A model generated the notes under the pieces. That model had not been told where the DNA came from and made no database searches. It saw only the letters and a list, made by a program, of their open reading frames with translations. Positions 1 to 64,000 of a stretch of DNA of 64,000 nucleotides are shown here, piece after piece. Source of the DNA: Trichosphaerium sp. ATCC 40318. Its lineage: Eukaryota > Protista > Tubulinea. The number at the start of each line of letters is the position of its first letter. Within the stretch, counting starts at the first letter, position 1. The stretch spans positions 682,001 to 746,000 of the forward strand of contig JALMLS010000455.1 in the NCBI GenBank assembly GCA_038496445.1, given 5' to 3'. Made by a program: the position numbers and the translations under genes.

Positions 1-117
1 TCATCTTTGATGCAAAAAAAATTGTTGAGATGAGATAAGCACGCAACAAGCTTGTTGCAAAATTTATTTGTTTACTTTTTATAGCTTATTTTGTGTTGCT
101 TACTTCTACTTTTTTAG

Positions 118-1560
118 AAAGGTAAAGCAGTATCAGATACCACCCTGGATGTTACTAGAGATTTAACTATTAAACTCAAGGACGCACTGGAAGCTAAAAT
201 GGAAGAGGTTCGTTGAAAAACTTGACATGAGATCTTTTGAAAGAATTCCTTCTTTGTTCGCTTAACATGATGACATGCATGTATCTCTTTCTAACTCATT
301 AATCAAGATAATTAAATTAAAACAAGAGATCGAAGAGCTTAAGAAACATGACCAGCGGTATAAGCTTGTATGCAACGAAAAACTGTACGCCCTCTCGACT
401 TTTTTTAGTTTTAGTCAAAGAACAACTGTTTATTTTTGTGCTAATTTTTTGTGACACAGACAGCTGGAAGTTGATAAAGTTACATGGGGATCAAAGTATA
501 CTATGATAAACGAAGAAAAGAATAAACTAGCAGCACTTTGTAGAGAAAAGTAAGTTGTCAGCTAAACAGAGAAAAAAAACCACGTCGCCACTGGAGCAAA
601 ATCTGTTTTCTTCTCTCTGTCTTTTTTTTGGTTTTCCTTCTCTGTTATGCTTCCAGTTATACGTTATGTTAATATTATTCTGTTTAGGGATGAAACTATA
701 CAAGGTTTAGAGAGTTTAATAGAGTCTAAAGATGATACTATTGAAAAAATGGCAAGAAAGTTGCTTAACTTAAAAAATCGAATAGATAATGTAGAAGTTC
801 AAATGTGTAAGTTCTTCGTAAAGAAAGTATACAAATTCTTCTACACAAACACTGATGCCACTGTACGTATACACTCATTTCTGAAAATTACAAAAAGAAT
901 TTCTTAAAAACAAGCCAATTTTCTTGTATTCAAAGAAACCAAACTATCTTGTTTTTTTCAGTTCTACTGTTCTACAAACTTAGTTGTATATCTTACTACC
1001 TTGAATTTATAGTTGGTTGTATCAAAAGCACCTACTACTGCTGTTTATAGCTTGGATATTTTTACAAATGGAAAACGAACAACTCATCCATTTGACACAA
1101 TACAGTCAATTTTAAAACATACAGACTCTACTACACGATTCACAATACAGTATACGGTACGGTTTTAAACTATTTTATGTGTTAAAAAGATACTTGTTAT
1201 TGACAAACCAAAAAACGAAAAAAACAAGAAAAAGTGCCAGTAGATTTATTTTTGAAAGAATTTTTGGTTTTGGATTTTTTGCTTTTGCTTTGACTTAGTT
1301 TCATCTAGGATGCTGGTCATACCGATGTATTCGAGTCAGCTATTAGGGAAGAAGTATTAAACGCCTTATATGGGTACTATAAGAAACATACAAAGACAGC
1401 AAAAAAGAAAAAAGAGCTTCAAGAGCGAAAAGGAAAAAAAGAGTCACCTACAAAATCAAGGCCTCCTTCATCACCTAAAAAGGATATTAATGGGAAAGTA
1501 AATGATGCTGATGCCAAAAAAAGTGGTAAAAAAGTTAGTAATAGCCCTACAAAGGCTTGA
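118..1560 (+). CDS. 3' part of a multi-exon coiled-coil protein with Lys-rich C-terminus (5' end probably outside the window)
   Basis: Spliceable GT-AG exons give DETIQGLESLIESKDDTIEKMARKLLNLKNRIDNVEVQ ... KKESPTKSRPPSSPKK ... SNSPTKA, with stop at 1558-1560. Confidence 0.6.
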
Positions 1561-1619
1561 TTTTTCGAAGAAAAAAAAATTAAGGAAAAAAAAAAGTTTT
1601 AAGATCTGTTGTAAATAAA

Positions 1620-2555
1620 AATTAAGAATAATCCTTCAGCCAGTACTGCTAGTAACACAGCGACATTAAAGAACGACCAAGAAACGACATCTCTCATCTC
1701 CATATTTTTTGACAAGATAGCTCAATTGAACTCTAAGCCCTTATCACCGTAACACTTAGAAATTTACCTGCAAGTTTCGTATAAATTGTTAGTAGAACCA
1801 GTTCCCTATATTGAGATATTAATACGCAAATATTCTGGCTATACAATAGAGTGTACTACGTTTATCAGGCTGAGAAAACTCTTCTCATAGGATATTGGAC
1901 GGTTGGGCTCAGCGAACATGTGAACTTCAAATACATTGCTCAACAAAGTCGTGACTATTGTGGCTGTAGTTATAAAGCACGTGATTAGGTACAGTAATGA
2001 CAAACAGTTAATTTTATTGTTGGACAAGAACTTGCAGTAACGTCTAATGGTTCTATTACTATTTTCTAGAGCTACAATTTACGTAGACTAAACATTTGCT
2101 ACAACGACTGCTTTCTACATTTGCACAAACTCCAACAAATATAACTTTCGACGCACAATTCTATACTTTCCATGGATAACACCTAACTTGCTTTGGTACC
2201 ATAAAATATTCTTGTTGGAGCTATAGCAAAGCTAGTTAAACGTTTTGACGTATGTAAACGTATTGGTAATGTTGAATATCAAAAATATGGGAAGAACGCA
2301 CTACAAACAAAATCCTGGGTAAAACCCAACTTCTTTTATGCTACATATCACGTGGAGCCTATTTTTTGGTCGTCCCTTTTTTGTCCCTTGTCATAAAATC
2401 GTTACTTACCATAATCTTCCCAAAAACCAAATCTAAGGTGCTGTAGCCCTCATCCAGCGACTAAGCACCTCCAGATTTTCCAAAGCTTCCAGATTTACCC
2501 CGTTCCCATCAATATTTAAGAAAACCCGAACTGAAAATTTTTCGTTTAGGAACAT
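1620..2555 (-). CDS. Probable multi-exon membrane protein of unknown function (exon structure unresolved)
   Basis: Short coding-like exons (LDEGYSTLDLVFGKIM; LSNNKINCLSLLYLI; LRVQLSYLVKKYG) bounded by GT/AG. Confidence 0.3.
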
Positions 2556-2842
2556 GACTTTTTTTTGTTGTTCTACATGTTAATTTAGTCTCAAAGGGTC
2601 GTTGACTCTACCAATGTAGCCAGATTTCTGTTAAAAACTGGCACAAAATTGTGAAACGATAATTTCGAAATGAATACAAAATCTATCTCTTCACATGTAG
2701 GTCACTTACATACAAAATAAAGTAGAAAAAAAAAGGAAAAATACTTGTGACCTTTTTTTTTTCGGGTATGATCAATAATCTTCTTCCCAGGATTTTTCTC
2801 CATTTTTCTGACTAAGAATACAAGTGTTGACATTTTCAACCG

Positions 2843-5686
2843 ATGCATTTACCATTAATAGCAACAAAGAAGACAATGATTAGCAACATTAGACTATTTG
2901 TTCTTGTGTTCATTGCAATACATCTATGTACAACTGTAAACGGAGCTTTCAACCCTTCAGACTACACCAACAGTAAGGAAATCGTATCTGGAAAGTACAC
3001 AGTGTATTGGAGAGTTGACGAAGCTAATAATGATATCTATCTGGCATTCAAAGCGGAGACATTAGGATACGTCGCTTTTGGTATCGGTGAACCCACAAGC
3101 GGAAGGTACAGCACAGACTAGCCTTTGTTTTAGCTGTCCTAAGTCACAACAATCCAAATAAAACTAAATGTTATCTCTAGTATGGGTGGTTCTGATATTG
3201 TGTATGGATTTGTAGACGGTAAGCAATCACAAACAAAATGATCAAGATTTCGGGTTTGGTGGTTTTGTTTCTGAACTTTTTTTTATGAAACTGTACAAGG
3301 CTTACTCTTGTATAGATATCAGTGGAAGGAAAGAAGTTAACGATATGTACAGTACAAAGGTACACCCACGAATTCATTGGGAAATGGTCTCACTCTATGT
3401 GGGTGATTTCCATGGATTTTTTTGGGCATGCACTAAACATATCCCAAAAACAATATGCTCCGTTTTCTTAACTGTTCCACGAAAACTACTGTTTTTCCGT
3501 AACTGACGCTTGATTTATCTAGACCGGCTTAACACCATTGAAAGATGATTGCCAGCATTGGAAAATAGTAGAAGCTGAACAAACTGCCACTGAAACGATT
3601 ATCGAAGTACAAAGGAAGCTTGAAACACAAGATCAAAATGTGCGTATTGTTGTAGCTGTTTTCGTAGGCAATCAAACAGCTGTACAGCTCACTCACTTTA
3701 TAGGATCGCGTTATCACACCTGGAGTCAATAGAGTAGTAGTTGCTTGGGGCAGTTCTGATACATTCTCTTACCATGGAGAAAATAGAGGTGCGGTAGTTT
3801 GCCATGCTTCTCTTTTGTATGGTTGATTCACGTACATTCCGAGGACATCTTTCTTCTCATGCCTTTTGTAGTTGCTACTGCCATTGTATTCTTTGGAGAT
3901 TCACCTCTAGATCCACCACCTGGAACAACGTTTCAGGCTGTCAACATGAAGAGTAAGTCTATTGTTTTTTTTTTACAAAGTGTTTATTTTTCTTTTAGAT
4001 TACACTATCCCTAGCAAGGTTACTACATACGCATGCCAGTATGTTGAAGTCCCTATCTCTGCTGAGCTTCATATAGCAATGGTTAGTGGAATGACATCAG
4101 TTGTCTTACTAATGATTAACTTTCGAAATATAGTACCAACCTATCATTGACAAAGAGAAATATGTACATCATATGCTCTTACACGACTGCTCCGAATTGA
4201 AAGCTTCTAATCCTGCTCTGGTGAATTCATGGGAGGGTCCTGGCACCCAATGCGAGTCTCCACAGGTACAAAAAAAAGAATTTAATGACTTTTTTGGCAC
4301 AAAACAGTTCTTTAGTAGACACCAACTTACGTAACGAAGGGGTTGGACGGCTGTAGATTAATGTGGGGATGGGCTAAAGGTGGACTTGGTTTTAGGTTCC
4401 CAGACAACGTAGGTGCTCCTATTGGCGGAAATGGACCACGTGATCTTGTAGTTGAGATACATTATGATAACCCTGGTCTTGATCAAAATGTTAAGGATAG
4501 GTATGCAGGCTTTACAAACTCCCTATTTTCTAACTAATCTTTTCAGTTCTGGTCTTGGTGCTTATGTAACACCAACTTTACGTCCGCTAGAAGCCGGTAT
4601 TTTAAGTATTGGTGATCCTCTGTTGAACCTCGCCAATATTCCTGGAGGTCAGGATGACGTATGATACTTTTTCTTTCGAAAAACCTTCATTTTATATTAA
4701 TGTATTGCTAGTACCTTGTTGAAACAAGTTGTTCTTCTTCTTGTACAAACTCAGCACAATGGAGCCAAAACGAAATAACTGTGTTTGGCAGTTTCTTACA
4801 TATGCATGCCTTTGGTACTATTGTCTATTCAGACTGTTTTACGACACTATCTTCTGACAATGAAAAAAATAGGATCAAGCATTTACACACAAATTACAAG
4901 AGATGGCGCTATAACAACACAAAGCAACCGCATAGACTTCTGGGACTTTGGTACGTCATTCCAGGAAACCTTTATAGGATACCATTCAAACCAGGCTTCA
5001 GTTGGTTCTTTCTTTGGACGTATTTCTGACTCTTTTGTTCTGTAGCTTTCCAACAAAGTACGGCAGTAAACTACACTGTTACTAAAGGTGATCGTATCAA
5101 CTTACACTGTCGATACAACACAAAATCTGGTGGGCCAGTGCAAATAGGCCTTGATTCTGATAAAGAAATGTGTCAGGCTTACTTGCTTTACTACCCTGCA
5201 ATGCCTCAAATGAGGTGAGTCAGTTGTTTTGTTCAGATTTAGCATTTACACGTTCTGATTATTTTACAGGTACTGTGGCGTTCTTGATGCTACTCAGATA
5301 TACTGTGGAGGATTTGGAGATGTTGTAAACTCTGTGAGTCCACCAGTCGGGAACAAAGGTACGTCCACACGCTATTTTATATTCTTGTTTTTTTCTACAA
5401 ATTCGTATTTGTTGTGTTGACACAATTAGATGCTCCTGATGCTGTTGGTGTTCCATTCATTGAAGTACCCGCCTCGTGTCCTTCTTCTTCTCTTTTGGTC
5501 GGAGATACAGTCATCGAACCAGCCCCTACAAACCCAACAACTGCAGCGCCAACACAACCGACAAGTCCAACTGCACCAACCGAACAGCCTCCAGCTGACA
5601 CTACCTCAGCACCTGAGTCATCAGCAATGATCAAGTCAGTATTCGGATCTATGTGCATTGCATTAATGATCTTCTTGGCTCTATAA
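2843..5686 (+). CDS. DOMON + copper type II ascorbate-dependent monooxygenase (DBH/MOXD1-like) with Pro/Thr linker and GPI-type hydrophobic tail
   Basis: Signal peptide; DOMON (YTVYWRVD..GYVAFGIG..MGGSD); YVHHMLL, GWAKGG, VEIHYDNP, FLHMH and DKEMC copper-ligand motifs; hydrophobic C-terminus. Confidence 0.9.
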
Positions 5687-6114
5687 ACCCTGCAACAAGC
5701 GTGTCTTTGGTTAAGCTACAAAAAAAAAAGTTTCATTCAATAAAATTCATGAAACAAACGCCGCTCGAGCTTGCCCTGTACTGTTCGTTGAAATGTTACC
5801 ACAGGTTAAATTTTATCTACTCTCTTGTCAACGATTAAAAACGGACGGAAGAGGATGAACTGGATCGCTAAACAGCAGTCACAAACTTCCACAAAGTCTC
5901 TCATTTCAACAAAAAAAAAAGTGTTTATGAATGGCAACATTTTGCATATTTATTACATACTGAGGACATTTGTATTTGCATTGCGGTTTTTTCCTCCAAA
6001 ATCCAAAAAAACGGGACAGTGGTGTACCACAAGCGCATAAATTTTTTTTTCCATTTTTTTTTTTTTTTTGAGTCAAAAAATTGCGAAGTAGTACTTTGGG
6101 TCTCTGTTCTTTTC

Positions 6115-6290
6115 TTACTGGTTGAATACAGTATCAGTTGGTAGAGCCCACCAGTAGTAAGTATGGTAGATACCCATAGGTATAGTCATAACAGCCAAGA
6201 AACTATTGATTGACTTGCTGTATAATGCTCTCTGCCTGTATATTCTACGCCAGGTATAGAATCCTAATCCAGCTGCGCTTGCGACTAAAC
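6115..6290 (-). CDS. Terminal exon of a small membrane protein
   Basis: Reads VASAAGLGFYTWRRIYRQRALYSKSINSFLAVMTIPMGIYHTYYWWALPTDTVFNQ*; upstream exon not determined. Confidence 0.3.
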
Positions 6291-6479
6291 ATTACATCGT
6301 TAGGACGTTGCCTGAAGCCGAAACAAAAAAAAAAAGAAAAAAAATAAATCTGGTCGTATTTCTGTTGATAGTGGTGTAAAATCAATATTTTGCTTCAGTG
6401 TTTGTAGTTTATAACGTAAAACGTGATGGCGCGTGAGTTTGAAATGAAAACAAAAATAAAAGAGCAAACTCGCGTTTTC

Positions 6480-7540
6480 AAAAAGAAAACGCTTTGAGTG
6501 TTGTTTTAGCGCCGTTGTTGGTAATTTGGTTAAAGTTTGCCACTTGTTGCGTCTGTTCAAGGCTTAAACTTTTTTGCTTGTAACTTCGCTGATTCATTAG
6601 CTTTTTGAGTTTGGCGGTATGAATCGTGAGAGTAGATAGCAGTTGAGCACTGTAAGAATGTTTTTTGGATTACGTACTAGCTCCCATTTTATTACCTACA
6701 AGGGTTATTAGACAACAATAGAAAGCAATATTAATAATTACCGTATTTCCTTCTTCCCATGGCAACTTTTTCGCTACCGAGGGTTAGAACGTTAAATACT
6801 ATTTAATTTCACTGTTATAAGCCGTACTAAGCGTAAAAGTGAGCGCCTGTGACAAGAAGACCTAAAAACGATTAAACAAGTACGTGGGGTCATGCTACTT
6901 ACCGAATGGTACAAAATTGCCAACCTCCTGATCAACATGCAAAATTGCCATGTTGTGGAGCAGCGTTTGGGCAAAATTCACCATGGTGATGGTTTCGTTC
7001 CATTTAATTGCGTTTTCACTTGGTCCCTCCGACATGTGTAGTTGTGCCTGCATTAAATTCGCGTTTGGAATAATAGCAGTCAAGAACAGTCTCAACTATC
7101 TTGGCAGATGTCGCCCAGCGCATTAATGCCACACTCAAGTGTTGTTCGCGTAACAGTAGGGCTCACAGTAGCCTGTGTAGTGATTTGAGAGAAACATGGC
7201 CAATAAAGGATTGTCATCGCTTGGAAAGCAGCCTAGTTAGCATTCTATTGCAGTTATGGTTGTCATCGTGAATTCAGATTTACAAGTGACTTGTAAGGCG
7301 CGTGTATAGCGTGATTGCTATTGTTCAGTCTTTGTTCCCTTATACAAGCTATCCGTTCGCTTTTTAGAAGCAAATATACTCAACTGAGCTTGAAAGCGCT
7401 AGCCACGCGTTGTAAGCGTACTACTTGTTACTCATCACGTATGCAACTGAACCCAATGAGCTTCAGGTGCAATTCGTAACTCCTGAAATTGTCAAACACT
7501 ACTTCTTGTTCCCTACACGCGTAAAACACTATACTTTGCA
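6480..7540 (-). CDS. Multi-exon protein with possible C2-like domain
   Basis: Exons GYCEPYC.., NAIKWNETITM..MAILHVDQEVGNFVPFG, VIKWELV echo the C2 pattern (DPY..NPxWNE..VxD..G); splicing not fully resolved. Confidence 0.3.
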
Positions 7541-7695
7541 TTCATTGCAACCTCTTAACATCGATACAGAAAGAAATTGCAACAAAGGGTAAAAACCTCG
7601 AAAAAATCTTAAATTTATTTTGATCTTTGTTACCACTTTTTTCTGCTATTCTGTATTCTCAACACAACCAACACACCTCCTCTTATCGAAATAAC

Positions 7696-8053
7696 ATGAA
7701 TAACCCTTCATCTGTAACCACACATGGTTCTTTTGTCTCCAAGTCTCACCTACACAGCAAACTTCAACATGCAAAAAATAGTACGGCGTCATTTTGCTGT
7801 TACACTTGTGCTAAAGGTTACTGCTAGAGTACTTTGGTATGGACGGAAAATACTGGTATGAACTTGACACTACAAAGAGTCCTGTAAAAACTACTCCTTC
7901 TACGGAGTCACAAGATAGAGTTTATCCACCAGGTACGCCTACAAAGTAGTTTCAATTTTTTGTTATGTAGTATTCTGACATTCTTTGTTCTTCTCAGAAG
8001 TCGAAGAATACGCAAAGTTTGTTAATAAGATGCGTGCCTTCAGTGATCGGTAA
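7696..8053 (+). CDS. Small 3-exon hypothetical protein (~85 aa)
   Basis: MNNPSS..AKN / EYFGMDGKYWYELD..VYPP / EVEEYAKFVNKMRAFSDR* with phase-consistent GT-AG introns. Confidence 0.55.
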
Positions 8054-8564
8054 CACTTTGAAGCAAAGATTAATCAATGTCTCCAACTCTCTGTATATAC
8101 TCGTAGTATTTATTCTTCGTTTTGCCTTACGGAGTGTTCCCATTTTTTCCGTGAAGAAACCTGTAAATAAAATAAAAAACAAGGGAAGCCTTAGTATTAC
8201 TATCAACTGTTTTGACCTTACTGTGTGCTGTTCAAAACACAAGTAACCCACTAGTAATTGACCATCATTTTATTCTTACCGATAACCTGAAGCGTCACAA
8301 AACCAGCTTTCAAAAAAAACTAACAGACATTTGCAAATAAAATAGTTACACAGCCACGCTAGTGCAGTCACCGTCGCATCCTAAGTTATAATTCACATGG
8401 GGCGGCAACGTGCTAATTTTATTTGGTATTATGGTTACTAGCTAGTAGTTAATTAACTTTTCGGTGGGCGACTAGGTAGAGGACGATGATCACCGAATCA
8501 GATTTTGTTGGTTTTTGAGTGGCAAAGTCAGTTGGATACCTCTTGAAACATTGTGGTAGATAAA

Positions 8565-9421
8565 ATGTCGTTGAGGCGCCAAAATAAACCTGTAAAAGAA
8601 AGTGCTTCGACAAAACCACTTCCTGGGTTAAAAAAACCAATTCCAAAGAGAAAAAGTAATAGCTATATTGACGTAAGGGCGGAAATTCAAGCAGAGTTGG
8701 ATGCAGATTGGTCTGAAGAGCTTATGGTGAGCTTTTAAGATAATTTTTGTTGTTTGAGAATAACTTCAATTCAGAATGCGTCAATTGCTTGGAAGAATGA
8801 GCGCAAGGTATATACGACGCATATTGATAACTTTAATAATTTATGATTTCACAGACGTCAAATCCGTCAATAGAGAAGCACTACAACTATGCTAGATGCC
8901 TGGTCCACTCGAAATATAGAGTAGAGATCGAAAAAGGACTCATTGAGTTAGAAGGTATGCTACAGCTACAAACTTGTTAGAATACCATTACACAACGCGT
9001 ATTAACGCCTACGCGTATAGAAGTAATGCGTGTAGCTTCTACTGACGTTGAAATTATTTGCGACTGCTTATATTACTACGCATATGGTCAGTATAAGCTA
9101 TCAGAGTACACTAGCGCTATGAGCGCGTTAAAGTTATTAATTGACAGAAAACCAAACCACAGACATGCAACGGTGTTCTCAGACATGGCTAAAAAGCAGA
9201 GATTTAATCGTACGCCCCTTTTGATGATAAACAATGACATCTTGACATGTTTGTTTATTTTTGACCTAGATGATACTATTGGTATCGGTATTGTGGTATG
9301 TACAACTGTTGTACTTGGTACACTTGGAATTTTTTTAGCAAGAAAAGTGTGGATAGATAATTTAAACCATATTGAATATAATAATGATATATACAATTCG
9401 TATTGGTGTGAGAGTAATTAA
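8565..9421 (+). CDS. FIS1: Mitochondrial fission protein Fis1 (TPR-like domain + C-terminal TM)
   Basis: YNYARCLVHSKY..EKGLIELE, DCLYYYAYGQYKLSEY..PNHRHA, then TM GIGIVVCTTVVLGTLGIFLARK. Confidence 0.85.
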
Positions 9422-9694
9422 AAAAAAAGAAATTTCCTTTTTTGAAGAAAAAAATACCCAAAAAGAAAAAAAAACAATCATGTACATACAGGGCAAAGTT
9501 AAAATAAAATAAAACCAACTCGCAAGACAAAAGTATCCTATTAAATACTTAAATATAACCATGGTAGAGACATCAACAAAAACATTTCGAATTCGCTATG
9601 TTTAAATTTTTTTTATTTGGAGAAACAAAACAAATGTGACACTATATTATGTATCACTTGTTTTTCGTGTTCATGTGGATGAACCAGAATAATC

Positions 9695-11297
9695 TTAGTA
9701 TTCTGGTACAATATTTCTACCAGGTGGATTAGCGCCACCTGTAGGAACACGTCTGAGATAGTTCTGAATGGCTGGAACTTCTGTTGACTGTTCTGGAGTC
9801 TTACCCTAAAGAAAAAAGTTCAGCTGGCACTGCTACCTTACCAACATCCTGAAAAACCCCACGCACGTTTTTATCACTGGCGTTGATATCTGCACCATTC
9901 TCTACAAGCATCTGAACAGTTTCAATATGCCTCCAGTGACAAGCATAATGCATTGGTGTCTAGACAACATAGAGTGAGAAAGGAGCTTACAATGTACACT
10001 AAAAAAGTACTATACTACGTACCCACTACAGAACGTTATTCAACAATATCGTTACCAAGCGGTATATTTCAGTTAATAGTATAATACTAGTATTATAAAA
10101 TGTATAGTTCGTACCCCTTTGTCCTAACACAAAATGAGTCAAAAACCGAACAAAAAAAAAAAGAGTAACGTACGTCCTTGTCGTTAAGATCAGGATTCTT
10201 TGCAAGTATTGCTCGTACAATACTTGGATGGCGCTTGGCAGCGAGATGAAGAGGAGATAGACCCTATATAAAGTTAGGCTGACAGAAAAATAAAACATTT
10301 CTGAAATAAAGTTGTCTTTGGAATCTCAATGACGTACTTCCTATAGCGCGGATAAACAAAAGAGAACAACGCAACAAAGTTTCATGAGTAGTAATACATG
10401 CCATATTAAACAATAATTAAAAAATAGAAGGGTACCTTCTAGAGAGAGAGAGAGAAAGTAAGCAAAGACGAAACAATTGAGATGTACAAATTTTTTTTTT
10501 TTCCGAATTTGGACGCTTGTATCAAAAATCCATTGAGCGCAAATGACGTTATTGATTTCATTGGTAAAGTTTGTACGCTCAAAGAAGGGAACTAATAAAG
10601 AAAAAACAAAGGCAAAAATTAAACTCTTTAAACGTACATTTTTGATGTTTAGGTCAGCGTTGCTTGCAAGTAACGCCTTGCAAATACCACTATGACCATA
10701 CTCAGCACTGTAGTGTAGAGCAGTCTAAAATACAAATTATTAGCTCCAATCAGTACTGTTGTGCTTTATAGGTACCATGCCCTACTGATGTATTAGCGAA
10801 GGAATTGATTAGTAGCACTAGCGCACCTTGTCATCTTGCATGTTAACACGACTACCGTATTTAATCAGAATGTTAACGCAAGGAAGATAGCCTCTTTGGC
10901 CTGCAGTACAGTCCATTAATGGTGTCTAATTTAATTTAGTTCATAAAGTCATAAAACGTTGTGTTTAGGTATTTCGGCGCTTGGTGTATAATTTAGCGTT
11001 TACCTTTTTGTTATTGTCGGTTATATCAATATTAATTCCTTCAGTTAAGAGCCAGAACAGTACTTGATCATGTCCAAACCCTGCAGCCATATGTAAAGGC
11101 GATCTACCGACTGCATCCCTAATAAAGAGCTAAGATACCACGAATAGCTGTTACAAGCGCATGGCCTACTTGACTAGGTTTAAATTGAGCTTTTTCTTGT
11201 GCTTTTTGTAGAGCTTCTTGCACTCCTTTAAATCTCCACCCCGTGTGGCGTTCAAGAATTTATTAGGTGGGCGCGTATAGTCTGACTTCTTAGACAT
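9695..11297 (-). CDS. Ankyrin repeat protein (~5-6 repeats)
   Basis: GRSPLHMAAGFGH, TALHYSAEYGH, GLSPLHLAAK, TPMHYACHWRHIETVQMLVENGADINA on successive exons. Confidence 0.9.
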
Positions 11298-11546
11298 TGC
11301 GCAAGGCTTTTAACAATATTTTCAAACTCGTTTAAGCAAGTCAAAATTTCAATGAACTGTCGCTTTGCTAACTTCTGTTTACTCGTTTTATTAAGCGTAC
11401 GCATGCACGGTTATTGCTTCGAAACCTTGAGGCTATGTAGGGCAATAAGGCGTGTAGTGTAAGCGAGTTTTAGCGAGTTATTTATCCGACGAAATTTTGT
11501 TTGACTCTTAGTGAGGAATTCTTCTGTACAGTTAGAAACACCACAA

Positions 11547-11993
11547 ATGGCAGAGAAAGAAGTAACGGCCTTTGACAAAGACTTTAATGAGGCAGTATTG
11601 GAGGTGTACGAAGTTGTAGCTTAAAAATTGCTATGAGTGACGCGTTTATTAGAATGAACCGCCCTGGAACTACTGGTTGCTTGTTAATAGATTCCCACGG
11701 TTTGTGTATAGTAGGTACGTAAAATGACTGTTAACCGTGTTCTAATATATCACCCATCAGCAAAGGGAGATGCAGACGCTAATTCTTCGGGCTACATGCT
11801 ATCTCTGATTAACGCAGAAAAATCTAACCAAGTCTGCATTGAAACGCAAAGCCAGTATGTCCCTTGCTCATTTAAACCTAAATCACCGTTCAAGAAAATA
11901 CTTAGCTTCTAACAAATTTATAATAGACGTATCCTACTCACACGCGAAGGCAATGTCACTTTGGCTGTTTATAAAAAGCAAGAAGCAGCATAA
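11547..11993 (+). CDS. LAMTOR5: Ragulator subunit LAMTOR5/HBXIP (roadblock fold)
   Basis: Four exons: MNRPGTTGCLLIDSHGLCIVAKG..SSGYMLSL..VCIETQS.RILLTREGNVTLAVYK matches the LAMTOR5 pattern. Confidence 0.85.
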
Positions 11994-12149
11994 CGCCGAA
12001 AGCTCGGTTTACAATCCGATTCCCTTTTTGACGGTATATCTTTAAGCTGTTCTTACACCTAAAGCGTCAAACAAGCTCAATTTTTTTCAAACACGCCACA
12101 ACACGCAAAGGTTTTTTCTCCCTGTACATAAACCATTAAAAAACTACTC

Positions 12150-14581
12150 AACATTGCGTTGCAAGTCACATCACATTGTGATTTTTTTGATTCTAACAGT
12201 GTCTCTTTGGTGGTTTTATTGGACGGCTTAGCAGTCCTTAAATTCCGTGTTTCTTTGCAGATTTCTGTTTTATCAGTTTGAGTGTTTTTTGATTTTATTT
12301 TACAATCTTGTACATTGTGTCAATCGTGTCATGTGACACTTACAAGGTTTTGATAAGGAGAAGAGGCAATTTCATTTCTAGGTAGCTTACTAGAGTCAAC
12401 GCTCTTTGAGGAATCATTCAAACACTCAGCAATTGACATGCGCAAATCTGGTCTAATTTCTTTTGTTCAGTTTTTAAGTCTCTGTGAGCGACTTACCTTT
12501 GTGCTGATATGAGCTTTATAGTATCATGATCAGTATTCCAATATGGTATACATATGAGAGTAATGCCTTTGAAAAAATGAGTGGGTTGCTAAACCAAGCC
12601 AATAAGGCGAAGTAAAAGAAAATACTAAGAAATAACTTACCCATCGATTGACATCTTTTTACTTTTTGGACATCCTTCTTCTTTTGCATTGATGCCAATC
12701 CATAAAAATTAGTATCATGATAATGATATTCACCTATACGACACGTTTAAATTTGTTTTACAGCGTAATTCAATCAACAAACAGAACACGTGTGAAGTTC
12801 CAAAAAAAGAAAACTACCTTGATATTCGAAAGCCAAGTTTAGACCTGGAAGGTAAATATCAAGCGATAAATTACCCAACAGATTATATTCCTCATAAATA
12901 AGGTGTCCGGGGAATATACTTTGTATTCTTACAAATAAATCTCTATGGCCAAAGGTTAGAGCTCAGTAAAGAGAGAAAATGTTGAAGGTTTTAACAATTT
13001 TACCTTTGTTTCGTCTTCTTCTCCCTTAAAGAGAATCTCTTAGTATCCCAGTTAAAGTTCGGATATAGTAGCCTTAGGTTAGGTAAATATCTATTACCCA
13101 TCCCACCAGCATTTGCAGAGATAAGTTGATCTGCAGAAACGCGATACCAAGCCTTAGGAGTATCCAAACTGAGTTGATTCTCAACACCTTGTAGCAGATC
13201 AATCAGCATCCAAAGAGGTTTTTCAAAGTGTTAGAAATAGCTTGGTGCTTACCTCTCAGAAATCCAAGAGTAGAACTAGAGTCCCTCCAAAAGCCATACT
13301 TATGCCTGAAAACAATACATTAGTTTTTCTAGCTCATGAAACTATTGATATTTTTGCACCTTTCTGTCGTCTGTTGGCGACTTGGAAAAACGCTCCAGTC
13401 CCACTTGAAAGTCGGGTATAGTTTTTTAAGACACTTTGGATATGATCTCTTCAATGGATATGACACTAGTTTTCCAACTTGCGATTGGGTAATTTTATAC
13501 CAATCTTCTGCTTTTGAAATACCTAGTTTTCCTTCCAGTGCTACCTGGTGTAAGCGGTGTATTCTTTTAACGTATATTGACATTATACCTTTTAGTGCTT
13601 CTACTACATTCTCGTTTTTCTTCCAAAAGAAGTGCGGAGTCTTCCTTTGTAAGAAAGTGAGAAAAGTGCTACTTAAATTTGTGGGCAATCCAAACCTGAA
13701 GTTATTCGGATTCCATTTGAAGTACGGATACACGGCTTGAAGAGTTCGTAATGTAGAACCGCCATATCTAGTAGAAAAGTAAGAATTGTGGTTGAGTGAG
13801 CTGGTATTGAGTCGCTTTGCGTACGTGTTTTGAATTGCTTTTCCACCTGGGAATGCATCGAGTTGAAACAATGTTATATTGTACCAATCATCCATACTCT
13901 TGATATTCTCTGCAATGCCTATATGCTCAAACATATCTCTTACATTGTCAATATTCTCCCAATAGCTTACTGGAGCCATTCTTATAACAGATAAGTCAAA
14001 CGAGAGGAAAGAAATGTCAACTTTTAAAACATGTTTTTTTTTTTGAAAAACTCACCTGAAACGCCATACTTGCCATTCAAAATTAGGATATATAGCCTTA
14101 AGACTTTGAGATAATGAGTCGCTATGCCTATTCCATGTTTAGGAAATCACAAACACCTTGAAGCGAAGAAAACAAAAAAAAGCCAAAAAAATCAGTTCAG
14201 CTCAATTGTATCACGTGCTTCATGAGTATTGTTGCTGCACCTAATGTAACAATATCCCTAGTGGTAACATTGTACCAATTCTCCATAATTTTAATCCCAA
14301 GAGCCTTAGCTATGCTATTAAACGTGATTCGTTGATGTTTTGAGTCGTTCCAATAACATGGCGGACGACGTGTTCTAAGCGCTTCAAGTCGCGATGGTCT
14401 TGATGCTACGGACGGATAATGACGTGTTCCACGTATTGGAGCAATCACTAGTACATTTTTGGTTAAAAAAGTAAACAAAGCGGCTCAGACGCATTTATAC
14501 GGTTTATGATGGCGTTCGCAAGCAATACAACGTACACGTATGTTGTCGACGCCAATAACAACAACGAAAAGGCGTAAGCAT
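12150..14581 (-). CDS. Trp-rich ~70-aa helical repeat protein with C-terminal PD-(D/E)xK (Vsr/DUF559/RAP-like) nuclease domain; possible mitochondrial presequence
   Basis: About four repeats YW..N.R..F..I...L.IK..DWY.IT...YP.F.W; C-terminal SLDIYLPGLNLAFEYQG.EYHY..KKDVQKVKRC..GITLICIPYW; 3' end approximate. Confidence 0.75.
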
Positions 14582-15082
14582 TCACATTAATCATTAAACT
14601 GCTGTTGCGCTTGATATTACGAATGTTGACATGGCTTATGGCGTTTTAGACTTAAATGCCGCCAAACGGTGCTAGCCACCAAAATGGAACGAAAACTACA
14701 ACAAAACTCAAATAGAGACGAATTGTGGGTTTCTTTTCTCGTTAGATTTTAGTGTTTGACAAGACAGATACGATGGCGTTACTGGTAGTTTGTCTATCGC
14801 TATATGGCGCGTACACATTTTGCCCCATTTTGGTCGGTCAACTTATTAAAATATGGCCGAAAAATTGCGAGTTTTCTAGAGGACAATATATTTGCCCCCA
14901 TTTACGGGTTGCGGGCTTCAATTCACCGCATTGTATTTTGCATATCCATAGGGTACGCAGCATATCCCGATCAAAGATTTCGTGCGATACTTTAACAAAC
15001 AAGAGTTTGAGCAACATAAGGATACAGAAAAAGTTGTTTGGGAGTATACGCTTTCGGTCTTATAGAGTAGTGTATAAACTTT

Positions 15083-15706
15083 ATGAGCGAAAGAGAGAAC
15101 AACAAACAACATTTGGAAGCGTTTTTAGCTGCAAGGAATGAATGCAGGGAGAGTTTGGCTAGGCTTAATGCAGTACACAATCAATTGTTAAATCAAGACG
15201 AAAATGAAGATACAGAAGAGAGCGATGAAACTAGAGCTATTCGTAATATTATGGCAGCACGCGCGATGGCTGATATAAAAAAGATTGAACATAACTCCAA
15301 TTATGATGGGACTAAAGCCAATGTAAACTTTTTTGTTTTTAATGCTTATGCTACTGCTCAAGATCAAAGACTTACTGAACTTGATATGCATGGGTGCTTC
15401 GCTCTAAATGGTGCAAACGATTTTGATATAACAAACCCTGTAGATACATCATCTGATAGTGATGAAGAGTCAGCAAGTGCAGAAGTAGAAAAAAAAGATG
15501 ACTATGAAGTTGAAGAAGACAATGAAGAAAACAGCGATTTAATAACTACAGTTCCTATTTCACAAACAGAGCCAGTGACAGACTTACCACTATCTATACA
15601 TAACGTGGCACCATATAACCTACATTGGGAAATGACTGATGCACTCGTGAATGAAGAAATAGATGAGCTCTCTGATGATATTGACATGTTTTTCCTTGAT
15701 GGTTAA
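15083..15706 (+). CDS. Acidic hypothetical protein (may have upstream exons at 14750-15050)
   Basis: 207-aa open frame with coding-like, D/E-rich composition. Confidence 0.55.
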   Translation: MSERENNKQHLEAFLAARNECRESLARLNAVHNQLLNQDENEDTEESDETRAIRNIMAARAMADIKKIEHNSNYDGTKANVNFFVFNAYATAQDQRLTELDMHGCFALNGANDFDITNPVDTSSDSDEESASAEVEKKDDYEVEEDNEENSDLITTVPISQTEPVTDLPLSIHNVAPYNLHWEMTDALVNEEIDELSDDIDMFFLDG

Positions 15707-16133
15707 GATACGTTTTCAGCAACAAAACGCTACTTTGTAAATATCATGTAAAGTAAATCACTTCGCAGGTCAGTAAACCATACTTAGGTAAATAGAAAAT
15801 TAGTGCATTCTGACTTTTGGAATGATAATAAGAGTACCACCACGTGACGAGACATAGTATCAAATAAGAGTCGAAAGTATCCACTACGAGAGTGCTTTAT
15901 TGTTAAAAAAAACCCGTGTTATAGATCTGTATTTTGATGTTGCTTTTGCAATTAGCAAATTTTTGTTGGTATGCCATGAAGTCACAAGGTCCAATTTTCG
16001 GGAAATGTATCACGTGGGGACGTATTTTGCAATGCGAAAGTGTACTCAAATTAAAAGAATTTCTACGTCCGTAATTCAATGAAACTGCGTTCTTCTTGAA
16101 GTTAACAAAGGAAAATAACAAGCCCTAAACAGC

Positions 16134-17099
16134 ATGAGCGAAACTGTAACTGCTAAGGCCAAGTGGTCCAAGTATTTAAAGCAAGTAAGAGCAAACTCAA
16201 AAGTGCAAGCGCCAAAAATCAAGCGAAAGGACCTTCATTTGCCTGAGTATGGCAGTAAGCCTGCTTTTCAGTTATTTAACGTATTATCTAAAGAAGAATG
16301 CCAACAGTTCATAAACGAGACTGAAAGACTTGGTAAGTGCGTACAAACGCATTGTCAGCAAAATTAGCCAACATTTTGTTTATCTAGGTTATGAACAGCT
16401 ACGAGCATATCCAATGAACTACAGGTCCAATACACGCGTTATGGTTGACTCTAAACCACTCTCCGATCTTTTGTGGGAGAGAATTCGCCGTACGTAGCTA
16501 TTTCAATCGTCTCAGCCTTTAATCATCTCTCTAGCTCATGTCCCTTCCGTTTTTAAAGTAGTTGGTAGAACTGGTAACCTGGAGGATTGGGATGCTTACG
16601 GATTAAACGAGCGGTTCAGATTTTGTCGTTATACCCCCGGACAGCATTTCTCTCCTCATTGTACGTTTTACTGACCAAAAACTGATCCTGACTCCTTTCT
16701 CTTAGCTGATGCTTGCTTCATGCGCACCAGAGACGACAGGAGCTTTTTGGTACGCACACTGTCAAGCGGTAGAGGCGTTAACTGCGTTCTTAGACTTTCA
16801 TGATTTATCTCAATGGCGGGTTTTCTGGTGGCACTACAAACTTTCTATCTGGAAGGATGCACTTTGATAAACACGAGGACCGTATTTTACAACGTGTAGT
16901 TGCTGAACCAGGTACATTTTAGAGGATTTTTTGAAAACGTGATTTTTTTTTTGTTGGTTCTTAGGTTTCTCTTTGGCGCTGATTTTCGTTAGGTATGGTG
17001 CTTGTATTCGAACATGATATCTATCATGAAGGGCAACGCTTGGAAGACTCAGAAAAGTACTTGATGCGTTCTGATGTAATGTACAAAAAGAGAACGTGA
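16134..17099 (+). CDS. 2OG-Fe(II) oxygenase (prolyl-4-hydroxylase-like)
   Basis: NVLSKEECQQFI, LNERFRFCRYTPGQHFSPHxD, TFMIYLN..GGTTNF, VFEHDIYHEG..KYLMRSDVMY (HxD...H...K/R). Confidence 0.92.
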
Positions 17100-17682
17100 T
17101 AATTTTGCTAGAAATAATAAAAACATAAAATTGTATTGTTAAATTGACGGTTGGTTGGCACGTGCGAGGACAATTGAATGTGTGAAAAGAATCTTCATCA
17201 CTTTAAAACACGTACTTTCGCGGTAAACACTTGAAAGTATTGGTAACAGCGTAGGAAGTAGTTTAACAAGAGGAGATAGTTCCTGTGTTTTATGGATCCT
17301 TCATTCGTTTTGGGTTAACTTGACTACACTAGTAGGTAACGAAGAAAGAAGTACAGAGCATTAGAATCTCGGTGCTATTACGTGGCCTGCCTTAATTGAT
17401 TAGTTGTGTACACAAAAACAATACTAGCAAGTCTGTAAACGTCCCCGAATTTCTCTCTTCCATTCCTAATAATCAAGTCGCCTGTATTTAGTATCCTCGT
17501 TTTAACTCCTCGGGGCTCATCAAAAACTATTATTGTACGCTACACCCTTTAATTTTATTAGTCGTTAATTTTGCTAGCCACACGAAAGCTTCTTGATTGA
17601 TACACGTGATATTTGAAGGTAAGCACACTTCCGCCAAAAAAACCTCCCTTAGGAACTTTGTTTACAATTATTTTAGATCAAA

Positions 17683-20600
17683 ATGACTCTACTACGCTTC
17701 GTATGTATAGTGTTATTTATTACCATACATCACGTAATACACGGGAACGACTGTGATTGCGTATCAAGAGAAAATGTTCGTGTAGGCGCTATTATTCCCC
17801 ATGAGAACGCAAACTATCATCCAGCGTTTTGGGAGCAAATTCAACTGGGAATGAAACAAGCTGCAAGAGATCTTAAGATACAACTAGAAATTAGAGTACT
17901 TAACATCTTCGACTCATTAAATGGCGTTGCTGCGGCTCAAACAGAGGCTGTAAATGAGATCTTATCAATCAACGTAAGTATCAATTTTCTTTTTTTTTTT
18001 TTCTGAAAATTACGCACACCCTCGTCACGGTGGTACTATTTCGTTGTTGTATAGTATGAAGCCCATGTGGTTGCAAGTTGCTACACTTGAAAATTCGTCA
18101 TCAAACGACTTGGCGTTACAACATCGTATTTTTTTTTCATCACGTGCTTAGGTTGATGGATTGATTATTTCAACGAGTGTAGCATTGACAGAGGTAAAAA
18201 ATCAACTACAAGCATCAGAAATGAAAAACATACCAGTCATCGGCATAGCAAGCGATAGGAGCCATATGGCAGAACTCAACAATAGTAACACTCTGCTTAC
18301 TTTATTCGGATCAGAAGCCATAAAAGCTGGCAGTCTTGCTGCTCAAAACCTTGCTTCAAGGATAAATGGAGTACAAAATAAGACACTTATATGTATAAAC
18401 CATAGACAAAACCAACAGTTATTCAATCTACACTGTGATGGGTTCAAGGATTATTGTCAAAATGCGAATATTTCATCGCAAGTTTTATCGTATTTGGATT
18501 CCAGTTCACTTCGTGAATCGAATATCAAAGAATTTCTTGATAATCTTGATACACTTGCTGGTGTTTTTACACTGTCTCCTGATATTGCTTCGTTTATTGA
18601 TACTATTGTACCTCAAGGAAGAGATATACTTTTATCTACGGCAGGGTTCAACGATGATGTTTGGAGATTGTTGGAGAAGAAAAGATTGTCGTTTATTGTT
18701 AGTCAACAGGTGCGTTTTTTTAGAAATAAACTGTTAAGCTTTCAAGTGTTCACTCTTGTTATAGCCGTATTATCAAGGTTATATGTCTCTTGTGTACATG
18801 AGTACATTTCTGACGAGATATCAAGTACCTTCAATGCCATTCACGACAACAGGACCAGTCGTTGTAGACACTATTAAGAACGTCACAAAGTTGGTACGAA
18901 AAATAAAAAACTCGAGTGATTTTTTTATTGACACTTTCTTTGCCATAGGGAACTCAACGTTTTGGTACAATATCTCATCGTAACTCTGCTACATCTTCTT
19001 TTTGGAGTACAGTATGGAAAGGTAGGTTAATTAGTTTATGGAAGTGAGCAACAACACGTGAAACTTAGTGTTTTTCATTTGTTCACAAACAACTATTTAA
19101 TTGTACCCTTATTTATTTTTCTACAGGTGTTAATCAAGCCGTCTCTGAACTAGACATTGAAAACGATTTGGCGTTTCTTGAAGATACTACTTTCAGTGCT
19201 GATCCATTTGAGTCTATTAAAAAATGGTCCGTTCAAAATATCGTTGTTGAACTAGTTTTCTTAATTGATATTGTTGTCATTGTTGAGGTCTTACTATTGA
19301 TTTAGGCTAGATATATTTGAAAAAAACGATACTATTGATGCTATTCATCTTACACTGGCTTATGATTTACATAATACGTCCGAGTACATTAAAGCACATG
19401 CCAAAAAACCAATAATTTCGTATAATTCTGGATATGAGATTTCTGCTCTCCATGATGTCGTTACTCATGTACGTCCTTACACATTAATTTGGTGACACTA
19501 TTTTTGTTCGAATAAATAGTTCATTTACAAACATGCAGGTTGGGCAAGACGAATACCTTGCTGGGTATCTTTCCGGAAAACGGTTTTACAATTACGGTGT
19601 ACGAAAAGCGCTTTGTGTTACAAAGCCTGATACACCAATCATTCGTTGTGATGGCTTCAGAGACGGTTTTATGTCACTAGGTGGTACAGTAGAGGATAAA
19701 AATAACGGTCGGTACACAACAGTAACAGTAGCACAAATTGAAGATTCGGCTATTCAAATAGCAGATGCCCTTTCAAGGTTTTCAATTAATGGAATCATGG
19801 CGAGTTCGAATAGCATAGTAGGGGGTACGTAGGTATGGTTTATTTGTACTGATGCATTAAAATAGCTATTGAGTTGGGAATGGAGAGAACGAATCTCACC
19901 CATGACGATATATTTCTTGGTACTTATGATTTGAATGAAGAATCAATTGGAAGACTTAACAGAGGAGAACTTAAGTTTACTGTTCTACAGCAATCTTTCT
20001 TACAAGGTTATCTACCTCAGTATATGTTATCAGTACTACAGAGGGTAGGAAACTACACTTTAGATAAGATAACTCTAAGTGGACCGAGTTTTGCTACAAA
20101 GGTAAAGTTGTCATTTGTTCTTGTTTTTTTCTCACTTCTTTGGATTCGTAGGACAATGTTGATGTACGTTTGAACCCACATTGATTATTACTTCAAAATA
20201 TAGTGCATTAATTAATAATATTCAAGTCACGAAGATGCGAAAATACAGACGTTTGTGTTGGGTCTAATAGCGAACAATCATTTTTGCTTGTGAGCGACAA
20301 AGAACAAATTGTATGCTTTTTGTAAAACGATAGCATTCTCTTTCTCATATTTGTCTTTACAGGTTGCTCAAGGTGTTGTACTTGCAAATATAACTAGATT
20401 CACACTGTTAGATGATATTAAAAGGTCAGGGAAAGTAGTAGTAACTGATGCATGTGAAGATATACCATACTCAAAAGGTGCTACCTTTTTCTGATTTGAG
20501 TTCACTGACTCTTTTCATTCAAGGTCAAATTGTTGTATCTCGTTTTGAAGGATGCTTTATATCAACAAAAGCTGCACACGCCCAAGGATCTGGAGCTTCC

Positions 20601-22458
20601 GCTTTAATAATAGTAATGCCTGAGTTATTTGAGCCAGTTGTATTTGTAAACAAGAGTGACAAAGGTTCGCTTGACATCCCAGTTCTTGTTGTAGGAGGAA
20701 ACTTCAGAGGTCAAATGCTTAGTCTGGTATGCTTGTTTTTACTTCCTAAACGATTCTCACTCTTCAATGTAGAATGGAGCACAACTATCAATACTGCAAA
20801 ATCTAGGTGCGTGAATATTGTCTCGTAAAGTCTAAACTGTGTACAGAGCTTCAAAAACTTAATAATGCTGCACGACTTGTTTTTGTTGCTTTGGCTGGGT
20901 TTGCTATTTGTTTATGTTGCTTGCTTGGAGTGTATGTTGTACTACAACGAAAACTCCCACAAATAAGAGCATCTAGCTATATATTCCTGTTACTTCTAAT
21001 CTTGGGTAAGTCCAAAAAGAAAGCTGAGATGTACTGGTACCTTTTTTTTGGTTTGACTTCGCTTTCAGGTGCTGTTCTATGTTTTGCTTCTATTTTTGCT
21101 TGGGCTTATCCTACAGGTGATCCTACTACTGTAAGTTGTATTCTTCGTCCATGGCTTATCAATATTGGGTTCACGTTGCTCTATGGGTACAAATGTCCTC
21201 TTTGATTTTTTCTAAGTTAAGTTTTCTTTGTAGGTCACTCTTCCTTAAGACATTCCGGATTTGGAGAATATTCAGGAACAAAGTTCTAAGTGCTGAAGTT
21301 ATTCTTGATTCGCATCTTATATTTTATTTATCAGCTTTCTTGGCTGTAGATATTGTATCCAATTTGTCGTTGATTTTTACTTTTTTTTTTTGTTGTTCAC
21401 TTTTCTTGACATTCTTTGATCATATTACTTGTACTGTCTATTATGCATACACCTAAACCGAAGACATACGAACTTTACGTGCAGTGTTCAATAGAATTCC
21501 CATATTTTTTGGCTATGGTACTCACCAAGGTATGAACTGAAACAAGAGAAACATTTCTGACTTTTTTCTTAGGGTTTACTACTCTTATTTGGTGTATTTC
21601 TCGCTGTCAGTACTAGAAAAGTGATATCAGCTTATAACGAAAGTAGATTCATAGGATTTTCTGTACGTTTAGGTCTTACAAAATGAGAGAAGAAAAAAAC
21701 TAATCTATTTGTTATTTTTTTAGATTTATAGTGTAAGCTTTATTGCAGCTGTAATAGTTCCCATCTATGCAGTGAATCTAAGTCTGACATCTCAGTATGT
21801 GTTGTATTCAGCAGGGGTTATTGGTACGTTTTGTAACACGTGCCTGTTTGTCTTTTGTTCGAGACTAACTTTTTTTTAGTTTCAACGGTTGTTACAGTAT
21901 GTCTTTTTAGTACTACCTTAGCACGTGATCTCCAGTTAACTTTTTCTTTGTAGATGGTTCTAATATTCGCGCCTAAAATAAGATCAATAGAAAGGTACTT
22001 GGCCACATTACGAGTTTCATGATACACTGTAAAACTGTTGTCTACCATCCTTTGAAACATTGTTTACCTTCATATCTCCATTGTATCTAACTTTCTTTAC
22101 AGAGGTGATAAATTAACTAGACAAGATGTAGCAAGACAAATGATGGAACGAGCCCAAAGAAAGGATCCGAGCACTCTTAACTCTACAACAACTAGCACGT
22201 TTTAAACAAAGCATAAAGGGCTTCAACTTACTTGCTTCTTTAGGTTTTATTGGAGAGGTGTCTACTATGAAGGATTTGGAGTCAAGATACAAGAAGAAGC
22301 TGGCAGCTAAGGAGCAAGAGATCGCTGCATTGAAACAGAAGTTGAGAGCATTAGAAAACCCAAAAGAAAAAGAGGAGTCTACTACTAAATCTCAAGCGGT
22401 TGTGACTCCAAAAAAACAGTCATCATCTTCCTCTTCAAAAGAGGAGGAAACTAGCTAA
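17683..22458 (+). CDS. Class C (GABA-B-like) GPCR with two periplasmic sugar-binding-type domains, a PA domain, 7TM and C-terminal coiled coil
   Basis: Signal peptide; two PBP1 modules (FWEQIQLGMKQAA..SQQPYYQGY; VGQDEYLAGY..QQSFLQGY); PA motif (DAC..GQIVV.RF.GC....KAAHAQGSGASALII..IPVLVV); 7tm_3 motifs IRASS, CILRPWL..GFTLLYGSLFLKTFRIWRIF, NESRFIG, FAPK. Confidence 0.9.
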
Positions 22459-23197
22459 TTAGCATTTGTATTTCTAGTAAAATTGTATCTTTTTTGATGT
22501 TGACACGTGTAAAAAGGAAACTCTGGAAGTTTGATTGAAGTGCATCCATCAACCTTTGATATTGTTTCTATATTTCAGATTTCAGGGTACATGATTTTTT
22601 CTAATGCACGTGTGATGGATAAATAAAAACTCCGAGCAGGGTAAGCGTATTTTTTAACAAGCTACAATCGCTTTCAGAATACATCCCTACACGGGTTCAC
22701 TAATTTAGTACAGTGACGGACGGTAAACCGTTTTGTTCTCGTGTCAACTTTAGTAAACAAATCACGTGAATACACATGTCCACAATAGGTCTATTGGTTT
22801 GAGGTCTATTCAGGTACACAAATTTTAAACGCTAATGTTTGTCTTGGGTTTTGCCCGGTGAAAGTTTTTTAACTATCGCCTTTGCTTATTGTTAAGAGTG
22901 GGCGATGCAAACTCTATCCTGACGCTCTGTAGGGGTTTTGACTTACAGCCTAACATTTCCAACTTAGACGCTTTTAATGTACGTACAAGCGTTGACTACA
23001 TCGGTTTACTACTAGCACAAGTTATTTAGCTATCGTTGAAAACAGACTTTTTTCGTAACTTTCGAACGTGACATTTATTTTTAGCGAATTTGTTTTTTCG
23101 TTTTAGCTAATTTTTTTCTTTAGCGAACTAGCTCTGTTCTTTTGTGAATTACACGCGCAATCATTTGGGTTTTGTTATTTCCGGTTGATCGTAAACA

Positions 23198-26100
23198 ATG
23201 GCCCAAATTAAATCCGCTCGTGGTGATGATCTTTTGGTGTTTAGTAAGTGGGTTTTTTTTGAAGTTGTCATGAATGAGTCGTTTTTTAGGAAACATATTC
23301 ACTCTGGATGAGGCTTGTTTTTACAAAGGGACTTTAAAAAATGGTATCAGACATGGCAAAGGCGAAATGACATGGTACTTTGATAACGATGTTACTGGTA
23401 AGAGAGTGTTTTTGTGATGATTACCAAAAATACTTAGGCTATAAGAATGGTAGCAAATACATTGGCGACTTTGTGGATGGCAAAATGACAGGAAAAGGAG
23501 AGCTTTATTCGCCAGATGGTACCAAATACATTGGCGACCTTGTGGATGATAAGTTAACAGGGAAAGGAGAGCTTTATTGGCCAGATGGTAGAAAATACAT
23601 CGGTGACTTTGTGGATGGCAAAATGACAGGAAAAGGAGAGCATTGTTGGCTAGATGGTAACAAATACATCGGTGACTTTGTGGATGGCAAGAGAACAGGA
23701 AAAGGAGAGCATTGTTGGCCAGATGGTAACAAATACATCGGTGACTTTGTGGATGGCAAGAGTACAGGAAAAGGAGAGCTTTATTCGCCAGATGGTAGCA
23801 AATACATTGGCGACTTTGTGGATGGCAAGAGAACAGGGAAAGGAGAGCTTTGTTCGCCAGATGGTAGCAAATACATTGGCGACTTTGTGAATGACTATAT
23901 GGCAGGAAAAGGAGAGCTTTATTCGCCAGATGGTAGCAAATACGTTGGTAACTTTGTGTATGGCAAGAGAACAGGAAAAGGAGAGCTTTATTTGCCAAAT
24001 GGTACCAAATACATTGGTAACTTTGTGGGTGAGCAGTTTCTTAATTCGGCAGCTACCAAGATTTCTGGAGAACCCAATCAACACGCCTTTTTCAAAATGG
24101 CAATAATTTGCACCAAAAGTACATCCGCGGCCATTGAAGATGTTTTTGTATTTTCAGAAGATACAAAGTACTTCAAGAAGCTGAATGATTGGTTTATAGC
24201 TCCCACATTTATTACTTTACCTCAAAAAGACAGTTTCGAAATATTGTGTCAGAAATCCTTAATTTTTGAGATCAGTTCCAAAAAGACATTCACAGGATTT
24301 GTTAAACAGATAAGACTACACAAAGATGAAAACAATAGGTTGTGCGATGTGGTATTTGTTTATGATCTTTGTTTACGTGACCCTGAGATATCATTACATC
24401 AAGGTACATACCAACAACATATTTAACTGTGTGCTGATATTAATAATTTAGTTACAACTATAGCACGTGAGATTCCAGGGGCACGTGTGATACCAATAAA
24501 GATACGTGACATAACAAAAGAACAATTTCAAGGTGAATATTACGGATCATTGTCCCCTCAAAAACCATCAATTGCTTCTGGTATGAATCACACAGAATAC
24601 GAATACATAAAGCAACTGAAAGCAAAATTGTTGGTTGTGGGTCATGGAGGAGCAGGTATGCTCAAGCAATATGAGTTTCTTCAAATTAACGCAATATTAG
24701 GAAAGACAACTTTAGTAAAGACGTTGTCAGGTGAAAAAGATGAGAGTGTTGATTCAACAGTTGGCTTTGATACCTCTTCTCTATTGTATGTTTGTTCGAT
24801 ATTCTATATGAGATGTAACACTAACACATGTAGATATGGTAATTTATCATTCACTGTTTTAGACTTTGCTGGACAGATGGAATACAAAGGGCTTCATAAG
24901 TATTTTTTCGCCAAACAACTTGCCATTTACATCATAGTTGTAAGATCCTAAGACCACGTGAACAAACATTTTCTTATCTATTCTTTTTAGATTGACTTAT
25001 CACTATCAATTACAGAGCAGAAAGAGCACCTTAAGCACTGGGTTCATACCCTTAGTAAGTTTTTGAAAGGACAAGATGCGACATACTACTCAGTGATTGT
25101 ATATGGATCCAAGTCGGATATCCATTCAGGAGACTTAGAAGCCAATAAAAAAGAGCTACACTCCTTCCGGATGAAATCGTCAGTGTACCTTGTGTTTTGC
25201 TTAGATGGTACTCATGTTTTAACTAAGCAAGTTTTCTAATGTTGTTTCAAAAGGTATAGCTGGTCTTGAAAAGAAATTGAAGCGTCAAGCAAAATACATG
25301 AAGTCACAGTACCCAAAAGTACCAACTCTATACGACAAAGTACAAAAAGCATTAAAGAAAGCAGTTGTGAAAAAAGATAGATTGAAGGATAACATCATAT
25401 CATTGTACGTTAATTACTTTTTCAGAAACACTGATAATTAACATGAAAATAGTGAAGACGTCACTCAACTGTTACCTGAGACTATTAAAATGGCTCCTAT
25501 TGAGTTGGTTGCCTCGTTAAATTACCTTCACTCTATTGGTAGCATTATGTTTGATGAGGTACTTCTGCTTGCCTAAAACCTTTTCTGTGAGTTTGAACTC
25601 GATTTAATTATCCCTATAGTCATCGTACATGTTGTGTTTAGACCCTCCCATTCTATCTCGTATTATGAGTGTCTTTATTGCTCCTACAGAACACCTGAAC
25701 AGATTATTGAATGGAAATTCTCGGAATCACTGCGCTGTGTTCACTTATGCAGAGGCCCATTACCGCATCTCAAAGGTATTCAAACAGTGTACAATGGTTG
25801 AAGTGAAGCAAGTGATGAGATTCTTGGTTAAATTGTCATTTTGTGTTCGCTTGACAAGAGAAGAAAAGGTAGCACTTTGTAACATGTTTTTATTGGTACA
25901 TTATTTACTTACTGTGGTTAGAAAGTATACGGCTCAGATGGATACATCATAATTTCATTATTGCCAAAAGCTGATATGTTGTACTTTCCACCTGTGACGG
26001 AAAAGGAGGCCAGTATCGATCTAGTTAAACGCAGAAAGGAGGAATTATCCATATTTTCTGACGTGTTTTACTTGAACAAGTTGCCAACAAAGTGGAGGTT

Positions 26101-28581
26101 GCTATCAATTATACCTAAGAGAGATGATAAATTTGAGATCAAGACGATTAAAACGATCAAGAAAAATGCAAATACGCAAAAAATAGTACGTTTAGAAACA
26201 CGTGTTCATTCAGTTCTGTTTTTTTTTCTCAATTTTTTCTTTGCTTTCTATGTTTATTGTTTTTGCTGTTAAACAACTTTTAGTCACTTCCCAACAAATA
26301 TGAGCACATATCAACCGTTTCAAAGTTCTTGGCTTATCAATTTACTTCCCCAGAAATATCAATAGATGTGTTTAATAACTTGCAAACAAGATTAAGAGGT
26401 GAGAACCAAAATAACATTTTATTTATGTTAACAAAATATCTAGAGTTCCAAAACAAAGACTTCCGCCTGTTTTCAAATCTGATAGTATTGGATGACTTGT
26501 ACGGCAACACAATTGTGCTGTACTATAATAGCCATGCGGTAAATATTGTCATTAGAGGCAAGGTGCCGTGGCTATGGAAGGTACGATAATAGTTAAGTAT
26601 TGCAAAAATTCATATATTTTAGAAATGTATTGGATCATACGTAGCACCGTTGGAAGGTAACCAAGTTCAACTATGCCCTGTTAGCATTCAAAACGGCCAC
26701 ATTGTTGTAGCTACACAACCTCCATATAAGTTTGACCAAACAGGTAACCACAATGTGAAGTCAACTATACTTAAATCTGATAGGAGATATTGTCACAGCA
26801 TCTCACTTGAAAGAGGGCTTTCCTGTACTGCCAATAAGCCAAAATACCTTTTGGAGCAGTCTTCATGGTGAAAAATTCTTGCGACAAGGCGATTGGAAAG
26901 AAAACAAGAAAAAGTATCCGGGTTTGAGATGGACGTCTCTCACAAGCAACGAAACAGCCAAAGTATGTGTAACACTTGTTCCAGTTTGTTATTTAATCTT
27001 TGGTAACTAAATCCAAAAAGGAGCGTTATGATGAGTACTTGAGAGCTCGCAATATGTTCTACAAGTTTATGGGTACTGAGAGTGAGTCGTTCTTTAAACT
27101 TGAAAAGATTGTATTCTTTGACAATCAAACGCTTGAAGCTGCATTCCAAAAAAAATATGAACATCTCGTTTCTAAAGTACTTCAATCTAAATCTTCAGGT
27201 AAGTGATTTGAACATTTGGTGGCAATTCTTATTAATCCCATTTAGATATTAGAGCTAGCAGTGCTGTTGATAAAAATATTCTTGAAGCACAAGAACGTAC
27301 AATGAACCATTTGAAAAACTACACTCTTCGTGTTTCTTGTAATGAGCAAATCAATCTCATTGGTGGGTTTCACGGAACAACAGAGGTATTCTCCTCTTAT
27401 TAAGTATTCTACTAATACGCATACATAGGACATCAGTTTTTCAATTGCGACCAACAACTTCAGAGAGCCAACCAAGTCAAAAAGCAAGAAAGATGAAGGA
27501 TTCTTTGGTACAAATACCTAAGCTTTCAATGTGTACTTGTCTAACTTACTGTGTTACAAAGGGAATGGTATCTACTTCACACAATACCCAGACTATGGTA
27601 CGTGTCTATAGTCATGTGCTTAGAGTTAATAGAGCTGTTGTAGGAAAGGTGTATGCGGAGTGGAAGAAGACTGATACTCCTTGTATGTTGATATCATGGG
27701 TGATGATGGGAAAACCCTATCCGGCTACTGAGGTTCCTAACCCTCGAGATCCAAACAGTCTCTATGGAAAACCATGCAAGGTAATCAATTGAAATTACCC
27801 ATTAATTCATTAATTAGGCTAACAACGTAAAAATAGGATGGATACGATTCACACTATGCTATTGTAAAAAAAACAACAGATGCTCGCAATTGTTATCCTT
27901 GTAAAAAACATGAAAAACCAGACTTTGATGAGATTGTTGTATTCTCTAACAAACAAGTACGAACCTGACATTCTGTTAATAATCCTACAGGCGGGTTCTT
28001 CTAACTTTCTTTTCAATAGATTCTTCCGAGATACCTTGTTTATTACCAAAGCACAAATACTATTACTCCATCACAGTTCAACATCAAGTACAGAGATGCA
28101 AAGAGTCTCATCTTATGGGTTGATGATAACTTATCCAGGGAGAACAAAGATATTGTGAAGCTATTAAAAGCTCGGCCAAAGAAAACAGAGGCACGACAAA
28201 ATAGAATATGTTGAAGGGTACTACTAACCTCCAAAGGTTTTGGAAATGATGTCATCCTCAGAGGTTTTGGGATGGCTCCAAAAGTTTAAAGGATATAGTA
28301 ACAATAGGCTACGTATTGTAACAAACAGATACCGTAAAGGTGATGGAGATGAGAATGCAGCAGAGCACTTGGTAAAAAGTATAATTAAGCACAATAAGAA
28401 ATGGAGTAAAATACCTATTCTTGTGTTTTGTGGTACGCGTGTCACAACAACAATCGATTGCATTGAAGTTAAACATGCTCATATTTTGAATCTAGGAAAC
28501 AAATCAAGTGTCAAGTACCTCAAAAGGAAATACAGGAATGTTTCAGTCACAGACAATCCTGCAGATGTATTATCCTTGTAA
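23198..28581 (+). CDS. Roco-family protein: MORN repeats - Roc GTPase - COR - PARP/ART catalytic domain - receiver-like domain
   Basis: Roc: KLLVVGHGGAGKTTL, STVG, DFAGQMEY, GSKSD; COR: KVPTLY..LNYLHSIG..LCLDPP.L; ART: GFHGT, GNGIYFT, VMMGKPY, YDSH, DEIVVF..QILPRYLVYY; REC-like: ILWVDDN..RIVTN..PILVFCG. Confidence 0.85.
23449..24030 (+). repeat. Near-identical 69-bp (23-aa) MORN tandem repeats, about 8.5 copies
   Basis: Unit GSKYIGDFVDGKMTGKGELYSPD starting at 23449, 23518, 23587 ... 24001. Confidence 0.95.
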
Positions 28582-28630
28582 ACAAGTGTTATAGTTGACG
28601 ATATAAATATATCTAGAATTTTACTTGAAA

Positions 28631-33823
<5,193 letters not shown>

Positions 33824-33847
33824 GGAGATCTGAACTGTCTAGGGCCG

Positions 33848-33859
33848 TGTCACGTGACA
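33848..33859. promoter_or_regulatory. Perfect 12-bp palindrome TGTCACGTGACA (E-box/CLEAR-like) 25 bp upstream of the ABCC start codon
   Basis: Seen directly; an identical copy lies at 34225-34236 in the same divergent intergenic region. Confidence 0.5.
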
Positions 33860-34224
33860 GAAGCCATGAAGTGAAAATTAAGTGGAATTTCTCAAAAATG
33901 GTACGTTTTGGTAATAGTGATCGAATATGAGACATAAAGGATTTTGCTTCGCAATGGCATCGCCCCATTACTCACAATTGTTAACAGAAGTACGTGGGCT
34001 AATAGTGAATGGTAAATGTTATGCTGATACTTTCTCTAGAGGTGGCGTTAAATCTATCCCAGTTCAGTTTTACAGGCTACAGTCTAGAACAGATACTGTC
34101 AATACAAAGTACATAACGTATTTGGTTATCATTATTTTGTAAGCGAGATCTACCACTACCACCTCTACGAATCCCTATCTTCCCTACTTTAAGCGCAGGT
34201 TAAGGGAGCTATTCCTAATAAGGC

Positions 34225-34236
34225 TGTCACGTGACA
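34225..34236. promoter_or_regulatory. Perfect 12-bp palindrome TGTCACGTGACA about 100 bp upstream of the THI5-like gene
   Basis: Seen directly; same motif as 33848-33859. Confidence 0.5.
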
Positions 34237-34338
34237 ATATTAACTATTTCAGAGAAAACTTGTCGTTTAAACTCACCGAAATCAGAATGAAAACAACGCA
34301 GTTTTCATTAATTTCAAAATCATAACGTCATATCACAA

Positions 34339-35107
34339 ATGACAGAGATAACTGTTGCGTTAGATTGGACTCCAAACATTATACATGCAGGGTTTTTTAT
34401 TGCTAAACAACTCAAATGGTTTGAAGAGGAAGGATTGAAAGTTCACCTTTTATCGCCAAAGGAAGACAACTATTCTACAACGCCATTACGTAAGCTCTTG
34501 GATCCTAAGAGAAAAGTAGACTTTGCTTTATCTCCAACAGAAAGCGTAATGTCGTATCAAACTTCTAGAAACCCTCAAGACGTTGTAGCTGTTAGTGCTC
34601 TTCTACAGAAAGACGCAAGCGCAATTGTAACGCTTTCTACAAGTGGTATAGACAAACCTTCAAAACTCGACGGAAAAATCTATGGTAGCTACGCAGCACG
34701 ATTCGAAGACCATATTGTGAAAGAAATGGTAAAGAATGATGGAGGTAGCGGAGAATTAAAGATAACACAACCCAACAAGCTTAAAATATGGGATAACTTT
34801 TTGTCCGGAACAGTTGCTTGCCAATGACCCTCCGAAAGCCATCGAAGCACTCAAGAATTGCGGAGAAGAAGACCTGAAGGACAGTAAACTACTAGAAAGA
34901 GCTGTGGCACACTTGAAGGGTACAATCCTTTTGGACAACGGAACGTGGGGAACGATGGATGCTAACAGGTACTCTAAACAGTCTATGGCGGTGCTAACTA
35001 GGATTAGGTGGAAAGCGTTCGTAGATTGGCTTGTAGAGAAGGGTTTGCTCGAAAAGGATAAGAAACCAGATATCGGTCGCCTGTACACCAACGATTTGTT
35101 AGCGTAA
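34339..35107 (+). pseudogene. NMT1/THI5-like substrate-binding protein gene with internal deletion and frameshift near 34815 (or assembly gap)
   Basis: ALDWTPNIIHAGFFIAK, KLDGKIYGSYAARFED, IWDNFLSG, then a jump to another frame (NDPPKAIEAL..WGTMDANRWKAFVDWL..LYTNDLL); the family's central D-A-T-W..WEG..YSPV segment is absent. Confidence 0.7.
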
Positions 35108-35280
35108 GCAATAAATAAAGCTCACATCACTTTTGAACGTCTCCAAGTCTATTTCATCTATTTTCAACAGTATCGACGCGTACCTCAGACGCACAGTACG
35201 TCAACGGTCTTGTAAACAAGGTAGGAGGGAAAAACCGTGACATCAAGATCTTGCTATTTGGTTTATTTGTACAGGTGGGG

Positions 35281-36765
35281 TTATTTCTTGTTTTGGCCAA
35301 AGCCTAGAGACTCTAAAGTGACTTGCTTTGTTTTACGCACTTTGGCTAATAAGGTTTTAGTTAAAAAGACAAAGAAGGGTTACATTTGCTGATAGCACGT
35401 ACTTGGAGGCTGCAATAACATTGCAGTGTATTTCTCAATATCAGCGTCTTGCTCTACTTGAGCTCGTTTTCTCTTCATAGAACGCTATGACGTGTTAGTA
35501 AGCACGAGATGCATGGCAGTGTGGGATGTTAATTGAAACAAACTGCTTTGGCAACGTACTTTAGGTCTATCCTTCTTTGGTGATGTTTTAGATGGATTAG
35601 AGTTAAGAATACCTTCTATCTCACTAACGTTAACGACATCCGTCTTTTCGGTCAAAACAGCCGAATTTAATCCTGGTGATACCGTTAGACCCTTACAATG
35701 CGAAGAAACTGCTACTTACGTGACGTCTTTGGCTTTTCGGGCATTTTCTTCGCTGCATCTTTGTTAGGCTTTTTATTTTCTTGATTATCCTTTTCTGTTT
35801 GTTCTTTAGACGCTATTTTATTTTTTGTAGACTCGTTTCTCTTTTTCAAAATATTGTCGTTCGCAATTTTTTCCTTTTCTAATCTTTGCTTTTCTTTCTT
35901 CTCACGGATTGGTTTAAAAATAAGCTCATCCAACGATTCACATATCTGCAATTACAATGTAAATATAACGAGGTGATTTAAGAGCTTAACGTGCATCTGA
36001 AAACCGTGTACGGCTCGCCTCAGTAACCTCTAGGAGTTTTTTTTTATCTACTTTTTTCTATTGTCGTTATTACTAGTATAGAGCGAAACAAAACGCATGG
36101 GATTGATTCGTACCCTCTTAGATTGTGCTGTTAAAAAAAATGCTGCTGCAACAAATTCTGGTGCTGTATAATCTATATCCTTTCTTCTGGACGCGTTCAA
36201 ACGCGCAGAAAATAGTTTTTTGTAACTTGCGGGAGTATTAAAAGGCGTTGTAGCGAATAATGTCTACGTACGTTTTTAACACATTTGAAGCTGTTTTTGC
36301 AAGGTCTGGTAGCCCGAACTGTACTCCCAACTGTGAAAAAGTGATTTCAAATCTATTAAACGTTAAAACAAAAAAGTCGTTAAAAAATTTTTAAATGCGT
36401 GCTTGATTTTGAGTGTGTTGGTTATTAAACCAAAAGCCTGTTGGTATTGACGAGAATTGGCGCCAATTTGTTTAAGTGCCACTGCTCGATCGAATTTATG
36501 CTTGTAACTGTAATTGAATCAATACTAGGGCAGTTGCGACTACTAATACGCACAATCGACAAGCTAGGTTTACACAAACGATATTCTTGCATTCATTACC
36601 CTACAAATGGTAAGTTACGCGTAAAAAGCGTAGATTTACCTTTCGTAAACCCATAGGAAGCCTAATTTGTAACAGCCGCGTATATTCTTCTGATTTCCTT
36701 ATGACGCGTACATCTGTGATACCTAACCGCGCAAATATCGGTTTTAACGCTGCTGATACACTCAT
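35281..36765 (-). CDS. ORC6: Origin recognition complex subunit 6
   Basis: LGITD..VIRKSEEYTRL, CKNIVCVNLAC, LGVQFG..A..VL, DIDYTAPEFVAAAFFL..KVDKKKLLE. Confidence 0.8.
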
Positions 36766-36951
36766 TGGGTAGTAATCCAAAAATTGTCATTCTCGGTCAA
36801 GCTGTGTTTTGTAAAAAGGACTAATTTAATGAATATATTAACACGTGTTTCTTTATGTAGTATCTAACTAAAGTACAAACCGTTGATTATGAGTATTCTC
36901 ACAAGATTTTTATTGAGTAAAGTGATGTATGTTTGTGTATAAAGAAAAGCA

Positions 36952-39410
36952 CTACGTCATCTGTGCGTATGCAGTTGGATCTTCTTTTTTCTTGCAGCAG
37001 CATATAACTACTACAATTACTACTATAACAAGTACTACAATTACTGCAGCAGCTATAGCAGCATATATCCAGATAGGAATACCGTCAGGGTCAGAATAAG
37101 GTGGATCAACTGGAAAATAGATTGAGTTGACTTGAGCGCAATTAGTCACAGGGAATAGTGCGCAGTCAAGTTCATGAGGTTCAACACAGCCTTCGTCAAT
37201 TTATAGTTGACAAGATGCATAACAAAGGTGAGGTTGCTCTCCAGTTCTCCTACAAAACTTCATAGCCCTGTCAAGGAAACTCTAAAGTAAAAATGAGCTC
37301 AAGGAAACAAGAAAAAAAGAAGAAAAAAAAGAACAATGCAATACTAGCAAACTAAAAAAGCAGACTTTACCACAATGTAGTTATGGGTTATATTTTTCAA
37401 TTGCTTTCACGGTGTCCAGAACTAGAACTCAAAAAGATTTTGCCATGGCAAGCTTTTTTCTTTGAAAAACAAAAGTTCTGCGTACTAGTGCCATATCTGA
37501 ACAGAGTTTGGATGTGAAGTTGTCCTTAGAAATGTCAATAACACATGGATTGATTTCACATTTATCTTCAACATAATTAACATCAACATAAATACTTGGT
37601 AGTGGACCAGGTTTTATAGTAGTTGCATAAAAATGACCTGATCCAGTCATTTTAATATAGTATGTTTCTCCTCCTGTCAGCATCATACTTTCAGTATGAG
37701 TTGTCCTAAACAAATACATAGTTAGCAGAGCGAAGGAGAACAACAGAAACTGAAAACCAGGAAGAGACTGTGACGTACAAAACATAGGAAGAAGTGTTTG
37801 ACTTGCAAACAGAATCTGAAACAATAATATAAGTCATACCAATGTCAACAGAATAATGCATTAGCATCTGGTTTAATTAATCTAAAAGTTTCATGATCTT
37901 CCTCTTCTGTTGCTACAGCAAAATAATTGATGTCGTTTTTCATCTCAACAGTCCATCTCTCAAGCCCTAAACAAAACAAAACTTAACACTTGCCGACTTA
38001 AATAAGGAAAAAAAAGAAGACAATAGCACTGCATCAACGGAAGGTCTTTAAGAAAAGTACAATTCATTTTTCCAAACTACGTAGTTTTCCAACTGGATAA
38101 AGTTTCGTTTGAAGCTTTTCAATACTGGGATAGTTGTCAAGACAAAAAAAAGAAGAAGGATCTAAACAAAATGTGTAGTTACCATCCCGCTTGATTCTTA
38201 TTGTTTCACCTGTTGGGTTATAAAATATGATATCCGTAACCTTGTCTATACAAGCTGCTATTAATTCAATACTCTCCCTTTCGCAATAAGAGTTTGCAGT
38301 ATGGACACAATAAGATCCAGTAAAATCGGTAACAGATAAAAATATAGTATCTGGTATTTCATATCTTCCATAATTGAAAGGAATGAAAGTATTCGCTGAT
38401 GGAGATAATCTAGGCACTAAGAAAAAACGTCAGTAGCTCACGGCAAACAAACCCCACGTGATAAACCACGTGACAAAGATAAATTGTTAACGTTAAATTA
38501 CAAAGCCAAAGAAAATACTATTAATGACGTACAATCATGTCTCTTAACGACACTCAAAGGAGATTCATCAGTAGCAAAGAAAAAGACTCTATAAAACTCC
38601 TTGCAAATGTCTGGGCGTTCTAGAATATCACCATCTCCATCAAATACAAGACCAGCAGCGTCTATGACTTCAAACTTATCAGGGAATTTAGAATGTTCAG
38701 TTTCAAGTTCTTCCATCATTTCTTCAGGTGACTCGCGTGGCATTATATTTGGTTGGGTCAAATCCGACGTAAAATATTCTGTACAAGAGCTTCTGAAGCA
38801 TGAGTTTCGTTCCACTGCTTTTCTTCAGCATTGTAGATAATAACAGCTTCAAGTGGAATTTCCATCATGCCTACAAGTGCGTAAATCAGTGAACAAAACT
38901 TTTTACAGAACAAAATTACCAGCAATGTCTTGACGGACTTCTGTTATGTTTCTACATTCAAAAATATCTGCGAAAACTACTTTCTTTGGTTGTCTATATT
39001 GATAATTCATACAAAGAGGTTCGTCTATCTTGCTACCGGTTCTATGACTAAACAAAAAAGTTAGAAAATCAACAAAAATCAACAAAATTAAAAGTTTGTT
39101 TTGCGTTATATTATGTGATATTGTACAATACTAGACACCATTTTCAAAACGTTCTTATCAGGTTAAATAAAGGGACTTACAGAAAACAAAGCAAGTATAC
39201 CTTCTAAGTGTAGTGGAAAAAAAAAAGTCGAAAAAATAGAAAGAAAAAAAATGGAAGATCAACAATGAAATAATCGGCCGTACACAGCTAAGCCACTACC
39301 AGTTGGAAGCAAAAAGTATTCCATAAATCTTGTCGTATAGCATACCACTGAGCTGCAGTAGCATTCATAGTTTGAACTTCATCCATGTAAGATTAGCCTT
39401 TGGTACAACT
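36952..39410 (-). pseudogene. 5'-truncated, frameshifted inverted paralog of the 46033-51289 surface protein
   Basis: Exon-by-exon similarity (CMNYQYRQPKKVV, FEVIDAAGLVF, FTGSYCVHT.NSYCE, FPVTNCAQVNS); small deletions at ~39325 and ~39385 and indels at 38740-38820. Confidence 0.7.
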
Positions 39411-39911
39411 AAACAAAAAAAAACCGTTAGCACGCCATCGTCTGAAGAAAAGTGCGTAAACCTATGGCCCGTGAAACCCGTTTAGTATTGGATCGTTACT
39501 TAAAATTGTTTGAAATATTACTGTAAGTTTTACAATAATTTATATATGTGGGCTGATGTTTTGGAAGTCTGTAGCTCTAGCTCATTTGAGGCCTTCCGAT
39601 ACGATAACTTTACTTATAGGGAGGTGGTTCAGGGCCCTAGTAGTAGTGCTAAGTCAATAAAGTCAAGTTCTTTTTTAAAAAATGCAGATCACGGCGGAAC
39701 TGCACTTATAATCAGCGGGTTGCACTCTTTATTATCACAATTGTTTAGGGTTGGTGTCACCCACAGATTTTGATTCAACCATACACAACCCCAGGTAAGA
39801 CTTTTATAAATAATAGGGTGGGCGGATACTGTTCCATGTTTGTTCATAAACTTCTGTATGTGGTTTTTTTTTAAATTAGCCGTCTTCGTTTAAGTGAAAA
39901 AGCCCAGTACT

Positions 39912-42420
39912 CTAATCTTCAGTCTCATCATCACTCTCTTCACTCTTATTTTTGTCTTCGGTTGCTGATAGGTCTGTATAATCCTCAGCTGAAAAACAAA
40001 GTTAGCTAATCAAATAAAATAAACAACACGTGACTTACAATCTTCCCCTAGATCTCTATTAAAAGTAGGTTGCTTTCGCATCACTTGAGCGCTTTTTGCA
40101 AGTCGTGGTCTCACAAGTGTTTGAGAACTAAACATTGTTTTCTTAAAAGCACCAAAAGCGCTTCTCCATCCTTTGAGTTGATTTTTTGCAGCCATCTTGC
40201 TAGGTTCACTTAGCCTCTTTTTTTCGTTCTCAGTTTCTGATTCTGATGACGATGGCTCTGTCATAATGTCACTGCTGTCTTCTTTTACAGTGCTTATATG
40301 ACGTTCAATATCGACATCTATTCTAAGAGATGTTATGGTTACTGCAGTAAAGATACCCTTGACATACATTGGTCCTTGGTTACAGTTGATTCTGGCAATA
40401 ACACTTCGGTTTCTTGTTTGTATCCTTGATCTGTTAGGTTCATATTCTCCTGTTGGTTTAGATTCAGGTTTACATCGTGGTGGAGATATAGTCAACGCTT
40501 GTAATGTGATCAACATGCATGCAGTAACCCAAAAAAACCACCTTATAAAAAAAAGTTAATAATGTAATTAAAACAATCAGTATTCACGTGATTCTAAACA
40601 TTCACAATGAAAAATAACAATAGATTCACTTTACTCGTGAAGTATATATATTTTTCCAGTTAAAAACGGAAGGAGAAAATACTTAAGGCGTAAACACGTG
40701 ATTCTTTGTTCGTACCAATATACTAATCTTGGAATTGGAAATTCTGTAATTCTTGAACTAGCTGTATGTTAGAGAAGCAAGTTTAATAAAGTATCTTTAA
40801 GTAAACGCACACGAAAAGTATATATACAACGCAAAATATCACTATCAAGATAATAAGTGAAACAAGGCGGTTTTTGATCTTAAGAAAAGAATAAGAAAAA
40901 TAAAAGCAAGAAGTTTTTTCGTACTTTTTTTAATTCTTTGCCGCTATGGTCACTTCGCTCCATCATACTTTCTACGCGTCTTTGTAACTGATACAATGTA
41001 ACAGAACAATATATGAGAACAGACAAGGAATTTATGATGTAGAAAGTAGCTGATACAAGAGATATAACTACGTATGTCTGAACAGGTTTTAAAACCAATT
41101 ATTCAAAAAAAAAACTTAAGACATACCTCTTGATTTATAACACGGATAGCTGATCCTATAATTTCTTGTAAAAATACTAATGCTACCCACGCATAAAAGA
41201 CCCATCTAGAAATCTCAATTTAATCACAATACACAAAGACAGAAGAACTTACTTAAACCGCGAAAGCCCCGAATTAATAGCAACTTTCAAAGAGCTTAAA
41301 ACTTTTTGCCTAGATTATTATGTCAGCCACTTTCTTCGTATTTTTATTTACTTACCACCATAATGTCATGAGCATTAAAGGAGCCATGATTAACGAAAAA
41401 GGAGCAGTAAATAAAATCTCCCACAGCCAGTAACTAAATATGTTGTGGACGCCCAAAGGATCAATACACTGAGCGAGAAAAGTAGCTATTAAAAAAAAGA
41501 TTAGATCCAGCTTCAGCATCCACCAAAAAAAAGAGGACCAACCTATTGTTGCTAGAAGTAACAATATCAAGCAAAAGTACGCAATTGTAGGCTTAAATCC
41601 ATTGTGATACTTTACCAATTGATACAATCTAAAAATATCGATGAGGATTAACAAAAAATTTCATATTCGTTTAATGTCGTCACGTCACGTACCTATATAA
41701 TACAAAAACGAAAGTGTATAGAATAATCCCAGTCATTGATATTTGCCAAACCCAAATCCATGGGCTCTCATAAACTTGCATGAACTCATTAGGCTCTATA
41801 AATAACACATTAATATTTTGACAAAGTACTAATCGTTTTAAATTTTTACCTGTTTCAACGCGTACAATTAACGGCTCGTATGGTTTCCAATGTTTTTCCA
41901 GTTCTCCTATTATTAAAGAAAAAATAGGGACAACTATATCTGAACTTCCACTGCCATCAACCGAATACATTTGCTGAAAAAAAACAGCGTTAACAATTTA
42001 ATTTGTTAAAGCATCTAGATTTGTTTCCGTACGTGTCCAGGTCTTGAGCCAGGATAACCAGCTACCGCGCATATAATAGCTTTAGCTCCGGAATTTTGAA
42101 ACAATCTGTATCTGTCTTCAAGAGGAGGAGCGCAGTTCCTCAATAAAACAATCTTATCTTAAAGCAATGAGATATGATAATATATTATCGAAGCAAATCA
42201 CGTTTTGATCACGTGTAGCGTATAATTCATATAAATAAGCATTCATCTTCGTATTTACCTGTTTTATTAGTTGCTGAAGACTCTACCACCTCGCCAATGA
42301 AAGGATCAAAATCAATCCTGTTGCCATCATATTTAAGAGGCCAAATTCGCATTGTAGTGTTAGACGACTCTATTGGGCGTAGTACAGTAATTGTGGCATA
42401 AGACAAGCGCAGCAAGGCTA
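39912..42420 (-). CDS. PA-domain + multi-TM (7TM/THH1-GPR137-like) receptor-like protein with long cytoplasmic tail
   Basis: PA-like DKIVLLRNC..LFQNSGAKAII..IVVPIFSL, followed by at least 6 hydrophobic helices (IDPLG..; LMLMTLWW); first exon uncertain. Confidence 0.7.
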
Positions 42421-43028
42421 AAGTATACTTAATTTGGTGTGCATTCCTACAAACGCATACCCAATAGCGCCACGTGCGCGACGAGACAGTTCTTAAACAT
42501 TTTCCAAACTTACTAATTAGTCTAGATTGTAGGGCTACCAAATACTTATAATTGTATGTTTTATGAAGTGAAAAGTGGCGCTTCCTCGGTTGTGTGCGGA
42601 AACAAGATTATTTTCGCACTTAATTTACAATCACAAACTTACGGTTTTTCTATCACGCTATGTTGAGTTATATACACGTTCTCATAACATTTAGTAAAAG
42701 ACCCGGCGATCTTTTCTACGCTATGGTGTGAGTGTATTGGTTATTTATAGAGTTACTTGTAGTGGTGTAATGAAATAGAATATTTTTGATAACTACAAAC
42801 AACAAACTACGCATCAAAACCTATGTAGCACCCGAACTCTAAGAATTACATATGAGCAAATATGTATTAGTTGCAGTTATGAGCAATGAAGACAGAAGAT
42901 AATTCAACATGATGTGCTGGAATCAGAGATTAAATTTACGAGCTGCATGATGTACAGAAAAACTCAAGGAGAAAATAGATTAACAACTAACCGGAAACGT
43001 CGTTTATGCTTTTAATTTTATGACATAT

Positions 43029-44126
43029 TTATTTAGGCTGTTCTGTTTCAGTACCCCAATTGTATATTTCAAGATCAATCTGAGGAAAAATAAGAGGGTA
43101 CGGCACAACGATTTTGACAAAATGGCATTAAAAACTTACATCTTCTTCAGTAGGTCCGAATAATGCCTCCTGATACATACGTCGTTCTCTCTCGGCTTCT
43201 TCTGCTTCTTTAACAGCTTTTAAAGCGGCCTGGCGCTCCTTTTGTTCCTGATCAAGGAGTCCTTCTTCCTCCCTTATCTGTACTTTGTTAGAAAAAAGAC
43301 TCAAACACGAACGAAGCGATTACCCTCCTTTGTCTTTCTATTTCTTCCATATCTTTAGTATCTTGAAGTGGTGTATGTTCCTCTATAGCTCCAAAAGGCT
43401 TCTTAGCAACAACGACATTACACTCAGCATTTGTAAGGCAGTACATCGTTGTAGAACCAACAAAAACTCTGTACATTTAGGGTTAGTTTAAACAAGCTTA
43501 CCTCGATTCTTACCTCACTAAAGAGTGCATATCTCTTCTGCCAAGTACAAGGTGGTGAACTCCTTTCTCTTTCACAGCCTAACGCACGTGAACAACCAAG
43601 AGGTTTTTTAAAGAACTCTTCTAAAGTGAAATCGTTTTTGAAGCTTTTGAGTAAAAGCTCGTTCCTTGTAAGCACGTACTCTGCATATTCCGTCTCCAGC
43701 GTGATCATTGAACCCCATGATCAAAATAGGCGTGATGCCAACTTCTTGTGCTTTCTTGAAATAGATACGCAAGGTTTTTTTACACAGCGCTTTCTAACAC
43801 GTGTTGGTAAGCGTCACCTTCTTTTTTTGTAGATTGACGTACCTCTCTTTTGCGATGTTCCATCTCGTACTCATACCCCACCGCTGACAGAACACTGAAA
43901 GCAAGTTGTGTCTCTTGTCCTGACTTATACAAGAAGAGGGTATCTGTTTTAATGTTCATCATTGACACTGCCTGTTAAAAAATGGAATCAAAATAAAACA
44001 CAGGACAATCGCTTGTATACCAAATTGAAAGCCCACAGGGCGTATCTATGTAGAAAATAAGCGAAATAGTACATACAATCGCTATACGCACTCTGATTCA
44101 TCTATCGCTACCATCCAGTTTGCCAT
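43029..44126 (-). CDS. Universal stress protein (USP) with charged coiled-coil tail
   Basis: MANWMVAIDESE..ALWAF, HLVLGRRDM..VRVFVGSTTMYCLTNAECNVVVAK, EEIERQRR. Confidence 0.88.
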
Positions 44127-44467
44127 GTTGTTGTTTAGTCGGTGATGTACCTACTATTTTACAAAATGAAGTACTAGGGGCATTCTCGGAAGTGTAGGAA
44201 ACCCATGTGATTCGTAGTGACACGCTTCCTCGCTTTTACTAGCATTCTGCTTTGGTATGAAGATACGCAATGATCGGCGAAAGTCAAGTAAAAATATTGA
44301 CCGACGAAGAAAAAATGATGTTGCGTTACTCTTCCTCGTGTGGCATTGATAGCCCTCTTAACAAAATTAATCTAGCTATCGTATGAAGGGTACCTAATAC
44401 CGCTTGACATTAGCTGTCAGTCTTTTTTGGTCCGTTATCGGCTAAAAAAAACGTTTCATAACGCGTG

Positions 44468-44794
44468 ATGTCAACAACAATTAAGGGCTTCTTTAAAAAT
44501 AACACCGTTACTGGTAGAACACTTAGCGAACCTGTACCGTTTACTTTAAAGTTTACCGAAGGTTCTGATGAGTCAGTGATGACTATACAAGAGTTTCAAC
44601 CTACTTTAGACGAAATGGGGTCATTTATCCAATCTCCTGAATTAATACTTAAAAAAACAGGTGACGTTTATACAGTGACTATGGGATTAATGTCTGGTGG
44701 CTCTGTGACTATTAAAGATAAAAAATTGATTCTACAAATATCTGGACATGGCGGAGGCAATATTGGAGAGTATCACGGCGACATTGAGTGTTAA
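44468..44794 (+). CDS. Intronless small beta-rich hypothetical protein (108 aa)
   Basis: Clean single-exon ORF MSTTIKGFFK...GEYHGDIEC*. Confidence 0.6.
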   Translation: MSTTIKGFFKNNTVTGRTLSEPVPFTLKFTEGSDESVMTIQEFQPTLDEMGSFIQSPELILKKTGDVYTVTMGLMSGGSVTIKDKKLILQISGHGGGNIGEYHGDIEC

Positions 44795-44899
44795 CACCGA
44801 AACAAAAATCATGTCAAGTAACAAATAAAAGAAAATCTCTGATTTTCAATGTACGTTGTTAGCGCCAACCTGTTCTTTCTACGGATCCAGCTTTGCATC

Positions 44900-45770
44900 A
44901 TACTGATAGTGATTCTTCGGTTTTCTGCAATGTGCTCTTTGGAATCTGCATCAGGCCTTCAATCTACTTTGATTAAAGGCAAAATCAATTATCTGAGCAA
45001 CTGTTTATTGTACTTCTATTTCCAGCTGCTTTAACTGTGAGCGTAGTTGGGCCGTATCGTGCAACTTTAATATTCCATGATTTGCTGTGCACCTTGCGCT
45101 TGTGGTAATTGAGTATAATAAGAAGTTTACTTCTGGATTGCGTTACAAAGAGTGCTTGTTTATTTTTGTAACAGGCGAGTACAGACTTTGTTATGTTGAT
45201 ACCTGTGACGTAACCTATTTTCTTTATGTCAAAATTGCAGTACTATAATTATAGTTAAACTGCTTGTGTATTAGTGGGAACTTGTGTTTGTATTTCTGAT
45301 AATTGTGTGGCTTTGGATCCATTCGGAGAACCATTTGAAGCACTTCCTACTCCTGGTTGACCTGGTTCTTGACCTTTGAACCTGTAAAAGCATGCAATAG
45401 GAACTGTAAGGAGTATAATTATTACCACACTTATTATAATAAGACCAATAAGCGAAACACTCGTAATTACTACAAAAAACGAAAGTGAGTGTTTAATTTT
45501 ATTGTTTTAATTAACACGTGCCTCTGCTGCCACTGGCATCACTAATAATATTAAATGGTGCTTCGCTAGCTCCAGTTGGTAGTATTGTTGCGTTGTTTAC
45601 GGTAGTTGGAGAAGCCTAAAGCTTGTTAATATTAATTTATTTTATTAGGAGCAATTTACCATTGGAGGTGCAAAACAGACTGTAAAAGAACGCAGATGTT
45701 AGTACAAGACTGTCTTACGGGCCCTTAAGTGCTAAGATAAATAGTGATCTGGGAGCAGCTATTGGCATCG
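44900..45770 (-). CDS. Small single-pass membrane protein (ends uncertain)
   Basis: S/T-rich exon ASPTTVNNATILPTG, TM LIGLIIISVVIIILLTVPIACFY, cytoplasmic RFKGQEPGQPG. Confidence 0.45.
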
Positions 45771-46032
45771 TACATAGTTTAATAACCCTGTTAGCTGCGC
45801 CTTTGAGTTCACGTGCGGTCCCGAAAAATTCATTAACTGAATGCCCGTACCAACAGTTCTGGCTGTATTTAGCTTAAAAACACCCATACGTAAGAATGCT
45901 GGTGCAGGCTTAGGGTAGTGGATTTCCTTCGAAGATTCGTGGTTTATTGTGCACATCTGTGTTTTTCCGAGCGACTTTCATCAAAGAAAGTTTTTCCGTC
46001 GTGATACTTCTAGTACACCAAAACACGAAACC

Positions 46033-49000
46033 ATGGCAGGGGCACTTAACGTATTCCTGTTGCTCTTATTGTATGTTGCTTCTATTGCTGGACAGGCTAC
46101 ACCGAGTGATGCTTACCTTTCAGCATTTAATACGCCAGTGACACCTCAAGAAAACCTGTTGAAGGTAAAATAACGCGTTTTGATCCGTATCTTATCGATT
46201 TTTCCTTGTAGACGATAAACGCGACCCACACAATCAGCAGATTTACCTTTAAATTGTTTAATGGAACTTTTGTGTACGTACAACCAAAGACCAAACCAGA
46301 TTAAGCGCAAACCTTACAAAAGCAGCGTCTGACGCACAAAAGGACCCATTTACCCGTTTTGTTTAACTAACCCCATTCGGAAACTAACGTTTTTTTCTAG
46401 TCGTACTAAGGTTGGTGAGTCGTGTCCCACAGCAGAAGACAACTCAACGATCGTTTGTATCCGTATCCCTTCTCCTGAAAAAGTTATGGCATTTATTTCA
46501 GACCAAACTGTAACACTTGACGTTTGCGCGTCGGAAGCCTTGTATGAGCTATACTTTTTATCAGCGAAATCAAATATCAGAGTAGAAATCTTCTATCTTA
46601 AAAGTACGTTTTTCTCCCCAACAGCAACTTTGGCATTGATTAAATACACCATCGCATCTTCCCTTGATAGCCAAGGTGTTGTATCCCAGCTCGGAAACTG
46701 GGCACTCTAGTTTGCTGTTCAGGATTTTGCGAACTCTTTTTTTTTGCTTTTTTTATTTTTTTGCTTGCACACCCGCTCCCTACCTTAACATGTAGCGAGA
46801 TCTAATACTTTGTAGTGACAAATATTGTTTCCACACCAGATCAAGCAAGTACTGGAGAGTGGCCAGTAACGTATAAGGAAAAATTAGGCATGAGTATTGT
46901 TTACATAAAACTTCCTACATTCACACGTGACGATAAACATTCTCTTAAAAGACCTGCTATTAGTTGTTCTAGTGGAGGAGTACACGTAAACTATAGGCTT
47001 ACAAAGGCATCACCTGATCTTTGCATAAGCCCAGGCTCTGAGGCAAAGTTCTTAGATTGTTACCACAGTTGACTAACTTTTTATTTTAGAATGACATGCT
47101 TTATTTTTCTCACTTTGACACCGACTTTAACACTTACATTCCTTGGGATTTAGAAGCTGGTTACTATTTAAGAATAGATTACGATTTTGAAGGCACTTTT
47201 AATTTAGCTGCAGTTAGTTGCAGCATTACAGTTGGTAGGTACCCTTTTCGTATTTCCTTTACAAAAGGTAACACTAGCTCATTACTCCTTTCTAGAGGGA
47301 GTGCCACCTTTGTATACTGAACAACCTATCAAAGCTTCAATGTATTCTATATATAAGATACCAACAGATGCCATTTCATTGCTTACTATAACCAAGAAAA
47401 CAAAGGATGCGGTAAGCACAGAGTAAAGATTTTAATGTTTTTAACTCGTGTTAGGTACTTAAATTCGATTTTGATTCTTGTGGAACAACTTTACCCGTGT
47501 ACGACCATGTAGTAGCAACAATGGGTGAAGAAAAGCATCTAATTGGAGCATGTTGTTGTGTATCAGGGTTTGTGTATGTTCACTTCTCCTCACCACCAGC
47601 TGATGGAAGATTCGCGGAAATATACTACAAATACCAACACAATTGTACGAAATTGCTCTTTCTTAGTCTTTCGCCCACAAATATTTAATGATAATAACAA
47701 CTATTGTTAGATACGGTTCCTATACTGCAAGCAGAGGATGTTTGGATGGGTAGTAACTTTTCTCAATCTGTCACTGACAACTATGGCCAAGTAATGAGAA
47801 AAGAACAAGAAAAAAAAAAGAGGTTTCCTTATTATTTGTTTTAGGACTTCTTTGCTGTTGACTTTGGACGTCAACCTAACTTAAAAATACCATTGGATGT
47901 CACTAGGCTTAAATACCTTGGTATTCGCCTTTGCTTGTTCCCAGACAGCAAAAGCACAAGTAGTTTGTGGATGCCATCAATAGTTGATAGAGATGGCGAT
48001 GAACCGCATTGGGACTTAGAAGCTACTTCCCCAGGATTTGTTGCAAGTGATAAATTGACCATTACTACTTTCCCTAACTCACTTGGTATGACTAATCTAT
48101 TACTCGGTCTTCTCTGCTAATGCGTTATACAGATGTTGAAGGTACCATTTTGAGGAAAACAGAGGTCCAAGTGTTTCACATTGATTTCGATGCTATGAGC
48201 AAAGTTATTGATATCTCAGACGGTATTGTTATAAGATCTCGTCCTTTAGGGGGTAGAATCGGATTAGGTCAGACTTACACCAATGTCTACCAACAGTTAT
48301 TGAATGATACCAACAAGATACCAATATCGACTTGTAAACTTGCTTTACCAGAATACCAGCATGAAAAAGTGAGCTTTATTCATTACAACCGTTAATGACA
48401 TATTGTTTAGGATAACAACTACTTCTACTATGAAGATCTCAGTGTTGATGATGCTTCTATAGACACAACTATCGAGAAAGCAGTTACTTCACGTACGAGA
48501 TAGATTTAGAGCATTTATCACAAACATCTTGTTTTACACTTGGTTTTTGTATTCTGGTTATGTGTACGCTAAACCTTTGTTACAGAAGTAGTAGCGCCTA
48601 TTTATATTGAAAGTGGTGAAATTATTGATTTCGGAGAAAGTGATGAAGATGTTCAAACATATATTTTCAATGTACCAAAAGATACAGCTTTCTGGTACAT
48701 GAGTAACTTTGCTGGTGGAAGCTCAACTCTGAGTCCAGTTGTTACACATGTTGAAAAATGTGAAGTGGTATGTCAGAGTCTATAACTAACCTGTGTTGTT
48801 CATACTTGCATAGGTTGCAAATATTTCTGCTGGATACAAACTGGCGCCAGCTGCAGGAAACTGGTCAGTCCGGTTATGTACTGCTTCTACTTAACTTTAT
48901 ATCTTAGGACTATTACTGTCAGTAAACCTGCTCAAGATCTTTGTGATGAAGAAAACTCTGATTGCTTTTTCTCAGTACATGGTAACCTTATTTGAAAACG

Positions 49001-51289
49001 ATATTTCTTCAAACAGCTAATATTTTTTTCAGTTGTTCCTAAGTCTGACATAACACTTTTGACTGAATCTCAAACTATTACTGCTAAAGCAAAACAATGG
49101 TATTCCATACCACAGGATTTATGGAATGAATACTTTTTACTTCCAACTGGTAGTGGCTTAGCTGTGTGCGACAAATTATTTTAAGTTTTATCGTTTTTCT
49201 TTGTTTTTTCCTATTATCTCGTTCTCTTCAAAATTGAAAATATTTTAAGTATTCCTCTTCGTTCCAATATAAGAAAACCAGTTGTGTATAGAAATTGTAT
49301 AATCGTGCACCTCAACAAAGACTAAAAGCGTTATGGGTCTTTTTTTATTGAGGAGAAGTTCCTAATATTGTTGTTTTAGTCACAGAGAGGGTGATAAGAT
49401 AACAGAAAGTCTGTGTATGAATTATCAATATAGACAACCGAAGAAGGTAGTTCTAGCAGAGCTAAGAGGATGTACAAATGTAACTGAAGTCCGTAAAGAA
49501 ATAGCTGGTACACAGGCAACAATTTATTTCGCAGTTTGCTGCTTTCTTACTTTTTTACCAGAAATTATGAATGTTCAAGAAGATGCTGTAATAGTCTACA
49601 ATGGAGTTGAAGGACAATGGAATGAAAACTATGTAAACGAGTTTTATTGCATCGACTCACGTAGTAGAACATTCTACATTGGATTCGACCCAGCTAAATA
49701 TGATACTTCGCGTGGCTCTCCTCTTTCAATGATGAAAGAACTTGAAACTGAGCATTCTGGGTACCCTGATACGTTTGAAGTCATAGATGCCGCTGGTCTC
49801 GTATTTAATGGAGATGGCGTTGTAGCAGCCTCAAATATTTGCAAGGAGTTCTATAGATTCTTTTTCTATGCCACTGATGAAGCACCTTTACAGGTTGTTA
49901 AGCGAGAGAAATGTACGTCATTACTTATTGCTCTTTGTTCTTACCCTCGTAATTATGAAATGTACATATGATATCACGTGATAGATTTGTTTATCGTTCG
50001 AAGCTTACTTGGTTTTTTAGTGCCACAATTAAGTGTGGAGCTGAGTACCTTCATTCCTTTCAGTTATGCATCTTTTATACCTCCAGAAGATACAATGCTT
50101 ATATCCGTTACTGAGTTCACTGGATCTTATTGTGTTCATACTGAAAACTCTTATTGTGAGACAAAGAGCATGGCGTTAATAGCAGGTTGTATGATAAAGG
50201 ATATAGTATTTTATAACCCAACACGTGAGAATATATTGATTGACTATGATGGTATGTAACTTCTGTTTGCTTCCTATTTTTTTTAGTGTTAATCCCTGCT
50301 TTTAGAGAAGATATATTATTCGGAGATATTTATTGACAATCTGTATTCGGCTGTGTCCGTAGATTCACTTCCTTATACTCGAAAAAGCATTACTCCAGCT
50401 AGTGATGCATTATTTATTGTTGACTATGGTATGACTTACACAATTATTTCTGAAGACGAATGTGAGTCAAACAACATGACTTCCTATGTTAGGTACACAT
50501 CACGTTTATTACTGCTTTTTTTTGTTTGCATGTTAGGATCTTTTGGCTTGTGTAGCTTTTTCTAAGTAATTATTTTGTAGGACAATAAAAACTCAAACTG
50601 AAAGTACAAGACTGTTAGCAGGTGTAAAATATTACATAAGAATGAATGGGTCAGGTTATTATAACGCAACGACCATAGAACCTGGTCCATCAGGTGACGA
50701 CAATATCTATATTGATGTTGGATATATTGAGGATAAATGCAGTGTATTAAATAGCTGTAATCATGATGAAAACGCAATTGAAGATCCACATTGTAGAGAA
50801 CTGGTAAAGGTACGAAAAAACGCCACCATACTGAACAGGTTACTATGACAACAATTTAAAGTGAGACAGCAGACTCTTTGTCCATTCCCTTTTTTTTCTT
50901 GTTTTATAAGTCAATCCAGCTTATATTTTTGTGTTTAGAGTTTTGTTTCTTCCGCTGAGGACTATTGTGGAAAAACTGGAGTAAACCCTCAAATGTGTTA
51001 TAAATCTTGTGAGGTTCTTCGGAATGCTAATTGTTTCAACTTTGAAACTGATTGCTCTCTATTCCCTGTGACTAATTGTGCTCAAGTCAACTCAACCTAT
51101 TTTCCAGTTGACCCTTACAGTCCACCTTATTCTGAACCTGACATTGTTCCTTACTGGATATATGTTGGTGTAATACCTGCTGCAGTACTTGCAGTAGTTA
51201 TTATTATAATAGTAATTGTAGTACTTATAGTCTGCTGCAAGAAAAAGGATTCAGATCCAAATGCATACTCAACATTTGGTGATAGTTAA
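46033..51289 (+). CDS. Large type I membrane protein: signal peptide, long Cys-containing ectodomain, juxtamembrane Cys-rich module, TM, short tail with YxxF
   Basis: MAGALNVFLLLLLYVASIAG; many phase-compatible exons; TM IYVGVIPAAVLAVVIIIIVIVVLIV; tail CCKKKDSDPNAYSTFGDS. Confidence 0.8.
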
Positions 51290-51827
51290 CTGCTACCTAA
51301 CGTAGTATATACCAGATTGCATTTATTAGACCAATAAAGATGCATTATTTTAATAAACCATTGTGTGGTTAAACCCGACGGCAAAACAAACAAATTAAAC
51401 ATAGCAAAAATAATTTGTAGTCTGGTAACAAATGAAACCGTGAACACTACAGCGCTGAAAGCAAAGTTATGCATATCCACAGTGAATCAATAAACTTACT
51501 TGTTTTGCAAGTATTGGACAGGTATCATAAAGCAATAGAAGAGAGCCACTATTTACCATGGCACTTGTTTATTTAAGAGGCTACTTTTTACTAAGTGTCT
51601 TCAGCTTGATTAGTGAATTTAAGATGTGAGTATGTATAGGTTTCAAAAATGGAACTTTGTTCACACGTGGGACGAAAGAAACTTGGCTTTTTTTTGATGT
51701 AACTTAACGAATTAAGTCATGTTGATAAGGCGTTCCTGGTAATTGTTATTGGCTGTTTAAACCAACAATACAAGCAACCAGTTCGATACAAGACAGTTTT
51801 ATTCGGTTTAAGCTAAAAACAGAAGAG

Positions 51828-53700
51828 ATGTCTACAAAAGAAAATCTAATAACGCCAACCGCTTTACGACGCTTTGCGCGTAGCATTGTAGATGCGCAAA
51901 CGTTAATTAGTCAAGGCGCGAAAGAAGAACTGTTACAAACGATCACTACATACGCCAAGGATCTCATTGAATCGTACGTAGCGTAGTAATACCATTTAGA
52001 TGATTAATACAGCACAGAGCTGAAAAAGTTTGTAAAAAGCAAGACAGGAAAACAATTGTAGCAAATCACGTCAAAATAGCCATAGAAAACGTCAAACACG
52101 GCGAAGCCGCTCCAACCTTCGAATTTCCTGACTTTGGCTCGGATTCATTGAGCGTTGCCAGCTTCCCTGACTCTGAGGTCGCTAGTAACTGGAGTATGCA
52201 GACTAATACAGGCGGTTTCAGTCCAAAAGTGCGTTAACGAAACACTCTCATAGCAAAGCGAATAAAAGACTTCTCTGACGTGTACCTTGCGTACACTTTT
52301 AGTTAAGTGATCTGGACGGCTTTCAGAATTTGTCGTTATCAAGCCCAACACACGGACAAGCTAGCGGTGTTATTCCTCAAGCAGCTCCAAGAAAAGCGAA
52401 TGCTTTCGCTGGATTTAACTTTGGTTTTGATAGTGGCGCTCAGGTAGTAGCTCCAAGTGAGGACAAACTTCCTGGATCCGCTCAACCAGCTACTGCTTTC
52501 CCTGGATTTAGCTTTGGTTTTGATAGTGGCGCTCAGGTAGTAGCTCCAAGTGAGGACAAACTTCCTGGAACCGCTCAACCAGCTACTGCTTTCCCTGGAT
52601 TTAGCTTTGGTTTTGATAGTGGCGCTCAGGTAGTAGCTCCAAGTGAGGACAAACTTCCTGGACCCGCTCAACCAGCTACTAGTGGCAGTCCTCATGAGGT
52701 TCCAAGGTTTAAAATCGTTCTTGCTGGCGATGGAGGTGTTGGTGCGTTACGTGTTGGTCTCTTTGATGTCAGCTTTATTTTTTTGTATTTCCCACGTGCT
52801 TGTTAGGGACTACAAGTTTATATTTACGATCAACAATGTTAATTTATTTACTGGGTAGGTAAAACGAGTTTGGTAAAAAAATTGCTTACTGGTGGTAAGG
52901 TTTTTACTTGGTTGTTTATCATTTAATGTGACCTACAAGAGTTTGAGACGAATTATATAGCTACAATGGGTGTTGAAGTACATACAGTAAGAGTTACGAC
53001 AAACAGAGGACCAATTGATTTTAACATATGTACGAGTAGTTTTTTTTCATTTTGTTGTCTCTTGACACTCACTATTTTCTATAGGGGACACTGCAGGTGA
53101 ACTTGTTTGTAAAGTTTTCTTGAGTGTTATCTTATTACATTGCTAGGTCAAGAAAAATTTGGAGGACTCAGAGATGGTACACCTTTCCTTTCTGTTTTAG
53201 AAATTTCCGTATCAAAAAAAAAAATTGAATGTTGACTAGTGTTGTAGGATACTATATTGGCGCTCAAGGGGCTATCGTTATGTTTGATATGACTTCTAAA
53301 CTAACATATAAAAATTCCAAGAATTGGATTCAAGATATAAGGAGGGTATCAAGCGACTGTCCTGTGGTGTTATGCGCTAATAAGGTAAGCAAAAAAAATT
53401 GAGTGACTTTTTCACATCTATTCGACGTCTATTTACTCTTCTCTTGTACTCATTCTTACCTCTTAGGCTGATGCTGCAGCTGATAAAATAGAAAAACTAA
53501 GAGAAGAAGATCATGATTTTAGTCTTGCTATCACATCAGTCAAGGAAGGCAGCATTAACGAGCTTTATAATGTATGTACAATTTACTTGCGTATATTCAT
53601 CATAATTTTGTTTTCTGAATGATTACTAATCTTACCCTTCTAGCCGTTGTTGCTACTTACTCGTATATTAACTTATGACCAAAGTATAGAGCTAGCCTAA
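51828..53700 (+). CDS. Histone-fold + FxFG repeats + Ran-like GTPase fusion protein
   Basis: Introns 51974-52017 and 52229-52302 join [42 protein letters not shown] in frame to 3x AFxGFxFGFDSG and [55 protein letters not shown]. Confidence 0.88.
52402..52680 (+). repeat. Three 93-bp (31-aa) tandem repeats with FxFG core
   Basis: Units start at 52402, 52495 and 52588: AF(A/P)GF(N/S)[25 protein letters not shown]. Confidence 0.95.
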
Positions 53701-54121
53701 ACTTTTTTCTCACTTGTTCATTGTCAATGACGTTGTGACTTCTAAAACAGAGCTGTTCTAAATAAATGCATGTAAACAAGATGATTATTAATAAGTTTAG
53801 AAAGCACGTGTTTTGTGACTTGTACAAATAATGTTGATCGATCTCCTTTTGATTTACTGTGTTCATAACACGTTTGTAAGTCCTATTGAGTTTGTAAAAT
53901 CTGAGTGATAGACATACCAATTCAAGTACCTGCCCAGACTCAACTTGTAAAGAAGACTGCTCTTAGAAATGGCGATTAACAGGTGTGGCCAGTGAGCTGT
54001 TTTCAGTCTTAATAGTACAAGTCAAAAGTCTAACAGTACGAGAATGTACACATGTAACACTTAACATGAAAATCACTATTGTTGCCTACACTTATACATT
54101 CTAATTTAAAAAGAGTTCATA

Positions 54122-55078
54122 TTACAATATTGAGCACCAATTTTCTTCAGGTAGCCTTGGTGTGCCATCAACATACATCGAGTCGTATAGAATTTGTCCA
54201 TTCTCATACCAACCCTTCCATTGACCATTTTTTTTACCATTAGCATACATGCCTTGTACCTTAATTTGTCCACTTTCATGCCACTCTTTGTATTCACCAT
54301 GTAGTTTATCATCAATCCACATTTCATGTACCTTGATTTGTCTATTTTCATACCATTCTTTTCCTTCACCATTTTTTTTACCATCAACCCACATTGATTG
54401 GAACTTGAGTTGTCCATCCTCATAAAAATTTACTTCACCATTAAACTTATCATCAACAAATGTTGTTTGTGCCCTAAGTTGTCCATTTTCAAACCAATAT
54501 TGCCATTCACCATTTTTTTTACCATCAACACACATGCCTTGTACCTTAATTTGTCCACTTTCATACCACTTTTTTAGTATACCATTTCGTTTACCATCAA
54601 TCCACATGGCTTGATACATGAGTTGGCCATTTTCTTGCCATTCTTTGTACTCACCATTTTTTTTACCATCAACCCACACGGATTGGATACTGAGTTGTCC
54701 ATTTTCATACCACTCTTTGGATTCACCAGTTTTTTTCCTATCAATCCACATGGATTGGAAACTGAGTTGCCCATTTGCATGCCACTCTTTGTACTCACCA
54801 GTTTTTTTACCATCAACTAGTAGGCATTGTGCATGAAGTTGCCCTCCTTCATACCATTTTTTGTACAATCCATTCTTTGCATATTTGTGTGCTTGTACTC
54901 TACCACTTTTGTACCATCTGATCCAATTACCTTTCCTTTCTAATGCTTCATCAAAGTGCGTATTGATTGCTGCTCTTTTTGAAAGTGTATGGAACTTTGT
55001 GAATGCTTCCGCATTGAATGTACAAATGTACTCTTGAATCTCACAGGGGAGATCCAGTACTGTCAAAGAATACGCCAT
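54122..55078 (-). CDS. Intronless F-box-like + MORN-variant (YwqK-like) repeat protein
   Basis: N-terminal LDLPCEIQEYICTF; about 10 repeats of ~24 aa KKNGEYKEWYENGQL..QSMWVDG. Confidence 0.85.
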   Translation of the reverse strand: MAYSLTVLDLPCEIQEYICTFNAEAFTKFHTLSKRAAINTHFDEALERKGNWIRWYKSGRVQAHKYAKNGLYKKWYEGGQLHAQCLLVDGKKTGEYKEWHANGQLSFQSMWIDRKKTGESKEWYENGQLSIQSVWVDGKKNGEYKEWQENGQLMYQAMWIDGKRNGILKKWYESGQIKVQGMCVDGKKNGEWQYWFENGQLRAQTTFVDDKFNGEVNFYEDGQLKFQSMWVDGKKNGEGKEWYENRQIKVHEMWIDDKLHGEYKEWHESGQIKVQGMYANGKKNGQWKGWYENGQILYDSMYVDGTPRLPEENWCSIL

Positions 55079-55267
55079 AGAGCTATAACAAAGTCAAAAT
55101 AGAGTACAACAACAGCATCGCTGTTGATGAACGAATCTAAAACAGGCTATTGCCAGCGCATCTCGTTGGTAAAAGCTGAGCGTATAAAGGGCTTTAAAAG
55201 AGTTTTTACAGTTATTCTAACGTACTTTTGCTCCATTCTATCAGAATACCTTTCACTGACAACGCAA

Positions 55268-55530
55268 GTAGTAAAAGAGATGTTTACATATTTCAAAATA
55301 TTTCAAATATTTCAAATATTGCAAATGTTTTAAATGTTGCGAAATTGTTGAAAAACCTGCCAAACTTTTTGTAAGTCAGTTGTTAAAAGTTACGCTAAAC
55401 ACCTGAAAAGCGTTCTACGGTAGTTTGGTAGCGCTTTTCTGTTTTGTTTCAAGTGTTACATTTATTTCATAATATTTGGAATATTTGTAATATTTGAAAT
55501 ATTTGTAACCAGAAAACATCTCTATAGTAC
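55268..55530. mobile_element. Imperfect fold-back / MITE-like element
   Basis: Left end GTAGTAAAAGAGATGTTT..(AAATATTTC)n mirrors right end (AATATTTG)n..AAACATCTCTATAGTAC. Confidence 0.45.
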
Positions 55531-55768
55531 CGATGTTATGCTAATTAAAACAACGCTACCTAATACTCTTGTTAGAAATAGTCAATTATTGTCTCATTCG
55601 ATTGAATAGTTGAAAGAAAATGTAAGATCTCACCATTATAATAACTAGGCCAATCGTAGCCACCATAACTTTTACTACAGCAAAGGCAGGGTATGGATTC
55701 AAGTTTGAAAATTTGATCAAATTACAGCGCACTCTCGCTTAATGGTTTAAGTAAAAACGTCGGAAGCC

Positions 55769-57636
55769 ATGCATTTAAAAACATCATTTGTTACCCTCTG
55801 TTGTATATTTCTACTACGCTCAACTACATCATGTATTGTACCTTCAGATGGATTACTAGCTTGGTGGCAATTAGATAAAATCACATCAAACTATACTGTG
55901 GACGTTATTAGCTCCAGAAAAGCAGAATTTGGAGGCGTAAGAGGCGTAGACTACGAAGTTATACAGGTACGCTAGTTAGTGTACATATTTATAAAGTCAC
56001 GTGATTAGGCTCCACTGGCTGCAAACTCTACTGTATTTTATGGTAGAGGTGGATTACTTGTAAATGATACAATAGATGAAATATTTAAACCAGACAAAGG
56101 TTCGTTAATCACGTGGTTTTTAATCAGAATTTTCCAAACGTTTATTGTTGTGTTTAAAGGCAGTTTTACTTTCGAATTCTGGATGCAGCCACAAAATCTA
56201 TCAGGAAATCAAACAATACTTGAATACGAGTCATTTGGTGGTAGCTACGTTTTGCGTACCTTCGATACAAGCCTACTGTTCAAACTATATATTGGTAAAC
56301 ATTTTTTACCACTGTGCTGAAAATCTCTTTTTTCGAATCAAAAGTTGCTCCAAATACTTTGGTTCTGAACCATTATCAAGGAGTTTGTTTCCAAAGCTGT
56401 TTTCGTATCATCAATTGCTAACAAATTCTGTTGTTAGGAGACAATGTTTATAATGTTGGACCTGGTGAACAATTGATAAATACAAATTACCATCACGTTG
56501 GCATTGTCTGGGACAGGTATACTCCAACACTTACAATTACGCTAATACATTATTCATTAGTGTGAACAGTACTCTCGCAGTTTATAGAGGTTAGGAACGC
56601 ACATGCTAAGCAGGTAATAACATACTGTAGATAGCGTTAAACAGGTTACAAATGTGACACCATGGCCTTCAGAGGTTCGTCTTAGCTCTGAAGTGCTAAT
56701 TATTGGGACTGGACTGCAAGGACCCGGGTTCCAAGGAGCTCTAGATGAGGTACCTCTGTTACAGTTTACAAAACCTAATGATAGTTCTCCTTCTATAACA
56801 CGGCACTCACCGAGACTCAAATACGAGCAGTTGCATACTCAGGTATGTTTGTTCTGTTGAAAAGGACGTAATTATAATCAGGTGTTGGCAAGTGCCTTCC
56901 AGCACCCACAGCACCCACACCACAACCAACCACAGCACCACCCATAACAGTTCCAATCACAGTGCCAACAGTCGCTCCGAATACAGTAAATACAAGTACG
57001 CTGTTGAACTCAAACAATGAAAAGAATTCTTATTATTTCAAAGCGTGTACTGGTAGAACTCATGTAGCAGCTGTTTGTGACGAAGACACTCAAACTTGGG
57101 TAGTAACAGATCCAATTATTATTCAAGAAAATGACTATGAGATAGAAGGCTCAACTGTTTTCAAAGGTGAGTAAAGAGTTTCCCCGTTTATGAAATCTTG
57201 AAAGTTGCCATTGGGTTGTTACTAACGCTACCAAAAAGGGATAGTAACAGTTTTAGAAGAAGCCAGAATATTTCTATCACGTGATGTTACTCTCTTTTTC
57301 GAAGAATGTCCAAGCATCAATAAGACACTAGATATCTTTCTTACTCAAGTTTCTGAAGAAATACAAACAATATTAACAGTTCCAATAGGATGTAATGATA
57401 CAAAAGAGAAAACAAGAGTTTTTGATGCCGCTAAAGAACCCTGTACTGATTTTGATAGACAAGATTCTCGACATGATATTTCTATCATTTGGACAATAGA
57501 TGACTGTTCTGATGATCGCTTGAGTGATACTGCTATGATAGCTATTTCTGTTGTATCTGTTTTTATTGTTGTAGTTGTCATATGCATACTTGTTTATGTC
57601 TTTGTTTTCTACAAGCGAAGAAAATACGCAATATAA
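55769..57636 (+). CDS. Type I membrane protein with LamG/ConA-like lectin domain, Pro/Thr stalk and TM
   Basis: GLLAWWQLD, SFTFEFWMQP, YHHVGIVWD, LIIG..FQGALDE.SFYNTALT..QI; PTAPTPQPTT stalk; TM then YKRRKYAI*. Confidence 0.85.
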
Positions 57637-58010
57637 GAAATATGCCAATAATAAAAAATAGCATCTTACCCTCCTACATGAAAATAGTGATATATTTGCT
57701 GCATATTATGTACTTAACTTGTTAACTGTAATGGACCTGGTATGGTTCAATGAGCTATGTAGCGCATTGTTCTACTCGTTTATTTCAAAGTACTCATGAA
57801 AGAAAATGTTGGTCTAGTGCGTTGTCATTGCAATCTAGGTATTGTCAAAGACAGTCAAAACAACATTGGAGTTTAACACAACATGTTTAGTATATGCCAT
57901 ACGTTTTTCTGCTAGTACAGCGCTATTCAATGTATTATTCAGTCGAGTTAACAAATTGTTGCAGTTTTATTAGATGTGTAAATATGTGAAATCAGTGCCA
58001 CTTTGAAATA

Positions 58011-60921
58011 TTAATCTACTTTTGTGATGATTTTGTTTTTGATGTGTTTGTCTTGATACTTGACAAACTTGAAACGCTCAAGTGTTGTGAACCCCATTTC
58101 TTTCATTACTGTTCCTGTCATATCTTCAAATTCAACAGACATACGGTTCATCACTGATCCAACCTCTTGTGATCTTGATTCATCAAATCCTGCTGATTTC
58201 AGTACTTTTACCCAATCTTGGTTGCCATCACTTTGTAGATTGTCTGGTGCAGTGCGTAGTATTGTTAATGAAGCCTAAAAGAAATAAACATTTGTATTGA
58301 TAAACTAAGTGTACTACATTGCCAGGATTGAATGACTCATGCTTGTCCATCCATGATTCCTTTGAAACAAGTTCAGCAATATTATCAAACATCGACTGTT
58401 TAGAAAGATTATCAAACGTGGTGCTCATCAAATCCAATTCATCTGCATCAAATTGTACTTTGTCATGATACATTGAAGAACCCTTGGCATACCAAGATTG
58501 TCTTGAGATGAGGTTATCAGCGTCAATTGACGAAAAGTGATTGGAAGAACCAGGATCGCTCTATAGAAGCTATTAATAACGGAAAGACCAGGATTAGTTG
58601 TTACATACATTGCCTTCAACAACTTGATTGTGTTCAACAGTTTCTTTGTTTTGTATGAGATCACATGCGTTTTCTAGTATCTGAATGTCATCTTTGGTTT
58701 GTCCAAACTTCTGAGGAGCATCTTGAACAACATCCCTCAATATGAATATGTCTTCAAAGGGTTTCACTTTCAACATTTCCTTGTCAATAGATGAAGTATC
58801 TTTTAAAGCATTGTCAGGTATTCCAAGGTCGACTGTGTCAAAGGACTTGGGTGATGCAAGTTCGTCTGCATCAAATTGTACTTTGCCATGGTCTATTGAA
58901 GGAGACTTGACATACCACGATTGCCTTGATACGAGGTCATCGGTATCAATTGGTGCTTGTTGTTTACGCGAAGAATCATGATTGTCCTAAAGATGAGTTA
59001 CAATGTGAATGTGAATAAGTTGTAACATACATTGTCTTCACTATCTTGTTTTGTTTCGAGCTCTTCTTTGTTTTCTTCAACATCTTGTTTGTAACATGCA
59101 TTGTCATCAACATTTTGTTTTGTTTCAAGCTCTTCTTTGTTTTCGTCAACTGGATTATCCTGTTTGGCTTGTTCAACCTCCTGAGGATCATCTTGAATAA
59201 CTTCCTTTGGTGTGGAGTTGTCTTCAATAGGTTTCTCTCTGAACAAGCCTACAACGCCCGACAGGAAAGAAGATAGTCTACCTCTCCTGGGTATTTGTTT
59301 TGAAATATTGAGAATCTTGTGTATGGACCCTGTGTTTGTTTAACATGTATATGAGAAATGGGTCGTACTATAAGCATCTGGTTTCACCATGTATGACGCA
59401 CAAGCTTCAAATATTTGTTTAACATTTATCATATTTTTCGCAGAACACTCAATGTAATCAAACGCTCCAATATCTTTTGCCATTTCAATACCTATTTACC
59501 ATTACGTCAATAATTAATGTATGTTCCATTATCACGTGATTTGTACCTTGGTTGCAAGTGATAGGAGATTGATTTTTTGATGCTAGTTTTTTAATAGTTT
59601 CTGGGTCTTCTCTTAGTTCTAATCGAGCGCCAACAAGTAAACACTGAGCATTCTCAGGACAATGTTGTTTGCATTCCGGATACCACTATATGTATACGCA
59701 TTACTTTTACAATGTGAAAATAGCGTACATTAAGAACTGCAGACTCAAAGCTTAGAGGTTTTACAATAGAGAAAACAACTACATAAATATTGATTCCCTA
59801 AATGAATGATGAGGTTACAATAAAAAATACGACTACAGTTGGTACATGGTATCTTAATTGTCTTAAGCGATCTAAGTCCTCTTGTCCGCTCTACGAAAAG
59901 GAGTTACTTTTATTAATTCAAAAGGTCTCACAGTGTCTATAATAAGCAAGCGAACTCTTTTACCATCAACAACTATCTCGTCTAAATAGATATTATTGTC
60001 TGTTTCATTCAAGTTTTGAGACAGACTGACTTTTAGCAAAAAAACTCCAGTTTCTGCCCGATCTGTCAGATCTGACGGATTTGACACTTCTGACAGATCT
60101 TGCAAATTGTCATTTTTTTAAATGTGATCTACCCTCACGTGAATCCAACCATTTCAAACCCACGTGATTTAACAAACCCGTAGCAAAAAATTTTATTTAC
60201 ATATTTGACGCCTGGCGGCGTTTACAAAGCCTACAGCAACGCTGGTGGTGTTTTGGGGCGGTTTTGACGTTGTTACACCTTCATTGCTGCTTGGATGCTA
60301 CCATAGCGCTTCTGTTAGCGTGGGGTAGGCGCTAGCGTAGCGCTAGTAAGTTATACACGTACGTTGATTTTTTGAAGCAAAACATACAGCAAACAGTGTT
60401 TTGAGGCATTCATATCGTGTTTGGTGGTAATGCGATAGCTTTGTAGGACATCATACCTTTTTAATTCGCTTTTAGCGCATTGAACACCTCTGTGGTTGAT
60501 CGTACCGTGTACAGTTGGCGTAGGTAAAATACTGCGATCTTCAATGGTATGTTGAAACTTACATTGAAAATTTTGCTATCACTTACCGTAAGGTACCTAA
60601 GTCATACAATGAAGGACAACATTGTAACACAAATAGTTCACATTGTGATAGATCTACACCATTTGACAGAAGTGTCAGATCTTGTTAGATCTGCTAAAAG
60701 TGCTAAAAACTCACTTTCTAGAAAATATTAGTAAAACTTGAATGAAACATACAATAACGCAAAACTGCAAAAATATTTTTTCTGGTACTTGTAAAGTCAT
60801 CTACCACCGTAGGTATGTAATCAATAGGATATCTATTATTTCGGTACGTGGCTAGTATTTCTTGTTTAATATCTTTCAATCTATCTCCCACGAACAACAC
60901 TTGATATTCAGGCAGGGCCAT
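58011..60921 (-). CDS. Rho/Rac-like pseudoGTPase + acidic repeats + SAM-like domain (copy A)
   Basis: VLFVGDRLKDIKQ, YIPTVVD, IDTSGQEDLDRLR, WYPE..HCP..LLVG..LELRED, YIECSA; C-terminal WVKVLKSAGF..MKEMGFTTLERFKF. Confidence 0.8.
59996..60754. mobile_element. Non-autonomous TIR element (MITE) with TA flanks, inserted in intron 1 of copy A
   Basis: TIR TTGTCTGTTTCATTCAAGTTTT (59996-60017) vs AAAACTTGAATGAAACATACAA (60733-60754), one mismatch; TA on both sides; inner inverted subterminal motifs; absent from the paralogous intron at 63324-63383. Confidence 0.8.
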
Positions 60922-61549
60922 CTTTAAAACAAAAGAGACGATTGTTGACTTGTTTTATGTGAAGCCTAAAGATAACGGAAAAATCACGTGGGAAACCAGG
61001 GATAATTTTGAGTGATGTGCTCTTTAACACATCAGGCAGATTTTTTTAATCCAGTTTTCAAACCACGTGTTTACCACACATAATTATGATACCTGTTGTG
61101 GCGTTTCAAAAGCCAACAGTATGTTTGTGATATTTTGAATTCTCTAAAATTTTAATGTCATTATTGAATATTTATGAATATTTCAAGAACCTTTGAGGCA
61201 TTTTCCTCAAAACTATCTTGCTCTTCAATTGCTATTTCTAACATGTTATGTTGTACCGAAGAATAGTACTGACAGTCAAAGCAATTTTGAAACTTATTTT
61301 TTCATAAATTCTGGAGACTCTAAACTCAGTACAACTGCCAAGAAACCATTGGTAATTCCTCATAGCCAGCACTTTTAAAGTTTCAGATGCTGCAATAGTG
61401 GTGATCCAGAGGAATTTCCGCTGTCAAATTATCAATGCGGCTAGCAGCGAACTGTGTCAAAACTTGCAACAAAAATTTACTTTGTAAGATGTTTATTAGA
61501 TACCCAAACCTGTACGGGACACAATGTGAATCAGTGCCACTTTGCAAAA

Positions 61550-63513
61550 TTAATCTACTTTTGTGATGATTTTGTTTTTGATGTGTTTGTCTTGATACTT
61601 GATAAACTTGAAACGCTCAAGTGCTGTGAATCCCATTTCTTTCATTACTGTTCCTGTCATATCTTCGAATTCAACAGACATACGGTTCATCACTGATCCA
61701 ACCTCTTGTGACCTTGCTTCATCAAATCCGGCTGATTTCAATACTGGTACCCAGTCTTGGTTGTCATCACTTTCTAGATTGTCTGGTTCCCACAATACCT
61801 TGAATGAAGCCTAAAACGAATATAAACAAACGATTGTATTGATAAACTAGGAATACATTGCCACGATTGACTTTCTCATGCTTGTCTATCCACGATTCCT
61901 TCAGATTAGTAGGTGTGGCACTTGTTTCCAAAGACGCAAGTTCTTCTTCTGCATCAACTTGTACTTTACCATGATCTACTGAAGAAGGCTTGGCAGATTT
62001 TCTTGGTACGATGTTATCAGTATCAATTGGTGCTTGTTGTTTAGGCGAAGAATCATGATTGTCCTAAAGGTAAGTTACAATGTCAATGTGAATAAGTTGT
62101 TACATACACTGTCTTCGCTATTTTGGTTTGTTTCAACCTCTTCTTTGTTTTCTTCAACATCTTGTTTGTTACATACATTGTCGTCAATTGCTGCTTGTTG
62201 TTGAGGCGAAGAATCATGATTGTCCTAAAGATGAGTTACGATGTGAATGTGAATACGTTGTTACATACATTGTCTTCACTATCTTGTTTTGTCTCAAGCT
62301 CTTCTTTGTTTTCTTCAACATCTTGTTTGTTACAAGTATTGTCATCAATATTTTGTTTTGTTTCAAGCTCTTCTTTGTTTTCTTCAACCTGAATATCCTT
62401 TTTAGGTAGTTCAAACTCCCGACGAGTATGTTGAATAACTTCATTGGATATAGCCGTATCTTCAGCATGTTTCTCTCTGAACATGCCTACTACACCTGAT
62501 ACCAAAGAAGATAGTCTACCTCTCCTGTGTTTTGGCGGATGATTGTGTTTCTTGTGTGCAGATTCCAAAGAAGATGCTCTACGTCTCTTGTGTTTTGGTG
62601 GATGCCTGCGTTTCGACGGATGATTGAGTTTCTTGTGTATGGACCCTGTGTTTGTTTAACATGCATACGAGAAATGGGTCGTACTATAAGCGTCTGGTTT
62701 CACCATGTATGACGCACAAGCTTCAAATATTTCTTTAACATTTATCATATTTTTCGCAGAACACTCAATGTAATCAAACGCTCCAATATCTTTTGCCATT
62801 TCAATACCTATTTATTGTTACGTCAATAATTAATGTATGTTCTATTATCACGTGATTTTGTACCTTCGTTGCAAGTGATAGGAGATTGATTTGCTAATAG
62901 TTTAATAGTTTCTGAGTCATCTCTTAGTTCTAATTGAGCGCCAACAAGCAAACACTGAGCATTCTTAGGACAATGTTGTTTGCATTCCGCATACCACTAT
63001 ATACGCATTACTTTTACAATAACAACGTAAAAAAACAGCATACCTTAACCTTTGCAGACTCAAAGCTCAGAGGGTTTACAATAGAGAAAACAACTACGTA
63101 AATATTGATTCCCTAAAATGAAAGTGAGATTTACAATTCCAAAAAACGACTAAAAGTATTGTACAGAATTGTATCTTAATTTTCTGACGCGGTCTAATTT
63201 CTCAGATCCGCTCTACAAAAGGAGTGTTAATCTTATTTAATTTAATTTTCTTTAATTCAAAAGGAGTCTTACAATGTCTATAATAAGCAAGCGAGCTCTT
63301 TTACCATCAACAACTATCTCGCCTAAATAGAAATTAAAATAAAATTACTAAAAAACAAAACTAGTAAATATTTGTTCTGGTACTTGTAAAGTCATCTACG
63401 ACTGTAGGTGTATAATCAACAGGATGTTTACTTCGGTACGTGGCTAGTATTTCTTGTTTGACATCGTTCAATCTATCTCCTACAAACAACACTCGATATT
63501 CAGGCTCGGCCAT
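61550..63513 (-). CDS. Rho/Rac-like pseudoGTPase + acidic repeats + SAM-like domain (copy B)
   Basis: MAEPEYRVLFVGDRLNDVKQ, YTPTVVD, IDISGSEKLDRVR, YIECSAKN; same exon layout and C-terminal domain as copy A. Confidence 0.82.
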
Positions 63514-64000
63514 CTTGAAAATAATGAGACGACTTTAGACTTGTTTTGAAGCGTTAAGTATACACGAAAGATGATAATACGTGCACAAGATACGGCCTTA
63601 GTTGTAAGATAATACCGTAATATTACATACGTGATTATACATTTTGGGTTCAACTTTGGACCGTGAACCGTTTTGTTCGCTTTTTATGAATTTTATTGTT
63701 ACTTTTTAGCGAAAGCAGTCTTGATCACGTGAACTCAATTCTAAAATATTGTCGGGACATTTATTAGCTATTTACGTAAATCTCAATACAATTGTGTATT
63801 TCTCAAAGTTCACAATGGATATCTTCTAGAATACGTACCCAATATTGTGACATTGTTTTATGCGACAAGCGCGTAAACTTGAAAAAAAAAAAAGAGCAAA
63901 GGTTCGATTTAAGCCATTTTTTCTAATCTCTGTGAGTACTCCCAATACACTGTTTTACGCGTAAGGAAACGTTTTATAACACTCATTATCCCAAACTGTG

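Follow-up and report, generated by a model that had tools for sequence, protein, structure and literature searches.

How the Roc-COR switch reaches its output enzyme is a central question in the study of Roco proteins, which have been investigated chiefly for LRRK2. We analysed a stretch of 64,000 nucleotides from the amoeba Trichosphaerium sp. ATCC 40318 (the window), in which one locus (23198-28581; this and all features below are on the plus strand) raises this question in another form: is there a Roco protein whose switch is coupled to a PARP-type ADP-ribosyltransferase (ART)? A preliminary description of the sequence had proposed a protein made of MORN repeats, Roc, COR, ART and a receiver domain (REC). 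Our analysis favours, with a probability of about 0.6, a single intact gene whose product is a Roco-family ADP-ribosyltransferase gated by GTP. A natural Roco protein with a predicted ART output would offer a second and easily assayed read-out of the coupling between switch and output, and the PARP family would gain a GTPase-controlled member.

We built the gene model manually, with GT-AG introns, and checked it by script. The locus splices into one open frame of 23 exons (CDS of 4242 nt, 1413 aa) with no internal stop, from the ATG at 23198 to the TAA at 28579-28581. All 22 introns are 40-98 nt long, with GT-AG ends in 21 cases and GC-AG ends in the other. Exons 1 and 2 (23198-23243 and 23290-23397) were placed by ORF logic only, no homologue reaching this part of the gene, and there is an alternative in-frame ATG at 23274, so that the 5' end of the model is uncertain. 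The 3' part could be compared with a spliced Trichosphaerium transcript peptide, P0001, a close paralogue or orthologue that aligns end to end with exons 16-23 and matches seven splice junctions. Identity to the window gene ranges from 84 to 100% per exon and is not full, and on this account P0001 is judged to be the product of another copy or strain, not of the window gene. The predicted gene is intact and intron-rich, in a marine amoeba. The encoded domains are predicted to follow the order of about 9-10 MORN repeats, a region of about 190 aa, Roc, COR, a PARP-type ART with the H-Y-E triad and a CheY-fold domain. A direct Pfam pass on the window's own exons identified MORN and Roc; the ART, COR and receiver fold were recognised via relatives, i.e. 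P0001 and metagenome contigs (designated by L numbers).

We first consider the switch. The Roc GTPase covers exons 4-8 (24619-25404), as delimited by Pfam, by tblastn matches from relatives and by a family HMM. The motifs reported earlier as intact could all be located in the spliced model: G1 GHGGAG/KT (24640-24708), which is split by a 45-nt intron (24656-24700), switch I STVG (24754-24765), G3 DFAGQ (24862-24876) and G4 SKSD (25108-25119). The Pfam Roc match (window 24427-24948) has an E-value of 5.2e-6 and 27.1 bits for a cut-off of 27, in a piece that retains two read-through introns. Exons 4-8 also match, one after the other in profile order, the Roc-COR family HMM that was built from the relatives. 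The best match of the family profile is LRRK2 (1.8e-20), followed by CtRoco and LRRK1 and ahead of the Rab proteins, over which LRRK2 leads by ten orders of magnitude. The alignment spans LRRK2 1330-1610, through Roc and into COR-A. Similarly, the Foldseek top match for the structural model of the relative L006 is LRRK2, with 290-360 aligned columns. From these comparisons, the predicted protein belongs to the Roco family.

The COR motifs of the preliminary description are supported in part. The same family HMM matches exons 4-14, again in profile order, but Pfam and PDB searches with the single exons of the window gave no match to COR-A or COR-B. The family HMM delimits a COR-A-like region in exons 9-11 (25453-26185) and a COR-B-like region in exons 12-13 (26284-26743). 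Exon 10 scores 32.4 bits at HMM positions 290-379 (COR-A-like), while exon 12 reaches only 12.4 bits at positions 486-541 (COR-B-like). Among the relatives, Pfam COR-A remains below its cut-off of 35.3 (28.8 and 20.1 bits), and COR-B passes its cut-off of 27 in L011 (31.1 bits) and is weak in L001 (19.7 bits). The modelled COR-B has a pLDDT under 50. Hence, COR-A is predicted, indirectly and through the relatives, to follow Roc directly in the window protein, and COR-B is a candidate assignment.

The putative output enzyme is encoded by exons 15-21 (27021-28046), a range defined by identity with P0001, a profile search and a six-frame HMM search in which the matches to the ART exons run in profile order. 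The full H-Y-E triad lies where it had been placed in the earlier reading of the sequence, with His1135 in GFHGT (27371-27373), Tyr1170 in GNGIYF (27573-27575) and Glu1255 in DEIVVF (27930-27932), and aligns with the triad of PARP2: HMMER places wHGt/GiYF/DEivvF of the family onto WHGS/GIYFA/NEYIVY. The histidine is present in 10 of the 12 family members covering the site, the other two having Arg, and the tyrosine and glutamate are kept in all ART-bearing members covering those positions. Single ART exons are too short for Pfam, and the PARP match (PF00644) was read through relatives: P0001 (1.6e-9, 38 bits for a cut-off of 26.7), P0028 (55 bits) and L006 (35.4 bits). A profile of the ART that includes the window exons matches PARP2 at 2.4e-7, and also ZAP, PARP12 and PARP4. 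The ART part of the AF2 model of P0001 has low confidence. The fold was assessed on a relative rather than on the window protein: residues 556-824 of the L006 model superimpose on tankyrase and PARP12 with Z of 16-17 (VIA) and an rmsd of about 3 Å over 176-192 aligned residues. Like the catalytic domains of tankyrase, PARP12 and ZAP (PARP13), the window ART is predicted to have a compact fold with no helical regulatory domain and, unlike them, it is fused to a GTPase. Its H-Y-E triad is that of PARP1-5. This triad alone proves neither activity nor whether the product is mono- or poly-ADP-ribose. Related ARTs also terminate LRR-EGF/TSP1 receptor-like proteins in Copromyxa.

Do the switch and the enzyme belong to the same protein? 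The locus could be composed of two adjacent genes, one encoding MORN-Roc-COR and the other a separate ART. We regard this possibility as close to refuted. COR and ART are separated only by GT-AG introns of 40-58 nt, across which the frame is kept with no stop or start in between, and both parts are found in one uninterrupted ORF in relatives, which bears out the proposed architecture in a single reading frame. For example, L006 has an uninterrupted ORF of 950 aa with matches to Roc (6.5e-18) and PARP (1e-8), and L004 encodes, in 1496 aa, Ras, LRR, Roc, COR (with a weak COR-A), ART and a receiver-like end. In L001, COR-B and ART are 26 nt apart on a single contig, and in L011, L035 and L021 ORFs with LRR, Roc and COR are followed by PARP ORFs. 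The combination of Roc and PARP-type ART, as predicted from these contigs, recurs in uncultured protists. The N-terminal repeats are swapped among these relatives: MORN in the window gene, LRR or Ras and LRR in the others.

The last domain (exons 21-23, 28098-28578) was identified with the AF2 model of P0001 and Foldseek, and includes the sequence motifs LWVDD (28113-28127), VTNRYR (28318-28335) and VFCGN (28423-28500). Residues 178-302 of P0001 are modelled as a (beta-alpha)5 fold with pLDDT of 85-97, and the top 40 Foldseek matches are nearly all receivers (TM by target 0.56-0.70). The label of receiver is therefore right for the fold, which is that of CheY, but not for the phospho-acceptor chemistry, and we call the domain a pseudo-receiver. 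It has Thr-Asn after strand 3 instead of the acceptor Asp, a conserved Cys in the Thr/Ser position, and Thr-Asp instead of Lys after strand 5; these sites were placed from sequence and predicted secondary structure, not from a residue-level structural alignment. Pfam Response_reg (PF00072) has no match in the window exons or in P0001. We found 27 representative relatives, and in other amoebae this domain also forms the end of RhoGAP (Nolandella) and DENN proteins.

The last part of the gene differs from its earlier picture by two further introns. Intron 22 (28433-28495, 63 nt) is missing in P0001 and in P0002; it is stop-free and in frame, so that a simple ORF scan would read it as coding. Intron 21 (28191-28236) has a GC donor (GC-AG), and P0001 and P0002 read KKTE then VL directly across its junction. 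If this donor were not used, the last domain would be partly or wholly lost from the protein: a GT donor at 28155 would remove 12 aa in frame, and retention of the intron would lead to a stop at 28212-28214. This raises the possibility that the window copy is decaying, or gives a truncated product, in a family that is itself functional. The degeneration in the window copy of a CxxC...C..H motif found after COR-B in some relatives points in the same direction. Yet a minority of eukaryotic introns are normally of the GC-AG class, and the 12 codons that precede the GC donor are conserved in P0001 and P0002 as well, as expected for a donor that is used. In addition, 1413 codons are open over 22 introns, and the catalytic and GTP-binding motifs are all intact. 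Decay of this copy seems to us improbable.

Is such a protein new? Our literature search turned up no report of a Roco-PARP fusion, which agrees with the novelty initially claimed for the locus, but Roc-COR proteins with non-kinase effectors are already known in bacteria and, with TIR or Death domains, in invertebrates. TIR is a domain family that acts on NAD+ in other settings. LRRK2, LRRK1 and the Dictyostelium Roco kinases have, like the window protein, COR directly after Roc, repeats ahead and an enzyme behind. They differ in having ankyrin or LRR in front, where the window protein has MORN, and an output of kinase and WD40 instead of a PARP-type ART and a pseudo-receiver. A 2019 review of Roco proteins distinguishes three domain groups, none of which includes ART or MORN (PMC6337361), and the main text of a survey covering over 1900 PARPs from eukaryotes gives no GTPase, LRR or MORN partners (PMC4245714). 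Bacterial Roc-COR occurs in fusions with many effectors that are not kinases: Kaur et al. 2021 list in their supplementary tables 581 cases of COR with TIR, and none of COR with ART, of COR with PARP or of MORN (PMC8195603). Kaur, Iyer, Burroughs and Aravind interpreted the bacterial proteins that combine LRR-Roc-COR with TIR or another effector as conflict systems; a single genome may hold several Roc-COR paralogues with different ends (PMC8195603). These LRR-AP-GTPase(Roc)-COR-effector systems resemble the window protein in that repeats precede Roc-COR and an effector, which varies and is most commonly TIR, lies at the C-terminus, but they are prokaryotic, whereas the window protein is eukaryotic, spliced and endowed with an extra receiver-like domain. 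Among eukaryotes, ROCO proteins with TIR or Death domains occur in invertebrates (Aplysia; PMC9334734) and LRR-ROCO proteins in brown algae (PMC11378527), and both have been proposed to be immune receptors. Like the window protein, both are eukaryotic Roc-COR proteins; they form families of several copies in which the repeats vary or adaptors of immune type are present. They differ from it in having either TIR or Death as an adaptor domain, or no output enzyme, and in no case an ART. The window protein is a Roco with a PARP-type ART and a pseudo-receiver in place of the kinase of its known relatives, within a general Roc-COR-effector kind that has already been described.

If the locus encodes a GTP-gated ADP-ribosyltransferase, the Roc-COR tandem would function like that of other Roco proteins, namely as a nucleotide-dependent dimer switch. 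The state of this switch would govern the C-terminal ART, which would use NAD+ to ADP-ribosylate the protein itself or target molecules. That ART activity follows the GTP state is an assumption here, made by analogy with the kinase-bearing Roco proteins. The MORN array, in whose place relatives have LRRs, may position the protein or recognise a partner. The receiver-like domain, which lacks the usual Asp on which to accept a phosphate, is probably a docking or regulatory module, since the RhoGAP and DENN proteins of other amoebae end in the same domain.

The MORN array (23322-24042, Pfam and TRF) has about 9-10 units and crosses intron 2 (23398-23437). Pfam MORN (PF02493) matches eight stretches in exon 3 (E-value 1.8e-41) and one further repeat in exon 2 (3.8e-5), in line with the initial count of about nine. 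The units are also near-identical, as had been noted: TRF detects a tandem array (23447-24028) of 8.4 copies of 69 nt with 87% matches, i.e. of units of 23 residues. The array is followed by a region of about 190 aa at the end of exon 3 and the start of exon 4 (24043-24618, with an intron at 24404-24451), for which the Pfam search retrieved no family and the homologue search no homologue. Pooled over pairs of MORN units that are not independent, pN/pS is 0.89, and the variation is limited to a few positions. This pattern is suggestive of a putative sensor role for the array.

The protein might accordingly be viewed as an NLR-like immune or cell-death receptor, in which the repeats would sense an invader and turn Roc-COR on, and the ART would consume NAD+ or modify targets of the host or invader. 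The tripartite layout of repeats, switch and enzyme is compatible with this analogy, as are the MORN units that are 87% alike with changes at few positions, the exchange of N-terminal repeats among relatives, the interpretation of the bacterial systems as conflict systems (PMC8195603) and the immune role proposed for brown-alga ROCOs (PMC11378527). However, the last domain is common to RhoGAP and DENN signalling proteins, the pN/pS is subject to the non-independence mentioned above, and IMG/VR, searched with the ART module, gave no viral relative. In Dictyostelium, starvation raises Roco expression and knock-outs are developmentally defective, and the review reporting this describes no defence role (PMC6337361). 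We therefore treat a role in immunity or cell death as tentative. The likeness to NLRs is one of layout only: we rejected membership in the STAND-type NLRs, as there is no NACHT or NB-ARC core and the switch is a Ras-like Roc GTPase. If the system were defensive, the bacterial theme of repeats, Roc-COR and NAD+-directed effector would extend to eukaryotes, and amoebae would have a receptor class of their own. A more specific version, rather doubtful at this stage, is a class of innate-immune receptors of amoebae and other protists that has not yet been described, where a Roc-COR GTPase instead of a STAND ATPase would license a PARP-type ART upon recognition through rapidly changing MORN or LRR repeats, and the conserved pseudo-receiver would be the partner of the ART in docking or in sensing a ligand. 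With the same ART also at the end of LRR-EGF receptor-like proteins, ADP-ribosylation would then be a general form of receptor output in these lineages.

The protein could also serve ordinary cell-biological signalling, with MORN tethering it to membrane or cytoskeleton and the ART modifying trafficking or cytoskeletal targets, comparably to the Dictyostelium Roco kinases. MORN repeats are best known in proteins that bridge or bind membranes, such as junctophilins and plant PIP kinases, which fits such a role. The ends of the Copromyxa receptor-like proteins, which indicate that the ART may be a general output domain, and those of the RhoGAP (Nolandella) and DENN proteins fit it as well. On the other hand, lineage-specific multi-copy families with variable repeats are atypical of housekeeping signalling, and we hold this role to be possible without favouring it. 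Whatever the function, the receiver-like domain, which has no Pfam family and recurs in RhoGAP, DENN and ART proteins, merits its own domain definition.

The MORN-Roc-COR-ART-pseudo-receiver architecture of the Roco-family gene at 23198-28581 (+ strand) is confirmed as real, and it is unusual. In a plain ORF listing this region appears only as fragments. The MORN, P-loop, DFAGQ, GFHGT and similar motifs are spelled by stop-free segments of the + strand, with the frame changing between segments. We built the gene model by reading the DNA manually and joining these segments through short introns, and checked frame and coordinates by script. The resulting spliced CDS has 4242 nt, encoding 1413 amino acids in 23 exons without internal stops. 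Its 22 introns span 40-98 nt (21 GT-AG and one GC-AG). Most of them either contain an in-frame stop or change the reading frame, so the one open frame depends on splicing, and its extent is far beyond chance expectation. Three introns (4, 5 and 22) preserve the frame and contain no stops, and for this reason parts of them look coding. The gene has two candidate starts, either the ATG at 23198 (with a 46-nt intron) or the ATG at 23274, which shares its frame with exon 2. A possible additional in-frame intron of 45 nt in exon 12 (26399-26443) was kept as coding, because the relative at metagenome locus L001 has residues there. Both the GC content of the window (~36%) and the small size of the introns agree with the draft genome published for Trichosphaerium (37.7% GC, mean intron of 75 bp; PMC10521059). 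The 64-kb window contains one copy of the family, and no further copy was found within it.

The last large exon, used as a query, retrieved 27 representative relatives. The best match, P0001, is a peptide of 302 aa in the transcriptome (MMETSP0405) of the marine amoebozoan Trichosphaerium sp. ATCC 40318; a search for protein homologues with this peptide as query returned three fragments. Exon 16 is 87% identical to it (tblastn) and exons 17-23 are 84-100% identical (alignment). Placed end to end along the peptide, exons 16-23 confirm seven junctions. The same alignment brought intron 22 (28433-28495) to light and showed that the 12 codons ahead of 28191 are coding, so that intron 21 is predicted to use a GC donor in this copy. 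A GT donor at 28155 was dropped for this intron, since its 12 codons are coding according to both P0001 and another relative, P0002. Because P0001 differs from the window sequence, it derives from a paralogue or from another strain. Hence, it shows expression and the same splicing pattern at the level of the family rather than for the window copy.

The Roc domain is intact, as the preliminary description had proposed: the G1, switch I, G3 and G4 motifs are all present and the Pfam score reaches 27.1 bits (cut-off 27). By itself, the Roc piece gave only weak Arf matches among PDB sequences, and the COR exons taken singly gave no Pfam match and nothing useful in a PDB sequence search. An HMM built from the Roc-COR part of six relatives matches exons 4-12 and 14 of the window gene, strictly in profile order (37.8 bits for exon 6, 32.4 for exon 10, 21.9 for exon 7 and 12.4 for exon 12). 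When the Roc-COR profile was searched against the PDB, LRRK2 came first (1.8e-20), with an alignment running from Roc into COR-A, followed by the Roco proteins of C. tepidum and Methanosarcina and by LRRK1, all well above Rab proteins. After COR-B, some relatives from metagenome contigs (L011, L021, L001 and L018) have a zinc-ribbon-like CxxC...C..H motif, which is degenerate in the window copy: at 26623-26743, behind the putative COR-B, its second Cys is lost (C-P-V-S).

Taken singly, the exons of the ART and of the last domain matched neither Pfam families nor PDB sequences. A profile of the ART region, which includes the exons of the window as rows, matches PARP2 (2.4e-7), ZAP, PARP12 and PARP4. 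In the profile alignment, the His, Tyr and Glu of the family fall onto the PARP2 triad, which is conserved across the family (Arg replaces His in two members), and this bears out the earlier assignment to the H-Y-E ARTs. In the AF2 model of L006, a metagenome relative, confidence is high over Roc, ART and the last domain, intermediate over COR-A and low over COR-B. The top Foldseek matches of this model are LRRK2, LRRK1 and PARP catalytic domains, and its residues 556-824, compared with tankyrase and PARP12 (VIA), give Z of 16-17 and an rmsd of ~3 Å over 176-192 residues. The AF2 model of P0001 was unusable for the ART half (pLDDT < 50).

A scan of metagenome contigs with the ART-plus-end profile yielded 37 loci. 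L006 is an uninterrupted ORF of 950 aa with both Roc (6.5e-18) and PARP (1e-8), and together with the single 1413-aa frame of the window gene it upholds the claimed MORN-Roc-COR-ART architecture. L004 (93-4580, a 1496-aa ORF) encodes Ras, LRR, Roc, a weak COR-A, ART and the receiver-like end; it thus has two GTPases in one ORF, the N-terminal one being a Ras-family domain (2.8e-45). Elsewhere a PARP ORF follows a Roc/COR-A/COR-B ORF (L011, COR-B at 31.1 bits, cut-off 27) or an LRR/Roc ORF (L035). In L021 an LRR/Roc ORF precedes an ART-like match in an ORF without Pfam match, and in L001 and L002 a COR-like part adjoins the ART part on the same contig. No poly(A) tails were seen on the contigs of the relatives. 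The ART part of L004, used as a homologue query, retrieved LRR-PARP proteins and no Roco. Related ARTs are found at the end of long LRR-EGF or TSP1 receptor-like proteins of Copromyxa protea and of environmental eukaryotes; the entries concerned are P0042 and P0031 (Copromyxa protea), P0033, P0036 and L013. This ART thus seems to serve the receptor-type proteins of amoebae as a general output domain. The possibility that giant viruses supplied the ART and receiver-like module was rejected, given that no relatives were found in IMG/VR, although, according to the Trichosphaerium genome paper, MORN is one of the domains most often found in putative viral transfers (PMC10521059).

The C-terminal domain (28098-28578, + strand; motifs LWVD, TNRYR..DG.E.A and CGN) had been described as a REC domain, and here the fold stands but the assignment to canonical receivers does not. 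In the model of P0001, residues 178-302 have pLDDT of 85-97 and a (beta-alpha)5 layout, and Foldseek returns almost only response-regulator receivers (E ~1e-3, TM by target of 0.56-0.70). However, the acceptor position past strand 3 is Thr-Asn, there is a conserved Cys past strand 4 and no Lys past strand 5, and the domain matches neither Pfam Response_reg nor any other Pfam family. It is therefore a pseudo-receiver with conserved motifs of its own. The same domain is found at the end of a Nolandella RhoGAP protein, at the end of a DENN protein and, in two copies, in a protein of Clydonella (P0023, P0024, P0007); apparently, it is a mobile signalling module of amoebae that has not been described so far. 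The nearest clusters in the ESM Atlas are rotifer proteins, one of which has an R-S-E type ART (PF01129) upstream. This cluster hints, as a lead only, that the pairing of ART and pseudo-receiver is recurrent.

The N-terminal MORN array was also recovered as described, with eight stretches in Pfam (1.8e-41) and one more repeat in exon 2. At the DNA level it consists of 69-nt tandem units (8.4 copies, 87% alike). Across all pairwise comparisons of eight units, which are non-independent, the pooled pN/pS is 0.89. Amino acid changes among these units are confined to positions 5-8, 11 and 19-23, the remaining positions being fixed, a pattern suggestive of variation at the surface of the repeats. 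The ~190 aa between MORN and Roc (24043-24618, + strand) gave no Pfam match and no homologue in the protein search. Relatives have LRRs in this place.

A review of Roco proteins sorts them into three groups by domain content, and neither ART nor MORN figures in any of these (PMC6337361). The main text of a survey covering over 1900 PARPs makes no mention of partners of the GTPase, LRR or MORN type (PMC4245714). Bacterial LRR-Roc-COR proteins carry at least 24 effector domains; the tables list 581 entries for COR with TIR and none for COR with ART, COR with PARP, or MORN (Kaur et al. 2021; PMC8195603). In Aplysia, ROCO domains occur within TIR- and Death-domain immune proteins (PMC9334734). Hence, the coupling of Roc-COR to a non-kinase output is already a known idea. 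The window protein shares this trait with the bacterial systems (PMC8195603), but differs from them by its PARP-type ART, its MORN repeats and its eukaryotic host. As far as the literature was searched, the ART output, the putative MORN sensor and the eukaryotic setting of Roc-COR are new. The best supported molecular reading is a putative GTP-gated ADP-ribosyltransferase. The immune role predicted in the preliminary description would be one of two comparably likely roles of such a Roco-ART protein.

Upstream, at 17677-21453 (+ strand), lies a gene matching 7tm_3 (3.7e-12) and, under the Pfam cut-off, a periplasmic-binding-protein-like domain (3.6e-7); by these matches it looks like a class C GPCR. 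Downstream, a multi-exon ABC transporter gene (28634-33446, - strand), with matches to two separate ABC_tran parts, ends ~50 nt from the Roco stop codon on the opposite strand. Further on, an NMT1/THI5-like exon is found at 34312-34824 (+ strand; Pfam 1.7e-21).

Follow-up and report, generated by a model that had tools for sequence, protein, structure and literature searches.

An expressed ten-exon gene of Trichosphaerium that very probably joins a histone fold, an FxFG linker and a tail-less Ran domain

Results

A ten-exon gene supported by spliced transcripts

The window analyzed here is a stretch of 64,000 nt from the genome of the marine amoeba Trichosphaerium sp. ATCC 40318 (contig JALMLS010000455.1, positions 682,001 to 746,000). 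Positions 51828-53700 on its forward strand hold one gene of 10 exons, with a coding sequence of 1263 nt and a product of 420 aa (Table 1). All nine introns (9/9) are of the GT..AG type and range in length from 44 to 117 nt. The in-frame, ten-exon gene model of the original prediction was reproduced exactly in its exon coordinates and frames, and every one of the nine joints was displayed by spliced contigs from the public runs X1, X2, X3 and X5, which come from four studies. The libraries of these runs are considered RNA-derived because the listed pieces fall on exons only. A single-exon F-box-like/MORN_2 gene adjoins the gene, and an exact look-up of this neighboring MORN protein returned nothing.

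Table 1. Features of the gene, in positions of the window.
Feature	Position	Strand	Remarks
5' untranslated leader	51763..51827	+	X1 record 1 from 51763, X3 record 5 from 51775; no joint upstream
Exon 1	51828..51973	+	start codon, histone-fold helix 1, loop 1, most of helix 2
Histone-fold domain, residues 14-71, split by intron 1	51867..52084	+	Pfam PF00808
Exon 2	52018..52228	+	helix 2 end, loop 2 (RKTI), helix 3, start of acidic linker (with PDFG)
Exon 3	52303..52741	+	single unbroken ORF: linker, three FxFG units, first part of Ran P-loop (GDGGV)
Tandem repeat, period 93 nt (31 aa), 3.0 copies, one FxFG per copy	52401..52680	+	TRF 97% matches, score 532
Ran-family G domain, residues 254-420, exons 3-10	52705..53700	+	PDB matches, alignment to canonical Rans
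Exon 4	52859..52894	+	
Exon 5	52940..53029	+	
Exon 6, 12-nt micro-exon	53085..53096	+	codes part of DTAG (G3) motif
Exon 7	53147..53176	+	
Exon 8	53248..53384	+	
Exon 9	53467..53571	+	
Exons 9-10	53467..53700	+	diverged helix 4, strand 6, helix 5 region; SVK in place of SAK
Exon 10	53644..53700	+	TAA stop at 53698-53700
AATAAA, candidate polyadenylation signal	53761..53766	+	61 nt past stop

The joint 51973/52018 was present in contigs of X1 and X3, the joint 52228/52303 in X3 record 5, and the joint 53571/53644, which links exons 9 and 10, in X2 and X5. Contigs of X3 and X5 contain the letters of the micro-exon (GGACACTGC) between 53030 and 53145, and the transcript contigs continued past the stop codon as far as 53716. 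The structure of the gene and its expression are demonstrated by these contigs. Scanning of the leader sequence (51763-51827) revealed no ATG.

The contigs join exons 1-2-3 (X3 record 5, with 58 nt of exon 3 included) and exons 3-9 (X3 record 7, where exon 3 from 52633 is joined to exons 4-9). RNA contigs cover exon 3 at 52303-52360, 52447-52569, 52533-52706 and 52633-52740. Among the contig pieces listed, none falls at about 52361-52446 and no single contig bridges the repeats; this speaks for two separate genes, a small one for a histone fold and another for a Ran-like protein, which only seem joined, and it is the unbroken reading frame of exon 3 in the genome that carries the continuity from histone fold to Ran. 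Against two genes, in addition to the spliced contigs, exon 3 is open from its acceptor to the P-loop and contains no in-frame ATG, the earliest downstream in-frame methionine lies after the P-loop, and a stop codon is located immediately 5' of the acceptor site. We consider two separate genes very improbable.

The N-terminus matches the NF-YB type of histone fold

The N-terminal domain matched Pfam PF00808 (CBFD_NFYB_HMF) above the cutoff (E value 2.1e-8, 34.7 bits versus a cutoff of 21.4), with profile positions 9-65 of 65 covered from helix 1 to helix 3. A PDB search returned NF-YB6 (5g49_A) with an E value of 1.2e-4 and a gapless alignment of 61 residues, as well as NC2-beta with a score of 0.023, and HMfB was also among the matches. 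The histone fold proposed from inspection by eye was statistically supported, whereas the proposed likeness to histone H4 was not upheld. The core-histone profile PF00125 reached only 16 bits, which is below its cutoff, and the H4-like reading was rejected in view of the significant match to PF00808. Judged from these comparisons, the best solved relatives of residues 14-71 are NF-YB and NC2-beta, not H4.

Folds of the CBFD_NFYB_HMF type occur only as dimers and usually touch DNA or a partner histone fold. The loop-2 RKTI motif and the pI of residues 1-75, which is 9.46, hint only indirectly at dimerization and at DNA contact through the loops. AlphaFold2, run on residues 1-80 without real homologs, gave a low-confidence model (pLDDT 68) with helices at 10-28 and 32-75 and loop 2 unresolved; this weak model consists of two long helices instead of a resolved three-helix fold.

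An acidic linker carries three recently copied FxFG units

The histone fold is followed by a linker of ~180 aa with a pI of 4.31, in which 19 F, 20 G, 21 P and 32 S+T were counted per 180 residues, and judged from its sequence this linker is acidic and disordered. The three predicted FxFG repeats were recovered as FNFG, FSFG and FSFG, one in each of the three 31-aa units of the 93-nt tandem repeat, and one PDFG is also present in the linker. The FxFG motifs go back to a single, recently multiplied unit (97% identical DNA) and are thus not three independent signs of selection. With E values of up to 10 allowed, the Pfam matches listed for exon 3 did not include the Nucleoporin_FG family, and a search of 5.8 billion clusters with exon 3 returned nothing.

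The G domain retains the Ran motifs and ends before the C-terminal helix

The assignment of the G domain to the Ran family held, with 50-54% identity to canonical Rans over about 170 aa (182-187 bits). In the PDB search, Ran was the sole family matched by exon 5, and exon 8 matched Ran/Gsp1 at about 7e-14, with Rab4 as the next family at 3e-8; exon 8 also matched Pfam Ras at 1.5e-9. The G1-G5 motifs are intact, with GDGGVGKTS (G1), T42 and SVK (G5) all found. Switch II is identical to that of canonical Rans, with K71, F72 and R76 kept, and the Ran-specific effector stretch reads ATMGVEVH here versus ATLGVEVH in canonical Rans. Among 129 columns invariant in canonical Rans, 75 are kept, and the losses lie mostly after NKxD. 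No prenylation motif is present, as the C-terminus (...SIELA) is without cysteine.

A normal Ran, as the original prediction implied, was not recovered. The last residue of the protein aligns with canonical residue ~174-178, and the TAA follows directly after the G domain. Since the stop lies near canonical residue 178 and the canonical extension comprises residues ~173-216, the protein lacks the C-terminal helix and the DEDDDL tail. In place of the basic patch (HRKK, residues 139-142) it has an acidic E-E-D-H or E-D-H-D, depending on the placement of a 3-residue gap, and exon 9 had no PDB match at E<=10. By sequence comparison, the Ran part is a divergent paralog, about 52% identical to canonical Rans and without their last ~40 residues.

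The functions of the lost and altered parts have been examined in published work on Ran. The tail is required for RanBP1/2 binding, and human Ran(1-179) has a GTP/GDP bias of 102.9 versus about 0.11 for the wild type (PMC8607414). Residues 139-142 form the basic patch, which is the docking place of the acidic tail (PMC9885160). With the charge of the patch reversed, binding of importin-beta or CRM1 may be weaker. Nilsson and colleagues are said to have given the basic patch a role in importin-beta or CRM1 binding in 2001.

Relatives of the gene and of its parts

The histone-fold profile found no relative among 1.84 billion representative proteins, exon 1 had no match in JGI metagenomes, IMG/VR or the ESM Atlas, and the exon 8/9 cDNA junction had none in metagenomes. 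No ortholog of the fusion was found in protein, metagenome and viral contig searches, and the literature search found no paper that combines a Ran-like GTPase with a histone fold. None of the protein searches returned the product of the gene itself, so the libraries seem to lack the proteins of this organism, and blank searches are therefore no proof of a unique architecture. With this scope, the absence of a described equivalent is borne out: no other example of a histone fold, an FxFG linker and a tail-less Ran in one gene was found in literature, protein, metagenome and viral searches. That the gene has this architecture and that its Ran domain is a Ran paralog are both very probable.

Seven giant-virus Ran-like genes were compared with the G domain, and a viral origin of the Ran part was rejected, with 182-187 bits for cellular Rans versus 154-156 for the best viral ones. 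In a tree, the Ran domain of the window formed a very long branch and was not grouped with viral Rans, with weak support; its placement is unreliable because of the long branch, and the tree was used solely for the non-grouping with viral sequences. One copy of the Ran domain is present in the window, with no expanded family.

Discussion

A possible anchored Ran-type switch

Few eukaryotic proteins are as conserved as Ran, which normally works as a soluble switch free of any anchor; the cell reads its position only through chromatin-bound RCC1 and cytoplasmic RanGAP. The most likely reading of the gene, which we favor tentatively, is that a lineage-restricted Ran paralog serves as an anchored, GTP-biased Ran-type switch marking a nuclear site. 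Judging from the kept motifs, the G domain would still bind and hydrolyze GTP, and by analogy with human Ran(1-179) the tail-less domain may favor GTP without an exchange factor. RanBP1-type Ran-binding domains clasp the tail and hence would be unable to handle the tail-less amoeba protein. The histone fold would dimerize the protein and anchor it to DNA, chromatin or a histone-fold partner, and putative local docking for NTF2 or importin-beta-type receptors would come jointly from the FxFG motifs and switch II (K71, F72, R76). Such a mechanism of anchoring and receptor docking is possible, and we lean slightly against it. The GTP bias caused by tail loss in human Ran (PMC8607414) fits, by analogy, the originally proposed idea of a chromatin-tethered Ran whose importin docking sites would make it a platform for cargo release or a karyopherin decoy. 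The charge-reversed basic patch, as read from the alignment, speaks against binding of karyopherins and RanBDs in the canonical manner.

In its fullest form, the proposal would make the protein a self-contained, exchange-factor-independent chromatin mark, with the dimeric fold on DNA or nucleosome-like partners, the G domain mostly in the GTP form and the FxFG motifs capturing NTF2 or importin-beta. We regard this form as unlikely, and the same applies to its corollary that a hard-wired RanGTP-like signal would be present in the many nuclei of the amoeba. A variant with swapped polarity can also be envisaged. In canonical Ran, the acidic tail docks on the basic patch; in the amoeba protein, one nucleotide state may hold the basic histone fold (pI 9.46) against the acidified patch, and the other may free it for DNA binding.

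Other origins and roles

The divergence of the Ran domain, about 52% identical where canonical Rans are nearly invariant and set on a very long branch, marks it as fast-evolving and would suit a decoy or sensor driven by conflict, in which copies of nuclear parts (a histone fold, FG motifs, a GTP-like Ran) would serve to catch or sense factors from nuclear-replicating giant viruses or selfish elements that attack histones, pores or the Ran system, with no role in normal transport. Heavy gene traffic between Trichosphaerium and giant viruses has been reported (PMC10521059), histones as well as Ran-like GTPases are found among the genes of giant viruses (PMC9546365; PMC10583209), several of the viral Ran-likes are likewise tail-less, and Ran-like retrogenes of Drosophila are reported to be tied to conflict (PMC8645118). 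Only one copy is present in the window, however, without an expanded family, and plain neofunctionalization or relaxed constraint, with which the very long branch could also be compatible, fits the fast evolution too. A decoy is improbable on balance. A young chimera without selected function, produced when exon shuffling placed the histone-fold exon pair and the repeat linker 5' of a decaying Ran duplicate that is now drifting, appears less probable still. The histone-fold part has no homolog in the proteins, metagenomes and viral contigs searched, the near-identical repeat units imply recent change, and the last third of the G domain is strongly diverged and truncated, all of which would agree with drift; yet the frame of 420 codons is intact over ten exons including a 12-nt micro-exon, all G motifs and the whole of switch II are kept, expression was seen in four independent studies, and the protein is cut short precisely where the G domain ends, not at a random point.

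Capture of the Ran-like part or of the whole fusion from a giant virus, with introns gained later, would draw on tail loss (L007, L002), an N-terminal extension (L002) and SVK (L003, L004) among viral Ran-likes, on the intron gain reported for virus-derived genes of Trichosphaerium (PMC10521059) and on the adjoining single-exon F-box-like/MORN_2 gene. It is highly unlikely, given that cellular Rans are closer in bit score than viral ones, that the gene has nine spliceosomal introns and that exon 1 is without a match in IMG/VR; the position of the domain apart from viral Rans in the tree points weakly the same way.

Implications

As an anchored switch, a natural tail-less Ran joined with a histone fold and FxFG motifs in one protein would amount to a ready-made experiment, in which a GTP-biased Ran is fixed in place with its own receptor docking. 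If the mechanism holds, it would provide a second, RCC1-independent marking of chromatin for transport receptors and a compact tool to tether RanGTP-like activity. If the protein is instead a decoy, it would add to the picture of the conflict between amoebae and giant viruses over the nucleus.

Comparison with known systems

The amoeba protein shares with canonical Ran/Gsp1 the G1-G5 motifs, the effector stretch, an identical switch II and the absence of a lipid-modification motif, and its best matches in the PDB and the databases are Rans throughout. It differs in its N-terminal extension of 253 residues, in the lack of the C-terminal helix and DEDDDL, in its acidic patch and in a region after NKxD that is unrecognizable to the PDB search. 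Among tail-disrupted Ran mutants, engineered human Ran(1-179) ends at almost the same position and, having lost autoinhibition, prefers GTP about 1000-fold more than the wild type (PMC8607414); the amoeba gene, in contrast, is natural and has more surface changes and two added modules. The Ran-likes of giant viruses (Medusavirus, Pithoviridae and metagenomic giant-virus genomes) are also divergent Ran paralogs, several of them tail-less, as in L007 (166 aa) and a 379-aa gene in L002, which also bears the N-terminal extension, and two of them (L003, L004) have SVK in G5 as in the amoeba domain. Unlike the amoeba gene they are intronless, they are less similar to its domain than cellular Rans are, and none of the seven viral loci examined (0/7) has a histone fold or an FG linker.

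The likeness to NF-YB, NC2-beta (Dr1) and archaeal histones consists of the above-cutoff profile match and the loop-2 RKTI motif, a kinship at the family-profile level only. These proteins pair with NF-YC, NC2-alpha or themselves, and they stand alone or carry transcription-factor tails, whereas the amoeba fold heads a GTPase. Nup2/Nup50, RanBP3/Yrb2 and the FxFG nucleoporins have a few FxFG motifs in a charged, disordered stretch. Like Nup2/Nup50 and RanBP3/Yrb2, the amoeba protein is a Ran-system protein with FxFG motifs in such a stretch; those proteins reach Ran via a Ran-binding domain, whereas the amoeba stretch is fused to Ran itself. Compared with FxFG nucleoporins, its set is limited to three motifs, all from one recent triplication. 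The N-terminal histone folds of SOS, reportedly described by Sondermann and colleagues in 2003, form an intramolecular pseudo-dimer of two folds. They offer a precedent for the use of a histone fold in small-GTPase signaling, where it serves as a regulatory or anchoring module; SOS carries two folds in an exchange factor, whereas the amoeba protein carries a single fold on the GTPase itself.

The histone-fold and Ran exons form one expressed gene

Ten exons at 51828-53700 (+) were joined in frame into a coding sequence of 1263 nt (420 codons). All nine introns were of the GT..AG type and 44-117 nt long, and the shortest exon was 12 nt, reproducing the in-frame splicing of three exons and seven downstream ones in the original prediction. 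The DNA was of eukaryotic type, with short introns and a G+C of 35-39%, and the window was in keeping with the published Trichosphaerium genome (G+C 37.7%, mean intron 75 nt, about 8 introns per gene; PMC10521059).

Contigs of four public RNA-derived runs (X1, X2, X3 and X5), from four studies with three organism labels, were placed on 51300-54100 at 99-100% identity. The pieces listed there were confined to exons, and nine of nine joints were seen at the predicted bases. X3 record 7 began in exon 3 at 52633 and continued across exons 4-9, X3 and X5 contigs carried the micro-exon letters between 53030 and 53145, and the last joint was present in X2 and X5. Contig breaks were limited to the 93-nt repeats and their surroundings, a pattern expected of short-word assemblies.

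That the histone-fold and Ran parts are two separate genes is highly improbable, because X3 record 5 (468 nt; 51775-51973, 52018-52228 and 52303-52360) joins exons 1-2-3 and because the Ran part lacks a separate start codon: exon 3, with the FG units and the P-loop's first half, is one open frame that opens right behind a TAG at the acceptor site and holds no in-frame ATG. The leader (51763-51827) contained no ATG, AATAAA was found 61 nt 3' of the stop, the upstream gene ended at 51289 and the downstream neighbor was on the opposite strand. We regard 51828-53700 as a single gene with high confidence.

The N-terminal domain matches NF-YB-type histone folds and precedes an FxFG linker

Single exons gave at most a sub-threshold histone-fold hint in Pfam. 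Residues 1-80, joined across intron 1 (alignment A1), matched CBFD_NFYB_HMF over profile positions 9-65 of 65 (E 2.1e-8, 34.7 bits, cutoff 21.4), and the core-histone and TAF9 profiles reached 16 and 15 bits, each under its cutoff. The top solved-structure match was plant NF-YB6 (residues 12-72, gapless, E 1.2e-4), followed by NC2-beta, further NF-YBs and archaeal HMfB. Based on these Pfam and structure matches, the domain is assigned to the H2B-like histone folds of the NF-YB/NC2-beta/archaeal class. The predicted fold was thereby retained and its H4 identity ruled out, the core-histone profile lying below its cutoff and CBFD_NFYB_HMF above. This part is basic (pI 9.46) and keeps the loop-2 RKTI motif. 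AlphaFold, run without real homologs, gave a weak model (pLDDT 68), and the assignment is one by sequence profile.

The linker (residues 76-255) is disordered, FxFG-bearing and acidic (pI 4.31; F 19, G 20, P 21, S+T 32). The three predicted FxFG repeats were present, one in each of three 31-aa units (FNFG, FSFG, FSFG); the underlying DNA is a tandem repeat of 93-nt period at 97% matches, and exon 2 added a PDFG motif. The listed Pfam matches, which extended to E 10, included no Nucleoporin_FG family. The linker's FG nature, though real, is low-valency and the product of recent amplification. A 118-aa antisense ORF over the repeats (52339-52695, -), itself a threefold repeat, looks like a tandem-repeat artefact rather than a gene.

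The Ran domain is tail-less with a charge-reversed basic patch

In the PDB, exon 8 matched only Ran/Gsp1 chains at ~7e-14 (next Rab4, 3e-8), exon 5 matched Ran only and exon 9 had zero matches. The reference set comprised the 120 best Ran protein matches; identity to fetched Rans was 50-54% over ~170 residues (182-187 bits), which, with the exon 5 and 8 matches, upheld the predicted Ran family. Alignments ended at canonical residue 174-178. Of 129 columns invariant in the comparison to five canonical Rans, 75 were kept. G1-G5, T42 and the entire switch II with K71, F72 and R76 were retained; changes lay mostly past NKxD. The nucleotide motifs are intact. E-E-D-H aligned with the canonical basic patch HRKK (139-142), reversing its charge, and the protein ended in ...SIELA, lacking the C-terminal helix and acidic tail. 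Within the window, tblastn with the model gave just one further match (24556-25173, +; 23% identity, E 3e-5). It sits within a Roco-type GTPase gene and is not a Ran paralog.

Distribution and genomic surroundings

Searches of 1.84 billion representative proteins, JGI metagenomes and IMG/VR, and a word-indexed protein search with exon 3, yielded no relative of the histone-fold part. PF00808 occurred in none of the 120 best Ran matches, and the literature search found nothing combining a histone fold with a Ran-like GTPase. Since the gene's own product was absent from the results of every protein search, this organism's proteome is apparently absent, and the blank searches are therefore weak evidence.

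In the downstream neighbor, roughly ten MORN_2 repeats (Pfam PF07661, E 8.5e-36) come after an F-box-like N-terminus (LDLPCEIQEYI). Being intronless within an intron-rich genome, this gene may be a recent acquisition, possibly of virus type; the contig look-up collection contained no gene with its exact product. Short direct repeats, such as ATATTTCAAAT / ATATTTGTAAT, lie upstream of it at 55290-55500. In the gene upstream of the fusion, the last exon encodes a single, strongly hydrophobic span and a short cytoplasmic tail, with only weak Pfam matches, all below cutoff.

Neighboring genes in the window and Ran-like genes in giant-virus loci from IMG/VR
Feature	Position	Strand	Description
F-box-like/MORN_2 ORF	54122-55078	-	single exon, 318 aa
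Last exon of upstream gene	50993-51289	+	Cys-rich stretch, membrane span, KKKD tail
L007 Ran-like gene	1898-2395		166 aa, stop immediately behind G domain
L004 Ran-like gene	2608-3198		short non-acidic tail, SVK in G5
L003 Ran-like gene	2881-3756		long tail, D-, N-, I-rich
L002 (MAG GVMAG-S-3300005613-53)	2096-3934		two Ran-like genes side by side

Proposed mechanism and origin

The Ran tail (173-216) wraps the G domain and keeps Ran in a state that prefers GDP; the GTP/GDP bias is 102.9 for Ran(1-179) versus ~0.11 for the wild type, and RanBP1 and RanBP2 binding requires the tail (PMC8607414, PMC9885160). From such family knowledge, the G domain would bind GTP, be biased to the GTP state and escape handling of the RanBP1 type. 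The histone fold may dimerise, anchoring the protein on DNA, chromatin or a partner fold, and receptors may dock via the FxFG motifs and the intact NTF2-binding switch II residues. The acidic patch makes fully canonical karyopherin binding less likely. In a speculative variant, the basic histone fold would serve as an intramolecular latch in place of the lost acidic tail, with the polarity reversed. Of the proposed chromatin-tethered Ran, the union of histone fold, FxFG linker and G domain in one expressed gene stood, and the likeness to H4 did not.

That the protein is instead a conflict decoy seems unlikely, and that it is a young chimera still drifting slightly less likely again. Giant viruses encode Ran-like GTPases (PMC9546365; PMC10583209), and seven such genes were retrieved from IMG/VR by a switch-II DNA pattern. 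Viral capture of the fusion gene is nevertheless far less probable than either reading, since the gene has nine introns and cellular Rans (182-187 bits) outscored every viral one (154-156 bits for the best). The tree set the Ran domain apart from viral sequences, on a very long branch whose placement is unreliable. With its nine introns, the gene is most simply explained as a host duplicate that then diverged fast.

None of the seven viral genes carried a histone fold. Several were tail-less. In L002, a 379-aa gene had an N-terminal extension opening with a P-loop-like motif and a degenerate, tail-less Ran-like domain (DMCGQ replacing DTAGQ), and the second gene encoded a 215-aa Ran with an acidic tail (SSSDDDDL). 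Tail loss and tail replacement are recurrent among viral Ran-likes, and two of the seven share SVK in G5 with the fusion gene.
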